Shown: positions 1 through 64,000, counted from the first letter of the stretch. The stretch: DNA of 64,000 nucleotides from an uncultured Collinsella sp. (GCA_902470915.1 CABRIB010000001.1:551-64550), one strand, 5' to 3'. The notes: generated by a model not told the origin, from the letters alone. Numbers and translations are program-made.

Positions 1-230
1 CCGAGCAGTTTGGCATGGCCGACCTCGGTAAGGTCACGGGCACCATTACCTCGCTCGAGATGGTCGGCGGCACCGTGGGCGCCATTGTCTCGGGCGTGCT
101 GTTCGATGCCACGGGCTCCTTTGCGAGCACCTGGATCGTGTGCCTGGCGTGCTCCGTGGTCATGCTCGTGTTCCTGCTGGTATCCGAGCCCATCGCCGCC
201 AAGCTGCGCGCGAGCGTGGCGGGGGAGTAG
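1..230 (+). CDS. MFS-type transporter, C-terminal fragment (5' end lies outside the window)
   Basis: Open frame from the window edge to TAG 228-230. Hydrophobic TM-like tail (VGGTVGAIVSGVLFDATGSFASTWIVCLACSVVMLVFLLV) is typical of the last MFS helices. Confidence 0.45.
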   Translation, partial: EQFGMADLGKVTGTITSLEMVGGTVGAIVSGVLFDATGSFASTWIVCLACSVVMLVFLLVSEPIAAKLRASVAGE

Positions 231-392
231 GTAGGCCAAAGCGCATCGCCGCTTGTCCGCTTCGTCCGCGGCGGCGCGTCTGGCCGAACGAGTCCCCATA
301 CCCTCGTTCGGTCAGACACGCCGCCGCGTTGCTGCTTTGTGCCGTATAATGTCCACTACCTATGACGCGATACAAAAGAAAGGTGTTTGCCC

Positions 393-1706
393 ATGCAGGC
401 ACAGAAGGCGGAGGGAACCCGCGACCTTATCGGCGCCGAGATGCGCGCTTGGCAAAAGATGCAGCAGATCGCTGCCGGCGTGTTCGAGCCGTTTGGTTTT
501 AAACCCATCGAGACGCCCGCGATCGAGCAGGTGGACGTCTTTGTCCACGGCATCGGCCAGTCGACCGACGTCGTGCGCAAGGAGATGTTCCGCGTCTTTA
601 GCGGCGCCAACCTGGAGCGCGTCTTTACCGAGGGCACCGACACAAAACTCAAGCCCAAGCAGCGCCTGGCGCTTCGTCCCGAGGGCACGGCCGGTGTGGT
701 GCGCGCCGTCGTGGAGAACAACCTGGTGCCCCAGGGCTCCACGCCGTTTAAGGCTTACTACGCCGAGGCCATGTTCCGCGGCGAGCGTCCCCAGAAGGGC
801 CGCCTGCGTCAGTTCCACCAGGTGGGTATCGAGTGGCTCGGCGCTCCCGATCCGGCGGCAGACGCCGAGTGCATCATCATGCTCATGGAGTTCTACAAGC
901 GCCTGGGCTTCGATCTTTCCAAGCTCCGTCTGCTCATTAACTCGATGGGCGACGCTCAGTGCCGTCCGGCTTACCGCGAGCAGGTCAAGCAGTTTATCCT
1001 CGATCACGCTGACGAGATGTGTGACGAGTGCCGCGAGCGCGCCGAGCTCAACCCGCTGCGTGCCTTCGACTGCAAGAATGACCACTGCCGCGAGATCATG
1101 GCCGACGCGCCGCTGATGGGTGACAACCTGTGTGACGAGTGCCGTGAGCACTACGAGCAGGTCAAGCGCTATCTGGATGCCGCCGGTATCGAGTATGTCG
1201 AGGATCCCACCCTGGTGCGTGGTCTGGACTACTACACCCGCACCGTCTTTGAGGTCGAGGCTCCCGGTGCCGGCGTCGGCTCCATCGGTGGCGGCGGCCG
1301 CTACGACGGCCTGGTCGAGCTCGAGGGTGGCAAGCCCACGGCGGGCGTCGGCTTTGCCGTCGGTTTTGAGCGCGCCCTGCTGGCCCTGCAGGCCTTTGGC
1401 AGCGATTTGGGTGCCGATGAGGCCCCGTGCGTCTATGTCGCCAACGCTGGCAAGGAGCTGCGCCAGAACGTCTTTGCCATTACGCAGGAGCTTCGCGCCG
1501 CAGGCATCGTGACCGAGGCCGACTATCAGGGCCGTTCGCTCAAGGCTCAGTTTAAGCAGGCCGACAAGGTGGGCGCTAAGCTCATCCTGGTCCTGGGTGG
1601 CGACGAGCTTGCCGCCGGCAAGGTCAAGGTACGTGACATGGAGAGCCATGACGAGGTTCTCGTCGATCTGGCCAACGTGGTCGAGGCGGTTCGCGAGCGC
1701 CTGTAG
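393..1706 (+). CDS. hisS: Histidine--tRNA ligase
   Basis: Class II HisRS signatures (GTRD near the N-terminus, RPEGTAGVVR, GGGRYDGL). ATG 393 follows an AAAGAAAGGTG RBS; the TTG 387 start in the ORF track is probably an over-extension. Confidence 0.95.
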   Translation: MQAQKAEGTRDLIGAEMRAWQKMQQIAAGVFEPFGFKPIETPAIEQVDVFVHGIGQSTDVVRKEMFRVFSGANLERVFTEGTDTKLKPKQRLALRPEGTAGVVRAVVENNLVPQGSTPFKAYYAEAMFRGERPQKGRLRQFHQVGIEWLGAPDPAADAECIIMLMEFYKRLGFDLSKLRLLINSMGDAQCRPAYREQVKQFILDHADEMCDECRERAELNPLRAFDCKNDHCREIMADAPLMGDNLCDECREHYEQVKRYLDAAGIEYVEDPTLVRGLDYYTRTVFEVEAPGAGVGSIGGGGRYDGLVELEGGKPTAGVGFAVGFERALLALQAFGSDLGADEAPCVYVANAGKELRQNVFAITQELRAAGIVTEADYQGRSLKAQFKQADKVGAKLILVLGGDELAAGKVKVRDMESHDEVLVDLANVVEAVRERL

Positions 1707-1952
1707 CGCATGTTTTTTGAGCTGCGGGCCTGCTAACGTGCCCTGCTCATGGAGAGCGATTGTTACGGGGGTGTTTCGCATTTATGCGGAATGCCCCCGT
1801 TTGCATATGCCGTCCACCGAGAAATACGACCATTTGGGGCAAAAAGCCTTGCAATGCAGAAAATACTTTTGTGTGGTAAAGCGCAATCAGCTTCGAAAGT
1901 TTTTGCCGAGTGCCTATAATAAATACCGCATGTTACGTGCATAGAAGGAGGA

Positions 1953-4778
1953 ATGGGAGGAAACGTGGCTGAGAACCTAAGCAACCAGTCTGTACCCGAA
2001 GCTGCGGCGCGTGTCGCTGCCGTGGTCAACCGCCTCGTTAACCGAATCGGCTCGAATGCCGAGTCCAGGGAGCGTCTCGCCGAGATCGAGATCCCCGAGG
2101 AGCTGCGCGATAATCTGGCGCTGTTCCTGCGCCTGGAGCGCCGCGTGCTTAGCGAGTATGATCCCGAGATCGCGGACCTGTTCGACAAGATTTTGACAGC
2201 CGAGATTGTGGCCAATGCTGGCAACCCCGGTAGCCGCGCTGCCGACGAGTCCGTTGACGAGCAGGGCGTGCCCACTGCCGACGAGCCCACCGCCGTGGCG
2301 TTTCGCGAAGTCGTCGATCTGATCGACAGCCTGCCGCTCGATAAGCAACAGGTCATTGTCCGCGCCTTTACGAGCTTCTTCCATCTGGCAAACCTGTCGG
2401 AGGAGAACTACCGTGTGGCGCAGCTGCGCGAGCGCGAGGCCGGCGCATCGACCGATACCGAGGTCGATCCCGCTAACGAACTCACCGTCGCCTATCACCA
2501 GTTGGTAAACGAGATGGGTGTCGAGGGCGCCAACGAGCTGCTCGGCAAGCTCGAGTTCCATCCTGTCTTTACCGCACATCCCACCGAGGCTCGTCGTAAG
2601 GCCGTCGAGGGCAAGATTCGCCGTATCTCCAACCTGCTGGAGGAGCGTCCGCGTCTGGGCGGCTCCGACCTGGTGGAGAACGAGCGTCATATGCTGCAGG
2701 AGATCGACGCCCTGGTTCGCACGAGCCCCATCGCGCTCAAGAAGCCCACGCCGGTCGAGGAAGCCGATACCATCATCGACATCTTCGATAACACGCTGTT
2801 CGACGTTATCCCCGTCATCTATCGTCGTTTTGACGACTGGGTGCTGGGTGATAAGGCCGGTACCGTGCCGCCGCTGTGCCCGGCGTTCTTCCATCCCGGC
2901 AGCTGGATCGGCTCCGACCGCGACGGTAACCCCAACGTCACCGCCAAGGTGAGCCGCGAAGTCGCCGCCAAGTACTTTACGCACATGGTGCTCAAGCTCG
3001 AGGACAAGTGCCGCCGCATCGGCCGCAACCTGACGCTCGAGGCCACCTACAGCAAGCCGTCTGCCGAGCTCATCAACCTGTGGAACCATCAGGTCGAGAT
3101 GAGCACCCAGTACACCGCACGTGCCGAGCTGATCTCCGAGCACGAGCCGCATCGCGCCGTCATGCTCGTCATGGCCGACCGTCTGAACGCCACCGTGCGT
3201 CGCATCACCGACACCATGTACCACAGCGCCGATGAGTTCCTGGATGACCTGCGTGTCGTTCAGCGCTCCCTGGCCGCCTGCGGTGCCGTCCGTGCTGCCT
3301 ACGGCCCGGTCCAGACCATTATCTGGCAGGTCGAGTCCTTCGGCTTCCATATGGTCGAGATGGAGTTCCGTCAGCACTCCGTGGTGCACGCCCGCGCCCT
3401 CAAGGATATCCACGAGAACGGTATCCACGGCGACCTGCAGCCCATGACGCGCGAGGTCATCGATACCTTCCGCGCTATCGGCTCCATCCAAAAGCGCTAC
3501 GGCAAGAAGATGGCGCACCGCTACATCATCTCGTTCACCAAGAGCGCCCAGCATGTGGCCGACGTCTTTGAGCTTGCCCACCTGTCCTTTGCACATGAGG
3601 AGGATGTCCCCGAGCTCGACGTGATCCCGCTGTTCGAGCAGCTCGAGGACCTCGAGGGCTGCGTCGACGTGCTCGACCAGATGCTTACGCTGCCTGTGGT
3701 GCAAAAGCGCCTTGCCCAGACCAACCGCCGCATGGAGGTCATGCTGGGCTATTCCGACTCCTCCAAGGATGCCGGTCCTACCACGGCCATGCTCGCGCTG
3801 CACTCCGCGCAGGAGCGCATTGCCAAGTGGGCCGAGAAGAACGATATCGACCTGGTGCTCATGCACGGTCGCGGCGGTGCCGTGGGCCGTGGCGGCGGCC
3901 CGGCCAACAAGGCCGTGCTGGCGCAGCCCAAGGGTTCGGTCAACTGCTTCTTTAAGCTCACCGAGCAGGGCGAGGTCATCTTTGCCCGTTACGGCAACCG
4001 CACGCTGGCTCAGCGCCATGTTGAGTCCGTTGCCGCCGCAACGCTTTTGCAGTCGGCCCCGAGTGTCGAGAAGACCAACACCGAGACCACGCAGAAGTTC
4101 TGGGATATGGCCGAGAAGCTCAACGCCGCAAGCCACGAGCGCTATCTGGACCTGCTGAACACCGAGGACTTTACGCCGTGGTTCTCGACCGTGACGCCGC
4201 TGACCGAGGTCGGTCTGCTGCCGATCGGCTCGCGTCCCGCCAAGCGTGGCTTGGGCGCCAAGTCGCTCGACGACCTGCGTACCATTCCGTGGATCTTCAG
4301 CTGGAGCCAGGCGCGCATTAACCTGGCCGCTTGGTACGGCCTGGGCACCGCCTGCGAGCAGTTGGGCGACCTTGACCAGCTCAAGGCTGCCTACCAGGAG
4401 TGGCCGTTCTTCCGCACCTTTATCGACAACATTGAGATGTCGATCGCCAAGACCGACCAGCGCATCGCCAAGATGTATCTGCACCTGGGCGATCGCGATG
4501 ATCTGTCCAAGAAGGTCTTTACCGAGATGCAGCTCACCCGTAAGTGGGTCCTTGCCATCGTCGGTGATGAGTGGCCGCTGCAGCGTCGTCGCGTGCTCGG
4601 CTGCGCCGTTCGCGTGCGTAACCCCTACGTCGACGCTCTGTCCATCGCCCAGGTCCGCGCCCTTCGCGAGGTGCGCATGAATCAGGACGAGATGGCCGAG
4701 GAGAAGAAGGCCGAGTACATGAGCCTGATTCTTTCGACTGTGACCGGCGTCTCGGCAGGATTGCAGAACACGGGGTAA
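1953..4778 (+). CDS. ppc: Phosphoenolpyruvate carboxylase
   Basis: 941 aa with PEPC motifs VFTAHPTE and MLGYSDSSKDAG and the C-terminal GLQNTG. The start is ambiguous: ATG 1953 abuts GAAGGAGG, and GTG 1965 is an alternative. Confidence 0.95.
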   Translation: MGGNVAENLSNQSVPEAAARVAAVVNRLVNRIGSNAESRERLAEIEIPEELRDNLALFLRLERRVLSEYDPEIADLFDKILTAEIVANAGNPGSRAADESVDEQGVPTADEPTAVAFREVVDLIDSLPLDKQQVIVRAFTSFFHLANLSEENYRVAQLREREAGASTDTEVDPANELTVAYHQLVNEMGVEGANELLGKLEFHPVFTAHPTEARRKAVEGKIRRISNLLEERPRLGGSDLVENERHMLQEIDALVRTSPIALKKPTPVEEADTIIDIFDNTLFDVIPVIYRRFDDWVLGDKAGTVPPLCPAFFHPGSWIGSDRDGNPNVTAKVSREVAAKYFTHMVLKLEDKCRRIGRNLTLEATYSKPSAELINLWNHQVEMSTQYTARAELISEHEPHRAVMLVMADRLNATVRRITDTMYHSADEFLDDLRVVQRSLAACGAVRAAYGPVQTIIWQVESFGFHMVEMEFRQHSVVHARALKDIHENGIHGDLQPMTREVIDTFRAIGSIQKRYGKKMAHRYIISFTKSAQHVADVFELAHLSFAHEEDVPELDVIPLFEQLEDLEGCVDVLDQMLTLPVVQKRLAQTNRRMEVMLGYSDSSKDAGPTTAMLALHSAQERIAKWAEKNDIDLVLMHGRGGAVGRGGGPANKAVLAQPKGSVNCFFKLTEQGEVIFARYGNRTLAQRHVESVAAATLLQSAPSVEKTNTETTQKFWDMAEKLNAASHERYLDLLNTEDFTPWFSTVTPLTEVGLLPIGSRPAKRGLGAKSLDDLRTIPWIFSWSQARINLAAWYGLGTACEQLGDLDQLKAAYQEWPFFRTFIDNIEMSIAKTDQRIAKMYLHLGDRDDLSKKVFTEMQLTRKWVLAIVGDEWPLQRRRVLGCAVRVRNPYVDALSIAQVRALREVRMNQDEMAEEKKAEYMSLILSTVTGVSAGLQNTG

Positions 4779-4806
4779 TCGATAGCCCTGTGGCTCTCAC
4801 CGGGAC

Positions 4807-4923
4807 CCGATGGGTTTCCCTCTGAATGCGTCCTCGCACTTGAAGCCCCCTTATCCTGCTCCTTCGGAGCTGCGGATAAGGGGGCTTCGTGCTGCGGAGT
4901 GCATTCAGAGGGAAACCCATCGG
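4807..4923. repeat. 117-bp nested palindrome (family member A)
   Basis: The outer arm CCGATGGGTTTCCCTCTGAATGC (4807-4829) is the reverse complement of 4901-4923. The inner arms are GAAGCCCCCTTATCC (4842-4856) and GGATAAGGGGGCTTC (4874-4888). A central mini-hairpin GCTCC-TTC-GGAGC sits between them. Confidence 0.85.
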
Positions 4924-5183
4924 ATCCCTTCGTCCTCGGTCTTCTGGGGTTAAAGCTAAAGGGAATAAGGCGCGCTTCGCGCATAGCGTGGAGTGCGGCG
5001 AGGGCTTCTTGCGTCCTGCGGAGTGTGCCTAAAAGTAAACTGATGGCGGGCCCTGCGATGTCCGGTCTTCAGTGGATTACTGCTGGGGGAATAATGGCGC
5101 GCTTCGCGCGTTTGGAAAGGGCTTCGTGCTGCGGAGTGCATTCAGAGGGAAACCCATCGAGCCCCTTCGTCCTCGGTTTTCGG
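4874..5183. repeat. Degenerate direct-repeat modules downstream of ppc
   Basis: GGGCTTCGTGCTGCGGAGTGCATTCAGAGGGAAACCCATCG..CCCTTCGTCCTCGGT occurs at ~4881-4945 and again at ~5118-5180. GGGAATAA(T)GGCGCGCTTCGCGC occurs at 4961-4982 and 5087-5110. A variant, CTTGCGTCCTGCGGAGTG, lies at ~5009-5026. Confidence 0.8.
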
Positions 5184-5428
5184 CGGATCAGCCGCTGGGT
5201 GAGGGTGGTGCTTGGGGCGACGTGCAAAAAACGGAGTTTTCAGCAGCCAAAGATTGGTGCATAAGGCTATGGGTGACGTTCGCGGCCCCTGTTGATGCTT
5301 TTGCACGACGATTGGGCTTTGGCGATGTTCATATATGGCTGGTTTCTCGCCGCATGCTATCCAGATGGGACGAGTCATGAGGACTATCTACCTTTTGAAA
5401 GACTTTTGACACCAAAATCTTATCCCGC

Positions 5429-5455
5429 GATGCTGAATACTCGCAAAAATGCACG
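5429..5455 (+). repeat. GATGCTGAATACTC-N-CAAAAATGCACG motif, copy 1 of 3
   Basis: Near-identical 27-mers at 5429-5455 (+), 18778-18804 (+) and 18612-18638 (reverse complement). Flanks are partly conserved (..GAGGGTACC.. / ..AGGGGGTACC..). Confidence 0.75.
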
Positions 5456-5612
5456 CTCCGGAGGGTACCACCCTGTTACGGCTAGAAATCCATGCGCCAT
5501 TTTATGCAATTAATTAACGCATTTATGCAAAATGGCTTACGTGCGTACGCCTCGGGCTAGATGTTTGCCTCGGCGCTGCGTAAATCATCCTGTCTATAGT
5601 GTCTTTGACAGG

Positions 5613-5650
5613 CGGCCGCGGTTCCCTTTGGGATCGCGGCCGTTTTGTTG
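5613..5650 (+). terminator. Intrinsic-terminator-like hairpin inside the larA leader (possible attenuator)
   Basis: CGGCCGCGGTTCCC-TTT-GGGATCGCGGCCG followed by TTTTGTTG, about 120 nt upstream of the proposed larA start. It is preceded by a second hairpin CCTGTC..GACAGG (5589-5612). Confidence 0.5.
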
Positions 5651-5768
5651 TGGGTCAAATATGAACGTTGTGTTAATGAGTCGGTGGACGGTGGTGTTTT
5701 TCGGTGAGCGGCGTATCCTTCCAACGGTTTATCTAGTGTGTCAGTTGAAAGGAAGAGGGCGCTCGTCA

Positions 5769-7046
5769 TTGTTTGAATGTGAACTACCGTTTGACCACAA
5801 GACGTTGCATCTGGAGCTCGAGGATAAGAATTTCGCGGGTGTGATGGAAGGTCATCAAAACGAGTTTAAGACCACGAAATCGCAGGAAGAGCTGGTAGAG
5901 GAGTCGCTTGCCAACCCTTATGGTTCGCCTTCGCTCGAGGAGCTTTGTGCTGGCAAGAAGGATATCGTCATTATTAGCTCCGATCATACGCGCCCCGTTC
6001 CCTCGCGTGTGACGATGCCTATTCTGCTGCATCACATCCATTCCGCTGCGCCCGAGGCTCGAGTGCGTATTTTGGTTGCTACGGGTATGCACCGTCCGTC
6101 GACGCACGAGGAACTCGTCAACAAGTATGGCGAGGAGATTGTTGCCAACGAGGAAATCGTTATGCACGTCGCGACTGACGACAGCATGATGAAAAAGATT
6201 GGCACCCTGCCTTCTGGTGGCGAGTGCATCATCAACAAGATTGCCGCCGATTGTGATCTGCTGCTTGCCGAGGGCTTTATTGAGCCGCACTTCTTTGCCG
6301 GTTTCTCTGGTAGCCGCAAGTCCGTCCTGCCTGGCATCGCCAGCTACAAGACCATCATGTACAACCACAACGGTCAGTTTGTGAATGATTCCCACTCGCG
6401 TGCCGGCAACCTGTGCCACAACCACGTGAGCGAGGACATGTTTGCCGCTGCCGAGATGGCTCACCTTGCCTTTGTGCTTAACGTGGTGCTCAACGGCAAG
6501 CACGAGGTCATCGGCTCCTTTGCCGGCGACATTCACAAGGCGCACGAGGCCGGCTGTGAGTTCGTGAAGAGCCTTGCCGGCGTTGAGCCCGTTGAGTGCG
6601 AGATTGCCATCACCACTAACGGCGGCTACCCGCTCGACCAGAACATCTACCAGGCCGTGAAGGGCATGTGCTCTGCCGAGGCTACGCTTCCCGAGGGCGG
6701 TGTGATCATCGACGTCGCCGGCTGTGCCGACGGTCACGGTGGCGAGGGCTTCTATCACAACATCGCCGACAACGATCCGGCGGAGTTTGAGCGTGCCTGC
6801 ATCGACCGTCCTAAGGACGAGACCCTGCCCGACCAGTGGACGAGCCAGATCTTTGCCCGCATCCTGGCGCATCACCCTGTGATCATGGTCACCGACCTGT
6901 GCGATCACCAGATGATCAAGGATATGCACATGACGCCGGTCAACACCCTCGATGAGGCGCTCAAGCTCGCCTTTGAGATGAAGGGTGCCGATGCCAAGGT
7001 GGCCGTCATTCCCGATGGCCTGGGCGTTGTCGTCGCTCAGCACTAG
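5769..7046 (+). CDS. larA: Nickel-dependent lactate racemase (LarA family)
   Basis: Motifs SSDHTRPVP, FFAGFSGSRKSVLPG (contains the Lys that tethers the nickel-pincer nucleotide in characterised LarA) and NGGYPLDQNIYQAVKG. Similarity begins at ELPFDHKTL. I therefore place the start at the in-frame TTG 5769 behind GAAAGGAAGAGGG; the 5532 start in the track adds an implausible leader. Confidence 0.85.
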   Translation: MFECELPFDHKTLHLELEDKNFAGVMEGHQNEFKTTKSQEELVEESLANPYGSPSLEELCAGKKDIVIISSDHTRPVPSRVTMPILLHHIHSAAPEARVRILVATGMHRPSTHEELVNKYGEEIVANEEIVMHVATDDSMMKKIGTLPSGGECIINKIAADCDLLLAEGFIEPHFFAGFSGSRKSVLPGIASYKTIMYNHNGQFVNDSHSRAGNLCHNHVSEDMFAAAEMAHLAFVLNVVLNGKHEVIGSFAGDIHKAHEAGCEFVKSLAGVEPVECEIAITTNGGYPLDQNIYQAVKGMCSAEATLPEGGVIIDVAGCADGHGGEGFYHNIADNDPAEFERACIDRPKDETLPDQWTSQIFARILAHHPVIMVTDLCDHQMIKDMHMTPVNTLDEALKLAFEMKGADAKVAVIPDGLGVVVAQH

Positions 7047-7095
7047 TACGCGGCCTAAACGAATCGTTTATAACCGACAAGAAAGATAAGGTTTT

Positions 7096-7827
7096 ATGCT
7101 TACCAAACTCCTCTGCGAATTCGGCGCAACGGCCCTCATGATCATCTTTGGAGTGGGCGTGCACTGCGATACGGTGCTCAAGGGCACCAAGTATCAGGGC
7201 TCCGGCCACATGTTTGCCATCACCACTTGGTCTTTTGGCATCTCGGTCTGCCTGTTTGTCTTTGGCGGTGCCGTGTGCATGAACCCCGCCATGGTGCTTG
7301 CCCAGTGCATCGTCGGCCTGGTGCCGTGGAGCAGCTGCATCCCCTTCATGATTGCCGATATGCTCGGCGGCTTTGTGGGCGCCGTAATCGCTTGGCTTAT
7401 GTATGCCGATGAGTTCAAGGCTTCCGATGGCGTCGTTGATCCCATTGCCCAGCGCAATATCTTCTCGACCAACCCCACCACCGAGGGCACGAACTATGCT
7501 CGTAACTTCTTCTGCGAGGCTATCTGCACCTTTGTGTTCGTCAGCGCCATCCTTGCTGCCGCTAACCGCGCCGGCGAGAACGTCCTGATGCTCGCAATCT
7601 GCGTCGGCCTGATCGTTTGGGCCGTTGGCATGGGCATGGGCGGCATCACCGGCTTCGCCATGAACCAGGCGCGTGACCTTGGTCCTCGCATGGCCTATCA
7701 GGTGCTGCCGATCAAGAACAAGGCTGACAACAACTGGAAGTACGGCCTGCTCGTTCCTGGCATCGCACCGTTTATCGGTGCCGCTCTGGCCGCGCTGTTT
7801 GTGCATGGTTTCTTGGGCATGTTCTAG
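7096..7827 (+). CDS. glpF: Aquaglyceroporin (MIP family), lar-operon-type lactic acid/glycerol channel
   Basis: 243 aa, 6-TM MIP protein. The first box is NPA (CMNPAMV); the second box reads NQARDLGPR (NQA, not NPA). It lies directly after larA, as LarD/GlpF1 does in the Lactobacillus plantarum lar operon. Confidence 0.85.
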   Translation: MLTKLLCEFGATALMIIFGVGVHCDTVLKGTKYQGSGHMFAITTWSFGISVCLFVFGGAVCMNPAMVLAQCIVGLVPWSSCIPFMIADMLGGFVGAVIAWLMYADEFKASDGVVDPIAQRNIFSTNPTTEGTNYARNFFCEAICTFVFVSAILAAANRAGENVLMLAICVGLIVWAVGMGMGGITGFAMNQARDLGPRMAYQVLPIKNKADNNWKYGLLVPGIAPFIGAALAALFVHGFLGMF

Positions 7828-7849
7828 TCCAAGGCTACATAGTTGTCCG

Positions 7850-7972
7850 CCGTCCGCATGGGGTAACTCCCCAGCGCGTCCTCGGACATGAAAGAACCCC
7901 CGCTGCGCACTTCGTGCGGCGGGGGTTCTTTCGTCCTGCGGAGTGCGCTGGGAAGTTACCCCATGCGGACGG
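7850..7972. repeat. 123-bp nested palindrome (family member B)
   Basis: The outer arm CCGTCCGCATGGGGTAACTCCCCAGCGC (7850-7877) pairs with 7945-7972 with one mismatch. The inner arms are GAAAGAACCCCCGC and GCGGGGGTTCTTTC. It shares the core GTCCTCG.AC.TGAA..CCCCC ... GGGGG..TCGT.CTGCGGAGT with 4807-4923, but the outer arms are unrelated. Confidence 0.85.
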
Positions 7973-8129
7973 CTGCGGGGTCTTTGCTGCGCTCGAGCAA
8001 GCAACCCAACATATAAATCTGAATTTGGATGGGAGGGGCTTGTTGCTGATAGGGGCGCTGGGCTGTTGTTGACACTTTGGGATGCGTGGCGCCTTGGGGT
8101 GGGGCAGTGCTATGGGATGAGCTTCTTAC

Positions 8130-8669
8130 TTAGTTGAAGAGGGGTTTTATGGCTGATAGGTAGTCTTTGGCTACGTCGGTCTTATCTGCTTGGAAGTTGT
8201 GCCAGGCCCACCATTGAACCATTCCTACGAAGCTTGAGGCTATGTGGTGCAGTAGGAAGCTTCGGTCCATAGTGGCGGCGGGGCCGTTTGGGTCGGTGGG
8301 GACGGTTTCGGCTGCTCGTGACATGATGGTCTTGCGCAAGCAGTCAGCGAAGACGCGTGAGCCGGCACCGGCTACGAGGGCTCGAACGCCCTGACGGCGC
8401 TCCCAGAGGTTGTTGAGGATATGCTCGACCTGAACGAGTGGGTCATCGAGCGGTGTGCCATCGTCGTCGAGGGCGTGGGTACAGATGTCGCTCACGAGCT
8501 CGGACAGTAGGTCGTCTTTGCTCTTAAAGAGGCCGTAGAATGTCGCGCGGCCTACGTGAGCGCGCGCGATGATGTCGCCGACGGTAATCTTGCCGTAGTC
8601 CACTTCGCGTAGCAGCTCGGAGAACGCCGCAACGATGGCAGCGCGGCTTTTTTCTTTGCGGGCATCCAT
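8130..8669 (-). CDS. TetR/AcrR-family transcriptional regulator
   Basis: TetR HTH region (AIVAAFSELLREVDYGKITVGDIIARAHVGRATFYGLFKSKDDLL). ATG 8669 lies 2 nt after the larC stop (8672-8674), which suggests translational coupling. Confidence 0.85.
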   Translation of the reverse strand: MDARKEKSRAAIVAAFSELLREVDYGKITVGDIIARAHVGRATFYGLFKSKDDLLSELVSDICTHALDDDGTPLDDPLVQVEHILNNLWERRQGVRALVAGAGSRVFADCLRKTIMSRAAETVPTDPNGPAATMDRSFLLHHIASSFVGMVQWWAWHNFQADKTDVAKDYLSAIKPLFN

Positions 8670-8671
8670 GG

Positions 8672-9601
8672 CTATGCATCCACGTGAACGAGCAGACAAC
8701 GGAGCGTGCCGGAGCAACCCTCGTAGGGGCGCTTACCGGCGCCGTAGCCGACGGCCTCGATGCGGTAGCGGGCCGGTAGGTGCTCGGACGTGCGCAGTGC
8801 GGCGACGATGGCGGCGCCCGTGGGCGTCACGAGCTCGCCGGCGACCGGTGCGGGCGTGAGGGCGATATTGCCTGCCTGGCATAGGTTGACGACGGCGGGC
8901 ACCGGGATGGGCATAAGGCCGTGGGCACAGTGGATGGTGCCGTGACCCTCGGAGAGCGACTCGACGACAATGTCCTCGATACCCAGGTCATCGAGACAGA
9001 TGGCGACCGAGCAGATGTCGACGATGGAGTCGATGGCGCCTACCTCGTGGAACATGACGGTCTCGGGCGTTTTGCCGTGGGCCTTGGCCTCGGCGGCGGC
9101 GAGCGCGGTAAAGATGGCGAGCGCGCGGCGCTTGGCGCCATCGCTTAACTGCGAGCCATCGATGATGGCGGCGACATCCGCCAAAGAACGGTGGTGATGG
9201 TGGTGGGTGTGGTGATGATCTTCGTGCTCATGGGCGTGGCCCTCATGGTCGTGCTCATGGCAGTGCTCGTGTTCGTGCCCGCCATGATCATGATGGTGAT
9301 GCTCATGCTCATGCCCGTGCTCGTGCGTGTGCTCGACAGCTGTTTCGTTGCCGTAGAGCCAGGCCATATCGTGGTCGTGGTTCTCGAGTCCCTCTGCAAG
9401 CTGGACGTCGAAATCGCAGGCGTCGATGCCATGCTTGTTTGCACGCGTGACGGCGATCGTAAAGCCGTCGACCGGCAGTGTGGCGAGCTGTTCGCGCAGG
9501 TGCTCCTCGCTGGCGCCCAGATCGAGCAGGGCCGCGACGGTCATATCGCCGCTGATGCCTGAGGTGCCGTCGATGATAAGCGTGTGCTGATGATTGGACA
9601 T
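8672..9601 (-). CDS. larC: Nickel insertion protein LarC, N-terminal (LarC1-like) part only, with a long His-rich tract
   Basis: The N-terminus MSNHQHTLIIDGTSGISGDMTVAALLDLGA is typical of the LarC/DUF111 family. A metal-binding tract of ~50 aa follows (HEHGHEHEHHHHDHGGHEHEHCHEHDHEGHAHEHEDHHHTHHHHH). The ORF ends at ...GYGAGKRPYEGCSGTLRCLLVHVDA, with no C-terminal domain. Confidence 0.85.
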   Translation of the reverse strand: MSNHQHTLIIDGTSGISGDMTVAALLDLGASEEHLREQLATLPVDGFTIAVTRANKHGIDACDFDVQLAEGLENHDHDMAWLYGNETAVEHTHEHGHEHEHHHHDHGGHEHEHCHEHDHEGHAHEHEDHHHTHHHHHRSLADVAAIIDGSQLSDGAKRRALAIFTALAAAEAKAHGKTPETVMFHEVGAIDSIVDICSVAICLDDLGIEDIVVESLSEGHGTIHCAHGLMPIPVPAVVNLCQAGNIALTPAPVAGELVTPTGAAIVAALRTSEHLPARYRIEAVGYGAGKRPYEGCSGTLRCLLVHVDA

Positions 9602-9611
9602 GGAATGCTCC

Positions 9612-10394
9612 TTAGCGGGCGCGGGGTGTGCCGGCGCTCAGATGATTGATAAGACTTGCCTGGTAGGCGGCGCCAAAGCCGTTGTCGATATTGACGACCG
9701 AAACGCCGCTGGCACAGGAGTTGAGCATGGCGAGCAGTGCAGCTACGCCACCAAAACTTGCGCCGTAGCCAACGCTGGTGGGAACGGCGATGACCGGACA
9801 GCTCACCAGACCGCCGATAACGCTCGCCAGCGCGCCCTCCATGCCGGCGATGGCGATGACCACCTGCGCCTGGGCAAGTTCCTCGGCATGCGCGAGCAGG
9901 CGGTGCAGGCCGGCGACACCTACGTCGTAGAGGCGGTCGACCTCGTTGCCATAGAACTCGGCCGTCAACGCGGCTTCCTCGGCGACGGGCAGGTCGCTCG
10001 TGCCGGCGCAGGCGACGACGATGCGTCCGTTGCCGGTAGGGGAGGGCTTGCCGCCCACGAGGGCGAGCCGGGCGTCCGGGACATATCCCAGGTCGATGTC
10101 GTTGCCGAGAAGCTCAGCGGCGCGCGCGGCTTTTTCGGCATCCAGGCGTGTGACCAGGATGCGCTCCTGGCCTGCATCGAGTAATGCTTTGATGATGGAG
10201 GCAATTTGTTCGGCGGTTTTGCCGGCACCGTAGACAACCTCGCCGGCTCCCTGGCGCACTCCGCGCGAAAGATCGAGCTGCGCAAAGCCCAAATCGGCGG
10301 TCGGAGCCGTCTGGATGCGCGTAAGGGCATCGGCAGGGGTGACTGATCCGCCGGCAATATCGCTCAGCAGCTGCTCAAGATCTCGCTTATCCAT
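9612..10394 (-). CDS. larB: Nickel-pincer cofactor biosynthesis protein LarB (PurE-like carboxylase/hydrolase)
   Basis: PurE-like core (VACAGTSDLPVAEEA...; IAIAGMEGALASVIGGL...; VPTSVGYGASFGG). ATG 10394 follows a GAAGGGA RBS. Confidence 0.9.
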   Translation of the reverse strand: MDKRDLEQLLSDIAGGSVTPADALTRIQTAPTADLGFAQLDLSRGVRQGAGEVVYGAGKTAEQIASIIKALLDAGQERILVTRLDAEKAARAAELLGNDIDLGYVPDARLALVGGKPSPTGNGRIVVACAGTSDLPVAEEAALTAEFYGNEVDRLYDVGVAGLHRLLAHAEELAQAQVVIAIAGMEGALASVIGGLVSCPVIAVPTSVGYGASFGGVAALLAMLNSCASGVSVVNIDNGFGAAYQASLINHLSAGTPRAR

Positions 10395-10438
10395 ATATGT
10401 TCCCTTCGACGGCGCAAAGTCTAGCACTCAAAGGGTGT

Positions 10439-10472
10439 GTTTCCGAACACTAAGACAAAATTGTTCGGAAAC
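10439..10472. promoter_or_regulatory. Inverted repeat upstream of larB (candidate operator of the co-transcribed TetR, or the serB terminator)
   Basis: GTTTCCGAACA-N12-TGTTCGGAAAC, with 11-bp perfect arms. It lies 45 bp upstream of the larB ATG and 37 bp downstream of the serB-like stop. Confidence 0.35.
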
Positions 10473-10508
10473 TATAGGACAGACTGATTCAATTGTTAGA
10501 CGGATCGG

Positions 10509-11144
10509 CTAGTCACGCAGGATGATGTCCATGGCGAGCATCAGGTTGCGCTCGTCGATGGCAAACGGGGCGGCTTCGCGCGTCTTGGGCTTGGCGCAAA
10601 ACGCGATGCCCGTGCCCGCGGCCTGAATCATGGGGATGTCGTTTGCCCCGTCGCCAATAGCGACCGTGTGGGCCATATCGACACCGCACTCAACCGCCCA
10701 GTCCAGCAGCTGGATGAGCTTGGACTCCTTGGTCACAATGTCGGCAGCCAACTTACCGGTGAGCTTGCCGCCCACGACCTCCAGACGATTGGCCAGGCAA
10801 AAGTCGATACCCGCGGCAGCCACGATTTTATCGGCGACCTCGTGAAAGCCACCGCTTACCACGCCGACCTTCCAGCCCTTGCTGTGCGCCGAGCGCACAA
10901 GCTCCAGCGCGCCGGGGGTAAACGTCACGCGCTCAAACGTGCGCTCGAACACGCTCTCATCCAAGCCGGCAAGCAGCCCCACGCGCTCCTCGAGCGCCTG
11001 CTTAAAGTCCAGTTCGCCGCGCATGGCGCGCTCAGTGATCTTCGCCACTTGCTCGCCTACGCCGGCCTCCTCGCCCAACAGGTCGATGACCTCCTGGTTG
11101 ATGAGCGTGGAGTCGATATCCATAACGATGAGGCGTGCAGTCAT
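10509..11144 (-). CDS. serB: HAD-IB phosphatase, phosphoserine phosphatase-like
   Basis: HAD motif I DIDSTLI and a SerB-like cap (ITERAMRGELDFKQALEERV), plus GDGANDIPM. ATG 11144 follows GGAAAGG. Confidence 0.8.
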   Translation of the reverse strand: MTARLIVMDIDSTLINQEVIDLLGEEAGVGEQVAKITERAMRGELDFKQALEERVGLLAGLDESVFERTFERVTFTPGALELVRSAHSKGWKVGVVSGGFHEVADKIVAAAGIDFCLANRLEVVGGKLTGKLAADIVTKESKLIQLLDWAVECGVDMAHTVAIGDGANDIPMIQAAGTGIAFCAKPKTREAAPFAIDERNLMLAMDIILRD

Positions 11145-11400
11145 GGTGGGCCTTTCCGAGTGCAGTTGTATTGGGGCACATTGTCGCACGTGGCGCGCGT
11201 CGGCGACGGCCACGGTGCGTCAATTGTTTCGTCTCCGTCAAGTCTTTGGGCAGGGGCTACTTTTTCGCGGCACATCGACGCAGGTGCGATAACATAGAAC
11301 GCCATGTCTGGCTGCGCGGTTTACGCAGGCCGGGCAAATCTGTACGACGCCGCCCGGAACGACACGGGGCGGCACAGATCCATAAAGGAGGATCACTGGT

Positions 11401-13188
11401 ATGAGCCAGACCCGTCCCATCGACGAGCATTCCATGCACACCCGTACCTGCGGCGAGCTTCGCAGCGAGAACGTGGGCGAAGAGGTCACCCTCACCGGTT
11501 GGGTGAGCCGTCGCCGCGACCACGGCGGCCTTATCTTCTGCGACCTTCGCGACCGCGAGGGTATCACGCAGCTCACCTTCGACCCCGAGCACTCCGACGG
11601 CGACGCCTTTAAGATCGCCGAGACCATGCGTCCCGAGTGGCCCATCAAGATCCACGGCGTCGTGCGCGCCCGTGGCGAGGAGACCACCAACACCAAGCTC
11701 GCGACCGGCGAGGTCGAGGTCCTGACCGACCACGCCGAGGTGCTTAACACGTCCGTCACCCCGCCGTTCCAGATCGAGGATGGCATCGAGACCAGCGAGG
11801 ACACCCGTCTGCGCTATCGCTATCTGGACCTTCGTCGTCCCGAGATGATGGCCAACCTCAAGCTGCGCTCCGACTTTACCTTTGCCATTCGCGAGGCGCT
11901 GCACAACCGTGAGTTTATGGAGGTCGAGACGCCCTCCCTGTTTAAGTCCACGCCCGAGGGCGCCCGCGACTTCATCGTTCCCAGCCGTATTCAGCCGGGC
12001 AACTTCTACGCCCTGCCGCAGTCCCCGCAGCTCCTGAAGCAGCTGCTTATGGTCGGTGGCGTCGAGCGCTACTATCAGGTTGCCAAGTGCTTCCGCGACG
12101 AGGACTTGCGTGCCGACCGTCAGCCCGAGTTCACCCAGGTCGATATCGAGATGTCCTTCGTGGACCAGAACGACGTTATGAGCGCGCTCGAAGAGGTCCT
12201 GGCCGACGCCTTCGGCCGCATGGGTGTCGAGATGCCCACGCCGCTGCGTCGCATGGACTATTGGGAGGCCATGGACACCTATGGCTCCGACAAGCCCGAT
12301 ACTCGCTACGGCATGCACCTGGTCGACCTGACCGACATCTTTGCCAATTCCAAGTTCAAGGTCTTTGCGACTGCTGCAAACGAGGAGGGCTCTGTCGTCA
12401 AGGCCATCAACGCCAAGGGCGCCGGCGCCTGGGCGCGTGCCAAGATCGATAAGCTTGCCGGCGTGGCCTCCACGTTTGGCGCCAAGGGCCTGGCCTGGAT
12501 CGCCTTCCGCGAGGACGGCTCCATCAACAGCCCCATCGTCAAGTTCTTCTCGGACGAGGAGATGGCGGCTCTGCGTGAGCGCATGAACGTCGAGCCCGGC
12601 GACCTTGTGATGTTCGCCGCCGGTCCGCGCCTGCTCTCTGACGAGATCCTGGGCGGCATGCGTTCCCACATGGCCAACGCGCTCGAGATCAAGCGCGAGG
12701 GCCACGACTTCCTGTGGGTCGTCAACTTCCCGCTGTTCCACTGGGACGAGGACCGCAAGGCCTATGCAGCCGAGCACCAGCCTTTCACCCTGCCGACCGA
12801 GACCGACATCGCCAAGATCGAGGCCAATCCGTTGGCAGCCGGCTCTTGCACCTACGACTTTGTCATGGACGGCTTTGAGGCCGGCGGCGGTGGTATGCGT
12901 ATCCACAACGCCGAGATGCAGATGTCCATGCTCAAGCTCCTGGGCTTTACCGAGGAGCGCGCCGAGTCTCAGTTTGGCTTCCTCATGGAGGCTCTCAAGT
13001 TTGGTGCGCCCCCGATGGGCGGTTTTGCTCTGGGCCTGGACCGCGTGTGCATGCTGCTTACCGGTTCCGACTCCATCCGCGACGTCATGGCGTTCCCCAA
13101 GACGGCTAGCGGCTCCGACCTTATGTCGGGCGCCCCGAGTGCCGTTAGTGGCGCCCAGCTCAAGGACGTTAGCCTGCGCCTGATGTAG
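11401..13188 (+). CDS. aspS: Aspartate--tRNA ligase
   Basis: 595 aa. N-terminal OB fold, class IIb motifs (FRDEDLRADRQPEFTQVD, GGGGMRIHN, GLDRV). Strong AAAGGAGG RBS. Confidence 0.95.
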   Translation: MSQTRPIDEHSMHTRTCGELRSENVGEEVTLTGWVSRRRDHGGLIFCDLRDREGITQLTFDPEHSDGDAFKIAETMRPEWPIKIHGVVRARGEETTNTKLATGEVEVLTDHAEVLNTSVTPPFQIEDGIETSEDTRLRYRYLDLRRPEMMANLKLRSDFTFAIREALHNREFMEVETPSLFKSTPEGARDFIVPSRIQPGNFYALPQSPQLLKQLLMVGGVERYYQVAKCFRDEDLRADRQPEFTQVDIEMSFVDQNDVMSALEEVLADAFGRMGVEMPTPLRRMDYWEAMDTYGSDKPDTRYGMHLVDLTDIFANSKFKVFATAANEEGSVVKAINAKGAGAWARAKIDKLAGVASTFGAKGLAWIAFREDGSINSPIVKFFSDEEMAALRERMNVEPGDLVMFAAGPRLLSDEILGGMRSHMANALEIKREGHDFLWVVNFPLFHWDEDRKAYAAEHQPFTLPTETDIAKIEANPLAAGSCTYDFVMDGFEAGGGGMRIHNAEMQMSMLKLLGFTEERAESQFGFLMEALKFGAPPMGGFALGLDRVCMLLTGSDSIRDVMAFPKTASGSDLMSGAPSAVSGAQLKDVSLRLM

Positions 13189-13213
13189 ACAAGCGGCTAC
13201 ATATTGCCTGTAA

Positions 13214-13246
13214 CGAGGGAAGGACGCGTGCCTTCCCTCGTTTTTT
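13214..13246 (+). terminator. Rho-independent terminator of aspS
   Basis: CGAGGGAAGG-ACGCGTG-CCTTCCCTCG followed by TTTTTT. Confidence 0.85.
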
Positions 13247-13287
13247 ATGCGCCGAGGTCGTGAGGGCATGGGGTGACCGGACGTCGA

Positions 13288-13457
13288 GGAAACTGCGTCC
13301 CGGAATTTGCGTCCAGAATGGGATGTACTTTCCGCCAGGGTCGCTCAGCGGAAACTGCGTCCCAGAATCCAGCCAAATAACGGGTCGCACTTTCCGGTTG
13401 AGCCTTCTGGCGGAAACTGTGTCCCATCATTGACGCTCGAAATGGGATGCGGTTTCC
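13288..13457. repeat. Three tandem 62-bp units of alternating-orientation 14-mers
   Basis: GGAAACTG(C/T)GTCCC at 13288, 13350 and 13412. Imperfect reverse complements (GGGATGTACTTTCC, GGGTCGCACTTTCC, GGGATGCGGTTTCC) at 13320, 13382 and 13444. The sequence between the motifs is not conserved. Confidence 0.85.
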
Positions 13458-13544
13458 GTCCCACCCTCAACAAGCATCTAACGCTACAATAACTACCACG
13501 TGGCCGGGTTTGCCGGCCGAATGTGCGATGCCGCGGGAGGGGAC

Positions 13545-13793
13545 ATGGTCGAGTTTACGAAGACGATTAAAGATCCGTTGGGATTGCATGCCCGCCCGGT
13601 TGCGCTGCTCTATGACATCATTGCCAAGCATCGTAGCGACGTGTCGGTTTCGATTGGTGACCGCTACACCGATGGCCGCGACGTTATAGGGCTCATGGCA
13701 CTCTGCGGCGAATGTGGCGAAGACGTCGTGTTCCGCGTTTCGGGCGTGGATGAGGCCTCCTGCGTCACGTCGATCAGAAACCTCTCGCTCTAA
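13545..13793 (+). CDS. HPr-family phosphocarrier-like protein (His15 present; Ser46 position is Asp)
   Basis: MVEFTKTIKDPLGLHARPVA carries the His15 motif. The region that aligns to ..NLKSIMGVMSL.. reads ..DGRDVIGLMAL.. ATG 13545 follows GGGAGGGGA. Confidence 0.8.
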   Translation: MVEFTKTIKDPLGLHARPVALLYDIIAKHRSDVSVSIGDRYTDGRDVIGLMALCGECGEDVVFRVSGVDEASCVTSIRNLSL

Positions 13794-13849
13794 GCGCATC
13801 AATGTGACAAGGGGACAGTCCCCTTTGTTGCATAAATTGGTATGACAAG

Positions 13850-13886
13850 GCACCGCAAAGAGATGGTCTTTGTGGTGCTTCTTTTG
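13850..13886 (+). terminator. Rho-independent terminator after the HPr-like gene
   Basis: GCACCGCAAAG-AGATGGT-CTTTGTGGTGC followed by TTCTTTTGTTT. Confidence 0.7.
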
Positions 13887-13932
13887 TTTCGTATAGGAAA
13901 CTTTTTCGAAATCTGAATGGGGACCCTTTCCA

Positions 13933-13986
13933 AAAAGTTAACCACGTGCTAGTTTACTATAGCGAACATAGACGTGGTTAACTTTT
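13933..13986. promoter_or_regulatory. Inverted repeat upstream of feoA (candidate metalloregulator site)
   Basis: AAAAGTTAACCACGT-N24-ACGTGGTTAACTTTT, with 15-bp perfect arms. It ends ~43 bp upstream of the feoA ATG in an AT-richer stretch. Confidence 0.35.
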
Positions 13987-14028
13987 AACGCGTCGATGTT
14001 GAGGACGAACTGACGTTAGGAGCAACTC

Positions 14029-14271
14029 ATGTCTTGCGGACCGCAGATGCCGGCCATGCCGCTTTCGATGGTAAAAGCGGGCGAAACCGTGCGCGTGTCT
14101 CGTGTAAAGGGCAATGAGGACATGAAGCACCACCTCAAGGACCTCGGCTTTGTCGAGGGCAACGAAATCCATGTGGTGAGCTCGAGCGGCGCCAATATCA
14201 TCGTCACCGTGCTGGGCGCACGCTTTGGTATCGATTCCAAGGTTGCCATGCACATTATGACCGTCGGTTAG
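14029..14271 (+). CDS. feoA: Ferrous iron transport protein A
   Basis: FeoA SH3-like domain (VRVSRVKGNEDMKHHLKDLGFVEGNEIHVV). AGGAG RBS. Confidence 0.8.
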   Translation: MSCGPQMPAMPLSMVKAGETVRVSRVKGNEDMKHHLKDLGFVEGNEIHVVSSSGANIIVTVLGARFGIDSKVAMHIMTVG

Positions 14272-14310
14272 TCAGCAGCATTTCATAAAAACCGAAAGGG
14301 GGACAAGAGG

Positions 14311-14532
14311 ATGAAGACGTTGGGTGACGTTAAGGTGGGCGAGAGCTCCACCATCATCAAGCTTCACGGTGAGGGTGCGCTTCGCCGCCACCTTATGGAC
14401 CTGGGGCTCATCAAGGGTACTTCGTTCAAGGTCGTGAAGGTTGCACCGCTCGGCGATCCGGTCGAGATCAACGTGCGCGGCTACGAGCTTTCCATCCGCA
14501 AGGAGGAGGCGGCTGTCGTCGAGGTCCAGTAA
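14311..14532 (+). CDS. feoA: Ferrous iron transport protein A (second copy)
   Basis: FeoA domain (IIKLHGEGALRRHLMDLGLIKGTSFKVVKVAPLGDPVEI). Confidence 0.85.
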   Translation: MKTLGDVKVGESSTIIKLHGEGALRRHLMDLGLIKGTSFKVVKVAPLGDPVEINVRGYELSIRKEEAAVVEVQ

Positions 14533-14655
14533 GGGCTCGCGGCGTATATTTCTGCAGATAAAGTTAGGTATTTCTAACTTGATGCTGCAACTTTGAAGCA
14601 CATTATCCAGCCTGCGCGGAGAAAGCAGCGCAGGCACACAAGGAAGAAGGATTGA

Positions 14656-16983
14656 ATGGCGGATTCTCAGATCCATGTCGCGCTTGCGGGTAACCCCAAC
14701 TGCGGCAAGACCACGCTTTTCAACCTGATCACCGGCGCCAACGGCTACGTTGGCAACTGGCCCGGCGTCACGGTTGAGAAAAAGGAAGCCAAGCTCCTAA
14801 GCGACAAGAACGTTACCATCACGGACCTCCCTGGCATCTACTCGCTTTCCCCCTACAGCCCCGAGGAGCAATGCTCGCGCGATTACCTCATGAGCGGCGA
14901 GCCCGATGTCGTCGTCCAGGTGGTCGACGCCACCAACCTCGAGCGCAACCTGTACCTGGCGCTTCAGGTTATCGAGACCGGCCTGCCCGTGGTCGTTGCC
15001 CTCAACATGGCCGACTTGGTCGAGAAGAACGGCGACAAGATCGACACGGACAAGCTCTCCAAGAAGCTCGGCTGCCCGGTCATGATGATCTCGGCCCTTA
15101 AGAACAAGGGCATCAAGGAGCTGTTCGAGCAGGTTAAGAAGTCCGCTGCTTCCAAGGGCGAGGTGCCGGAGCACAAGTTCGACTCCTCCATCGAGGACGT
15201 TCTGGACCACATCGAGAACAACCTGCCGGCGAGCGTTCCCGCTAACAAGCGTCGCTATTACGCCGTCAAGCTGTTCGAGCGTGATGCAGACGCCTGCAAG
15301 CTCATCAACCTCACCAAGGAGAAGGCCGCTCGCGTGGAGGAGCTGGTCGTCCAGTGCGAGCAGGACTGCGACGACGATGCCGAGTCCATCATCACCGGTG
15401 AGCGCTATGGCGTCATCGCGCACATCATCGATGAGTGCCTCACCAAGGCCCCGGCCAAGATGAGCACCTCCGAGAAGATCGACCGTGTGGTTACCAACCG
15501 TATCCTGGGCTTGCCGATCTTTGTCGTCATCATGTTCTGCGTGTACTACATCGCCGTTTCCACCCTGGGCGGCACGGTGACCGACTTCACCAACGACCAG
15601 CTCTTTGGCACCGACGGTTGGTATGTGCTCGGCCAGGGCCGCGACGCCTACGACGCAGCTGTCGAGGCTGCGGGTGACGCCGCCGACTCGGTCGACCCGG
15701 CACAGTACGGCCCCTATGTTCCGGGTATTACCACCGTGGTGCACGATGCCCTTGTGGCGGGCGGCACCGAGGACGGTGGCCTGGTCGATTCGCTGGTCTG
15801 TGACGGTATCGTCGGCGGTCTGGGCGCCATCTTCGGCTTCGTGCCGCAGATGTTCCTGCTGTTCGTGATGCTGTCTTTCTTGGAGGACTGCGGCTACATG
15901 GCCCGCGTCGCCTTCATCATGGACCGCGTGTTCCGCCGCTTTGGCCTGTCCGGCAAGTCCTTTATCCCCATGCTCGTGTCCTCGGGCTGCGGCGTCCCCG
16001 GCGTCATGGCCACCAAGACCATCGAGAACGAGAAGGACCGCCGCATGACGGTCATGACCACCACGTTTATTCCCTGTGGCGCCAAGCTGCCGATCATCGC
16101 TCTGCTCATGGGTTCCATCATCGGCGATTCTTCCACCACCGCCGCATGGATCAGCCCGCTGTTCTACTTCTTGGGCGTCTTTGCCGTCATCGCCTCGGGC
16201 CTCATGCTCAAGAAGACCAAGCTCTTCGCCGGTCGCCCGACGCCGTTCGTTATGGAGCTTCCCGCCTATCACTTCCCGGCAATCCGCTCTTGGGCGCTGC
16301 ATGTATGGGAGCGCTGCTGGGCCTTTATCAAGAAGGCCGGCACGGTCATCTTCGCGTCCACCGTCGTGGTTTGGTTCCTCTCCAACTTTGGTAGCTACAA
16401 CGGTTCCTTCGGCTTCCTGCCTGCGATGGACGGCATCCCCGAGGAGTTTATGGACTACTCCGTGCTCGCCATGCTGGGCAACCTGGTCGCTTGGATCTTC
16501 GCCCCGCTCGGCTTTAGCACCTGGCAGGCCACCGCGCTGACTGTCTCTGGACTTGTCGCCAAGGAGAACGTCGTCGCCACCGCCGGCTCGCTGCTGTCCG
16601 TTGCCGACGCCGCCGAGACCGACCCGAGCCTGTGGACCGCGTTCGCCGGCATGTTCCCGACTATGGGCGCTTGCGTTGCCTTTGGCGCATTCAACCTGCT
16701 GTGCGCCCCGTGCTTTGCCGCCATGGGCACTATCCGCAACCAGATGGACTCCGGCAAGTGGACCGCGATTGCCATCGGCTACGAGTGCGCCTTTGCTTGG
16801 GTGATCGGCCTGTTCATCAACCAGTTCTACAACCTGCTTGTCCTTGGCCAGTTTGGTATTTGGACGGTTGTAGCCATCGTTCTGCTGGTTGCGATGCTCT
16901 TCCAGATCTTCCGTCCCATGCCTAAGCACGCCTGGACCGACGAGGACGAGACCAACACCGCTTCCGCCGCAGTTTCAGCTTAA
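14656..16983 (+). CDS. feoB: Ferrous iron transporter B
   Basis: 775 aa. N-terminal G-domain (GNPNCGKTTLFN, DLPGIYS) followed by a polytopic membrane domain. Confidence 0.95.
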   Translation: MADSQIHVALAGNPNCGKTTLFNLITGANGYVGNWPGVTVEKKEAKLLSDKNVTITDLPGIYSLSPYSPEEQCSRDYLMSGEPDVVVQVVDATNLERNLYLALQVIETGLPVVVALNMADLVEKNGDKIDTDKLSKKLGCPVMMISALKNKGIKELFEQVKKSAASKGEVPEHKFDSSIEDVLDHIENNLPASVPANKRRYYAVKLFERDADACKLINLTKEKAARVEELVVQCEQDCDDDAESIITGERYGVIAHIIDECLTKAPAKMSTSEKIDRVVTNRILGLPIFVVIMFCVYYIAVSTLGGTVTDFTNDQLFGTDGWYVLGQGRDAYDAAVEAAGDAADSVDPAQYGPYVPGITTVVHDALVAGGTEDGGLVDSLVCDGIVGGLGAIFGFVPQMFLLFVMLSFLEDCGYMARVAFIMDRVFRRFGLSGKSFIPMLVSSGCGVPGVMATKTIENEKDRRMTVMTTTFIPCGAKLPIIALLMGSIIGDSSTTAAWISPLFYFLGVFAVIASGLMLKKTKLFAGRPTPFVMELPAYHFPAIRSWALHVWERCWAFIKKAGTVIFASTVVVWFLSNFGSYNGSFGFLPAMDGIPEEFMDYSVLAMLGNLVAWIFAPLGFSTWQATALTVSGLVAKENVVATAGSLLSVADAAETDPSLWTAFAGMFPTMGACVAFGAFNLLCAPCFAAMGTIRNQMDSGKWTAIAIGYECAFAWVIGLFINQFYNLLVLGQFGIWTVVAIVLLVAMLFQIFRPMPKHAWTDEDETNTASAAVSA

Positions 16984-17013
16984 GTCCGAATAAGGATCAG
17001 CCCCTTTCCACGA

Positions 17014-17045
17014 GCCCGGGTGTCTCAGCGACACTCGGGCTTTTT
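17014..17045 (+). terminator. Terminator-like hairpin after feoB
   Basis: GCCCGGGTGTC-TCAGC-GACACTCGGGC followed by TTTTT. Confidence 0.7.
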
Positions 17046-17158
17046 GGTGAGGGAGATGTGGCGTTTCCGCAGATAAAACCGACCAAAATATACCTGTCCC
17101 TTTTTGGCAGGTGGAGAATGGGGTAAAGTAAGTGGTGGTTAACTAAAGGAGGCTTGCT

Positions 17159-17359
17159 ATGGCACCTATCGATATTGTTGTACTGGCTGTTATCGGCATT
17201 GCGTTTGTCGCCGTGTGCGTGCGCATTTATCGTAAGGGCACTTGCGCCGACTGCGCTCAAGGTGGCGTTTGCACGGGACATTGTTCCAATAAAAAAACCT
17301 GCGCCGCGCTTAAGGGCGTGGACAAAATTGCCGAAGACCTGGGCCGCGGTATCAAATAA
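17159..17359 (+). CDS. FeoB-associated Cys-rich membrane peptide
   Basis: 66 aa: one TM helix, then CADCAQGGVCTGHC. Strong AAGGAGG RBS. It lies directly downstream of feoB. Confidence 0.75.
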   Translation: MAPIDIVVLAVIGIAFVAVCVRIYRKGTCADCAQGGVCTGHCSNKKTCAALKGVDKIAEDLGRGIK

Positions 17360-17374
17360 GGTCCAGGCATCCAG

Positions 17375-17408
17375 GCGCCCCGCGAGCATCCGTTCGCGGG
17401 GCGCTTTG
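17375..17408 (+). terminator. Rho-independent terminator
   Basis: GCGCCCCGCGA-GCATCCGT-TCGCGGGGCGC followed by TTTG. Confidence 0.65.
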
Positions 17409-17503
17409 CACATTTGGCGGCGAGCGCGGCGAGTTGAAGAGTGATTTTGGGGTATCGTTACCTGTACTGTTAATTGGCAACTTATCTATAACGGAGTAAC
17501 CCC

Positions 17504-18583
17504 ATGAGCGCTCGCGTAACCATGAAGGACATAGCCGCCGAGCTTGGCGTTTCCATCAATACCGTGCATAAGGCCCTGACGGGCAAGGCCGGCGTGAGCG
17601 AATCCGTGCGTGCCAAGGTGAATGCCAAGGCCGAGGCCATGGGTTACCACCGCAACACAAGTGCCTCGAGCCTGCGCCGCAAGGATATCAACTTGGTGTT
17701 TTGCCTGCCCCGCGCATCGCGCGAGGGGGCGTACTTTTTCCGTTACCTTTGGGAAGGCTGCAACCGCTTTGAGCAGGAGGTCATCGATCAGGGCATTACG
17801 GTTGAGCGCGTTGAATTTGGCGTGGGTGGCTACGCCGATGCGCTCGAGCAGATTGATGAGCGTCTGCAGGTGGGCGAGAAGATTGATGGCCTGCTTGCCT
17901 ATGTTCCGGGCGATGATCGCGCGACCGAACTCTTGAGGCAGATTGCCGAGGCGGGCGTGACAATCGAGCTCGTAGACGGCGACCGCCCGCACCTCGATCG
18001 CCTGGGTGCCAGTCTGGCGGACTATTCCGCGGCGGGCAGTCTTATGGCAGAGCAGGCGGCAAATCTGGTCCACGCTTCTGGGGCTGACGCCCGCGTGCTC
18101 CTGTTGGCGGGCGACCCCTATACCGATTCACACTACCTGACCGCCCGCGCCTTTCATAATTACCTGCGCGAACACGATATTCCATGGCAGGTTGAGGACC
18201 TTGCCGGCGCCCATGCGCAAGTCAAACAGCTCGAGCGCGAGCTTGAGCAGCGCTTGAGTGCGCCGGATGCTCCCGAGCTCATCTGTAGCGTTTTTGCCGT
18301 TGGTTCCGAGGTGGTCGCCGACGCGCTTGTTTCAAGCGGCAAGGCCGGCAAGGTCATGGTAATCGGCAACGACCTGTTCCCCGAGAGCGCCTTGGCCTTG
18401 CGCCGTGGCATCTTTACCAATATTGTCTATAAGGACCCGGTGAGCCTGGCCTACCGTGGCGCCAAGACCTTGGGCGAGTATCTGCTGTGGGGTAAAACTC
18501 CGGCGGAGCCCGTGCAGAAGGGTGCTGTGGAGATGGTGTTTGCCAGCAACGTCGACCGCTACTGCGAGCTTGCGGGAATTTAG
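17504..18583 (+). CDS. LacI-family transcriptional regulator (candidate hexuronate/pectin regulon repressor)
   Basis: N-terminal HTH MKDIAAELGVSINTVHKALTGK plus a periplasmic-binding-protein-like fold. It lies immediately upstream of uxaC and its operators. Confidence 0.9.
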   Translation: MSARVTMKDIAAELGVSINTVHKALTGKAGVSESVRAKVNAKAEAMGYHRNTSASSLRRKDINLVFCLPRASREGAYFFRYLWEGCNRFEQEVIDQGITVERVEFGVGGYADALEQIDERLQVGEKIDGLLAYVPGDDRATELLRQIAEAGVTIELVDGDRPHLDRLGASLADYSAAGSLMAEQAANLVHASGADARVLLLAGDPYTDSHYLTARAFHNYLREHDIPWQVEDLAGAHAQVKQLERELEQRLSAPDAPELICSVFAVGSEVVADALVSSGKAGKVMVIGNDLFPESALALRRGIFTNIVYKDPVSLAYRGAKTLGEYLLWGKTPAEPVQKGAVEMVFASNVDRYCELAGI

Positions 18584-18611
18584 CCGTTTAGTCAGGTACC
18601 CCCTCTTGCGA

Positions 18612-18638
18612 CGTGCATTTTTTGGAGTATTCAGCAAT
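18612..18638 (-). repeat. GATGCTGAATACTC..CAAAAATGCACG motif, inverted copy
   Basis: The reverse complement of 18612-18638 matches 5429-5455 and 18778-18804. It forms an inverted pair with 18778-18804. Confidence 0.7.
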
Positions 18639-18672
18639 GGCGTGTCCCGAAAGAGGCTAGGACGACTGTTTT

Positions 18673-18711
18673 AAGTGCCCCCGATGGCGTAATTCGCCAT
18701 CGGGGGCACTT
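18673..18711 (+). terminator. Terminator-like 17-bp perfect hairpin after lacI
   Basis: AAGTGCCCCCGATGGCG-TAATT-CGCCATCGGGGGCACTT followed by ATTTAT. Confidence 0.7.
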
Positions 18712-18777
18712 ATTTATGCCGATTGGGCGCAATATGAGCATCAGATAGGGCTTCGAAGACGGTGCGCGGTGCGCTCC

Positions 18778-18804
18778 GATGCTGAATACTCCCAAAAATG
18801 CACG
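18778..18804 (+). repeat. GATGCTGAATACTC..CAAAAATGCACG motif, copy 3
   Basis: See 5429-5455. Confidence 0.7.
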
Positions 18805-18895
18805 GCGGAACATGACCCACCTGGCCAAAGCGCTCAACTTCGGTATTCGGGGACGCCTGCCAATTCGCAATACATACAAGTCACGGCTCCAGTAA

Positions 18896-18926
18896 CCGTT
18901 GAACGGGCAAAATCGACCGTTCACCC
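18896..18926. promoter_or_regulatory. Conserved upstream module CCGTTGAACGG-N8-CGACCGTTCACC
   Basis: The same arrangement recurs at 23845-23872 (CCGTTTAACGG-N7-CGACCGTTCA), upstream of the GPH transporter operon. Confidence 0.5.
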
Positions 18927-18936
18927 CATGGTGGTT

Positions 18937-18952
18937 AGGTGAACGTTCACCT
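18937..18952. promoter_or_regulatory. LacI-type operator, perfect 16-bp palindrome AGGTGAACGTTCACCT
   Basis: Perfect dyad with a central CG, ~90 bp upstream of the uxaC ATG. An identical 16-mer lies at 40760-40775. Confidence 0.7.
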
Positions 18953-18976
18953 TTTAAGTCGCAATGAACTAGTATA

Positions 18977-18988
18977 GTGAACGTTCAC
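18977..18988. promoter_or_regulatory. Second GTGAACGTTCAC operator upstream of uxaC
   Basis: 12-bp perfect palindrome, 55 bp upstream of the uxaC ATG. Confidence 0.65.
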
Positions 18989-19042
18989 CTAGAGGATAAC
19001 GAGCGTATCGTGCGCCCGCTCCGCCAACAAAGGGGTTGTTTG

Positions 19043-20470
19043 ATGAAAAACTTCATGGACGATCAGGATTTCCTGCTGAGCACCAAAACCGGTGAGGAGC
19101 TGTTCCACAACTTTGCCGAGGGCATGCCCATCGTTGACTACCACTGCCACATTTCTCCCAAGGAGATCTGGGACGACAAGCGTTTTGAGAACATCACCGA
19201 GGTTTGGCTGGGCGGTGACCACTACAAGTGGCGCCTGATGCGTGCCAACGGCGTCGACGAGCGCTTCATTACCGGCGATGCCCCTGCTCGCGAGAAGTTC
19301 CAGAAGTGGGCCGAGACCCTGGGCCGTTGCGTGGGCAACCCCGTCTTTGAGTGGAGCCACCTGGAGCTTAAGCGTTACTTTGGCTACGAGGGCGTCCTGA
19401 ACGGCAAAACCGCTCAGGAGGTCTGGGACCTTGCCAACGCCAAGCTCGCTGAGGCCAGCTTTACCTGCCGCAACCTGATCAAGCAGTCCAACGTCCGCAT
19501 GATCTGCACTACCGATGACCCCGCCGACAGCTTTGAGTGGCACAAGAAGATTGCCGCCGACGACAGTTTTGACGTTCAGGTCGTTCCCGCCATGCGCCCC
19601 GATGCCGCCCTGCGCATCGAGCGTGGCCAGGAGTTCGCCGACTACTGCAAGCATCTCTCCGAGGTTGCTGGCGTTGAGATCAGCGACTTCGAGGGCATGA
19701 AGGCCGCCATCTCCAAGCGCTACGAGGTCGCCCACGAGCTGGGCTGCCGCGCTTCCGACCACGCGCTCGACTACGTTATGTACGTTCCGGCTACCGCCGA
19801 CGAGATCGAGACTATCTTTGCCAAGGGCCTTGCCGCCGAGCCGCTTGCCGAGGACGAGGTCCTCAAGTACAAGACGGCCTTTATGCAGTTCGTCGCCGGC
19901 GAGTATGTCCGCCTTGGCTGGGCCATGCAGCTGCACTTTGGCTGCAAGCGTGACAACAACCGCGCTATGTTCGCCAAGCTCGGTCCCGACACCGGCTACG
20001 ACTGCATCTCCAACTACACGCCGTCCGACCAGCTGGCCGATTTCCTCAACTCCATCCAGGAGGCCACGGGTCTGCCCAAGACCATTCTGTACAGCCTGAA
20101 CCCCATCGACAACACCATGATCGATACCGTGATGGGCTGCTTCCAGGAGGCTCCGACCGCCGGCAAGATCCAGAACGGCTCTGCCTGGTGGTTCAACGAC
20201 AACGAGATCGGTATGCGCGAGCAGCTCACGGCTCTGGCTAACGAGGGCGTGCTGGGCAACTTTGTGGGCATGCTTACCGATTCCCGCTCCTTCCTGTCCT
20301 ACCCGCGTCATGAGTACTTCCGTCGCGTGCTGTGCGGCGTGATCGGCGAGTGGGTCGAGCAGGGCAAGTATCCGGCCGACATGGAGCTGCTGGGAGCCAT
20401 CGTGCGCGATATTAGCTACAACAACGCGGTCCGCTACTTTGGCTTTGACCTGGATACCGTCGAGGCCTAA
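19043..20470 (+). CDS. uxaC: Uronate isomerase
   Basis: MKNFMDDQDFLLST..., PIVDYHCHISPKEI, GDHYKWRLMRANGV: close to the UxaC N-terminal signature. ATG 19043 follows AAGGGG. Confidence 0.95.
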   Translation: MKNFMDDQDFLLSTKTGEELFHNFAEGMPIVDYHCHISPKEIWDDKRFENITEVWLGGDHYKWRLMRANGVDERFITGDAPAREKFQKWAETLGRCVGNPVFEWSHLELKRYFGYEGVLNGKTAQEVWDLANAKLAEASFTCRNLIKQSNVRMICTTDDPADSFEWHKKIAADDSFDVQVVPAMRPDAALRIERGQEFADYCKHLSEVAGVEISDFEGMKAAISKRYEVAHELGCRASDHALDYVMYVPATADEIETIFAKGLAAEPLAEDEVLKYKTAFMQFVAGEYVRLGWAMQLHFGCKRDNNRAMFAKLGPDTGYDCISNYTPSDQLADFLNSIQEATGLPKTILYSLNPIDNTMIDTVMGCFQEAPTAGKIQNGSAWWFNDNEIGMREQLTALANEGVLGNFVGMLTDSRSFLSYPRHEYFRRVLCGVIGEWVEQGKYPADMELLGAIVRDISYNNAVRYFGFDLDTVEA

Positions 20471-20566
20471 ACCCGCATCGAATCACACCGAACTCGGGAG
20501 CGCCGTTGCCACACGCGGCGCCCCCGTTTTGCCTGCACGCTAACAGCAATCTAAGGAGAGACATCG

Positions 20567-22081
20567 ATGGAGAACATCAGCTACGAGACGCTCGAGAAGA
20601 TTGGCTACAAGGGCTACCTGCTGCCCAAGGACGCGCCCGAGAAGGTTCTGCAGTTTGGCGAGGGCAATTTCCTGCGCGCCTTTGTCGACCGCTTCTTTGA
20701 CATGGGCAACGAGGCAACCGGCTGGAATGGCAAGGTTGTCATGGTCCAGCCCATCAGCGGTGCCTTTGGCTTTGCCGACGGCATTAACGCTCAGGATGAC
20801 CTGTACACCGTGCTGGTGCGCGGCAAGGAGAACGGCAACACGGTTGACGAGTCCCGCGTGATCAGCGCCTGCAGCCGCTGTCTCAATCCGTATCGCGAGG
20901 ACGACTACCGCGCCATGATGGAGGTCGCCGTCTCCGACGATTTGGAGATTATCGTCTCCAACACCACCGAGGCCGGTATCGCCTACGATCCGTCCTGCAA
21001 GGCCGACGACATGCCGCCCGCGAGCTTCCCCGCCAAGCTTGCCCAGGTGCTCCACACCCGCTGGGCCGCCGGCAAGCCGGGCGTCATCGTGCTCGCCTGT
21101 GAGCTCATCGATCACAACGGCGAGGAGCTGCTGCGCATCATGAACCAGTACGTGAGCGACTGGGGCTGGGAGGACGAGTTTGCGCAGTGGATGGCCAACG
21201 ACTGCACCGTCTGCACCACGCTCGTCGACACTATCGTCCCCGGCCGTATCCGCGACCCCAAGGAGGCCGCTGCCGTGGCCGAGCGCCTGGGCTACGAGGA
21301 TCCCTTCCTGGCCGTGCGCGAGCCCTTCCAGATGTGGGGTATCCAGGGCGATGAGTCGCTCAAGGAGCGTCTGCCCTTCGTGGAGGCCGGCCTGCCGGGT
21401 GTCTTTGTGACCCCCGATGTCACCCCGTACAAGAAGCGCAAGGTCCGCATCCTCAACGGCGCCCACACTGCCTTTGTTCCGGGCTCCTGGGTTGCCGGCT
21501 TTGACATCGTGCGCGATTGCATGCACGACGAGACCGTCCGTGGCTTCATGAACACCATGCTCTACGACGAGGTCATCCCGACGCTTGCCGCCGACCTGGA
21601 CGTCGAGGACTGCAAGGCCTTTGCTGCCGCCGTCGAGAACCGCTTCGACAACCCGTTTATCGACCACGCGCTGCTCTCCATTTGCCTCAACTCAACCGCC
21701 AAATGGCGTGCTCGCGACCTGCCCACGCTCAAGGACTATGTTGCCGAGACCGGCAACCTGCCCAAGTGCCTGGCGACGAGCCTCGCTACGCTCATTGCCT
21801 TCTATACGCAGGAGCTCGTTGCTCGCGAGGGCGATGGCCTGCACCTGCGCCGTGCCGACGGCACCGAGTACACCGCTCAGGACGACGCCTTCGTGCTCGA
21901 TTTCTACGCCGCCCACGCCGGTGCAGACGATGCCGAGCTGGTGCACGACGTGCTCGGCAACGAGCAGATGTGGGGCGAGGACCTTACGCAGATTGCCGGC
22001 CTTGAGGAGTTTGTCGTCAACGCGCTTGCCGTCGTGCGCGTCGAGGGCGCCAAGCAGGCCTTCGCCAACGCCCAGGCCTAA
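20567..22081 (+). CDS. uxaB: Altronate (tagaturonate) oxidoreductase
   Basis: Mannitol-dehydrogenase family. LQFGEGNFLRAFVD is the UxaB N-terminal signature. AAGGAG RBS. Confidence 0.9.
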   Translation: MENISYETLEKIGYKGYLLPKDAPEKVLQFGEGNFLRAFVDRFFDMGNEATGWNGKVVMVQPISGAFGFADGINAQDDLYTVLVRGKENGNTVDESRVISACSRCLNPYREDDYRAMMEVAVSDDLEIIVSNTTEAGIAYDPSCKADDMPPASFPAKLAQVLHTRWAAGKPGVIVLACELIDHNGEELLRIMNQYVSDWGWEDEFAQWMANDCTVCTTLVDTIVPGRIRDPKEAAAVAERLGYEDPFLAVREPFQMWGIQGDESLKERLPFVEAGLPGVFVTPDVTPYKKRKVRILNGAHTAFVPGSWVAGFDIVRDCMHDETVRGFMNTMLYDEVIPTLAADLDVEDCKAFAAAVENRFDNPFIDHALLSICLNSTAKWRARDLPTLKDYVAETGNLPKCLATSLATLIAFYTQELVAREGDGLHLRRADGTEYTAQDDAFVLDFYAAHAGADDAELVHDVLGNEQMWGEDLTQIAGLEEFVVNALAVVRVEGAKQAFANAQA

Positions 22082-22159
22082 ATCCTTCTGTGCGCCCGCC
22101 GGGCAACTGGCGGGCGCCCGCTGACTTCTGCTCAACCTGTAGGGTTAGGACTCTTTGTA

Positions 22160-23644
22160 ATGAATACTATCCAGATCAATCCGGCCGACAACGTGATCGT
22201 TGCGCTGTCGCCGCTTGCCAAGGGCACCGCCGTCGCGGTTCCCGGGGTGGGCGAGGTCGTGGCCGCGGAGGATATTCCGCAGGGCCACAAGATGGCCGTG
22301 CGCGCCATTGCGGCGGGGGAGGACGTCGTCAAGTACGGTCTTCCTATCGGCTACGTGACGGGCGACATCCAGCCCGGTCAGTGGCTTCATACGCATAACG
22401 TCAAGACTAACCTTTCGGGCGAGGTCGAGTATGCTTACAACCCGACGCATCCGGTCGTTGAGCCGGTTGAGCCCGAGACCTTTATGGGCTTCCGCCGCGC
22501 CGACGGCCGCGCCGCCACGCGCAACGAGCTGTGGATCATCCCCACGGTCGGCTGCGTCAACGAGGTCGCACGTGCCATGTGCGAGCAGGCTCAGGATCTG
22601 GTCGAGGGCTCGCTGGAGGGCGTTTACTACTTCCCGCATCCCTTTGGCTGCTCGCAGACCGGTGCCGACCATGCCCAGACGCGCCGTCTGCTGGTGGCGC
22701 TCTCGCGTCACGCAAACGCTGCGGGTGTGCTGTTCCTGTCCCTCGGTTGCGAAAACTGCACGCACCAGCAGGTACTCGACGAGCTCGGTGACTTCGATCG
22801 CGAGCGCGTTCGATTCCTCGCCTGCCAGGATGTAGCCGACGAGCAGGTCGAGGGTCACAAGATCCTGTCCGAGCTTGCCGACCTGGCCAAGCAGGCCAAG
22901 CGTGAGCCCATTCCTGCCTCCGAGCTGGTCATTGGCCTTAAGTGCGGCGGCTCTGACGGTCTTTCGGGCATTACCGCCAACCCCACGATCGGTCGCGTGA
23001 GCGATATGGTCGTCGCCCGCGGCGGCACGTCGGTGCTCACCGAGGTTCCCGAGATGTTTGGCGCGGAGAGCATTCTGCTCGATCGCTGTGAGAGCCAGGA
23101 CGTCTTTAACGCCGCTGCCGACATGCTCAACGGCTTTAAGGACTACTTTATCAGCCACGGGGAGGTCGTCTATGAGAACCCGAGCCCCGGCAACAAGGAC
23201 GGCGGCATTACCACGCTCGAGGACAAGAGCTGCGGCTGCGTGCAAAAGGGCGGATCTGCCCCCATCGTCGACGTGCTGCCGTATGCCGGTCAGGCTACCA
23301 AGCATGGCCTGAACATGCTGTGCGGCCCGGGTAACGACATGGTATCCACCACGGCCCTGACGGCTGCCGGCTGCCACGTAATCCTGTTCTCGACCGGCCG
23401 CGGCACGCCGTTTGGCGCACCGGCGCCTACACTCAAGGTGTTCACCAACCAGCGTCTGTGCGACCACAAGGCCAACTGGATGGACTTTAACGCCGGCGTG
23501 GTCGCCACGGGCGAGCGTACGCTCGACGAGGCTGCCCACGACCTGTACCAGCTGGTGCTAGAGACGGCGAGCGGCAAGCTTACGAGTGCCGAGCGCCGCG
23601 GCTGTCACGAGATCAGCATCTGGAAGGACGGCGTCTGCCTGTAG
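22160..23644 (+). CDS. uxaA: Altronate dehydratase
   Basis: SAF domain plus the UxaA/GarD C-terminal domain. PQGHKMAV, VKYGLPIGY and HTHNVKTNLS match the UxaA pattern. Confidence 0.95.
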   Translation: MNTIQINPADNVIVALSPLAKGTAVAVPGVGEVVAAEDIPQGHKMAVRAIAAGEDVVKYGLPIGYVTGDIQPGQWLHTHNVKTNLSGEVEYAYNPTHPVVEPVEPETFMGFRRADGRAATRNELWIIPTVGCVNEVARAMCEQAQDLVEGSLEGVYYFPHPFGCSQTGADHAQTRRLLVALSRHANAAGVLFLSLGCENCTHQQVLDELGDFDRERVRFLACQDVADEQVEGHKILSELADLAKQAKREPIPASELVIGLKCGGSDGLSGITANPTIGRVSDMVVARGGTSVLTEVPEMFGAESILLDRCESQDVFNAAADMLNGFKDYFISHGEVVYENPSPGNKDGGITTLEDKSCGCVQKGGSAPIVDVLPYAGQATKHGLNMLCGPGNDMVSTTALTAAGCHVILFSTGRGTPFGAPAPTLKVFTNQRLCDHKANWMDFNAGVVATGERTLDEAAHDLYQLVLETASGKLTSAERRGCHEISIWKDGVCL

Positions 23645-23677
23645 CGGTAAATGGGTTCGCATAGGGCGCTATTGACC

Positions 23678-23718
23678 ATGGCCCCGTCGGGAGTGTTCCC
23701 GGCGGGGCCATGTTTGTT
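23678..23718 (+). terminator. Rho-independent terminator of uxaCBA
   Basis: ATGGCCCCGTCGGGA-GTGT-TCCCGGCGGGGCCAT followed by GTTTGTT. Confidence 0.75.
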
Positions 23719-23844
23719 CTGTCTGTTCGGGCGTGTCTTTCTGAGGGTACGGGAGCGGCGAAAACAATAAACGTTCACCTAATCGACCTCAAATTTAAAC
23801 CCACTCAATACCCATGTAATCGTGATTTTTTTCAAGTCAGGTGT

Positions 23845-23872
23845 CCGTTTAACGGCAAAAAACGACCGTTCA
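23845..23872. promoter_or_regulatory. Conserved upstream module CCGTTTAACGG-N7-CGACCGTTCA
   Basis: Paralogous to 18896-18926. Confidence 0.5.
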
Positions 23873-23886
23873 AGGATAATATACAA

Positions 23887-23898
23887 GTGAACGTTCAC
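23887..23898. promoter_or_regulatory. GTGAACGTTCAC operator upstream of the GPH transporter operon
   Basis: Perfect 12-bp palindrome. Half-sites AAACGTTCACC lie at 23769-23779 and 23928-23939. Confidence 0.65.
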
Positions 23899-24023
23899 CT
23901 ATCATACGCAATCGCGCATAATCTAGCTAAACGTTCACCCTACGAGTGGGCGATATGCAGACAGACATCGGTATGGACTCCAATGTCTTGTTACAAGACA
24001 ATCGAGAAAAGAGAGGGAGCTCG

Positions 24024-25583
24024 ATGACTAACAAGATCGGTAAAAAGCGCAAGATCACATTCTGGACGCGCTTGGGCTTTGGTATGGGCGGCATGCTCAA
24101 CTCCGGTGCCCTGAGCTTTACGCACAGCTACATGGTGCTGTTCCTGTCCACGGAGTGTGGTCTGTCCGCAGGCGAGGCTGCGCTGATCAGCTCGTTCGCC
24201 ATCTATCTCAACGCCATTCTGTGCCCGCTCATGGGCTTTGTGGCCGATAACTTCTACGCTACTAAGATCGGCCGCATCTTTGGCCGCCGCCGTTTCTGGA
24301 TCTTGCTGGCTATCCCGATGATGGTCGCCGAGCCGCTCATCTTTGTGGCTACGCCGTTTGGTTTCCCGTACTACTTTGTGTTGTACCTGATCTACAACGT
24401 CGCGTACACGTTCTGCACCGCCAACCTGTCGCCGCTTACCATCGAGATGACCGATGACTTCAAGGAGCGTACGTACCTCACCGGCTACAAGCACCTCTTT
24501 GGTAACGCCGCCGGCTTCCTGATGGCAGCACTCGTCGGCTTTGGCTTTGGCACCTTCGGCGAGACCAACCCGTTCAGCTACTTCATTATTGCTACGATTA
24601 ACGCTTCGGTCATGGCAATCTCGCTGCTCTGCGTGTACCTGTCCACGTGGGAGCACACCCCCGAGGAGGTCGCTCAGGAGAAGATCGAGAGCGTCGGCGA
24701 GGGTATCAAGAAGTTTTTCATCGACGTTATCTCTACCTTCCGCAACAAGTCCTTCCGCAAGGTCCTGTATGCGCAGGTCTCCACGAAGCTCGCCGCTGCC
24801 TGCTGGTCTGCGTGCCTGTCCTTCTTCATCGTCTACTGTCTGCAGATTCCTAAGTCCTACGAGTCCGTGATGGAGATGCCCGGCAAGGTCGTCGCTATCG
24901 TCTGCACTGCCATCTGGGTCGCCCTCATGGCCAAGAAGGGCTTCCACAAGTCTTGGTACCTGGCAAACGTCGGTTGCGCCGCGTGCATCATCGCCTACAA
25001 CTACTTCGCCTTTGGTCAGATCAACGGCACCTCCACGGTCGCCATCGCCATGATCGCCTACCCCATCATCTTCGCCATCTGGAAGTTCTTCTACGTTGGC
25101 TTCCAGTATCTGCCCGATGTTCTGCTCAACTACATCCCCGATGTCGATGAGCTCATCACCCTGCGTCGTCGCGAGGGCATCTACAGCTCCGCACAGCAGC
25201 TCTGCCAGCAGATCGCCCAGGCTGTTGCCGTCAACGTATGGGCTATCGTCCTTGCTGCCTCCGGCTTCATTCAGACCGCCGGCAACAGCGACGCCGTGAC
25301 CCAGCCCGCCACCGTGCCTCTGTACATCTGCGGCTACATGCTCATCGGCTGCGCCGGCTTCTTCCTGCTCGCGGCCGTCCTTGCCCGCGGCATCAAGATC
25401 GACAAGGAGCAGTGCGACATCCTTTGCGACGAGATCCACCGTGTCAAGGAGGGTGGCAAGATGGCCGACGTCAAGCCCGAGGTCAAGGCGCTTTGCGAGG
25501 AGCTCTCCGGCTTTAAGTACGAGGACTGCTTCGCCCACAACAATGTTGGCTTCCAGGACGGCAGCGTAATTCCCGCCGAGTAG
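24024..25583 (+). CDS. Glycoside-pentoside-hexuronide (GPH/MelB-like) cation symporter, probable oligogalacturonide importer
   Basis: About 12 TM segments, with the GPH-like N-terminus KITFWTRLGFGMGGMLNSGA. ATG 24024 follows AGAGGGAG. Confidence 0.85.
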   Translation: MTNKIGKKRKITFWTRLGFGMGGMLNSGALSFTHSYMVLFLSTECGLSAGEAALISSFAIYLNAILCPLMGFVADNFYATKIGRIFGRRRFWILLAIPMMVAEPLIFVATPFGFPYYFVLYLIYNVAYTFCTANLSPLTIEMTDDFKERTYLTGYKHLFGNAAGFLMAALVGFGFGTFGETNPFSYFIIATINASVMAISLLCVYLSTWEHTPEEVAQEKIESVGEGIKKFFIDVISTFRNKSFRKVLYAQVSTKLAAACWSACLSFFIVYCLQIPKSYESVMEMPGKVVAIVCTAIWVALMAKKGFHKSWYLANVGCAACIIAYNYFAFGQINGTSTVAIAMIAYPIIFAIWKFFYVGFQYLPDVLLNYIPDVDELITLRRREGIYSSAQQLCQQIAQAVAVNVWAIVLAASGFIQTAGNSDAVTQPATVPLYICGYMLIGCAGFFLLAAVLARGIKIDKEQCDILCDEIHRVKEGGKMADVKPEVKALCEELSGFKYEDCFAHNNVGFQDGSVIPAE

Positions 25584-25607
25584 GGCAGGCGCATCGTCCA
25601 AACCACA

Positions 25608-25651
25608 GGGCCGTGCCACCGGAGATCCACCGGCGGGTGCGGCCCTTTTTT
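25608..25651 (+). terminator. Terminator-like hairpin (partial or leaky) between the transporter and GH28
   Basis: GGGCCG...CGGCCC imperfect stem followed by TTTTTT. Confidence 0.45.
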
Positions 25652-25697
25652 AAAAACGAGTAGTATGAACTTCTGATTACATTTGAGGGAGAGACCC

Positions 25698-27293
25698 ATG
25701 GAGACGAACGTTATCTGGCGCAATGCCCGCGCGGCCGTTATCGAGCTCGACGATGGCGGCTACTTTACCTGTGCCGATACGTGGGAGATCTTTGTCAACG
25801 ATGAGCCCGCCGGTACCACGAATACGGTCGAGACCTATGTCGATGGCCTGACCCCCGGCAAGCGCAACCTGATCCGCTTTGTCTGCGGCGAGCGCGAGTT
25901 GAGCGTAGGCGTCACCACGCCGGCGGAGCCCTTTACCATCAACGTTCGCGACTGCGGAGCCAAGGGCGATGCCGAGCACGATGACACCACCAACATTCAG
26001 GCTGCCATCATGGCCTGCCCCAAGGGCGGGCGCGTGCTGATCCCCGCCGGCAACTACCGCATCAAGTCCCTCTTCCTTAAGAGCAATATCAACATCGAGC
26101 TTGCCGAGGGCGCGGTGCTGCTGGCCCGTCACGACCGCGCGGCGCTTGCCTACATTCCGGGCACGGTCACGGGCGACGAGGGCGCCGGGTATGCCGGCAC
26201 CGACATGCTGCCCCTGGGCCGCTGGGAGGGCGAGAGCTTCTCGACCTACTGTTCGACCTTTACGGGCCTGAGCGTGCACGACGTGTGCATCTATGGCCGC
26301 GGCGCCATCGACGGCCAGACCGATTTTGCCGAGGACAACTGGTGGAACAAGGACTTTAAGAACATCTTCCGTCCCGAGGAGGGCCGCGAGGTCGCCCGCC
26401 CGCGCATGATTTTCCTGTCCGAGTGCGAAAACGTGAGCCTTGCCGGCTTTACCGTGCGCAACAGCCCGGCGTGGAATATCCATCCCATTCTGTGCGAGCA
26501 CGTCGATGCCCTGTGCCTGTCCATCGAGGGTCCCAAGAACTCCCACAACACCGACGGTTTCGATCCCGAGAGCTGCGGTTTTGTCCGCATCCTTGGCTGC
26601 CAGTTCTCGGTGGGGGACGACTGCATCGCCATCAAGAGCGGCAAACTGGGCATTGAACCCGAGCTCCGTCCCGCCACGCACGACGTGCTGATCTCGCACT
26701 GCTACATGCACGACGGCCACGGCGCCGTGGTGCTGGGATCCGAGGCCGCCGGCGGCATCAAGGACCTCACCGTGAGCAAGTGCCTCTTTGAGCGCACCGA
26801 CCGCGGCCTGCGCGTCAAGACACGCCGCGGACGCGGCAAGGACGCCGTCAACGAGGGCATCACCTTCGAGCACATTCGCATGGATAAGGTGCTCACGCCC
26901 TTCGTGGTCAACTCGTTCTACTTCTGCGACAAGGACGGCAAGACCGACTACGTGCAGTCTCGCGAGGCGCTGCCCGTCGACGACCGTACGCCCGGCTTTG
27001 GCGCCACGACGTTTTGCGATATCGAGGCCACCAACTGCCATGCGGCCGCGGCCTATATCACGGGCCTTCCCGAGAGCAAGGTGACGCGCCTGACGTTCCA
27101 GGATGTCCATGTGACCTTTGCCGCCGATGCCGAGCCCTTTGTGCCGGCCATGGCCTGCGGCGTGGAGCCCATGGTGCGCCAGGGCATCATCGCGCAGAAC
27201 GTGAAAGTCCTCGACCTGCAGAACGTGCGCATCGAGGGTCAGGATGGCGACGAGCTGCAGCTGCAAAACGTCGACAAGGTTATCCGCGCGTAG
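25698..27293 (+). CDS. GH28 polygalacturonase (no signal peptide; probably a cytoplasmic exo-acting enzyme)
   Basis: GH28 signature blocks NTDGFDPESC, GDDCIAIKSG, GHGAVVLGSE and RGLRVKTRRG. ATG 25698 follows GAGGGAGAG. Confidence 0.9.
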   Translation: METNVIWRNARAAVIELDDGGYFTCADTWEIFVNDEPAGTTNTVETYVDGLTPGKRNLIRFVCGERELSVGVTTPAEPFTINVRDCGAKGDAEHDDTTNIQAAIMACPKGGRVLIPAGNYRIKSLFLKSNINIELAEGAVLLARHDRAALAYIPGTVTGDEGAGYAGTDMLPLGRWEGESFSTYCSTFTGLSVHDVCIYGRGAIDGQTDFAEDNWWNKDFKNIFRPEEGREVARPRMIFLSECENVSLAGFTVRNSPAWNIHPILCEHVDALCLSIEGPKNSHNTDGFDPESCGFVRILGCQFSVGDDCIAIKSGKLGIEPELRPATHDVLISHCYMHDGHGAVVLGSEAAGGIKDLTVSKCLFERTDRGLRVKTRRGRGKDAVNEGITFEHIRMDKVLTPFVVNSFYFCDKDGKTDYVQSREALPVDDRTPGFGATTFCDIEATNCHAAAAYITGLPESKVTRLTFQDVHVTFAADAEPFVPAMACGVEPMVRQGIIAQNVKVLDLQNVRIEGQDGDELQLQNVDKVIRA

Positions 27294-27424
27294 GGTAGTG
27301 CTCCTGCACAAGTGAATACGGCATGTTGAGGCGTGCGACGGTCGGGTCTGCCCGGCTGTCGCACGCAATCTATAGGTGCCGGCATTGCATGGTGGGTGTT
27401 CTGTGACAGAAAGCGTAATGACAG

Positions 27425-29590
27425 ATGAGTGGTAAAGAACAGCTCTTTGAGGTATCGCTCGAACGCGAAGGCGCGTATCGCAGCATTTCGGCGGCGCTCG
27501 AGGCGGCGGAGCGGTGTGTGCCCGATGTGACCGTGCCGGTGCGCGTGCTGGTGGCGCCGGGTGAGTACCGCGAACGGGTCGAAATTCGTCGTCCGCATGT
27601 GACGCTCGAGGGCGAGACGGCCGACAGCGTGCGTATCGTGGGAGGCCTGGGTGCCAAGATGCCTTCGGAAGATGGTAGCGGCCAGGATGGAAGACTCGGC
27701 ACCTTCCGTACGTACACGGTGCTGGTCGATGCCGACGACGTGACGCTTGCGGGTCTAACAATCGAAAACAACGCCGGTGATGGGCGCGAGGTCGGCCAGG
27801 CGATTGCCCTGTATGCCGATGGTGACCGCCTGGTTGTCGATGCCTGCTGCATTAAGGGACACCAGGACACGCTCTTTTTGGGGCCGCTGCCGCCGCGCGA
27901 GGCCAAGCCGGGCGGCTTTATAGGCCCCAAGCAGTTCGCCCCGCGCCGTGTGGGGCGGCAGTATTTTCGACGTTGCCGGATCGAGGGCGATGTCGACTTT
28001 ATCTTTGGCGGCGCGCGTGCCTACTTTGAGGGGTGTGAGATTCGCTCGCTCAACCGCGATATGGATGTCAACGGGTATGTAACGGCAGCCTCCACGCCTC
28101 AGGGCGAGCCGTACGGATTTGTGTTCCATGGCTGTTCGTTTACAGCCGATGAGGGCATTGCCCCCGGATCGGTCTATCTGGGTCGTCCATGGCGCGAGTG
28201 GGCCCAGACCGTTTTGCTCGAATGCTGGCTGGGCCCCCATATTTCACTCGAGGGCTGGTGGGATTGGAATAAGCCAGCGGCACATGACGGCACCCTGTAT
28301 GCCGGCGGTACCCTGTTTGGCCCGGCGGGTGATACTGCCGCTTGGGTGCCGTGGGCGCATTGCCTGACCGGTCAGGATTCCGAACGCTATGCGCGTGACC
28401 GAGTGCTTGCCGGCACGGATGGTTGGGATCCCGAGGGCGGCGACGGTGATGCGGTAGAGACGGCCGGGCTATCTGCCAATGGCCGCACCGTGCACATCGA
28501 GACGTACTACGAGGGCGAACCTGCGCTGCGCGCCCGACTGAAGCGCGAGGGGCGCTCGGCCGCATTTACGGGCAAGACTCCCACAGACTTTGAGGCATGG
28601 AAGGCTGCGACCAGGACTCGTCTGCACGATATTTTGGGTCTTTCGCTTATGGACCGCGCCCCGATTGAGATTCGTGAGCTCAATCGCGTGCGGGTTGCTG
28701 GCAGCATCGTGCGTACTCATGCGGTGCTGCAGGTTGAGCACGATGTGTGGATGCCGTTTTACCTGTTGGAGCCGTCCCGCCCCAAGCTTGACGAGCGGGG
28801 ACTCAAGCGCTGCTATATCTGCCCGCATGGTCACCAGGGGGCGGGTGCTGCAAGCATAGCCGGCGTTGCGGGCGTGCCGGCGGTCGACGATGCCGTGCGT
28901 AAGTTCAATTACGACTACGGTCTGCGTTTGGCGCGCATGGGTTACGTGACCGTCTGCCCCGATGCGCGTGGTTGGGGATGCCGTCGTGACTGGAAGGGTC
29001 AGGGCGACGACGAGAACAGCTACCTGCGCGGTACGTGTCTGAATCAAGCACGTATGGCCGAGCCGCTGGGTCTTACGGTCGCGGGCCTCAATGCCTGGGA
29101 CAACATGCGCTTGATTGATTACTTGGAGACACGCGGTGACATTGCCATGGACGACCTGGGCTGCTTTGGTTTTTCGGGCGGCGGTTACATGACGTTGTAC
29201 CTGTCCGCGCTCGACCCGCGCGTGCGCAAGGCGTTTGTCTCGGGCTATCTGTACGGCGTTGATGATTCGCTACTGCACCTCAACGGCAATTGCAGCTGCA
29301 ATTACACGCCTGGACTCTGGCGTCTGCTCGACATGGGCGACATTGCCTCGCTTGTCGCGCCACGGCCGCTCTTGGTTCAGAGCTGCGAGAAAGACCATCT
29401 CAACGGCGCCCGCGGGCTTGCGAACGTAGACGAGCAGCTCGATATCGTTCGCGACGCCTACGCGCTGCTGGGCAAGGACGAAAACCTTCTGCACGAGGTC
29501 TGCCCGGGTGGACACCACCTGGGTGTGGCGCATCTTGCCGAGGATATCGAATGGCTCGATTCGCAAGTTGCGGAATGCGCCCACGCATAG
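27425..29590 (+). CDS. Fusion protein: CE8 pectin methylesterase (N) plus alpha/beta-hydrolase esterase (C)
   Basis: N-terminal half: QAIALYADGD, GHQDTLFLG, DFIFGGA and YLGRPWREW (CE8). C-terminal ~380 aa: alpha/beta hydrolase with the nucleophile elbow GFSGGG. No signal peptide. Confidence 0.85.
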   Translation: MSGKEQLFEVSLEREGAYRSISAALEAAERCVPDVTVPVRVLVAPGEYRERVEIRRPHVTLEGETADSVRIVGGLGAKMPSEDGSGQDGRLGTFRTYTVLVDADDVTLAGLTIENNAGDGREVGQAIALYADGDRLVVDACCIKGHQDTLFLGPLPPREAKPGGFIGPKQFAPRRVGRQYFRRCRIEGDVDFIFGGARAYFEGCEIRSLNRDMDVNGYVTAASTPQGEPYGFVFHGCSFTADEGIAPGSVYLGRPWREWAQTVLLECWLGPHISLEGWWDWNKPAAHDGTLYAGGTLFGPAGDTAAWVPWAHCLTGQDSERYARDRVLAGTDGWDPEGGDGDAVETAGLSANGRTVHIETYYEGEPALRARLKREGRSAAFTGKTPTDFEAWKAATRTRLHDILGLSLMDRAPIEIRELNRVRVAGSIVRTHAVLQVEHDVWMPFYLLEPSRPKLDERGLKRCYICPHGHQGAGAASIAGVAGVPAVDDAVRKFNYDYGLRLARMGYVTVCPDARGWGCRRDWKGQGDDENSYLRGTCLNQARMAEPLGLTVAGLNAWDNMRLIDYLETRGDIAMDDLGCFGFSGGGYMTLYLSALDPRVRKAFVSGYLYGVDDSLLHLNGNCSCNYTPGLWRLLDMGDIASLVAPRPLLVQSCEKDHLNGARGLANVDEQLDIVRDAYALLGKDENLLHEVCPGGHHLGVAHLAEDIEWLDSQVAECAHA

Positions 29591-29658
29591 CCCCTCGGAT
29601 GTTGCGAATGAACGGTATGTACCTGTATGACCGCCGGTGTGCGGGTGAGGAGAAGAAT

Positions 29659-30327
29659 ATGGAAACGAAAAACTTGAGCGAATCGACCATCTGCTGCTTT
29701 GGCGATTCGACCACCTGGGGCGATAACGGATGCGGCGGGGGAGGCAACGATATCTCCTGGACTTCGCACCTGGGTGCGCTGCTGGGCGGCGCTACGATCG
29801 AGAACTATGGTATTAAGGGTTCGCGTATTGCCGTCAAGGCCGACCGTAGCGATTCGTTTGTCGAGCGCTTGGACGGCATCGATCACACGGCAGATATCTG
29901 CATCGTCTTTGGCGGCGTTAACGACTTTAGCCGTAACGTGCCGCTGGGAGAGCTGGGCAGCACGGACGTGCACGAGTTCTACGGTGCGCTCGACTACCTG
30001 ATCCGCACCATCACGGCGCGCTCGCCTCAGGCAAAGCTGGTGTTTATGACGCCGTGCAAGACGAGCGGCAAACACGAGAAGGATATCCCGGCAAGCAACG
30101 AGGCCAACCATCTGGGCCTGACGCAAGACGCCTATGTGCGCGCGATGCTGGAGGTCTGCGATCGCTACTCGGTGCCGGTGATCGACCTGTATGCGCAAAG
30201 CGGCATCAGCCCGTTTTTGCCGGAGCACCGCGAGCTCTACATGCCGGACGGTCTGCATTACAGCCCTGCCGGCTATGAGCGCCTGGCGCATCGCATCGCT
30301 GCGGGCCTCACCGCCGTTTGCCGTTAA
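29659..30327 (+). CDS. SGNH/GDSL hydrolase (candidate rhamnogalacturonan/pectin acetylesterase)
   Basis: Block I CFGDSTTWG, block III GGVNDF, block V DGLHYSPAG. ATG 29659 follows GGTGAGGAGAAG. The longer track ORF starting at 29290 overlaps the preceding gene. Confidence 0.85.
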   Translation: METKNLSESTICCFGDSTTWGDNGCGGGGNDISWTSHLGALLGGATIENYGIKGSRIAVKADRSDSFVERLDGIDHTADICIVFGGVNDFSRNVPLGELGSTDVHEFYGALDYLIRTITARSPQAKLVFMTPCKTSGKHEKDIPASNEANHLGLTQDAYVRAMLEVCDRYSVPVIDLYAQSGISPFLPEHRELYMPDGLHYSPAGYERLAHRIAAGLTAVCR

Positions 30328-30342
30328 AAGTTTGCCGTTCAC

Positions 30343-30378
30343 GGGGATTATAGGGTTAACGTTCACCCTATAATCCCC
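30343..30378. promoter_or_regulatory. 36-bp near-perfect palindrome centred on the GTTAACGTTCAC operator
   Basis: GGGGATTATAGGGTTAACGTTCACCCTATAATCCCC, with one mismatched pair. It lies in the 107-bp gap before GH105. An extra half-site GGGGAAACGTTCACCC lies at 30394-30409. Confidence 0.65.
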
Positions 30379-30434
30379 GTTCGCGTTACACTAGGGGAAA
30401 CGTTCACCCATCAATAACGTCAGAGGGGACAGCA

Positions 30435-31673
30435 ATGGGTTGCAATCAGATTCTGGACCGTTATATCGAGCAGTTGATCGAGACCTCTACGCCTCAGGCG
30501 CCGGCCTGGAATATCGAAAAGCTTCGCGCCGGCAAGGAGAACACCTGGAATTACATTGACGGCTGCATGATCAAGGCACTCATCGAGCTGTACGAGATCA
30601 CCGGCGAGCAGCGCTACCTGACCTTCGCCGACGACTATATCGACTTTTTTGTCCAGGATGACGGCACCATCAAGCATTACGATCCCCAGGAATACAACCT
30701 CGACAACGTCAATGCGGGCAAAACCCTCTACAAACTCTATGACCTGGTGGGCAAGCCCAAGTACCGTGCCGCCATGGATACCATCTATCGTCAGCTCGAA
30801 ACCCAGCCGCGTACCAAAGAGGGTGTGTTTTGGCACAAAGCCGTCTACCCCAACCAGATCTGGCTCGACGGCATGTACATGGCGCAGCCGTTCTACATGC
30901 AGTACGAGCTGAGCTTCCACAACCGCCGTGCCTGCTCGGATAGCTTCCATATGTTCCAGGTCGTGCATGACCTGATGCGCAACCCCCTCAACGGCCTGTA
31001 CTATCACGCCTACGACGCGAGCCGCAAGCAGTTCTGGTGCGATCCCGTCACCGGCCTTTCGGCCAACTTCTGGCTGCGCGCCGAGGGCTGGTTCGCCATG
31101 GCGCTCATCGATACCTGGGAGCTCATGCCGCCCTCGATGTCGGCCGAGAAGGACGAGATCCGCAAGATGTTCCACGACCTGATCGACGCCATGCTGCCGT
31201 ATCAGGACGAGAAGACCGGCATGTGGCACCAGGTCATCAACCTGCCCAATATCGCCCCCAACTATCTGGAGGAGTCGGGCAGCGCCATCTTTGCCAACGC
31301 CATCATGAAGGGCGTGCGCCTGGGCGTGCTGGGCGAGCGCTACTACCAGTACGGCCGCCGTGCGTTTGACGGCATCTGCGACACGTGCCTGTCCGAGCGC
31401 GACGGACAGCTGGCGCTCGACAACATCTGCCTGGTGGCGGGTCTTGGCAACACCGCGCACCGCGAGGGCACGTTTGGCTACTACATGAGCGAGCCCGTCG
31501 TCAAAAACGACGCGAAGGGCGTAGCGCCGCTGGTGCTTGCCTATATCGAGACCATGCATCATGACAAGCTTGCCGGTAAGCGCGATCCGCTTGCCCCTTC
31601 GGGCGTGTGCTCCATCGACGACCCGTTTGGCGGCTACACGCCGGGCATCAATGCTCATAAGGGGCGTGAATAG
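30435..31673 (+). CDS. GH105 unsaturated rhamnogalacturonyl/galacturonyl hydrolase
   Basis: YteR/YesR-like (alpha/alpha)6 protein: NYIDGCMIKAL, WHKAVYPNQIWLDGMYMAQPFY, FWLRAEGW. Confidence 0.9.
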   Translation: MGCNQILDRYIEQLIETSTPQAPAWNIEKLRAGKENTWNYIDGCMIKALIELYEITGEQRYLTFADDYIDFFVQDDGTIKHYDPQEYNLDNVNAGKTLYKLYDLVGKPKYRAAMDTIYRQLETQPRTKEGVFWHKAVYPNQIWLDGMYMAQPFYMQYELSFHNRRACSDSFHMFQVVHDLMRNPLNGLYYHAYDASRKQFWCDPVTGLSANFWLRAEGWFAMALIDTWELMPPSMSAEKDEIRKMFHDLIDAMLPYQDEKTGMWHQVINLPNIAPNYLEESGSAIFANAIMKGVRLGVLGERYYQYGRRAFDGICDTCLSERDGQLALDNICLVAGLGNTAHREGTFGYYMSEPVVKNDAKGVAPLVLAYIETMHHDKLAGKRDPLAPSGVCSIDDPFGGYTPGINAHKGRE

Positions 31674-31674
31674 C

Positions 31675-32580
31675 GTGGGGGCCATTACTCCGGGCGTGCG
31701 TTTACACGACCTTCCGCAGGGGACCGTCGAGGAACGCATTCGCATGGCAGGAGAGCTGGGCTTTTCGTGCATTCAGCTGCCGAGCAAGGTGCTCTACGCA
31801 TCAATGGGAATCGATCGATGCGGTCTGACCCGCGAGCTCGCCGACCATTTGCGTGCGGTGCTCGATGAGGCGGGCGTTTCGGTCGCCGTGCTCGGCTGTT
31901 ATAAGAATCTGGCGACGCCCGATCGACAACAGCTCACGGATAACTTTGCCGAGTACGAGGCGTGCTTGAACTTTGCTCAGATGCTCGGCGGCTGTCCGGT
32001 TGGCACCGAGACCGGTCGTCCCAATGCGCAGAACCGCGTTGCTGACGACCGTATGACCGACGAGGCACTCGATGCGTTTATGGATGGACTCGCGCGCGTC
32101 TGCGAGTGCGCCGAGGCCGTGGGTGGGCAAATACTGATCGAGCCCGGCTGGAACGAGACGGTCAACACGCCAGATCGCTGCCGTGAGGTGCTGGAGCGCG
32201 TCCCGAGCCCGGCGCTCGGCGTGATCTACGACCCGGTGTCGCTGCTGCATCCCACGATCGTCGGTGAGGCTTCCGAGCAGGTGTCGCGTATGTTGCACCT
32301 GTGCGGCAGCAAGATTCGCGTGCTGCATGCCAAGGACTACGAGATCGTAGACAACGAGGACGAAGCCGGCTGGTGCGACGGTACGGGTTCTCGCCTGGTG
32401 TGCTACGGCGTGGGCGAGACGGGCCGCTATGACTTTGAGCCCGTGGTGGCCTGGGCGGCTGCCGCCTGTTCGGGGATTCCTTGCGTGGTCGAGAACAGCG
32501 TGCCGGCGACGGCGGCTAGCTGCCTGGCGACACTCGAGCGCATGTCCGCTCGCTGCGGGGCTCCGCATCGCGAGATATAG
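31675..32580 (+). CDS. Xylose-isomerase-like TIM-barrel protein (sugar phosphate isomerase/epimerase family), function unknown
   Basis: AP-endonuclease-2/XylA-like TIM-barrel pattern (GFSCIQL..., ILIEPGWNE...). I use GTG 31675, just after the GH105 stop; the 31537 start in the track overlaps GH105. Confidence 0.65.
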   Translation: MGAITPGVRLHDLPQGTVEERIRMAGELGFSCIQLPSKVLYASMGIDRCGLTRELADHLRAVLDEAGVSVAVLGCYKNLATPDRQQLTDNFAEYEACLNFAQMLGGCPVGTETGRPNAQNRVADDRMTDEALDAFMDGLARVCECAEAVGGQILIEPGWNETVNTPDRCREVLERVPSPALGVIYDPVSLLHPTIVGEASEQVSRMLHLCGSKIRVLHAKDYEIVDNEDEAGWCDGTGSRLVCYGVGETGRYDFEPVVAWAAAACSGIPCVVENSVPATAASCLATLERMSARCGAPHREI

Positions 32581-32682
32581 CATTGGCTTTTGCCGTGGCG
32601 GCATATTGAGTTTGCTTGACTGGGGGCGGCGGTGAAGTTTTTTATCGTCGCCTCATTGGATTACATCAAAAAGGGGAGTTGC

Positions 32683-33900
32683 GTGGCTATCCACATTGTT
32701 GAAGAGGCGAATCGTTGCCTAGGTTGCAAAAAGGCGTTCTGCCAGCTTAAGGGCTGCCCGGTGCAGACGCCTATTCCGCAGGTCATTGACTTGTTCAAGC
32801 AGCGTCGTCTGGAAGAGGCAGGTGAGCTGCTGTTCCAGAACAACCCCATGAGTGCGGTCTGCTCCATGATCTGCAACCATTCGGGTCAGTGCGAGGGCGC
32901 GTGCATCCAGGGCCGCAAGGGTGCGCCGGTGCACTTCTCGAGCATCGAGAACTATATCTCGACTGCGTATTTGGACCGTAAGGAGTGGAAGCCTGCGCCG
33001 TCGTGCGGCAAGCAGGTTGCCGTGGTCGGTTCCGGTCCTGCCGGCATTACCGTGGCCATTAAGATGGCCCAGCTGGGCTGTGCCGTCACGGTGTTTGAAC
33101 AGCGCCCCGAGATCGGCGGTGTGCTGGAGTACGGCATCCCCGAGTTTCGCCTGCCCCGTGCTCTCGTGCAAAAGTACCGTCACGTGATGTGCTCGCTTGG
33201 CGTGCGCGTCCGTCCCTCGACCACCATCGGTGGTGCGCTGCATATCGACGACCTGCTGCGCGACGGCTACGATGCGGTCTTTGTCGGCACCGGTACCTGG
33301 CGCGCCCGCAAGCTGGGTATTCCCGGCGAGTCGCGTGGCAACGTACTGTTTGGTATCGATTACCTGGTCGATCCCACGAGTGTGGCGATCGGTCAGAACG
33401 TGGCGGTTATCGGCGCCGGCAACGTGGCCATGGATGTTGCCCGTACGGCTCTGCGCTCGGGCGCTCGCAAGGTTACCGTGTATGCCCGATCGCGCCATAT
33501 CTCGGCCATCGATGACGAGGTGGAGCTGACCGAGCTTGACGGTGCCGAGATCGTGCGCGGCAAGGCGATCTGCGCCATCGACGATAACGGTCCGGTGTTC
33601 GAGACGGCTATCTTTGACGAGGACGACAACGTGGTGGGCTACGAGGAAGAGCTCGACCATGCCGCGGCCGATACCATCGTCATCGCGGCCTCTCAGGTGC
33701 CCAAGGACAAGCTCGTGCTTACGACGGGCGGTCTGGAGACCGACCATCGCGGCCTGCTTTCGGTCGACGAACATGGCATGACTACCGTGCCCGGCGTCTT
33801 TGCCGCCGGCGACGTGGTCAATGGCCCGCTCACCGTGGTCCATGCCGTAGCCGGCGCCAAGCTCGCCGTCGAAGGCATGACATCCTACCTGGGCCTCTAA
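32683..33900 (+). CDS. GltD/PreT-like NAD(P)H-dependent Fe-S flavoprotein (glutamate synthase small-subunit family)
   Basis: N-terminal Cys clusters (CLGCKKAFCQLKGCP; CSMICNHSGQCEGAC) and two dinucleotide folds (VVGSGPAGIT, VIGAGNVAMD). GTG 32683 follows AAGGGGAG. Confidence 0.8.
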   Translation: MAIHIVEEANRCLGCKKAFCQLKGCPVQTPIPQVIDLFKQRRLEEAGELLFQNNPMSAVCSMICNHSGQCEGACIQGRKGAPVHFSSIENYISTAYLDRKEWKPAPSCGKQVAVVGSGPAGITVAIKMAQLGCAVTVFEQRPEIGGVLEYGIPEFRLPRALVQKYRHVMCSLGVRVRPSTTIGGALHIDDLLRDGYDAVFVGTGTWRARKLGIPGESRGNVLFGIDYLVDPTSVAIGQNVAVIGAGNVAMDVARTALRSGARKVTVYARSRHISAIDDEVELTELDGAEIVRGKAICAIDDNGPVFETAIFDEDDNVVGYEEELDHAAADTIVIAASQVPKDKLVLTTGGLETDHRGLLSVDEHGMTTVPGVFAAGDVVNGPLTVVHAVAGAKLAVEGMTSYLGL

Positions 33901-33917
33901 CCTATCCCACCCTTATC

Positions 33918-33984
33918 AGTTGCGGTGAAATACGGACTGTTTTGGCTGATAAAAGCCTCAATTGCCCCGTATTCCACCGCAACT
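33918..33984. repeat. 67-bp palindromic repeat (GTTGCGGTGAAATACGGACTG family), copy 1
   Basis: AGTTGCGGTGAAATACGGACTGTTTTGG...CCCCGTATTCCACCGCAACT. It lies between two co-oriented oxidoreductase genes. Confidence 0.85.
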
Positions 33985-34100
33985 TTTTTATGGGTCGAGC
34001 GAAGGGTGGGGGAGCGTGTGAGGTTGCGTGCTGGACGGGTGCTGATACGATAAGAGGGTTAGCAAGTGCCGCCACGCGGCTCAAACGAAAGGAAGCCTGT

Positions 34101-36050
34101 ATGGAGTCCTCTGCCTATCCGATGCTCTTTAGCCCCATCAAGGTTGGTACGACCGAGGTTAAGAACCGTGTCTTTATGCCGCCGGTGTCCACCAACCTGG
34201 CCGATCACGGCTATGTGACCGACGACCTGGTCGACCACTATCGTGCCCGTGCCAAGGGCGGCGTGGGTCTCATCATCACCGAGGTCGTGACCGTCGAGCC
34301 CACCTACACCTACCTGCCGGGCGATATGTGCTGCTACGATGACACGTTCATCCCTGGTTGGGAAAAGCTCGCCGCCGCCGTGCACGAGTACGGCTGCAAG
34401 ATCATGCCGCAGCTCTTCCACCCCGCCTACATGGCCTTTAACATCCCGGGCACGCCGCGTCTGGTCGCTCCGTCCTTTGTGGGCCCGTCCTATGCTCGCG
34501 AGGCACCGCGCCCCATCACGGTTGACGAGATTCATGAGCTCACGCACCAGTTTGGCGACGCTGCCGTGCGTATGCAGAAGGCCGGCGTCGATGGCGTCGA
34601 GGTCCATGCGGCCCACGCCCACGGCATGCTCGGTGGCTTTTTGACCCCGCTCTACAACAAGCGTACCGATGAGTACGGCGGCTCGCTCGACGCCCGCATG
34701 CGCTTCTTGCTCGAGGTCATCGCCGAGATTCGCGAGCGCTGCGGTAAGGAATTCATCATCGACGTCCGCATTTCGGGCGACGAGTACACCGATGGCGGCC
34801 TGACCCTCAACGACATGATCTACGTCTCGCGTCGCCTGGAGAAGGCCGGCGTCGATATGATCCACGTGTCGGGCGGCACCACCATCAAGCGCGGCTCCGC
34901 GATTCCCGCCGCCGGCACCCAGCAGGCCTCGCACGCCGCCTGCTCGCGCGAGATCAAAAAGCATGTGAACATTCCCGTCGCCACGGTCGGCCGCATCAAC
35001 GAGGCATGGATTGCCGAGGAGCTGATCGAGGACGGCGCCGCCGACATCTGCATGATGGGCCGCGCCAACCTGTGCGATGCCGAGTTCTGCAACAAGGCTG
35101 CCGCCGGCAACGCCGACGAGATTCGCCCCTGCATCGGCTGCCTGCGCTGCCTGAACGGCATCATGTTTGGCAAGCGCATCTCCTGCACCATCAACCCCGA
35201 TGTCGAGCGTGACGAGGCTGGCTACGAGCCCGCCACCGAAGCTAAGAACGTGCTCGTTGTGGGCGCCGGTCCCGCCGGCATGGAGGCGGCGTTCATTGCC
35301 GCCAAGCGCGGGCATAACGTGGTGCTCGTGGACAAGCAGGACGAGCCGGGCGGCGAGATGCGCATTGCTGCCGTTCCGCCGGCAAAGCAGGAGCTTACCC
35401 GCGTGATCAAGTACCAGTATCGTCGTCTTGCCGAGGCCGGCGTAAAGTGCGTCTTTGGTACCGAGCTTTCGGCCGAAGACATTCAGCGTGACTACGCCGG
35501 GTATGAGGTTGTCCTGGCATATGGCGCCGAGCCCATCGCTCCGGCCTTTATGCAGGGCTTTAAGCAGGTCATGACGGCTGACGATCTGCTGGGCGGCAAT
35601 GCCTTCCCGGGCAAGAAGATTGTCATCGTGGGCGGCGGCACCGTCGGCTGCGAGACGGCTGACTACCTGGCCCCGCTGGTCAACGACCTGTCGCCAGCCA
35701 ACCGCGATGTCACCGTCATCGAGATGACCAAGACCCTTGCCGCCAACGAGGGCGGCGCCGGCCGCGCGGTACTCATCACGCGCATGCTCTCTAAGGGCGT
35801 CCACGTGCTGACCGAGGCCAAAGTGACCGAGATCACCGAGGACACCATCAGCTACGAGAAGGACGGCGAGATCCACACCATCACCGGTGCCGATACGCTG
35901 GTGCTCGCCATGGGCTACCGCCCCAACACCAAGCTCGCTGACGACCTGGCAGCTGCCGGTGTTGCCACCCACGTGCTGGGCGACGCCAACAAGTGCGGCA
36001 ACATCCGCGACGCCATCGGCGACGGCTACAAAGTGGCCTGCGCCCTCTAG
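34101..36050 (+). CDS. OYE/FadH-type ene-reductase (FMN TIM barrel + 4Fe-4S + FAD/NAD(P) domains)
   Basis: The N-terminal domain resembles old yellow enzyme / 2,4-dienoyl-CoA reductase. It has a Cys motif CIGCLRCLNG...C and dinucleotide folds VVGAGPAGMEAA and IVGGGTVGCE. ATG 34101 follows AAAGGAAG. Confidence 0.9.
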   Translation: MESSAYPMLFSPIKVGTTEVKNRVFMPPVSTNLADHGYVTDDLVDHYRARAKGGVGLIITEVVTVEPTYTYLPGDMCCYDDTFIPGWEKLAAAVHEYGCKIMPQLFHPAYMAFNIPGTPRLVAPSFVGPSYAREAPRPITVDEIHELTHQFGDAAVRMQKAGVDGVEVHAAHAHGMLGGFLTPLYNKRTDEYGGSLDARMRFLLEVIAEIRERCGKEFIIDVRISGDEYTDGGLTLNDMIYVSRRLEKAGVDMIHVSGGTTIKRGSAIPAAGTQQASHAACSREIKKHVNIPVATVGRINEAWIAEELIEDGAADICMMGRANLCDAEFCNKAAAGNADEIRPCIGCLRCLNGIMFGKRISCTINPDVERDEAGYEPATEAKNVLVVGAGPAGMEAAFIAAKRGHNVVLVDKQDEPGGEMRIAAVPPAKQELTRVIKYQYRRLAEAGVKCVFGTELSAEDIQRDYAGYEVVLAYGAEPIAPAFMQGFKQVMTADDLLGGNAFPGKKIVIVGGGTVGCETADYLAPLVNDLSPANRDVTVIEMTKTLAANEGGAGRAVLITRMLSKGVHVLTEAKVTEITEDTISYEKDGEIHTITGADTLVLAMGYRPNTKLADDLAAAGVATHVLGDANKCGNIRDAIGDGYKVACAL

Positions 36051-36200
36051 TCAACCCCTTGGTGCATTGAGGTCAGGTTACTTTGCACCAACTTGGTGCA
36101 TGTAAACCTGACCCCTTTGCACCAGTCGATAGATAGCAAAAAGCGGCGGCCGTCCCGTGTTGGGGCGGCCGCCGCTTGCGTTAGTTGCGATGGGTCGCGA

Positions 36201-36842
36201 TTAGAGACCCAGGAGCTCCTTGACCTTGGCGATGATGGCCTCGTCGGTGGCGTTGGCGAAGAAGTACTCCTGGAAGTGCTCGCCAGCCAGAGCGCCCTTG
36301 ACCAGGTCCTGGTCGATCTCGCCCAGGACGTCGACGAGCGGACGCATGGTCACAGCGCGGACGCCGTCGAGGATCTTCTTGTTGCGCTGCTCGGGCTCAA
36401 CACGCTCGGCAGGATAGCCGTTGCCCGAACCAAAGCCGAAGAGCTTCTCGAAAGTGTACTCGAGGTTGAGCTCCTGGCCCCAGCCGTTCTTGAGGGCGAA
36501 GGGCATGGCGACGGCGTTACCGTCGTTGACCTGGGCGAAGGTGTAGGCATCCAGCGGGTCGGCGACATGGCCGCACAGCACGCCGGGGAAGGAGTTGCAG
36601 GCGAGCATGGCGCCCTCGCCGGTGCCGCAGCCGGTCACGACATAGTCGGCAGCGCCGGAGTTGAGCAGCACGGCGGCAAGGATGCCGTTCTGAACGTAGG
36701 TGAGCGGCTTGGAGTCGGCATCGGCATACATACCGTAGTTAAAGACGGTGTGGCCCATGGGCTCGACAACCTTCTTAAGGGCAGCCTCGATCATGGGGTT
36801 CTTGGAGTTCTGGGAGTTCTCGTTGATGAGAGCGATCTTCAT
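36201..36842 (-). CDS. RpiB/LacA/LacB-family isomerase, DhuI-like (candidate 4-deoxy-L-threo-5-hexosulose-uronate ketol-isomerase)
   Basis: 213 aa with an RpiB/LacAB fold (VVTGCGTGEGAMLACNSFPGV). It is adjacent to and co-oriented with the KduD/DhuD-type SDR. ATG 36842 follows GGAAGG. Confidence 0.75.
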   Translation of the reverse strand: MKIALINENSQNSKNPMIEAALKKVVEPMGHTVFNYGMYADADSKPLTYVQNGILAAVLLNSGAADYVVTGCGTGEGAMLACNSFPGVLCGHVADPLDAYTFAQVNDGNAVAMPFALKNGWGQELNLEYTFEKLFGFGSGNGYPAERVEPEQRNKKILDGVRAVTMRPLVDVLGEIDQDLVKGALAGEHFQEYFFANATDEAIIAKVKELLGL

Positions 36843-36864
36843 TGCGAAATACCTTCCTATTTCT

Positions 36865-36932
36865 AACCTGCGGTGAAATACGGACTGTTTTGCCTGAAAG
36901 AAGCCAAAATTAATCCCTATTTCACCGCAACT
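36865..36932. repeat. Palindromic repeat, copy 2
   Basis: AACCTGCGGTGAAATACGGACTGTTTTGCC...ATCCCTATTTCACCGCAACT, 23 bp upstream of the DhuI-like start. Confidence 0.85.
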
Positions 36933-37082
36933 TTTGAACGAACGATTGGGCAAGACCCAATGTGGGCAGTTGCGGCGAGGGCGCGTGAGGTGCGTCAGCT
37001 CGCCGCGAAAGAGGAGGGCATAGGCCTTTTGGCCATGCCCGACGAATGAGCCGCGAGATGGCGTGGCTCACGCGGCCGCAGC

Positions 37083-37892
37083 CTACTGGGGCTGCTTGCC
37101 GATGTAAGCCAGAATGCCGCCGTCGACGTAGAGAATGTGGCCGTTGACGAAGTTCGAAGCGTCGGAGGCCAAGAACACGGCGGGGCCCTTCAGGTCCTCG
37201 GGCGTGCCCCAGCGAGCGGCCGGGGTCTTGGCGATGATGAACTGGTCAAACGGGTGACGGCTGCCATCGGGCTGCGTCTCGCGCAGCGGCGCGGTCTGCG
37301 GCGTGGCGATATAGCCAGGCCCAATGCCGTTGCACTGGATGTTGGCCTCGCCAAACTCGGAGCAGATGTTCTTGGTGAGCATCTTCAGGCCACCCTTGGC
37401 GGCAGCGTAGCCGGCGATGGTCTCGCGGCCAAGCTCGCTCATCATCGAGCAGATGTTGATGATCTTGCCGTGACCCTTGGCGATCATGCCGGGCAGGCAG
37501 GCCTTGGAGACGATGAACGGGGCGTTAAGGTCGATGTCGACGACGCGACGGAAGTCCTCGGCGCTCATGTCGAGCATGGGGGTGCGCTGGATAACGCCGG
37601 CGTTGTTGACCAGGATGTCGGGCGTGGTGCCAAAATCGGCCTCGATCTTGGCGATGAGCTCGGCGACGACGGCCTCGTCGGTGACGTCGGCAACGTAGCC
37701 GTGAGCCTCAAAGCCCAGCTCGCGGTAGTGCTTCTCGGCCTCGGCGACCTTGTCGGCGTGACGTGCGTTAAAGGCGATCTTGGCGCCGGCCTCGCCGAGC
37801 GCCTCGGCCATGGCCATACCAATGCCATAGGTGGCGCCGGTCACGAGCGCGACCTTGCCATCCAGGCGGAAGCTGTCCATAAGATCAGACAT
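37083..37892 (-). CDS. kduD: 2-dehydro-3-deoxy-D-gluconate 5-dehydrogenase-type SDR (KduD/DhuD; often annotated gluconate 5-dehydrogenase)
   Basis: SDR motifs TGATYGIG, NNAG and YAAAKGG. ATG 37892 follows AAAGGA. Confidence 0.85.
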   Translation of the reverse strand: MSDLMDSFRLDGKVALVTGATYGIGMAMAEALGEAGAKIAFNARHADKVAEAEKHYRELGFEAHGYVADVTDEAVVAELIAKIEADFGTTPDILVNNAGVIQRTPMLDMSAEDFRRVVDIDLNAPFIVSKACLPGMIAKGHGKIINICSMMSELGRETIAGYAAAKGGLKMLTKNICSEFGEANIQCNGIGPGYIATPQTAPLRETQPDGSRHPFDQFIIAKTPAARWGTPEDLKGPAVFLASDASNFVNGHILYVDGGILAYIGKQPQ

Positions 37893-37998
37893 AGCGATCC
37901 TTTCAAAAGAAACGTTCATCTATATAAGTCTTGCTTCTAATACAAGCTCAGTATAGGAGAAGTGAAGGAATTAACGCCCCTATTCTCCTAAAAATAGG

Positions 37999-38010
37999 TG
38001 AACGTTCACT
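37999..38010. promoter_or_regulatory. GTGAACGTTCAC operator upstream of kduD
   Basis: Perfect 12-mer. It is flanked by GGTGAACGG (38018-38026), and a degenerate site GAAACGTTCATC lies at 37909-37920, next to the RBS. Confidence 0.6.
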
Positions 38011-38051
38011 TTTAAAAGGTGAACGGTTGTGGCTGATTGCCGCGACCCCTT

Positions 38052-38348
38052 CTATTCGTTTTTCGCCTGTACGCCTTCCGCGATCATGTTGCGGTTGTAG
38101 ACCAGGTGCAGATACATGGCATCGTGCGCGGCGGTGGGGTTGCGCGCCTCGATGGCGTCGGCCACGCCGCGGCGCGTGCGGATGGTCTCCTCGACGAGCT
38201 TTTTGCCCGTAACGTCGATAAAGAGGGGGACGGATGCCTTGAGCACGCCCATCAGACGGGGAACGACGAGGTTTCCGCCATTCAGGGTGGCTACATGGAG
38301 TAGCGCCCGTACGCATCGAATTTCTCCTCTCATAGATGCGTGGCACAA
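38052..38348 (-). pseudogene. Remnant of a GntR/FadR-family regulator (C-terminal FCD-domain fragment only)
   Basis: ...LHVATLNGGNLVVPRL...RRGVADAIEARNPTAAHDAMYLHLVYN matches the second half of an FCD domain. No wHTH-coding sequence lies upstream; the frame runs into a hairpin and an AT-rich repeat region. Confidence 0.55.
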
Positions 38349-38380
38349 AGAGCCCCGAGTTCATACGAGCTCGGGGCTCT

Positions 38381-38540
38381 TTTCGTCTGGATTGCAGACG
38401 TATCGCCAGACGAAAGTGTGTTACGTCTGGCGCAAAACCGTACGAAAACGCAATTTGCGTCTTAAATCAGGACGCAAATCAAGACGAAAACCGTTTACGT
38501 CTGGCTTAAATCCGTACGCAAACGGTTTTCGTCTTGCAGG
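38381..38540. repeat. Cluster of inverted and direct repeats built on ACGTCTGG / CCAGACGAAA and CGTACG(A/C)AAACG
   Basis: TTTCGTCTGG (38381-38390) pairs with CCAGACGAAA (38406-38415). The direct repeat TTACGTCTGGC-N5-A(A/T)CCGTACG(A/C)AAACG occurs at 38421-38452 and 38496-38525. A further inverted repeat is AGACGAAAACCGTTT...AAACGGTTTTCGTCT. Confidence 0.75.
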
Positions 38541-38553
38541 GCAGTTGCCGCTT

Positions 38554-39645
38554 CTACAGTTCAGCTTCCAGTTCGGCTTTGTGTTCGTTGAGGTAGTCGC
38601 GCATGTAGGGGATGGCAAATGAGACCTTGCCGTACGAGGGCGCCTCAATGATCGACTCTCTCAGCAGACGACTGCGGATGGAACTTACCTGTTGAGGTGT
38701 CTTGTTTAAGTCATCGGCAACCATGCTGGTCGAGCTCGTCTGCCCTAAGGACGCCATGCTCAGCAGATAAGCGATGCACGTGGGCGGAATGCGCTGCAGC
38801 GCGGGCTCAATCACCATTGCGCAGAAGCGTTCGCGTGCTGTTGCGATGCCTCGCTTTGCCTCTTCCTCTCCAATTACAGTTGTATGGGCGCGTCGTGCCA
38901 GTTGCCATGCGTAATATCCAACGAGCTGAATCATAAAGGGGTAGCCTTGCGTTGCCTCGGCAAGTTGGCCGGCAATACCTGGTTGCAGCTCCATGCCCGA
39001 TGCTTCAATGGTTTCTTCGAGGGAGTACGACACTTCGGTTACTGCCACAGCCTTCAGGTCAAAGGGGAGGGCACGGCGCAAAAACGTAAGTGTCTTTCCG
39101 TTGATGACGCTTTCTATCATCGAAGGCAGCCCCGCAAAAACAAAGGCGATATCAAGGTCTTCGCCGATAACCTGTTGAATCGCAATGGAGAGCGTTCGGA
39201 CCTCATCGAGCTCTGCGTCTTGAACCTCGTCGAGGGTGATGAGCAGGCCATTTCCATTCTTGGATATAGCCTGCCTCATGGCGTCGCGCAGCGATGGACC
39301 GATTCGCTCAATGTCTATGCTGCCGATGGATATGCCAGCTACGGTGGGCTCAAATCTGGCGTGTTTGGCCTGGAATTTGGGCTGCAGCTGCTCGAGAATG
39401 CGCTGACAAAGTCCTTCGGTTGCGACTTCTTTTATGACCGTCCAGCCACGGCTTTGCGCCAAACGTGAGCACTCGTCAAGGAGGACCGTCTTGCCCGTTC
39501 CGCGGACGCCGGCTATGCGCATAAGGCGCCCCGGGGCGCCAGGACCGTTGACGAGGCCTTCATTGAATTCCTCGAGGACATCTTCGCGGCCGATAATCGT
39601 GGGAGGTGTTTTGCCTGCTGTGGGCTTAAAAGGGTTTGTTTGCAT
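38554..39645 (-). CDS. AAA+ ATPase of the Orc1/Cdc6-like (archaeal ATPase) type with a C-terminal wHTH-like domain
   Basis: Walker A GVRGTGKT, Walker B LLITLDEVQ, and a C-terminal ~80 aa helix-rich region. ATG 39645 follows AAAGGTGA; GTG 39654 is an alternative start. Confidence 0.75.
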   Translation of the reverse strand: MQTNPFKPTAGKTPPTIIGREDVLEEFNEGLVNGPGAPGRLMRIAGVRGTGKTVLLDECSRLAQSRGWTVIKEVATEGLCQRILEQLQPKFQAKHARFEPTVAGISIGSIDIERIGPSLRDAMRQAISKNGNGLLITLDEVQDAELDEVRTLSIAIQQVIGEDLDIAFVFAGLPSMIESVINGKTLTFLRRALPFDLKAVAVTEVSYSLEETIEASGMELQPGIAGQLAEATQGYPFMIQLVGYYAWQLARRAHTTVIGEEEAKRGIATARERFCAMVIEPALQRIPPTCIAYLLSMASLGQTSSTSMVADDLNKTPQQVSSIRSRLLRESIIEAPSYGKVSFAIPYMRDYLNEHKAELEAEL

Positions 39646-39660
39646 GCGAGTCACCTTTGC

Positions 39661-39743
39661 TCAAGATATAGCAAGATATAGCAAAGTATAGCAACGTATA
39701 GCAAGATATAGCAAAGTATAGTGAGATATAGCAACGTATAGCG
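39661..39743. repeat. Eight tandem 10-bp repeats (GCAANNTATA on the + strand; TATANNTTGC on the gene strand), iteron-like
   Basis: tcaagatata gcaagatata gcaaagtata gcaacgtata gcaagatata gcaaagtata gtgagatata gcaacgtata. There is a higher-order 30-bp pattern. The array begins 16 bp upstream of the ATPase ATG. Confidence 0.9.
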
Positions 39744-39768
39744 CTGCTCGCGAGTTCTTGCGGTGGCG

Positions 39769-40449
39769 CTATTTTCCAAAGGCCACGCGGATAAAGCGCT
39801 GGGCGAAGAGCTTATTGGCGACGTTGATGACATGGCCCAGGAACAGTGCCGAGATGGCGGTCGTGACGCCAAAGCCGCCCAGGTTGTGCATAAAGACCAG
39901 CGACAGCGCGAGCGAGGCGGCGACGTGCGAGCAATCGAATACGACCTTCACATCGCCAAAGCGGCATTTGAGCTTTTCGGCAATGACCTGTACCAAGCCG
40001 TCGGGTGCGTTGGGAACGACGCCCATATTGACGACGAGGCTTACGCCAAACGCGGTGATGGCAAGCGAGAGCAGCATGGTTACGACCTGTGCCGGCAGCG
40101 CGGTGGGGTGCAGAGGGTTAACGTTCATAAAGAAATCGGTAAAGCCGCCGATCAGCGTTGAGAAAAAGAGCTCGAGCAAAATGCGCGGCTGAAACTCGCG
40201 GCGCAAGATGGCTGCCTGTGCGGCAATGTAGGCGACATAGGTCGCGGTAATCCAAAAGCCGAGCGTCTTGCCGGTGAGCATGGACAGCGTCGTGGCAAAA
40301 CAGGTAAGCGCTGCCACGCCTAGGCCCGACGCAGTCTGGATGCTCATGCCGAGGGCGAGCGTCGCGACGCCTGCTAAATACATCAACATCCTGATGACGG
40401 TATGGCACCAATCGATCTTCTCGCCATTCATAATGATGAGCGGTCGCAT
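39769..40449 (-). CDS. YczE-like polytopic membrane protein (uncharacterised family)
   Basis: About 226 aa with 5-6 TM helices (LMYLAGVATLALGMSIQTASGLG...). ATG 40449 follows GAAAGGA. Confidence 0.7.
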   Translation of the reverse strand: MRPLIIMNGEKIDWCHTVIRMLMYLAGVATLALGMSIQTASGLGVAALTCFATTLSMLTGKTLGFWITATYVAYIAAQAAILRREFQPRILLELFFSTLIGGFTDFFMNVNPLHPTALPAQVVTMLLSLAITAFGVSLVVNMGVVPNAPDGLVQVIAEKLKCRFGDVKVVFDCSHVAASLALSLVFMHNLGGFGVTTAISALFLGHVINVANKLFAQRFIRVAFGK

Positions 40450-40481
40450 GCTGCTACCCGTCCTTTCGGTTGTGAAGAAAA

Positions 40482-40617
40482 GGCTGACCTGGGCCGGCAA
40501 AAGAGGGTTATCGGAGGCACTGCTGTAAAAGCAGAAAAGCCGGCCCCACGGTCAGTCGTCTAGGAAATGTCTCGCTGTGCCGGAATGGGACTGAAGGGCC
40601 AACGAGACGGGAGGAAA
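40482..40617 (-). ncRNA. Candidate structured RNA element, copy 1 (5' leader of the yczE-like gene)
   Basis: On the - strand it shares conserved single-stranded blocks with copy 2: TTCCTCC, AGTCCCATTCCGG, GACGACTG and AGCAGTGCCTCCGATAACC. Four helices are kept by different sequences in each copy. Confidence 0.45.
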
Positions 40618-40628
40618 GCAAATGACAT

Positions 40629-40688
40629 AGCGTGGGCAATAGGATGCCAAGATGGTAGGGTGCGTCTTAGCATCCTATTGCCCACGCT
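40629..40688 (-). promoter_or_regulatory. Leader hairpin: 19-bp perfect stem with a conserved 22-nt loop (copy 1)
   Basis: AGCGTGGGCAATAGGATGC - caagatggtagggtgcgtctta - GCATCCTATTGCCCACGCT (+ strand). The paralog is at 44579-44636. Confidence 0.6.
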
Positions 40689-40690
40689 TG

Positions 40691-40706
40691 ACGAAATCGG
40701 TTTCGT
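40691..40706. promoter_or_regulatory. LacI-type operator ACGAAATCGGTTTCGT (copy 1), with a TATACT -10 box at 40716-40721 on the - strand
   Basis: 16-mer identical to 44653-44668, with 7 of 8 dyad pairs and a central CG. It lies 9 nt downstream of the candidate -10. Confidence 0.55.
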
Positions 40707-40759
40707 TTGAGCCTTAGTATACGCACGGGATTCTATTTGCAAAGAGAAAAATAATAAAA

Positions 40760-40775
40760 AGGTGAACGTTCACCT
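40760..40775. promoter_or_regulatory. AGGTGAACGTTCACCT operator in the yczE-like / HIT divergent region
   Basis: Perfect 16-bp palindrome identical to 18937-18952. Confidence 0.65.
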
Positions 40776-40939
40776 AATCGCAACAACTCGTTGGCTGTAT
40801 TATGACAAGGACATACTCGAAACCGATTTCGCAACGGTTAGAGAGTGCATTGTACGTTCGTCGTAGATTGCCGGGCAGCTTGGTCGCGCCCGCCGGTCGC
40901 ATTGCGGCGAACGCCTTCACCCGGATCGAAAGGATCACC

Positions 40940-41374
40940 ATGGAACAGCACACCGATTGCTCGTACTGCATGTGCGGGACCGACAACACGCTCGTCGATG
41001 CCTTTGGCATCCCCATGCTCGACCTGCCCGCCAGCAAGCTCATCTTGTTTAAGGAGCAGAGCCACAAGGGCCGCGTGATCGTGGCCTCCAAGCAGCACGT
41101 CGATGACATTTCCTGCATGTCCGAGGAGGACGCTGCCGCCTTTATGGCCGATGTCCGCCACGTCGCCGCCGCGCTGCACAAGGCGTTCAACCCCGACAAG
41201 ATCAACTTTGGCGCTTACGGCGACACCATGCATCACCTGCATGTGCATATCGTCCCCAAGTACAAGGACGACCCGTTTGAGTTTGGCGACGTGTTCGCCA
41301 TGAACCCCGGTCGCGTCACGCTCGAGCCGGCCCAATACGACGAGATCGCCCAAGCTATCATCGCCAACTTGTAA
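40940..41374 (+). CDS. HIT-family nucleotide hydrolase/transferase
   Basis: Histidine triad HHLHVHIVPK and an N-terminal CSYCMC motif. ATG 40940 follows GAAAGGA. Confidence 0.85.
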   Translation: MEQHTDCSYCMCGTDNTLVDAFGIPMLDLPASKLILFKEQSHKGRVIVASKQHVDDISCMSEEDAAAFMADVRHVAAALHKAFNPDKINFGAYGDTMHHLHVHIVPKYKDDPFEFGDVFAMNPGRVTLEPAQYDEIAQAIIANL

Positions 41375-41385
41375 AACCCCTTCGT

Positions 41386-41468
41386 CCCCCATAAGTTGCG
41401 GTGAAATACGGACTGTTTAGCTGCTCCAGTGGCGCCATCAGTCCCTATTTCACCGCAACTTATGGGGG
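41386..41468. repeat. Palindromic repeat, copy 3 (extended arms)
   Basis: CCCCCATAAGTTGCGGTGAAATACGGACTG...CAGTCCCTATTTCACCGCAACTTATGGGGG. Confidence 0.85.
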
Positions 41469-41532
41469 GAGCGGCGTTGCGATAGTATTACGTGTTGGTA
41501 TTCGACTAACCGAGGACATATCCGAGGGCTTT

Positions 41533-42225
41533 ATGGAACAGCACCAGCATTATCAGAGCCTGCAAGATCAGGCATACAACGCATTGCGCTCCAAGATCAT
41601 CTATGCCGAGCTCAAGCCCGGCACGCGCCTTTCGGCGATTGGTCTGGAAAAGGAGACGGGAATCGGGCGCACGCCCATTCGCGAGTCCTTTGTGCGCCTG
41701 CGCGAGCAAGAGCTGGTGGAAACGCGTCCCAAAAGCGGCACCTATGTCTCAAAAATCAGCATGGAGCGCGCCGAGAACGCCTGTTTCTTGCGCGAGAAAC
41801 TCGAGAGAAGTGTGCTCATTAAATGCTGCTCTGCCGCCACGCCCGAGCAAAAGCATCGGCTCGAGCAGATTCTTGCCGAGTCCGAGTCGCTCGACCACAG
41901 CGAAACGCGTCGCTTTTTTGACCTGGACAACCTGTTTCATGAGACATGTTTTGAGATTGCCGGCCGCCACATGTTGTGGGATTGGATGAAGAGCGTCAAC
42001 ACGCATTTCGAGCGATACAACTGGTTGCGTATGGTGTCGCAGGATCTGGACTGGGAGCCGATCCGTGGGCAACATCGCCGGATTCTTGAGGCCATTAAGA
42101 AGGGCGATACCGACACGGCGAGCTACCTGGCAGAGACGCACCTACATCTAATGCCCGAGGAGCAGGGCCCGGTTATCGCCTTGCATCCCGACTACTTTGA
42201 GCTGTCCAAAGACTCGGCAATCTAA
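41533..42225 (+). CDS. GntR/FadR-family transcriptional regulator (wHTH + FCD domain)
   Basis: wHTH (LSAIGLEKETGIGRTPIRESFVRLREQELVETRPKSGTYV) plus an FCD-type C-terminus (HRRILEAIKKGDTDTASYLAETHL). Confidence 0.85.
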   Translation: MEQHQHYQSLQDQAYNALRSKIIYAELKPGTRLSAIGLEKETGIGRTPIRESFVRLREQELVETRPKSGTYVSKISMERAENACFLREKLERSVLIKCCSAATPEQKHRLEQILAESESLDHSETRRFFDLDNLFHETCFEIAGRHMLWDWMKSVNTHFERYNWLRMVSQDLDWEPIRGQHRRILEAIKKGDTDTASYLAETHLHLMPEEQGPVIALHPDYFELSKDSAI

Positions 42226-42240
42226 TTCGTCCTCTTTATT

Positions 42241-42306
42241 AGTTGCGGTTAAATAGGGACTGTTTTGCGGCTTTGGCGGCGTAAGCAGTCCGTATTTCAC
42301 CGCAAG
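42241..42306. repeat. Palindromic repeat, copy 4 (opposite orientation)
   Basis: AGTTGCGGTTAAATAGGGACTG...CAGTCCGTATTTCACCGCAAGT. The arm variants are swapped relative to copies 1-3. Confidence 0.8.
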
Positions 42307-42604
42307 TGCGGGGGTGCAATCGGGGCATGAAAAGGCTGCGGCGCCGCTTGGAGGAAAAGACCGGAAGCAAGGGTCCATTCCTCCAGACGGCGCCGCAGCT
42401 GTTTTGGTGGACTGGATTATGTTGAGTCGGTTGATTGACCGGGAAAGCAAAGCGGCTCGGGGGCGTGTCGCTTCCGTCACGTTCTATCAGCATACAAGAC
42501 GGTTTTGGTTCTTGTTCGTGACGGAAACGGCGCGCTTCCGAGCCGCTTTAAAAGAAAGGGGGCGAGGTCTAGGACACGCCCCCTTTCACGATAGAGAGCT
42601 AAAC

Positions 42605-43246
42605 CTAGCCGCGGACCTTCTTGACGACGTCCATGGCCTCGCGGGCGATCTGCTCGACCTTGGAAAAGTCGCCGTCGGCGAACAGGGCCGGCTTGACCAT
42701 CCAGGTGCCACCACAGGCGATGATGGCGCTGGAGCTCAGGTACTCCTCGACGTTGGCGGTGCTCACGCCGCCGGTGGGCATAAAGCGATGACCGACAAAC
42801 GGAGCGGCGAGGGCCTTGATGGTGTTGAGGCCACCATACTGAGCCGCAGGGAAGAACTTGGTGACCTTGAGGCCCAGATTCTCGGCAGCAGTGACCTCGG
42901 AGGGGGTCACGGTGCCGGGAAGGACGGGCAGGTCGATGTCGATGCAGTGCTTCACGACGTCCTCGTTGTAACCCGGCGAGACGATGAACTTGGCACCGGC
43001 GGTGCGGGCCTGCTCAACCTGCTCGACGGTCAGGACAGTGCCGGCGCCGACGCACATCTCGGGCTCGGCCTCGGCCATAGCGGCGATGCACTCGGCGGCG
43101 CAGGCAGTGCGGAAGGTGACCTCGGCGGACTTCATGCCGGCTGCCATAAGGGCATGGGCGAGCGGTGCGGCGTCCTCGACCTTGTCGAGCACGACGACCG
43201 GCACGATGCCCAGGGATTCAAGCGTGGTGTAGAACTGATCGAACAT
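42605..43246 (-). CDS. eda: 2-dehydro-3-deoxyphosphogluconate (KDPG) aldolase
   Basis: Eda/KdgA TIM barrel (IVPVVVLDKVEDA, AEVTFRT, GAGTVL, KFFPA). ATG 43246 follows GAAAGGAA. Confidence 0.9.
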   Translation of the reverse strand: MFDQFYTTLESLGIVPVVVLDKVEDAAPLAHALMAAGMKSAEVTFRTACAAECIAAMAEAEPEMCVGAGTVLTVEQVEQARTAGAKFIVSPGYNEDVVKHCIDIDLPVLPGTVTPSEVTAAENLGLKVTKFFPAAQYGGLNTIKALAAPFVGHRFMPTGGVSTANVEEYLSSSAIIACGGTWMVKPALFADGDFSKVEQIAREAMDVVKKVRG

Positions 43247-43297
43247 AGTGTTCCTTTCGATGTGAGGCGCGCACGGGCGCGTGATTGCCAAAGAAGA

Positions 43298-43439
43298 TTG
43301 GCCATGAGCCGGTTCCGGATTGGTTATCGGAGGCACTGCTTGGGTCACAAGCAATTTCGGAACCGGCTACGAGGCCAGTCGTGAAGGAATGCCAGACAAA
43401 ACCGGAATGGGACTAAGTGGTTCTACCTGGCCGGAGGAA
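43298..43439 (-). ncRNA. Candidate structured RNA element, copy 2 (kdgK-eda intergenic)
   Basis: See 40482-40617. An extra hairpin GCGGGCCGCAG...CTGCAGCCCGC and a third CCCATTCCG motif lie just 5' of it on the - strand (43445-43497). Confidence 0.45.
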
Positions 43440-43500
43440 TCGGGGAGCGGGCTGCAGAGATATGGGTATGGAAAGCTGCGGCCCGCGGAATGGGGATGGC

Positions 43501-44535
43501 TTAGCGCGCGACGCGGGTGCCACCGTCGGCGGCGGATGCCACGGCTGCGATCTCGTCTGCGGTCACCAGGTTGGAATCGCCCTTGATGGTGAGCTTGAGG
43601 ATCGAGGCCGCAATCGCGTAGTTGACGGCGTCCTGCGGGGCAAAGTCGTTGATGAGGGCATGGACGAGGCCGGCGTTGAAAGCGTCGCCGGCGGCAACGC
43701 CCTCGAGCACGTGCACGTCGTGAGCAGGGGAGAACCAGTGCTCGCCGCTCTCGGCATCAAAGAGCATGCCCATCCAAATGGAGCGCTCGACGCAGGAGAT
43801 GTTGCGGACGACCGAGGCGACCTTCTTGCAACCGTACTCGGCGCAGATCTGACGGGCCATCTCGACGTAGGTGTCGCGTTCCTCGATGCCGTGGGCAAGG
43901 GAGCCGGAGACGCAGGTCATACCGAGGCCGGCAGGAGCGTCCTCGTCGTTGGCAATGCAGATGTCAACGAGCGGCAGGAGTTCCTTCATGGTGGCCTGCG
44001 ACTTCTCGGGCGACCACATCTTGCCGCGATAGTTCACGTCGCACACGGTGGTGATGCCTTTGGCGCGGCAGGCGGTGAGGGCATCCTTGCAGGCGGCGGC
44101 CATCTCGTCGGAGACGGCGGGCGTCACGCCGGAGAAGTAAAAGACATCGACACCCTTGAGGATCTCGTCCCAGTCAAAGACGTCGCGCTTGGCCATGTTG
44201 ATGGCAGAGTACTTGCGGTCGTAGACGCAGCCGTTGCCGCGCTGCGAGGCGCCGACCTCAAACACATAGGAGCCAAGACGGTCGCCCTGGCGCACGACGC
44301 GCGAGGTATCGACGTCGTAGACCTTCAGCGAACGCAGGGCGCACTCGCCCAGACGGTTGGCCGGGACAACGGAGACGTAAGCTGCCTTGTCACCCTGGTA
44401 GGCCAGGGAAAGCGCGGTGTTGGCCTCGGCGCCGCCGTAGCGGACATCAAACTCGGTCGCCTGCTCAATGCGCAGATGGTCTTTGGGCGAGAGCCTCATC
44501 ATGATCTCGCCGAAGGTAAGAACCGTTTTACCCAT
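43501..44535 (-). CDS. kdgK: 2-dehydro-3-deoxygluconokinase (PfkB family)
   Basis: The PfkB N-terminus VLTFGEIMMRLSP and GGAEANTA are typical of KdgK. ATG 44535 follows GAAGGAG. Confidence 0.9.
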   Translation of the reverse strand: MGKTVLTFGEIMMRLSPKDHLRIEQATEFDVRYGGAEANTALSLAYQGDKAAYVSVVPANRLGECALRSLKVYDVDTSRVVRQGDRLGSYVFEVGASQRGNGCVYDRKYSAINMAKRDVFDWDEILKGVDVFYFSGVTPAVSDEMAAACKDALTACRAKGITTVCDVNYRGKMWSPEKSQATMKELLPLVDICIANDEDAPAGLGMTCVSGSLAHGIEERDTYVEMARQICAEYGCKKVASVVRNISCVERSIWMGMLFDAESGEHWFSPAHDVHVLEGVAAGDAFNAGLVHALINDFAPQDAVNYAIAASILKLTIKGDSNLVTADEIAAVASAADGGTRVAR

Positions 44536-44578
44536 GGTCGCGCAGCTCCTTCTTGCTCGTGCGTACACCTTTGATATG

Positions 44579-44636
44579 GCGTTGGCACGGAGGTGCCAAG
44601 ACGGTAGGGTGCATCTTTGCACCTCCGTGCCAACGC
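44579..44636 (-). promoter_or_regulatory. Leader hairpin: 18-bp perfect stem with a conserved 22-nt loop (copy 2)
   Basis: GCGTTGGCACGGAGGTGC - caagacggtagggtgcatcttt - GCACCTCCGTGCCAACGC. Six stem positions differ from copy 1, and all are compensated. Confidence 0.6.
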
Positions 44637-44652
44637 TTGCCGAAATCGGTTT

Positions 44653-44668
44653 ACGAAATCGGTTTCGT
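44653..44668. promoter_or_regulatory. LacI-type operator ACGAAATCGGTTTCGT (copy 2) in the kdgK / lacI divergent region
   Basis: It is preceded by the partial repeat CGAAATCGGTTT (44641-44652). The palindromic AGTATACT (44679-44686) could give a -10 box on both strands. Confidence 0.55.
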
Positions 44669-44770
44669 TTCGAGTTGTAGTATACTCACCTACAGCGTTT
44701 TGCAAGCGAGATTTTTAAAAAAATGCCTAAAATGGCTCAGACTGCCGACAATTGGGAAACGGGGTGCGCT

Positions 44771-45793
44771 ATGGCGCAGATGAGGATTAAGGACATTGCT
44801 GCCGAGGCGGGCGTGAGCCCGGCCACGGTCTCGCGCTATCTCAACAACCGCCCCGGGCAGATGACCGAGGAAACCCGTGCTCGCATCGCGGCAGTTATCG
44901 AGCGCACCGGCTATCGTCCACGTGCCGCCGCGCGCAATCTGCGCAGCTCGCGTACCAACCTCATCGGCGTGATCTTGGCCGACATCGCCAACCCGTTCTC
45001 CAGCGCCATGCTCGAAGGGCTTTCCGCTAGTGCCGCCGCGCGCGGCTGCTCGCTTATGACTGCCATTAGCGGCAATGATTCCGCCAAGGAAGCAGAGTCG
45101 CTCACCAGACTTATCGATGCCGGCGTGGACGGCCTGGTCGTCAATACCTGCGGAGGCAACGACAAGGCGATCGCCGCGGCTGCGGGACGCCTGCCCGTCG
45201 TGCTGCTCGACCGCGATGTTGCCGACGGCGGTGTCGATCTGGTGACCTCCAACAACCGTGAGCTGGTCGCCGGCCTGGTAGACGCCTTGGCCTCTGCGGG
45301 CAGCGAGCGCCTGTGCCTGCTCACCGAGGCAAGCGACGACAGCCCCGTGCGTCGCGAACGCGCCGAGGCGTTTGCCGACGAGCTCTCGCGCCGCGGCCTG
45401 GCCGGCGAGGTCGTCACCTTGGCGGACGGTGGTGTCGAGGGTGTCAGTCGCCTGGACGAGACCATCCGCGGCTATGCGGGTAAAAAGCTCGGCCTCATTG
45501 CCGTCAACGGCTTGGTTTTCCTGCGCCTGACCGAGGCGCTGGCCCAGCTGGGGCCCTCGTTGCCGGCGGGTCTCAAGATCGCAACGTTTGACGACTATCC
45601 CTGGAACCACGTGCTCTTTGGCGGTGTGACCACGGCCGCGCAAGACACCCTTACCATTGCCGAGCGCGTAGTCGAGCGCCTGTCCGAGCGCATCGACGTC
45701 GTTACCACTACGGTGGGCGATGCCGCAAAGCTCGCCCCCAAGCGCATCGAGATCCCCGGCCACATCGAACACCGCGCCTCGACCTCGCGCTAG
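44771..45793 (+). CDS. LacI-family transcriptional regulator (candidate KDG-branch regulator)
   Basis: HTH MRIKDIAAEAGVSPATVSRYLNNRPG plus a sugar-binding fold. It is divergent from kdgK-eda. Confidence 0.9.
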   Translation: MAQMRIKDIAAEAGVSPATVSRYLNNRPGQMTEETRARIAAVIERTGYRPRAAARNLRSSRTNLIGVILADIANPFSSAMLEGLSASAAARGCSLMTAISGNDSAKEAESLTRLIDAGVDGLVVNTCGGNDKAIAAAAGRLPVVLLDRDVADGGVDLVTSNNRELVAGLVDALASAGSERLCLLTEASDDSPVRRERAEAFADELSRRGLAGEVVTLADGGVEGVSRLDETIRGYAGKKLGLIAVNGLVFLRLTEALAQLGPSLPAGLKIATFDDYPWNHVLFGGVTTAAQDTLTIAERVVERLSERIDVVTTTVGDAAKLAPKRIEIPGHIEHRASTSR

Positions 45794-45835
45794 TTTGTGT
45801 GATAATATATAGACAATGTCATACAGGAGGTATCC

Positions 45836-46330
45836 ATGGCTGCGTCTGTACTGAGTGTACGAGTGGACTCGTCAATTAAAGATTCATTTGCCGAGCTATG
45901 CGAAGAACTCGGCATGACTTCGTCTGTAGCGGTCAATATGTTTATGAGGCAGATGCTGCGCGAGCGCTCGCTGCCGTTTGTTCCTTCACTTGGCAAAAAC
46001 TCTGCGAGCGAAAACGTCGCCGCAGACATTTTGGATACTGCTCAGATTGAGTCAGCCGTCCGTGAGGCGGCCAGCTCGATTCCCGCCATCAAAACCGTGA
46101 TTCTTTTTGGCTCGTATGCCCGTGGCGAGGCACGCGCCGATAGTGATATTGACTTGCGTCTCGAAGTCGATCGCGATCAGGGCTTTGGCCTTTTCGCGTT
46201 GTCGGCGTTTGGTGAGGCGGTGCGCAAAGAAACCGGGAGGCAGGTTGACCTCGTCTCGAGTGATCATCTTGATGACGATCTTGCCGCGGTAATCGAGCGC
46301 GAAGGAGTGATCCTTTATGATCGCGCGTAA
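45836..46330 (+). CDS. MNT-type nucleotidyltransferase antitoxin with an N-terminal RelB/DinJ-like ribbon-helix-helix domain
   Basis: N-terminus: LSVRVDSSIKDSFAELCEELGMTSSVAVNMFMRQMLRERSLPF (DinJ/RelB pattern). C-terminus: ILFGSYARGEARADSDIDL (minimal nucleotidyltransferase GS...DxD). Confidence 0.8.
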   Translation: MAASVLSVRVDSSIKDSFAELCEELGMTSSVAVNMFMRQMLRERSLPFVPSLGKNSASENVAADILDTAQIESAVREAASSIPAIKTVILFGSYARGEARADSDIDLRLEVDRDQGFGLFALSAFGEAVRKETGRQVDLVSSDHLDDDLAAVIEREGVILYDRA

Positions 46331-46688
46331 GTCAGACTGTCTCCGCGCCCAAGAGGTCTTGGAGGCCATCGCTGAAACGAACGAGCGCATCAAGGCTTTT
46401 GGTATCACCGAGGACCAGTTTCTGCATGCGAATGACGTGCGGACGAGGGCGTTGGCGGACTCCCTTTTGATGTGCGCGCTTAGGGTGACGGAAGAAGCGG
46501 GCAAGTTGTCGGAACGCTCGCAGCGGCTTCATCCCGAAATTGAGTGGCGTGGAATTATCGGCATGAGAAATTACCTCGCGCATGATTACGGCAATGTCGA
46601 CCGATCGGTTGTTTGGGATGCGGTGACGATGGAGTTCCCGGCGCTGGAACGAGCGTGTAGGCAAATTGTTTCCGAATCCGAGCGATAA
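46317..46688 (+). CDS. HepT-like (DUF86) RNase toxin
   Basis: Rx4HxY motif RNYLAHDY. It overlaps the MNT gene by 14 nt. Confidence 0.85.
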   Translation: MIARKSDCLRAQEVLEAIAETNERIKAFGITEDQFLHANDVRTRALADSLLMCALRVTEEAGKLSERSQRLHPEIEWRGIIGMRNYLAHDYGNVDRSVVWDAVTMEFPALERACRQIVSESER

Positions 46689-46821
46689 TCACTTGTCATA
46701 CCAGCCTGTTCGCGCACGTTTTTTGAGCGCTTGATACGCTTTAACCCTGCGGAAACATTTTTCTGCGATAGTATCTGCGATATAGACCAGTCGAAACCCG
46801 CCCGAAAGAAAGGGGAGCGAC

Positions 46822-48159
46822 ATGAACCAGCAGAACATCGATTACGTACTCCGCTCCGTAGAGCAGCGTGATATCCGCTTTGTGCGTCTGTGGTTTGTCG
46901 ACATTCTCGGCCGCCTCAAGAACTTTGCCATTAGCCCCGAGGACCTCGAGGTCGCTTTTGAGGAGGGTATTGGCTTTGACGGCTCCGCTATCGAGGGCTT
47001 TGCCACGCCCGAGGAAGCCGACATGCTGGCGTTCCCCGATGCCTCGACCTTCCAGATTTTGCCGTGGCGCCCGAGCCACAACGGCGTCGCCCGCGTGTTC
47101 TGCGATGTGTGCACTCCCGATCGCAAACCGTTCGCCGGCGACCCGCGCGATGCCCTGCGCCGCATGTTCCGCAAGGCCGAGAAGGCCGGCTATCTGCTCA
47201 ACGTGGGCGCCGAGCTGGAGTATTACTACTTCCCCGACGAGCACACCCCCGAGCCGCTCGACAACGTGGGCTACTTCGATCTTTCGGTGAGTGATGCCGC
47301 CCGCGACCTGCGCCGCAACACGGTTCTCACGCTCGAGAAGATGTCCGTGCCCGTGGAGTACACCTTCCATGCCGCTGGCCGCTCGCAGCACGGCATGAGC
47401 CTGCGTCACGCCGAGGCCCTGAGCATGTCCGACGCCATCACCACGGCCAAGCTCATCATTAAGCAGCAGGCATACGAGAGCGGTTGCCACGCCTCCTTTA
47501 TGCCCAAGCCGTTGGCGGGCGAGGACGGCAGCGCTATGTTCCTGTGCCAGTCGCTGTTCGACCATGACGGCAACAACGTCTTTTGGGGCGAGGACGACGA
47601 GAAGTACCATCTCTCTGATATCGCCAAGCACTACATGGCCGGCATCCTGGCGCACGCGCGCGAGATCAGCGCTATCACTAACCCCACGGTCAATTCGTAC
47701 AAGCGCATCACCACGGGCGGCGACTCTGTGCCGCAGTACGCCACGTGGGGTCTGCGCAACCGTGCGAGTATGGTCCGCATCCCGGTCTACAAGCCCGGCA
47801 AGCAGCTGTCCACGCGCATCGAGCTTCGCAGCCCCGACCCCATGGCCAACCCGTACCTGGTCAACGCCGTTACGCTGGCGGCTGGTCTCGACGGTATCGA
47901 GCGCAAGCTGGAGCTCCCGCCCGAGGCCACGGCCGAGACGCTCAAGCTTACCGACCGTCAGATGGTCGAGGCCGGCTACACTCCGCTGCCGCGCTCGCTC
48001 AAAGAGGCGCTCGACGTGTTTGAGGACTCGCAGTTTATGAAGGATGCCCTCGGCGAGCACATCCACAGCTTCTTTCTCAAAAAGAAGCGCGACGAGTGGC
48101 ATAAGTTTGAGTCCACGATCACCGAGTGGGAGATTAAGCACTACCTGGCGAACTCCTAA
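46822..48159 (+). CDS. glnA: Glutamine synthetase, type I
   Basis: 445 aa with a GS beta-grasp and catalytic domain (FVDILGRLKNF, FDGSAIEGF, NPTVNSYKR, RIELRSPD). Confidence 0.95.
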   Translation: MNQQNIDYVLRSVEQRDIRFVRLWFVDILGRLKNFAISPEDLEVAFEEGIGFDGSAIEGFATPEEADMLAFPDASTFQILPWRPSHNGVARVFCDVCTPDRKPFAGDPRDALRRMFRKAEKAGYLLNVGAELEYYYFPDEHTPEPLDNVGYFDLSVSDAARDLRRNTVLTLEKMSVPVEYTFHAAGRSQHGMSLRHAEALSMSDAITTAKLIIKQQAYESGCHASFMPKPLAGEDGSAMFLCQSLFDHDGNNVFWGEDDEKYHLSDIAKHYMAGILAHAREISAITNPTVNSYKRITTGGDSVPQYATWGLRNRASMVRIPVYKPGKQLSTRIELRSPDPMANPYLVNAVTLAAGLDGIERKLELPPEATAETLKLTDRQMVEAGYTPLPRSLKEALDVFEDSQFMKDALGEHIHSFFLKKKRDEWHKFESTITEWEIKHYLANS

Positions 48160-48209
48160 TCGCGCTGGCTTGTTCCAGTACGATTGAGCTCATTTCTTTG
48201 GAGGCCGAT

Positions 48210-48872
48210 ATGTCCGAAAAGAGTGCCCTGTTCATGGCGCGCACGACGCGCTTCCACGAGTTTGCCCGCAGCTTGACGACCACCCTGGGTGTCGAGGTGA
48301 GCCTGGCAACCCCCGATTCGCCGACTGCGGCGCACGACTTTGACCTGCTGATCCTCGACTCCGACGGCATCCGCAGCGACCGCATCGATCAGATCGCCAA
48401 GTGGCTTGACGATCGTGGTGGCGTCCCCATGTTGGTGATCGTTGACGACGAGGCGCTCGGTACCCTGCGCCTGCCGAATCACGCGCATGCCGACTTTGTG
48501 TGCCCCACAGCGACGCCCAACGAGCTCAAGGCTCGCGCGCAGCGCCTGATGGGCGAAGAGGAGACCGTTACCGCCGACGATGTGCTCAACATCGATAACC
48601 TCGAGATCAACCTGGCTACCTACCAGGTGACGCTCGATAACGAGCCCATCGACCTGACGCTGATGGAGTACTCGCTGCTGAGCTTTTTGGCGACGCACCC
48701 CAACCGTGCCTACAGCCGCGAAGTGCTGCTGCACCGCGTGTGGGGCTTTGAGTACTGCGGCGGCACGCGCACCGTCGACGTGCACATTCGACGCATCCGC
48801 TCCAAGGTGGGCCCGCAGATCGCGGCACACATCACCACCGTCCGCGGCGTGGGCTATCTGTTTAAGGACTAG
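48210..48872 (+). CDS. OmpR/PhoB-type winged-helix regulator with an atypical receiver domain (GlnR-like orphan response regulator)
   Basis: C-terminal wHTH (LTLMEYSLLSFLATHPNRAYSREVLLHRVWG...TVDVHIRRIRSKV...TVRGVGY). The N-terminus lacks the usual acidic DD pair. No kinase gene is nearby, and it lies next to glnA. Confidence 0.75.
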   Translation: MSEKSALFMARTTRFHEFARSLTTTLGVEVSLATPDSPTAAHDFDLLILDSDGIRSDRIDQIAKWLDDRGGVPMLVIVDDEALGTLRLPNHAHADFVCPTATPNELKARAQRLMGEEETVTADDVLNIDNLEINLATYQVTLDNEPIDLTLMEYSLLSFLATHPNRAYSREVLLHRVWGFEYCGGTRTVDVHIRRIRSKVGPQIAAHITTVRGVGYLFKD

Positions 48873-48876
48873 ATTT

Positions 48877-48913
48877 CCACCACAAAGGGGACAGGCACCT
48901 TTGTGGTGGTTTT
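48877..48913 (+). terminator. Terminator hairpin belonging to a repeated family (CCACCACAAAGGGG.CAGGCACCTTTGTGGTGG)
   Basis: 12-bp stem followed by TTTT. A near-identical 42-bp context occurs at 63205-63246, and a variant at 63928-63960. Confidence 0.8.
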
Positions 48914-49081
48914 GACGCAGGTACGGGTTCCTTTTTGGGCCTGCAACAGAACTTAAGCCTTCCTAAAAGATTGCGTTCTCATACACTTGCGCCCGCATAT
49001 TGGGGTACAACTCAACGTGAACAATGATGGCCCGCCACGTGTTTGGCGGGCCTTTGGTTATTTGACGAAAGGATCGCAGCT

Positions 49082-50536
49082 ATGAGCGAGTACGATTCCC
49101 AGCGTCCCCAGGATGCGGGCAATGCCGGCGAGACCCAGCAGCAGCCGCGCGTGCAGGTGGAGTCGACGCCTGCCGGCAGCAACATTCCCTACGTGCAGGC
49201 TTACGACACACAGACCGGCCAGCCGCTGGGCGGTCAGCAGGTTGTAAACAAGCACACGGTGGTCAAGACCAAGACCAAAAAGCTGCCGATCTTCATTACG
49301 GCACTCGCCGGCTGCGCATGTGGTGCCCTGCTGGTCATCGCACTCATTATGAGTGGCACGCTCGATATCGGTGGCGGCAAGAATGCCGTGACGGCGGGCG
49401 CTTCGGGTTCGTCGACGCAAAAGATTACGATTGATTCCGAGGACACCACGCTGGCCGAGGCCGTTTCTGCCAAGGCGCTGCCCTCTGTCGTTTCCATCAC
49501 CGCAACGTCGAGTGGCAGCCAGAGCAACGCGCTTTCGCAGTCTGCCGATGATTCGAATAACTCGGGCAGCGTCGGTTCGGGCGTTGTGCTCGATACCGAG
49601 GGCCACATCCTTACCAACAATCACGTGGTCGATGGTTACGACCAGTACGTGGTGACCATGGACGACGGCACCACCTACGAGGCCGAGTTCGTGGGCAACG
49701 ATGCCTCGAGCGATCTGGCCGTCATCAAGCTCAAGGACGCCGACGCCTCCAAACTCACCCCGATTGAGATCGGCGACTCCTCCAAGCTCAGCGTGGGCGA
49801 GTGGGTCATGGCGATTGGCTCACCGTTTGGCAACGAGCAGTCTGTCTCCACCGGTATCGTCTCGGCGCTCTACCGCTCCACGGCCATGAGCTCTACCAGC
49901 GGTAACACTATCTATGCCAACATGATCCAGACCGATGCCGCCATCAACCCGGGCAACTCCGGCGGCGCGCTCGTCAACGACAACGGCGAGCTTGTGGGTA
50001 TCAACTCGCTCATCGAGAGCTACTCGGGTTCCAGCTCGGGCGTGGGCTTTGCTATTCCCGTTAACTACGCCAAGAACATTGCCGACCAGATCATCGGCGG
50101 TAAGACGCCGGTGCACCCGTACCTGGGCGCCACGCTTTCGAGCGTCAACGCGCTCAATGCCCGCACCAACAAGCTGAGCACCGATAGCGGTGCCTATGTG
50201 GCGAGCGTCGTCGAGGACGGCCCCGCCGCTAAGGCCGGCATCCAGGAGGGCGACGTCATCACCAAGCTGGGCGACGACGAGATCACGAGCGCCGATGGCC
50301 TGATCATCGCACTGCGCAGCCACGAGGTGGGCGAGAAGGTCGAGATCACACTCATGCGCGGCAAGGACGAGAAGAAGGTTACCGTCGAGCTGGGTTCCGA
50401 CGATGAGCTGCAGAACCAGCAGCAAAACGACAGCGCGACCGACACCGGCAACGGCGGTATTACCGACGAGCAGCTGCGCCAGTACCTGGAGGAGCTGCTA
50501 GGCCAGCAGGGCCAGGGCAACGGCCAGGGTTTCTAA
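49082..50536 (+). CDS. HtrA/DegP-family serine protease with PDZ domain, membrane-anchored
   Basis: Catalytic contexts GHILTNNHVV, SDLAVIKL and GNSGGAL. One N-terminal TM helix, a PDZ domain and a Gln/Gly-rich tail. Confidence 0.9.
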   Translation: MSEYDSQRPQDAGNAGETQQQPRVQVESTPAGSNIPYVQAYDTQTGQPLGGQQVVNKHTVVKTKTKKLPIFITALAGCACGALLVIALIMSGTLDIGGGKNAVTAGASGSSTQKITIDSEDTTLAEAVSAKALPSVVSITATSSGSQSNALSQSADDSNNSGSVGSGVVLDTEGHILTNNHVVDGYDQYVVTMDDGTTYEAEFVGNDASSDLAVIKLKDADASKLTPIEIGDSSKLSVGEWVMAIGSPFGNEQSVSTGIVSALYRSTAMSSTSGNTIYANMIQTDAAINPGNSGGALVNDNGELVGINSLIESYSGSSSGVGFAIPVNYAKNIADQIIGGKTPVHPYLGATLSSVNALNARTNKLSTDSGAYVASVVEDGPAAKAGIQEGDVITKLGDDEITSADGLIIALRSHEVGEKVEITLMRGKDEKKVTVELGSDDELQNQQQNDSATDTGNGGITDEQLRQYLEELLGQQGQGNGQGF

Positions 50537-50562
50537 CGAGCCGTATTGCACATACCGATGCC

Positions 50563-50604
50563 AGAGGGGGCTGTCCCGCTAACGCGGGACAGCCCCCTCT
50601 TTTC
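50563..50604 (+). terminator. Rho-independent terminator
   Basis: AGAGGGGGCTGTCCCGC-TAA-CGCGGGACAGCCCCCTCT followed by TTTT. Confidence 0.85.
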
Positions 50605-50738
50605 GTAGTGATCCATTGGGGATGGAGGAAAACGGATCATGTAGAACTGGCAAGGGTATGGTTTGATCGCGCGATCCACCCCAGTCTGGCGGCTGCCGAT
50701 TCGGTGCGGTTCGAAAGGGTTATTCGGCCCCATCGTGA

Positions 50739-53015
<2,277 letters not shown>

Positions 53016-53039
53016 GGCATCGATAGCCAAATTGAAGAA

Positions 53040-53069
53040 CCGCCCGGAAGCACGATGCCTTCCGGGCGG
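53040..53069. terminator. Bidirectional terminator hairpin between ligA and merR
   Basis: CCGCCCGGAAG-CACGATGC-CTTCCGGGCGG. Confidence 0.6.
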
Positions 53070-53072
53070 TCC

Positions 53073-53921
53073 TTATTTGGACAGGGCAACGGGCACCGTG
53101 ATCTGCGTCACATAGGTTGCGGGGTCGTCGCTGATGATGTCGTCGATGAGGGCGATCTCGCGCGAGGGGCCGGCGGGTGTCAGGTTGTGTTCTCTCATGT
53201 AGCCGAGCAGCTGAGCGTAGCGCGAGCCCGCCTGCCCATGCGTGCCGCGGAAGCTTATGGTTAGGCAGCGAGCGGCGGGTCGCGTCTCAACATCGCCCAA
53301 GTAATCATCGGTATCGTCGAGCAGCAGAAAGACCTCGTCGTAACCATCAAAGTCGCCGGCGGCCAGGCGTTCGGGAGCGATGCCCACACCCAGATTGCCA
53401 AGATAGGCAAAGGTTTCGTGCTGTCCCTGCTGAAGCTGGCGGATATGCCATCCCAGCGAATAGGCGTCGGTGGGATTGACGCGCTCGTGCAGCGTGGCGC
53501 AGCGAAGTTCGGGTTCCTCAATTTCGCTAATGGTGTCGAGATCAGCATTCAAAGCGCCATGAAGCAAGGCAAGCCGCTGGTCAATCTTGCGCGACATGCG
53601 CTCCAGCTCACGCCGCTTGTGCTCAATTAACTCCTGTTGCTTGGTCAGTTGCCGTTGCATCAAATCCATATCGCGCGCAGTGACAAACTCGCGAATCTGC
53701 GCCAGCGGCAAGTCGAGAACGCGCAGGTTGCCGATGGTGTTGAGGGTGGAGAGCTGTCGCGTTCCGTAGTAGCGGTATCCACTCGCCTGATCGACATATG
53801 CCGGCTCCAATAGCCCCATCTGTTCGTAATGGCGCAGTGTGCCCACGCTCAAATTGAGCAGGCGCGCCACCTCGCCAATGCGGAGCAGGCCCTCAGTATG
53901 TTCACTTGGCATGTCGGTCAC
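53073..53921 (-). CDS. MerR-family regulator with a GyrI-like effector-binding domain (BmrR-like)
   Basis: HTH LRIGEVARLLNLSVGTLRHYEQMGLL, a coiled coil and a C-terminal GyrI-like domain. GTG 53921 follows GAAAGGAG. Confidence 0.85.
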   Translation of the reverse strand: MTDMPSEHTEGLLRIGEVARLLNLSVGTLRHYEQMGLLEPAYVDQASGYRYYGTRQLSTLNTIGNLRVLDLPLAQIREFVTARDMDLMQRQLTKQQELIEHKRRELERMSRKIDQRLALLHGALNADLDTISEIEEPELRCATLHERVNPTDAYSLGWHIRQLQQGQHETFAYLGNLGVGIAPERLAAGDFDGYDEVFLLLDDTDDYLGDVETRPAARCLTISFRGTHGQAGSRYAQLLGYMREHNLTPAGPSREIALIDDIISDDPATYVTQITVPVALSK

Positions 53922-53976
53922 AGGACCGCTCCTTTCGGTAAAAACAGGGGAGGGGCGCTAGGAATGCGTTGCCCCG

Positions 53977-55323
53977 CTATGCCACCAACTTGTCAAAAGC
54001 CCCGCGCCGGTTGAGCACGGTAAACGCGACAACACAGATGACTGCCGACAAAATCGATCCACACGGCGAGGCGATGCCCATGGGAAACAGCGTGTTGGAA
54101 TAGGCGTTCGACAGCAGCCAGGCGCCGGGCACGCGAATGAGCGCCACGGCCAGCACGTTGTGCGCAAAGCCGATGTAGCTCTTGCCATACGCAGCGAAAA
54201 AGCCACTAAAGCAAATGTGGATGCCGGCAAAGATCGCATCGAAAATATAGCTGCGCATATAGCCGGCGCCGGCCGCGACCACCGCGACGTCCTTGGCAAA
54301 AAAGCCGATAAACGCCGGTGCCACCAGCCACATCAGCACCGTGATCAGGCAACCGTATACTACCGAGATGGTCATGGCATCCTTGAGTACCTGACGCGCG
54401 CGGTCGCCCTTGCCCGCGCCGGCGTTTTGCGCCGTGAGCGCGCTGACGGTAGCGCCCATGGAACTCGGCACAATGAACAAAAAGCTGATTATCTTTTCGA
54501 CCAGGCCCACGGCGGCGGCGTCGACCAGACCGCGGTGGTTGGCGATGACGGTGATGAACATAAACGCCACCTGGATGCAGCCGTCCTGCACGGCCACAGG
54601 CGCGCCGATCTTAAGAATGCTGCCGAGTACCTCGGGCTGAGGGCGCAGGTCGCTGCGCTTAACGTGGATGTTCGTGCGGCGGCTCTTGAGCCACACGAGC
54701 GCGAGGGCAACGCTGGCCGTCTGGGCGGTTACCGTGCCGAGCGCCGCGCCCACGGGGCCGAGCCCCATGTGCCCGATAAATAGAAAATCGAGCGCGATGT
54801 TGATGATGCATGCCACGCCAATCACGTACATGGGCGAGCGCGAATCGCCCAGCCCGCGAAAGATGGCCGAAAGAATGTTGTACGCGGCGATAAACGGAAT
54901 GCCGACAAAGCAGATGCGCAGGTAGGCGGCGGTGCCTTCGACCGCCTCGGCCGGCGTGCCAATGAGCGCCACAATCTGCGGGCACAGCGCGAGCAAGATG
55001 GCTGCCAGTACCACCGAGACACCCATAAAGAGCGTAATGGTGTTGCCGATGGCGGTCTCGGCGCGATCGAAGCGGCGCGAGCCCACGGCGTGGCCGACGA
55101 TAACCGTCGTTCCCATGGCCAGGCCCACGAGCGTCACGGTAATGATATAGAGCGTCTGCGCGCCATTGCCCACGGCGGTGATGCCGGCGGCGCCGCTAAA
55201 CTGCCCCATCATGTACAGGTCGGCCATGCCGTAGAGCATCTGCAAAAAGTACGAGAGCATATAGGGCAGGGCAAAGACCGCGATGGTCTTAAGGACATTG
55301 CCGCGTGTGAGGTCGTGTTCCAT
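53977..55323 (-). CDS. MATE-family efflux transporter
   Basis: 448 aa, 12 TM segments, MATE N-terminus LPYMLSYFLQMLYGMADLYMMGQ. Confidence 0.9.
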   Translation of the reverse strand: MEHDLTRGNVLKTIAVFALPYMLSYFLQMLYGMADLYMMGQFSGAAGITAVGNGAQTLYIITVTLVGLAMGTTVIVGHAVGSRRFDRAETAIGNTITLFMGVSVVLAAILLALCPQIVALIGTPAEAVEGTAAYLRICFVGIPFIAAYNILSAIFRGLGDSRSPMYVIGVACIINIALDFLFIGHMGLGPVGAALGTVTAQTASVALALVWLKSRRTNIHVKRSDLRPQPEVLGSILKIGAPVAVQDGCIQVAFMFITVIANHRGLVDAAAVGLVEKIISFLFIVPSSMGATVSALTAQNAGAGKGDRARQVLKDAMTISVVYGCLITVLMWLVAPAFIGFFAKDVAVVAAGAGYMRSYIFDAIFAGIHICFSGFFAAYGKSYIGFAHNVLAVALIRVPGAWLLSNAYSNTLFPMGIASPCGSILSAVICVVAFTVLNRRGAFDKLVA

Positions 55324-55582
55324 GGGCGGGGCTTTCTGGCTGGGTTCGTTTTGCTACCAGTGTAGTGAAAACCCTACAACGATTGTAGAGTCAAGGTTTA
55401 TGTTGGCGGCGGGGCGAAAAAGTCGCGGTCGCATTCATTTCCAATTGAATACAGAGATGTACCTTGCAAGCTTAGCGCCTGCACTAGCCTTGCAGAAATC
55501 GATTTCGGAGCACTTGACACCGCCACACGGCGCGCCATAATACGTGCGTTTGCGAACAACGTTTGATGGGGGATGAACCTGC

Positions 55583-57412
55583 GTGCGCAATCTCAAGATT
55601 CTGTTTTCCTATCTGGGGGCATACCGCCGCGATGCCATGCTCGGCGTGCTCTTTGTGACGGCCGAGACGGCGCTCGAGCTGTTTATCCCGGTCATCATGG
55701 CAAATATCATCGATGTGGGCGTGCCCGCGGGCGATATCAACTACATGCTGTTGCAGGGCACGTATATGTTGGTATGCGCCGCATTTTCGCTGGTACTTGG
55801 CTTGGGCTATGCACGCACGTCTGCTCGCGTCGCCTCGGGGCTGGGCGCTAACTTGCGCGAGGCCGAGTATCGCAAGATCCAGACGCTCGCTTTTGGCAAT
55901 CTCGATGAATACGAGACGAGCTCGCTTGTCACTCGCATGACCACCGACATCACCGTGATTCAAAACGCCGTAGGCAACGGCTTCCGCCCCATGGTGCGCG
56001 GGCCGGTAAATCTGGTCATGGGCCTCGTCTACGCCTTTGCGCTCTCGCGCGAGCTCGCGGCGGTCTTTGCCGTCATTCTGCCGATGCTCGCCATCGTGCT
56101 CGGTATCATTACCGTGCGTGTGAGCCCGCTCTACTGCCAGCTCCAGACCTCGATGGACCACCTCAACGGCGTGGTGCAAGAGGACCTTACCGCCGTGCGC
56201 GCCGTGAAGGCTTACGTGCGCGCCGAGCACGAATGCGACAAGTTCGACACCGTCAATACCGAGCTCGCCGGCACCGCGACGAAGACCTTTGGCAACGCCG
56301 TGCTCAACCTGCCGGTGTTCCAACTCTCGATGTACGTGGCTGCGCTCTCGATTCTGTGGATTGGCGGCCGCATGATCATCGAAGGTCGCTTGGGCGTGGG
56401 CTCGCTCACGGGCTTTATGAGCTACGTGCTGCTGATCATGAACTCGCTCATGATGATTTCCAACGTGTTTTTGCTGCTCACACGCGCACTTGCCAGCGTG
56501 GAGCGCATCTCGCGGGTGCTCGACGAACGTTCGCTTATCCAAGCGCCCGACGCTGCCGCTGCCGTGCACGGGGTGGCCGACGGAAGCATCGAGTTTCGCG
56601 ACGTGTCGTTTAAGTACCGCGCGGATGCTGCCGAGGATGTGCTCGAGCATATTGACCTTTGCATTGAGGCAGGCTCCACGGTGGGCGTGCTCGGCGGCAC
56701 GGGCTCGGGCAAGAGTTCGCTTGTGCAGCTGATCGCGCGCCTGTACGACGCCACCGAAGGCGCCGTACTCGTGGGCGGGCGCGATGTGCGCGATTACGAC
56801 CTGGTTGCCCTGCGCGACGCCGTGGGTATCGTGCTGCAAAAGAACGTGCTGTTTACGGGTACCGTGCGCGAGAACCTGCAGTGGGGCGCGCCCGATGCCA
56901 CCGACGAGGAGCTGCTGCGCGCCTGTCGAGCGGCATGTGTGGACGAGTTCCTGGATCGCATCGGCGGACTCGACGGCTATCTGGGCCAGGGCGGTGCCGG
57001 TGTCTCGGGCGGGCAGAAGCAGCGCCTGTGCATCGCGCGTACATTGCTCAAACATCCGCGTGTGCTCATCTTTGACGATTCGACCAGCGCGGTCGATATG
57101 GCGACCGACGCCAAGATTCGTGAGCATATTGCTCAGATTCCCAATACGACGGTGATTGTCATCGCACAGCGCATTGCGAGCGTCATGGATGCCGACCGCA
57201 TTATTGTGTTGGACGACGGTCGTGTCCACGGCGTGGGCACGCACGAGGAACTGCTGGCGGGCGATAGCATCTACCAGGAGATTTACGCCTCGCAGATGGA
57301 GTTCGCGGGGAACGCGGACACCGGCGACGGCTGCGACGATGGCTGCGCGAATGATCCGTTTTCCTGCGTTCCCAGCGGATCGCCCTTGGAAGGGGGTGAG
57401 CGCCATGCCTAA
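55583..57412 (+). CDS. ABC exporter, fused permease/ATPase (heterodimer subunit 1)
   Basis: 6-TM domain plus an NBD: Walker A GGTGSGKSS, signature VSGGQKQR, Walker B LIFDDSTSAVD. Confidence 0.9.
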   Translation: MRNLKILFSYLGAYRRDAMLGVLFVTAETALELFIPVIMANIIDVGVPAGDINYMLLQGTYMLVCAAFSLVLGLGYARTSARVASGLGANLREAEYRKIQTLAFGNLDEYETSSLVTRMTTDITVIQNAVGNGFRPMVRGPVNLVMGLVYAFALSRELAAVFAVILPMLAIVLGIITVRVSPLYCQLQTSMDHLNGVVQEDLTAVRAVKAYVRAEHECDKFDTVNTELAGTATKTFGNAVLNLPVFQLSMYVAALSILWIGGRMIIEGRLGVGSLTGFMSYVLLIMNSLMMISNVFLLLTRALASVERISRVLDERSLIQAPDAAAAVHGVADGSIEFRDVSFKYRADAAEDVLEHIDLCIEAGSTVGVLGGTGSGKSSLVQLIARLYDATEGAVLVGGRDVRDYDLVALRDAVGIVLQKNVLFTGTVRENLQWGAPDATDEELLRACRAACVDEFLDRIGGLDGYLGQGGAGVSGGQKQRLCIARTLLKHPRVLIFDDSTSAVDMATDAKIREHIAQIPNTTVIVIAQRIASVMDADRIIVLDDGRVHGVGTHEELLAGDSIYQEIYASQMEFAGNADTGDGCDDGCANDPFSCVPSGSPLEGGERHA

Positions 57413-59303
57413 GACATCCGCTCAGGCCCGTCCCGCCAATCTGACGCAGACGCTCCGCCGCCTGCTCTCCTACATGGGACACGCCAAGTTTTCGCTGCTC
57501 GCGGTGGGTGTGCTTGCCTCTGTGGCCGCCATCGCGAGCCTTGCCGGTACCTACATGGTGCGCCCCATCGTCAACGGTTTGGCAACGGGCGGCGAGGAAC
57601 TGCTCGCTAGGCAGGTTATCTTTACCGCTGCCATCTACGCCGCGGGCGTGCTCTCGGCTCTGGGCTACTCACAGATTATGGTGCGCGCGGCCCAGCGCGT
57701 GGTTTCCGATATCCGCCGCGACCTGTTTGCGCACATCCAGATGCTGCCGCTGAGCTACTTCGACAGCACGCGCTCGGGTGACATCATGAGCTTCTTTACC
57801 AACGACGTCGACACCGTCTCCGAGGCGCTCAACAACAGCTTTGCCAACGTGATTCAGGCGAGCATCCAGGTGGTCGGCACCACGGTCATGCTCATCATCC
57901 TTAACTGGCAGCTCACGATTATCACGCTCGTGTGCGATGCGGCCATTGTGCTGTATGCGCGCTACTCGGGCGCGCGCTCTAAGCGCTTCTTTGCCGCTCA
58001 GCAGGCATCGCTTGGCGACCTGGACGGATACGTCGAGGAGATGGTCTCGGGCCAAAAGGTCATCAAGGTCTTTAATCACGAACAGGCCAACGTGGCTGGT
58101 TTTGACGCGCGCAACCAAGAGCTGCGCCGCACCGGTGGTGCCGCGCAGGCCTACGCCAACTCGATGGTGCCCATGACCGTGGTGATCGGCTATGCCAACT
58201 ACGCCATCGTTGCGGTGGCAGGCGGCATGCTCTGCATCAACGGTCTGGCCGATGTAGGTGCGCTCGCAAGCTACCTGGTCTTTGTGCGTCAGGCCGCCAT
58301 GCCCATCAACCAGTTCACGCAGCTGGGCAACTTTTTGCTCAACGCGCTGGCCGGTGCCGAGCGCCTGTTTGCCGCCATGGATCTTGAGCCCGAGGTGGAC
58401 GAGGGCTGCGTGGAGCTGGTGCAGACGGGCGACGCCGCGTGGGCATGGAAGATTCCCGAGGGCCAGGGCGTGGGCGCGTACGGGCACCTGCATGATGTGG
58501 CTGCCGTTGATGAGTCGGGCCGTGCGGTGGCTGCCGACGGCACCGAGCTCACGTGCGGCTTGGTCCCGCTCGCCGGCGACGTGCGCTTCCATGCCGTGGA
58601 CTTTTCCTACGTGCCGGGCACCCGTGTGCTCACGGATCTCAACCTGTTTGCCAAACCGGGGCAAAAGATCGCGTTTGTGGGCTCGACGGGCGCCGGAAAG
58701 ACGACCATCACCAACCTCATCAACCGTTTCTACGAGGTCGATGACGGCGAGATCACGTACGACGGCATCGACGTCAAGCACATTGCCAAGGCCAGCCTGC
58801 GCGGGTCGCTCGGCATTGTGCTGCAGGACACGCACCTGTTTAGCGGCACCATTGCGCAGAACATCCGCTTTGGCAAGCTCGACGCGACCGACGAGGAGGT
58901 GCGCGCCGCCGCCGAGGCCGCCTGCGCCGATTCGTTTATCCGCCGCCTGCCTAGAGGCTACGACACACCGGTCACGGCCGACGGCGCCAACCTGTCGCAG
59001 GGCCAGCGCCAGCTGCTCGCCATCGCGCGCGTTGCCGTGGCCGACCCGCCGGTGCTCATCTTGGACGAGGCCACGAGCTCCATCGACACGCGTACCGAAA
59101 AGCTCATCGAGCGCGGTATGGACCGCATCATGCGCGGACGCACCACGTTTATGATCGCGCACCGCCTGTCCACCGTCCGCGACGCCGATGCCATCATGGT
59201 CCTCGAACACGGCCGCATCATCGAGCGCGGCACGCACGAAGAGCTGCTCGCCCAGCACGGCGAGTACTGGCAACTGGCGCATGGCTTAAAAGAGTTGGAT
59301 TAA
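57405..59303 (+). CDS. ABC exporter, fused permease/ATPase (heterodimer subunit 2)
   Basis: Walker A GSTGAGKTT, signature LSQGQRQL, Walker B LILDEATSSID. ATG 57405 overlaps the upstream stop by 8 nt. Confidence 0.9.
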   Translation: MPKTSAQARPANLTQTLRRLLSYMGHAKFSLLAVGVLASVAAIASLAGTYMVRPIVNGLATGGEELLARQVIFTAAIYAAGVLSALGYSQIMVRAAQRVVSDIRRDLFAHIQMLPLSYFDSTRSGDIMSFFTNDVDTVSEALNNSFANVIQASIQVVGTTVMLIILNWQLTIITLVCDAAIVLYARYSGARSKRFFAAQQASLGDLDGYVEEMVSGQKVIKVFNHEQANVAGFDARNQELRRTGGAAQAYANSMVPMTVVIGYANYAIVAVAGGMLCINGLADVGALASYLVFVRQAAMPINQFTQLGNFLLNALAGAERLFAAMDLEPEVDEGCVELVQTGDAAWAWKIPEGQGVGAYGHLHDVAAVDESGRAVAADGTELTCGLVPLAGDVRFHAVDFSYVPGTRVLTDLNLFAKPGQKIAFVGSTGAGKTTITNLINRFYEVDDGEITYDGIDVKHIAKASLRGSLGIVLQDTHLFSGTIAQNIRFGKLDATDEEVRAAAEAACADSFIRRLPRGYDTPVTADGANLSQGQRQLLAIARVAVADPPVLILDEATSSIDTRTEKLIERGMDRIMRGRTTFMIAHRLSTVRDADAIMVLEHGRIIERGTHEELLAQHGEYWQLAHGLKELD

Positions 59304-59352
59304 CCTGTTCGAGCACGATGCTTTGACCCCTCCGTGCCCCTCGCCTTGTCTC

Positions 59353-59417
59353 AAACCATCACAACATTCGACGTTTTTTGCCAAAATCGGAAAAAGCATC
59401 GAATGTTGTGATGGTTT
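59353..59417. repeat. 65-bp hairpin repeat, left copy
   Basis: AAACCATCACAACATTCGA-cgttttttgccaaaatcggaaaaagca-TCGAATGTTGTGATGGTTT, with a 17-19 bp perfect stem. Confidence 0.9.
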
Positions 59418-59518
59418 TTCTGCCACTCGATCGGGCGGAATCGCTTTCTAGCGCACGAAGGTGTGCGGACCCGGGGGCAGGGGAATAAGGTTGGTTATCC
59501 GACTCCATTGGAGGGCTC

Positions 59519-60556
59519 ATGGACCTGCCGATCGTCCTGTCCCATAAGACTGCCTGGCTGTACCACAACGTGGCGCGCCCGTCCGAGCCGCTCTCGCGAG
59601 CAAGCAGCCTATACGATGAGGACTCGCTTGCTAACGAGGCGGAGCCGACTGCGGACCTGCCCAAATTGGGGTTCGATGCCAAGGGGCTGAGGGCTTCAAC
59701 GGCAGTTGGGATCGTTACCGACTATCTGGCTTCGCTTGGTATTCCACGAGAAGAGCTCGATCATATCGACACGCTCGTCAACTTTGATTTTGAGCGCTCG
59801 ACGCCGGCTGGATTTAGGTGCCACGTGTTTGGGGCGCCGGTACCTCCAGGCCATCTTATCGAGGTGGCAGAGGGCCTTCTAGTGGTTGATGAGGCCATGT
59901 GCTTTGTCCAAGCGGGTTCGTGGATGAGTGAGCCCGAGCAGCTGGAATATGGGTATGAAATCTGCGCCCGATACCATTTGAATCATCTGTCGACAGGCGA
60001 TTATATCGAGATGGGGCAGAGATATACCGTTGCCGACTTGATTGCCTATTGCAATGAGAACCGATCTCGTCAGGGGGCTATACGCGCGGCCGCCGTGCTC
60101 AAGCGCGTGCACGATGGCGCGCGGTCGCCCATGGAGACGGCCACCGCAATCATGGTCGTAGCAAAACGTTCCCAGGGAGGGCTGGGATACGCCAAGATCG
60201 AGCTCAACCATCGGGTCGATGTTCCCAACGAGTTCAAGTATCTCGCAAAGGCCGGGTATTTCGAGATTGACGTATATGCGCCTGCGAGCGGTACGGGGAT
60301 TGAATACAACGGCTCGGACCATCTTGATAAACAGCGCAGCGCGTCGGATGCGGAGCGTATGACCGTGCTGAGCGCGCTGGGCTTTAGGATGATCGTCCTC
60401 ACCGGGACTCAGTTTGCCCACCAGCTGCAATTGCACCGGGCGATGAACGCCATCGCGCTCGCTATGGGCCTTAAGTGCGACCGAAGCGAAGCGTTCCAGA
60501 AACGTCAAAACGACCTGCGAGAATTCGTGATTCGACACTGGGACGGCGGTCTTTAG
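59519..60556 (+). CDS. Hypothetical protein with a C-terminal Vsr/DUF559-like PD-(D/E)xK nuclease-fold region
   Basis: ARSPMETATAIMVV...YFEIDVYAPASGTGIEYNGSDH...DAERMTVLSALGFRMIVLT resembles the E...D...EY(N/D)G pattern of DUF559-type endonuclease domains. GGAGGG RBS. Confidence 0.6.
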   Translation: MDLPIVLSHKTAWLYHNVARPSEPLSRASSLYDEDSLANEAEPTADLPKLGFDAKGLRASTAVGIVTDYLASLGIPREELDHIDTLVNFDFERSTPAGFRCHVFGAPVPPGHLIEVAEGLLVVDEAMCFVQAGSWMSEPEQLEYGYEICARYHLNHLSTGDYIEMGQRYTVADLIAYCNENRSRQGAIRAAAVLKRVHDGARSPMETATAIMVVAKRSQGGLGYAKIELNHRVDVPNEFKYLAKAGYFEIDVYAPASGTGIEYNGSDHLDKQRSASDAERMTVLSALGFRMIVLTGTQFAHQLQLHRAMNAIALAMGLKCDRSEAFQKRQNDLREFVIRHWDGGL

Positions 60557-60596
60557 GGGCGCTTTGGTCCTTCTACGGGGTGCCGTGGGCAGGTAG

Positions 60597-60659
60597 ACCA
60601 TCACAACATTCGACGTTTTTCGCCAAAATCGGGAAAAGCATCGAATGTTGTGATGGTTT
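60597..60659. repeat. 65-bp hairpin repeat, right copy
   Basis: GACCATCACAACATTCGA-cgtttttcgccaaaatcgggaaaagca-TCGAATGTTGTGATGGTTT. The differences from the left copy are confined to the loop and the first bases. Confidence 0.9.
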
Positions 60660-60791
60660 GTATGCTGAGGATGGGCTTGGAAAACCGTTCTTGCTCGAAG
60701 TGACCTGTCCTGTCGTACGGGTGTCGGCTTGATTCTCGCGTGGGGTATTATGTTTTCCGAAGAATAAAACGCCGCGTGAGGGGAGGGCTGC

Positions 60792-61847
60792 GTGGACGGG
60801 CACGTGCAACATGACGGTTTTGGCCGCGATATCAACTACCTGCGCATTGCCGTTACCGACAAGTGCAATTTCCGCTGCATTTACTGCATGCCGGCCGATG
60901 GCGTGGCGCCCCGCGCGCATGACGAGCTGCTCAGTGCCGAGGAAATCGCCCGCTTTGTGCGCTTGGTGGCGGGGGAGGGCATTCGTCGCGTACGCCTGAC
61001 GGGTGGCGAGCCGCTGGTCAGCCGGCGTATCATCCCGCTCATCCGCGACATTCGCGCGATTCCGCAGATCGAGGACATCTCGCTTACCACCAACGGCGCC
61101 CTGCTGCCCAAGCTGGCGCCGCAGCTCAAAGATGCCGGGCTTAACCGCGTCAACATCTCGCTCGACACGCTCGACCCTACGCTCTTTGGAAAGATCACGC
61201 GCCTGGGTCGGCTCGAACAGACCATGGCCGGCATCGACGCGGCGCTGGCTTGGGGCTTTGAACCCGTTAAGGTCAACTGCGTTGTGGTGCGCCGGCTTAA
61301 CCAGGATGTGGCGGCCCTTGCACGACTGACCGTCGACCGCCCCATCCACCTGCGCTTTATCGAATACATGCCCATCGGCGACGAGCGCACGAGCTCGCAT
61401 TGCGCTGTGGACCCGCATGCGCCCGCGCTCAATCCCGAGTTGTGGGACGCGAGCGACACCGTGCCGAGTGACGAGCTGCGGGCGCGCATCAATGCCGGGG
61501 CCGCCGCGACGGGACTGGGCGAGCTCGAGCCGCTCGATATCAACGACGCTCCTGCCGGCGCTGGCCCTGCGCGCTATTGGCACTTTCCGGGAGCGGCGGG
61601 AACGGTCGGCTTCATTAGCGCCATGTCCAACCATTTTTGTGCGAATTGCAACCGTCTGCGCCTGACGGCCGATGGCAACGTGCGTCCGTGCCTGTTCAGC
61701 GATGCCGAGTATTCGGTGCGTGAGGCGCTGCGCCGTGGTGATGATATGCAGGTACTTTCGATTTGGCGCGATGCCGTGGCCCACAAACCGCAGGAACACG
61801 CGATAATTGAGGGCACGCAACGATTTATGTCCCAAATCGGAGGATGA
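60792..61847 (+). CDS. moaA: GTP 3',8-cyclase (molybdenum cofactor biosynthesis protein A)
   Basis: Radical-SAM CNFRCIYCMP, a C-terminal Cys cluster FCANCNRLRLTADGNVRPCLF. GTG 60792 follows GAGGGGAGGG. Confidence 0.9.
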   Translation: MDGHVQHDGFGRDINYLRIAVTDKCNFRCIYCMPADGVAPRAHDELLSAEEIARFVRLVAGEGIRRVRLTGGEPLVSRRIIPLIRDIRAIPQIEDISLTTNGALLPKLAPQLKDAGLNRVNISLDTLDPTLFGKITRLGRLEQTMAGIDAALAWGFEPVKVNCVVVRRLNQDVAALARLTVDRPIHLRFIEYMPIGDERTSSHCAVDPHAPALNPELWDASDTVPSDELRARINAGAAATGLGELEPLDINDAPAGAGPARYWHFPGAAGTVGFISAMSNHFCANCNRLRLTADGNVRPCLFSDAEYSVREALRRGDDMQVLSIWRDAVAHKPQEHAIIEGTQRFMSQIGG

Positions 61848-61851
61848 TCAT

Positions 61852-63150
61852 ATGGCCAAGAGCAGGTACGCCGATGCCACCAAGGCCGCTCGCAGGGCCG
61901 CGATGTCTGCCCACAAAGCCACGGCTGCGGCCGGCGATGCCGACGCGTCCGTGCAGCCGTCTGCCAGCGCTGCCACCGAACCCGCCCGCGACGCCCGTCG
62001 CGACGAGCTGACGCACGTGGACGCCAAGGGCGAGGTGCGCATGGTCGACGTGTCCGACAAGGCCGAGACCCATCGCATTGCAATCGCCGAGGGCACCATC
62101 CTCATGCATCCCGAGACGCAGGCCATGGTCCTGCAGGACCGCGCCAAAAAGGGCGACGTGCTTGCCTGCGCGCGCGTGGCGGGCATTATGGCCATCAAGC
62201 GCACGAGCGACATCATCCCCATGTGTCACCCGTTGCTCATTACCAAGAGCAAGTGCGACATTGCGCCCATCGCCCCGGCGGGGATGCCGGCCGATGACGT
62301 GCCCGAGGGCTGGGCGCCGGCGCGCGCAGACGGGCAGGTTGGCTTTCACGTACTGGTTACGGCCGGCGTGACGGGCAAGACGGGTATCGAGATGGAGGCT
62401 CTGACCGGCGCGAGTGCCGCGTGTCTGACCATCTACGACATGTGCAAGGCAGTCGATCGCGGCATGGAGATCGTCGACGTGCGCCTGCTGCACAAGGAGG
62501 GCGGCCGCTCGGGTGTGTGGGATCGCGCCGAACGTCAGACTGCTGCTGTTGAGGCCGTGGGAGCCGCGGGCAACGCACCCGCAAGCGCACCTGCCGCCAT
62601 CGCGCCCGCAGCTCCCACTCCGGCTGTTCCCGCGATCGCGTTTATCGGCTACCAGAACTCGGGCAAGACCACGCTCGTCGAGAAGGTTATCGCCGAGCTC
62701 ACCCGCCGCGGCCTGCGCGTGGGTTCGCTCAAGCATCATGGGCATCACGGCTTTGATATCGATGTACCCGCTAAGGACACCTGGCGCCATCACCAAGCCG
62801 GATCCAAGCACGTGGGTCTCATCTGCGCCACGCGCTGGGCGGAGTACGCCGACACGCGCGAGGAGGACGAGATGCCCGCGCGCGAGCTGCTCTCGCGCTA
62901 CAACGATGTCGACGTGGTGATCATCGAGGGCTACAAGACTGAGGGCTTCGACAACATTGTCGTCGCGCGCTCCGGTGTCGACCGTCTGCGCGGCAAGAGC
63001 TCGCTCGACCTGGTCGACGGTCACACGCTGGCGCTCGCCTGCAACGAGGCTCTGGCACGCCAGGCCTTCGATGCCGGCTTTGCGACCCGAGCCATCAACA
63101 TCAACGACGCCCGAGCCATCTGCGATCTGATTCAGGACCACCTGGCCTAA
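61852..63150 (+). CDS. moaC: Fusion of cyclic pyranopterin monophosphate synthase (MoaC) and the MobB-like GTP-binding domain
   Basis: An Ala-rich N-terminal extension of ~60 aa is followed by the MoaC core (LTHVDAKGEVRMVDVSDK..., IIPMCHPL, GVTGKTGIEMEALT). An Ala/Pro linker then leads to MobB (FIGYQNSGKTTLVEKV, GSLKHHGH). Confidence 0.85.
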   Translation: MAKSRYADATKAARRAAMSAHKATAAAGDADASVQPSASAATEPARDARRDELTHVDAKGEVRMVDVSDKAETHRIAIAEGTILMHPETQAMVLQDRAKKGDVLACARVAGIMAIKRTSDIIPMCHPLLITKSKCDIAPIAPAGMPADDVPEGWAPARADGQVGFHVLVTAGVTGKTGIEMEALTGASAACLTIYDMCKAVDRGMEIVDVRLLHKEGGRSGVWDRAERQTAAVEAVGAAGNAPASAPAAIAPAAPTPAVPAIAFIGYQNSGKTTLVEKVIAELTRRGLRVGSLKHHGHHGFDIDVPAKDTWRHHQAGSKHVGLICATRWAEYADTREEDEMPARELLSRYNDVDVVIIEGYKTEGFDNIVVARSGVDRLRGKSSLDLVDGHTLALACNEALARQAFDAGFATRAININDARAICDLIQDHLA

Positions 63151-63189
63151 AACCTGCCAAAAAGGGACAGGTTTGTTTTGGCAGGTTTT
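63149..63189 (+). terminator. Terminator hairpin after moaC-mobB
   Basis: AAAACCTGCCAAAA-AGGGACAGGTTTG-TTTTGGCAGGTTTT, with a 14-bp perfect stem. Confidence 0.7.
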
Positions 63190-63208
63190 ATCTGGGCAAA
63201 CGCTATTT

Positions 63209-63241
63209 CCACCACAAAGGGGCCAGGCACCTTTGTGGTGG
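63209..63241. repeat. CCACCACAAAGGGGCCAGGCACCTTTGTGGTGG hairpin, family copy 2
   Basis: A single difference from 48877-48909, and the flanks ATTT...TTTTGA are also shared. Confidence 0.85.
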
Positions 63242-63321
63242 TTTTGATCAAAGAGCCTTTGACTTAAACCTACCTCGAGGTGTAATAATCGCTGACAAAC
63301 GATTGCGATTACGGAGGTCTC

Positions 63322-63906
63322 ATGCCAAAACTGTACTTTATGCGTCACGGTCAAACGCTCTTTAACTTGCTTCGTCGCAAGCAGGGCTGGTGCGATTCGC
63401 CGCTTACCGAGCTGGGGATCGAGCAGGCTAAAACTGTCGGCGCGACCCTGAGAGGGCGTGGCCTTACGTTTGACCATGCGTACAGTTCCACGTCCGAGCG
63501 TGCGTGCGACACGCTTGAGCTTGCGTTTCCCGGTCAGCCTTACGAGCGCGTCAAGGGCCTTAAGGAGTGGAACTTTGGCAAGTTTGAGGGTGCGAGCGAG
63601 GATTTGAATCCGCGCCTGCCGTACGGCGATTTTTACAAGCAGTATGACGGCGAGGGCGAAGACGAGTTTCGCGAACGCATGATGGCGACCATCACCGAGC
63701 TCATGCAGCGCCCTGGGCATGAGAGCGTGTTGTGTGTGAGCCATGGCGCCGCGGCGGCTCAGGTCATGCGCGGCGTGGGCGTGGAGCCGCTCAAGATGAA
63801 GAACCGCATCGGCAACTGCTGCGTGCTCGAGCTTGACTTTAATCCCGCCACCAGCACATTTGCTCTCGCAGATTTGTACAACCCCTACGGCACCCCGCGC
63901 GAGTAG
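63322..63906 (+). CDS. Histidine phosphatase (phosphoglycerate mutase superfamily)
   Basis: RHG motif (FMRHGQTLFN), and SHGAAA supplies the second His. GGAGG RBS. Confidence 0.85.
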   Translation: MPKLYFMRHGQTLFNLLRRKQGWCDSPLTELGIEQAKTVGATLRGRGLTFDHAYSSTSERACDTLELAFPGQPYERVKGLKEWNFGKFEGASEDLNPRLPYGDFYKQYDGEGEDEFRERMMATITELMQRPGHESVLCVSHGAAAAQVMRGVGVEPLKMKNRIGNCCVLELDFNPATSTFALADLYNPYGTPRE

Positions 63907-63927
63907 CATCGGGGCATCAGCCAAAAA

Positions 63928-63960
63928 CCACCACAAAGGGGCCAGGTGTCTTTGTGGCGG
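63928..63960 (+). terminator. Hairpin family copy 3 (variant), terminator of the phosphatase gene
   Basis: CCACCACAAAGGGGCCAGGTGTCTTTGTGGCGG followed by TTTC. Confidence 0.6.
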
Positions 63961-63963
63961 TTT

Positions 63964-64000
63964 CTGTCTCTTATACACATCTGACGCTGCCGACGCTACT
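63964..64000. other. Sequencing-library adapter (Nextera/Tn5 mosaic end), not genomic
   Basis: CTGTCTCTTATACACATCT followed by GACGCTGCCGACG matches the Nextera transposase adapter read-through. It sits at the very end of the window. Confidence 0.85.

Follow-up and report, generated by a model that had tools for sequence, protein, structure and literature searches.

A two-copy structured RNA element, a candidate cis-regulator of eda and a DUF6198 gene, in Collinsella

The kdgK-eda locus and its two element copies

The analysed window, a 64-kb stretch of DNA from an uncultured Collinsella sp., carries on its minus strand kdgK, eda and a DUF6198 (YczE-like) gene, with GntR/FCD, LacI, HIT and AAA ATPase genes as neighbours. 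No known RNA-binding regulator genes (PRD/BglG, ANTAR, CsrA or TRAP-like) were found at the locus. Two aligned copies of a non-coding element occupy this strand at the coordinates given in the preliminary description (Table 1), copy 1 (type A) and copy 2 (type B). They share orientation, and both precede genes of one pathway, that of the sugar acid KDG. Palindromic operator-like sites, separate from the element, are also found nearby.

The window contains the 19-mer AGCAGTGCCTCCGATAACC at exactly two places (40524-40506 and 43340-43322), against 0.01 occurrences expected, and AGTCCCATTCCGG likewise has exactly two perfect matches. The block TTCCTCC is common to both copies, and of a third block both have ACGACTG (one reads GACGACTG, the other CACGACTG). 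All four blocks originally described as conserved are present in both window copies, but the 5' TTCCTCC varies among relatives (TTCTTCC, TTTCTCC, TTTCCCC, and TTATCCCCC in L134, a divergent metagenome variant). The end of helix P2 is separated from GAAAGGA by 16 nt in copy 1 and 40 nt in copy 2, and from the ATG by 34 and 52 nt, respectively, close to the 35-55 nt first reported. The proposal that CCUCC/UUCCU stretches act as anti-Shine-Dalgarno (SD) sequences is not supported: their complementarity to GAAAGGA spans only 4-6 nt and is not maintained among variants, nor is the 5' block constant.

Table 1. Features of the two element copies, in window coordinates
Feature	Position	Strand	Remarks
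Copy 1 (type A)	40482-40617	-	leader of DUF6198/YczE-like gene
Promoter-like site, TTTGCA-16 nt-TATACT	40716..40743	-	consensus scan; implied transcript start near 40709
P0-A, ~24 bp hairpin, conserved C-rich loop CGCACCCUACCA	40629..40688	-	MFE fold and RNAalifold
5' pyrimidine block UUCCUCC, type A	40610..40616	-	relatives: UUCUUCC, UUUCUCC
P1-A, 12 bp hairpin, 15-nt loop CUUCAGUCCCAUUCC (40596-40582)	40569..40608	-	fold and covariation
Linker A AUUUCCUAGACGACUG	40553..40568	-	GACUG(A) complements P1-loop (U)CAGUC and overlaps P2 5' strand
P2/P3/P4 domain, copy A	40484..40555	-	fold and covariation
P2-A CUGACC/GGUCAG	40550-40555 with 40484-40489	-	
P3-A GGCCGGC/GCCGGCC	40539-40545 with 40492-40498	-	
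P4-A CUGCU/AGCAG	40530-40534 with 40520-40524	-	
P4/P3 internal loop, near-invariant 3' strand UGCCUCCGAUAACC, copy A	40506..40519	-	
Type A expression region	40461..40483	-	CCUUUUC 40483-40477, SD GAAAGGA 40467-40461, ATG 40449
Copy 2 (type B)	43298-43439	-	kdgK-eda spacer
Single-stranded extra copy of P1-loop motif, CCCCAUUCCG	43488..43497	-	just 5' of P0-B
P0-B, 11-bp GC-rich hairpin GCGGGCCGCAG/CUGCAGCCCGC, loop CUUUCCAUACCCAUAUCU	43447..43486	-	MFE fold and alignment
5' pyrimidine block UUCCUCC, type B	43433..43439	-	
P1-B, 13-bp hairpin, loop ACUUAGUCCCAUUCC (43418-43404)	43391..43431	-	fold and covariation
Linker B AUUCCUUCACGACUG	43376..43390	-	
P2/P3/P4 domain, copy B	43299..43377	-	fold and covariation
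P2-B UGGCC/GGCCA	43373-43377 with 43299-43303	-	
P3-B GCCGGUUCCG/CGGAACCGGC	43358-43367 with 43308-43317	-	
P4-B AUUGCUUG/CAAGCAGU	43348-43355 with 43335-43342	-	
Invariant loop strand GCCUCCGAUAACC, copy B	43322-43334	-	
Type B downstream region	43244..43281	-	GC hairpin 43281-43268, SD GAAAGGA 43258-43252, eda ATG 43246-43244

Fold, covariation and distribution of the element

Independent MFE folds of the two window copies give one architecture (z = -3.75 and -4.67), and all four helix pairs said to be built from different bases in each copy are real. Between the copies, 18 pairs are identical, 8 show compensatory double changes, 3 are changed on one side and 4 exist in the longer copy only. 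The core of ~136 nt was correctly placed, but the conserved unit is larger, ~200 nt, because each copy also carries an upstream hairpin, P0. Next come P1, with a conserved loop of 15 nt, then a linker that is also conserved, and finally the long, irregular P2-P3-P4 stem, in which the invariant UGCCUCCGAUAACC lies in an asymmetric internal loop. The loops comprise 12-18 nt in P0, 14-15 nt in P1 and 5 nt in P4. ANTAR targets consist of two short hairpins with hexaloops bearing A at position 1 and G at position 4, and RAT is an imperfect hairpin of ~29 nt overlapping a terminator; neither type fits these loops, and no PRD or ANTAR gene lies nearby.

All conserved unpaired blocks are rich in C and poor in G, and the leaders contain 32-37% C versus 21-22% G on the transcribed strand. 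A C-rich motif, CCCAUUCC, is repeated in loops: as CCCAU(U)CC it recurs in the P1 loop, in the P0-B loop, 5' of P0-B and in the P0 loop of L134. In the type B spacer of 255 nt, CCCAT is present three times, against 0.27 expected, and type A has a single clear copy of the motif.

In type A, the TATACT hexamer and its flanking sequence are kept at all loci; the promoter call is nevertheless weak, because the consensus scan found 2 sites where 2.0 were expected. Hairpin P0-A is compensatory at two pairs (UA to CG and GC to AU; RNAalifold, 30 distinct type A upstream sequences), as are six of the nine outer pairs of P1-A. The CCUUUUC directly 3' of P2 pairs with the SD GAAAGGA in the MFE fold, and all subtypes of type A carry a run of pyrimidines (CCUUUU, CUUUUU, UUUUUU or UCCUU) 8-12 nt 5' of the SD. 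Most type A copies carry 4-6 U after P2 (GGGUCAGCUUUUU, GGGUCAGUUUUUU) and some have none (GGUCAGCCCAAUUCC).

In type B, P0-B begins 14 nt past the kdgK stop codon (43503-43501) and shows CG to UA in 9 of 41 distinct sequences; the extra P1-loop motif preceding it is kept as YCCAUUCCG among type B relatives. MFE folding and sequence comparison of the downstream region in the window revealed no U-run and no obvious SD sequestor, and the consensus scan reports no intrinsic terminator at either element. In L134, both P3 (GGUCCGCUC/GAGCGGAUC) and P4 (GCUUAA/UUAAGC) are rebuilt from unrelated sequence, while the unpaired blocks are kept. Its loop equivalent to that of P0-B, CUUUCCCAUUCC, shares the 9-mer UCCCAUUCC with the P1 loop, and at the position of the type B downstream region it has a strong SD-sequestering hairpin, UCCUUUUC-GAUU-GAAAGGA.

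The 111 hits yield 83 distinct sequences, in which 94.7% of cells are paired and 15 of 36 pairs show compensatory change; the covariation score was reached by none of 500 shuffles, and slid controls were 23-45% paired. A set of 18 non-redundant sequences including L134 raised the compensatory pairs to 17 of 36 (again 0/500 shuffles). Sequence diversity is low, with an effective sequence number of 1.52 and ~8 subtypes at 93% identity. G-U pairs make up about 8% of paired cells; read from the opposite strand they would be A-C, so the strand is fixed. Block spacings are 83/84 nt in one type and 90/91/92 nt in the other, 7 nt apart between types; such indels, not multiples of three, exclude coding sequence, and a small protein-coding ORF was rejected on these grounds and on substitutions paired across helices. 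Together, the compensatory pairs, G-U pairs and non-triplet indels point to an RNA read from the minus strand rather than a protein or DNA repeat.

For a check free of ascertainment, type A copies were located through their type B neighbour and type B copies through type A. The 21 pattern bases were intact in 28 of 33 type A copies, the remaining five having one C to T change each, and in all 28 type B copies. These 5 changes in 33x21 sites and 0 in 28x21 compare with third-position diversities of 0.25 for DUF6198 and 0.09 for eda; conservation of the unpaired blocks far exceeds that of synonymous sites. Outside the blocks, type B positions show no greater conservation than third positions of eda.

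A pattern scan of GTDB genomes recovered 118 Collinsella loci. Each covariance-model hit falls into type A, preceding DUF6198, or type B, preceding eda, with more than 120 hits upstream of these genes, and each locus has two copies in the same two gene contexts and in fixed orientation. No matches were found in phage and plasmid collections. Enorma and other close relatives lack the element; in these, kdgK, eda and DUF6198 are arranged as tight operons, DUF6198 being translationally coupled to kdgK or eda. Conservation of the element is restricted to the C. aerofaciens-like group and does not extend across Coriobacteriia. The copies are two old paralogues in genomes of this group. The original view of a selected fold and not a recent repeat is borne out by extensive covariation in over 100 Collinsella genomes and L134, and that the element is a selected structured RNA is concluded with high confidence.

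Regulatory interpretation and alternatives

Judged from sequence, the structured RNA probably regulates the downstream genes in cis. The preferred, fuller reading is a riboswitch-type element sensing a hexuronate/KDG-pathway intermediate in cis, with a small-molecule effector, to which a probability of roughly 0.4 is given. As a guess, this putative effector would be KDPG, the substrate of Eda, or, as a second choice, KDG. As in riboswitches, covarying structure encloses a conserved unpaired core, and the element lies in a leader or between cistrons, in sense orientation and upstream of related genes. An SD sequestor adjoins P2 in type A and L134, and none is present in the window type B. One aptamer-like core combines with three downstream arrangements (A, B and L134), which is the usual riboswitch pattern. 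The absence of a nearby RNA-binding regulator gene also counts for this reading; the very narrow distribution, within one species complex, and the low sequence diversity count against it, as do the lack of both terminator and SD sequestor in the window type B, the type A variants devoid of a U-run after P2, and the ordinary conservation of type B outside the blocks.

In the proposed scheme, effector binding would fix a core made of the P1 loop, linker and internal loop, and hence P2. Without effector, CAGUC of the P1 loop would pair instead with GACUG, the 5' strand of P2. In type A and L134 the state of P2 would set SD sequestration by the pyrimidine run directly 3' of it, and in type B it may set transcription read-through of the C-rich, G-poor leader, e.g. 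by Rho-dependent termination. The proposed P1-loop/linker pairing has 98.4% of cells paired, with a single compensatory pair (A versus B) and otherwise invariant bases; G68 to A breaks its terminal pair in five sequences. The most specific version of the riboswitch reading is a new class for KDPG/KDG that would turn on KDPG aldolase and the DUF6198 protein as toxic phosphosugar accumulates, through three-way pairing of P1-loop CAGUC, linker GACUG and the P2 3' strand; it is considered quite unlikely.

The element resembles the orphan riboswitch candidates of the Weinberg 2010/2017 sets, which are likewise 140-200 nt long and intergenic or in 5' leaders, with covarying helices, near-invariant unpaired junction or loop nucleotides, genes of one pathway, copy-specific downstream expression regions and no ligand assigned. 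It differs in its absence from Rfam 15, its restriction to a single species complex, each genome having exactly two paralogous copies, and its unusually C-rich unpaired nucleotides with one repeated loop motif. In enterics and high-GC bacteria, riboswitches that act on translation or through Rho (for example mgtA for Mg2+ and ribB for FMN, with Rho) offer parallels in the lack of a canonical intrinsic terminator in type B, the SD-sequestering helix adjoining the aptamer in type A and L134, and a leader whose high C and low G content would suit a rut site; the Collinsella element differs in that covariation did not demonstrate an alternative anti-sequestor pairing.

A serious rival, although somewhat less probable than the riboswitch and in itself rather unlikely, is a leader bound by a protein or sRNA, in which a trans-acting factor would read the repeated C-rich CCCAUUCC loops (YCCCAUUCC and GCCUCC in loops or single strands) and control the eda and DUF6198 messages at the level of translation, termination or stability. 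The CCCAU(U)CC repeats look more like sites for such a factor than like a single ligand pocket, given the excess of CCCAT in the type B spacer, the repeat 5' of P0-B and the 9-mer common to the P0 and P1 loops of L134. Moreover, the conserved unpaired blocks have no internal Watson-Crick partner, and a genus-restricted range is typical of protein-dependent leaders. CsrA/RsmA, TRAP, HutP and PyrR leaders also combine a short motif repeated in loops or single strands with a narrow range and catabolic or biosynthetic operons. However, the motif here is not GGA, GAG or UAG, no protein gene is linked, no candidate factor is known, and type A has only one clear motif copy. The long invariant internal-loop strand and a far more elaborate fold, with stems under strong structural selection, exceed what simple loop recognition needs.

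A constitutive structural element without a sensor is improbable. It could be an RNase III or RNase E/J site, a 5' stabiliser setting the kdgK:eda expression ratio, or a fixed region for Rho utilisation or pausing, and the intercistronic position of type B directly past the kdgK stop codon, the rut-like leader composition and the want of a clear switchable platform in type B would suit it. The long, perfectly paired P0 duplexes (~24 bp in type A) would be plausible substrates for RNase III. Nevertheless, processing and rut sites do not normally need 13-19-nt invariant unpaired blocks across old paralogues with rewritten stems, one core serves both a promoter-proximal leader and an intercistronic site, and relatives with tight kdgK-eda-DUF6198 operons do without the element.

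A DNA-level origin, whether as a mobile MITE/REP-like repeat, as an array of transcription-factor binding sites or by chance, is highly improbable and largely refuted. Two similar copies lie 2.8 kb apart and their stems can be read as inverted repeats, but MITE/REP elements have terminal inverted repeats and occur as many dispersed, near-identical copies in either orientation, lacking compensatory change, and the copies here number only two per locus in constant contexts and orientation. Their stems differ by compensation, the G-U pairs hold on one strand only, phages and plasmids carry no match, the shared 19-mer exceeds chance and the operator-like palindromes are separate sites.

Least credible is a diverged member of a described RNA family, such as Collinsella-1 (RF01700) or, through the GACUGGC string, ZTP/pfl; the linker ACGACUGGC presumably resembles part of the ZTP core. 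The lack of a match to a known riboswitch class, noted at the outset, extends to Rfam 15 as a whole: cmscan of 40300-43700 with all 4227 models at E<=10 gave nothing on either copy, only chance miRNA/sRNA hits elsewhere. At Rfam gathering thresholds, the sole match in the whole window is an aspS RNA at 11306-11389, which itself belongs to the Weinberg 2010/2017 motif sets. Collinsella-1 is already known from the same genus (PMC2864571) and shares human-gut origin and a multi-hairpin non-coding character with the element, but differs in sequence and architecture. The element is mentioned neither in the two GC-IGR surveys from the Breaker lab nor in the main text of Fremin & Bhatt (2021), and its sequence is absent from the first 200 of the 408 supplementary files of the latter.

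Significance for KDG catabolism and the DUF6198 family

In the human gut, Collinsella aerofaciens ranks among the most abundant Actinobacteria, and catabolism of uronate- and pectin-derived KDG is a core part of its niche. An RNA regulator at the kdgK-eda junction, if real, would add a new control layer to this pathway. To our knowledge, no riboswitch for a sugar acid has been validated, glmS with GlcN6P being the sole sugar-derived case. If the effector is a metabolite, the element would represent a new riboswitch class and a new ligand chemistry, that of sugar acids; a KDPG/KDG riboswitch would be the first for a sugar acid or Entner-Doudoroff-type intermediate and would imply a pathway role for the uncharacterised DUF6198/YczE family. 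Protein binding would instead point to an unknown regulator of C-rich RNA loops in Actinobacteria. The two old paralogues with rewritten stems form a ready-made natural mutagenesis series, and the element gives a handle on DUF6198, a family without known function yet tied to KDG genes across Coriobacteriia.

Structure and conservation of the element

Copy A, in the leader of the gene for a DUF6198 (YczE-like) membrane protein, and copy B, in the spacer between the genes for KdgK (PfkB family) and Eda (KDPG/KHG aldolase), occupy the minus-strand positions assigned to them in the preliminary description, and alignment bore out that they are alignable over their whole length. Among the conserved blocks, the 19-mer AGCAGTGCCTCCGATAACC has two occurrences, and no others, in the 64 kb, against 0.01 expected, and AGTCCCATTCCGG likewise has just two perfect matches in the window. 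Folded independently, the copies adopt one common architecture (z-scores of -3.75 and -4.67), which contains all four of the helix pairs first proposed. A structure-guided alignment sorts the base pairs of the two copies into 18 that are unchanged, 8 with compensatory double changes and 3 altered on one side, plus a four-pair extension of P3 found only in copy B. With filters off, the covariance model recovers just these two copies in the window, at 150 and 125 bits; its third-best match, at 18.7 bits, falls on the opposite strand of copy B.

Features of the element, of its surroundings in the window and of related loci (helices P0 to P4 numbered 5' to 3'; L-numbers are loci from other genomes or metagenomes)
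Feature	Position	Strand	Description
Copy A	40482-40617	-	DUF6198 gene leader
Copy B	43298-43439	-	kdgK-eda spacer
P1		-	hairpin, 12-13 bp, 15-nt loop with 3' end AGUCCCAUUCC (separate folds)
Linker		-	AUU(U)CCU..ACGACUG (separate folds)
P2-P3-P4		-	long irregular stem; P4/P3 internal loop with 18-21-nt 3' strand starting UGCCUCCGAUAACC
Core block besides P1 loop and linker			GCCUCCGAUAACC
Motif and its designed mutant			CCCAUUCC, GGGAUUCC
Loop-motif complement			GGAAUGGGA
P0-A	40688-40629	-	stem of ~24 bp, loop CGCACCCUACCA; a few compensatory changes
P0-B	43486-43447	-	11-bp GC stem, loop CUUUCCAUACCCAUAUCU; a few compensatory changes
Promoter-like TTTGCA-16-TATACT	40743-40716		5' of type A; weak consensus match only
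ACGAAACCGATTTCGT	40691-40706	-	arms ACGAAA/TTTCGT, directly 3' of the -10 hexamer
Palindrome AGGTGAACGTTCACCT	40760-40775		perfect, 16 bp, between HIT gene start (40802, +) and DUF6198 promoter-like site
Type A leader	40450-40710	-	C 32%, G 22%
Type B leader	43247-43501	-	C 37%, G 21%
Extra CCCCAUUCCG	43497-43488		just 5' of P0-B
AAA_16 ATPase gene	38554-39654	-	directly after DUF6198
Promoter-like site of AAA_16 ATPase	39714-39685		
aspS RNA (RF02930)	11306-11389	+	77.3 bits, gathering score 42.5
L121 DUF6198 neighbourhood	4970-6711		
L125 DUF6198 neighbourhood	4970-6723		
L130 DUF6198 neighbourhood	3274-5681		
L129 AAA_16 ATPase gene	5786-6877		directly after DUF6198
L127 inverted repeat	660-735		CATTTTATTTTCAGGGGAAGAAA...TTTCTTCCCCTGAAAATAAAATG, long, near-perfect, just upstream of DUF6198-homologue start

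The conserved unit is larger than at first described, as both types carry an upstream hairpin, P0. Type B begins 14 nt past the kdgK stop codon and the consensus scan found no promoter-like site for it, which indicates that it is intercistronic. Two further features were observed upstream of type A. The six stem pairs of ACGAAACCGATTTCGT are essentially invariant, with no covariation, in 30 distinct type A upstream sequences, and this segment may serve as an operator that overlaps the start of the transcript, or as a hairpin at its 5' end. The palindrome AGGTGAACGTTCACCT resembles a LacI-family operator, a likeness that suggests DNA-level control besides the RNA element.

Across 83 distinct sequences, standard pairs fill 94.7% of the cells and compensatory changes occur at 15 of the 36 pairs, counted in an alignment that was fitted to the covariance model and whose closely related members have an effective number of 1.52 (about eight subtypes at 93% identity). 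None of 500 shuffles reached the covariation score of this set, and when the 3' partners were shifted by 1-3 columns, pairing fell to only 23-45%. A non-redundant set (n = 18), which included L134, a divergent metagenome variant of the kdgK-eda copy, gave compensatory changes at 17 of 36 pairs and again no shuffle in 500 reached its score; the stated false-positive rate of the compensatory-pair measure is 0-1%. Around 8% of the paired cells in the 83-sequence set are G-U. Read on the plus strand they would become A-C mismatches, so the fold belongs to the RNA of the minus strand, which is sense for eda and DUF6198, the two genes downstream. The spacings between blocks within types, 83/84 and 90/91/92 nt, exclude a coding sequence.

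Because the scan selected on the two pattern blocks, these are necessarily invariant among the sequences it returned. This ascertainment bias was removed by taking copies solely via a neighbouring copy of the other type: the 21 pattern bases were intact in 28 of 28 type B copies and in 28 of 33 of type A, the other five having one C->T change each. Third-codon-position diversity downstream is 0.25 for DUF6198 and 0.09 for eda. Conservation within a type was rejected as evidence of selection, since outside the blocks type B varies as much as the third codon positions of eda; selection is therefore argued from the comparison of A, B and L134 and not from identity within types.

Distribution and gene context

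Scanning one genome per GTDB species with the pattern TCCCATTCC-N(52-82)-GCCTCCGATAAC returned at least 120 loci; among the matches listed, 118 were from Collinsella or gut Coriobacteriaceae and 2 were due to chance. The covariance model R1 scored type A at 102-125 bits, each upstream of DUF6198, and type B at 144-178 bits, each in a kdgK-eda spacer, among the matches listed, and its search found no third gene context among the at least 120 Collinsella loci listed. A metagenome scan excluding both types (base K after GATAACC) had no matches, and one with longer spacing gave 15 loci, of which L134 was the one true copy and the others were chance matches. L134 scores 111.8 bits and its KdgK is 93% identical to that of the window; its P3 is rebuilt as GGUCCGCUC/GAGCGGAUC and its P4 as GCUUAA/UUAAGC, with the unpaired blocks kept.

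Further loci were obtained without using the pattern, by way of DUF6198 homologues of 64-81% identity plus L129 at 87%. The element is present in L129, and there was no significant model match in L127 (81%), L123 (72%), L130 (70%), L121 from Enorma and L125/L126 (64-67%), or L128. This distribution, present at 87% and absent from loci at 81% or less, confines the element to the C. aerofaciens species complex. C. aerofaciens ATCC 25986 (L060) is among the strains that carry it. In the relatives that lack it, kdgK, eda, DUF6198 and kduD form tight or overlapping operons with no space for the element. A weak 10.9-bit match in L127 was rejected as a homologue, being an unrelated inverted repeat; the DUF6198 homologue of this locus has a rhamnosidase/GDSL-lipase context.

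Downstream of DUF6198 in the window are genes for an AAA ATPase, a KduD-like SDR and an RpiB/DUF3666 isomerase. The ATPase (AAA_16) has no NCBIfam match and is preceded by its own promoter-like site. Among other Coriobacteriia such as Enorma, the DUF6198 gene either overlaps the 3' end of kdgK or starts 3 nt after eda, and its neighbours there include uxaA, uxuA/uxuB-type, mannitol-dehydrogenase-type, aldo-keto reductase, pectate-lyase and MFS genes. From this placement with kdgK, eda and uronate genes, the DUF6198 family, of which no mention was found in the literature, appears to be a component of the KDG/uronate pathway, possibly a transporter. If so, both RNA copies would control genes of one pathway.

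Proposed mode of action

In every type A subtype a pyrimidine run (CCUUUU, CUUUUU, UUUUUU or UCCUU) lies directly 3' of P2 and 8-12 nt 5' of the SD sequence. It pairs with GAAAGG in MFE folds, and the mean unpaired probability of the SD is 0.14-0.31. L134 has a still clearer sequestor, UCCUUUUC-GAUU-GAAAGGA. Type B of the window has only a small GC hairpin 5' of the SD and no U-run. An anti-SD role of UUCCUCC, UUCCU or GCCUCC was rejected, as their complementarity to GAAAGGA(A/C) is just 4-6 nt and is not kept across subtypes, and as the 5' block is variable. A closing helix of the 5' flank with the start-codon region, present in some MFE folds, was likewise rejected, given its uncompensated change of UGCU to CACU.

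The sole conserved candidate for an alternative pairing, 98.4% paired, joins (Y)CAGUC of the P1 loop to GACUG(R) of the linker and overlaps the 5' strand of P2. Column 73 covaries both with column 30 and with its P2 partner, in a single A-versus-B event, and in five sequences the terminal pair of CAGUC/GACUG is lost through G68->A. When internal partners were sought systematically as stacks of four or more conserved pairs, the only ones to emerge were CAGUC/GACUG, the alternative CAGU/ACUG and CCGG palindrome artefacts. An effector would stabilise the core and thereby set P2, whose state would govern access to the SD in type A and L134 and read-through in type B. The leaders of both types have a strong excess of C over G, as would be expected of Rho-utilisation sites, and are in this respect compatible with Rho loading.

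The favoured reading, held tentatively at a probability of about 0.4, is a riboswitch-type switch with a small molecule as effector. KDPG would be the most economical candidate, since it is the substrate of Eda and its accumulation in E. coli eda mutants is bacteriostatic. Ranked not far below it, though somewhat unlikely, is an effector acting in trans, either a multimeric RNA-binding protein or an RNA, that recognises repeated loop motifs, which are typical of the targets of such factors. The conserved unpaired blocks lack a partner within the element and have a C-rich motif in common; the type B spacer contains three CCCAT sequences where 0.27 would be expected, an extra CCCCAUUCCG adjoins P0-B, and the P0 loop of L134, CUUUCCCAUUCC, contains a 9-mer, UCCCAUUCC, that is identical in its P1 loop (1527-1560, 1600-1612). 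No gene for such a regulator lies near the locus, but one may be encoded elsewhere.

An element with a constitutive role, in processing or stability or as a rut site, would suit the position between two cistrons and the length of the P0 duplex, but is improbable because invariant blocks kept across rewritten paralogues do not fit it. A DNA repeat or MITE is very improbable, since the copy number, the fixed context, the compensatory changes and the G-U pairs all speak against it; phage and plasmid collections contained no similar sequence, and a mobile-element origin was rejected.

Relation to known RNA families and significance

Membership of a known RNA family is the least credible alternative. 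The Rfam check (cmscan) proposed in the preliminary description matched no family to the element, either in the whole window at gathering thresholds or in 40300-43700 at E<=10, where Collinsella-1 (RF01700) also failed to match either copy. The sole Rfam family in the window at gathering thresholds is the aspS RNA, reportedly one of the cis-regulatory motifs of the Weinberg 2017 set. The Collinsella-1 motif is listed in PMC2864571. The element is absent from the text of two Breaker-lab genome surveys (PMC11109978, PMC8632094). It is also absent from the text of a human-microbiome survey (PMC8040213) and from the first 200 of its 408 supplementary files, and could conceivably be among the thousands of unnamed candidates of that survey.

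The element is thus a candidate for a new orphan cis-regulatory structured RNA, and for a riboswitch, without an Rfam model. Its interest is limited by its distribution in one species complex. The fold is solid and the regulon coherent, and if the small-molecule reading is true, the ligand chemistry would be new.
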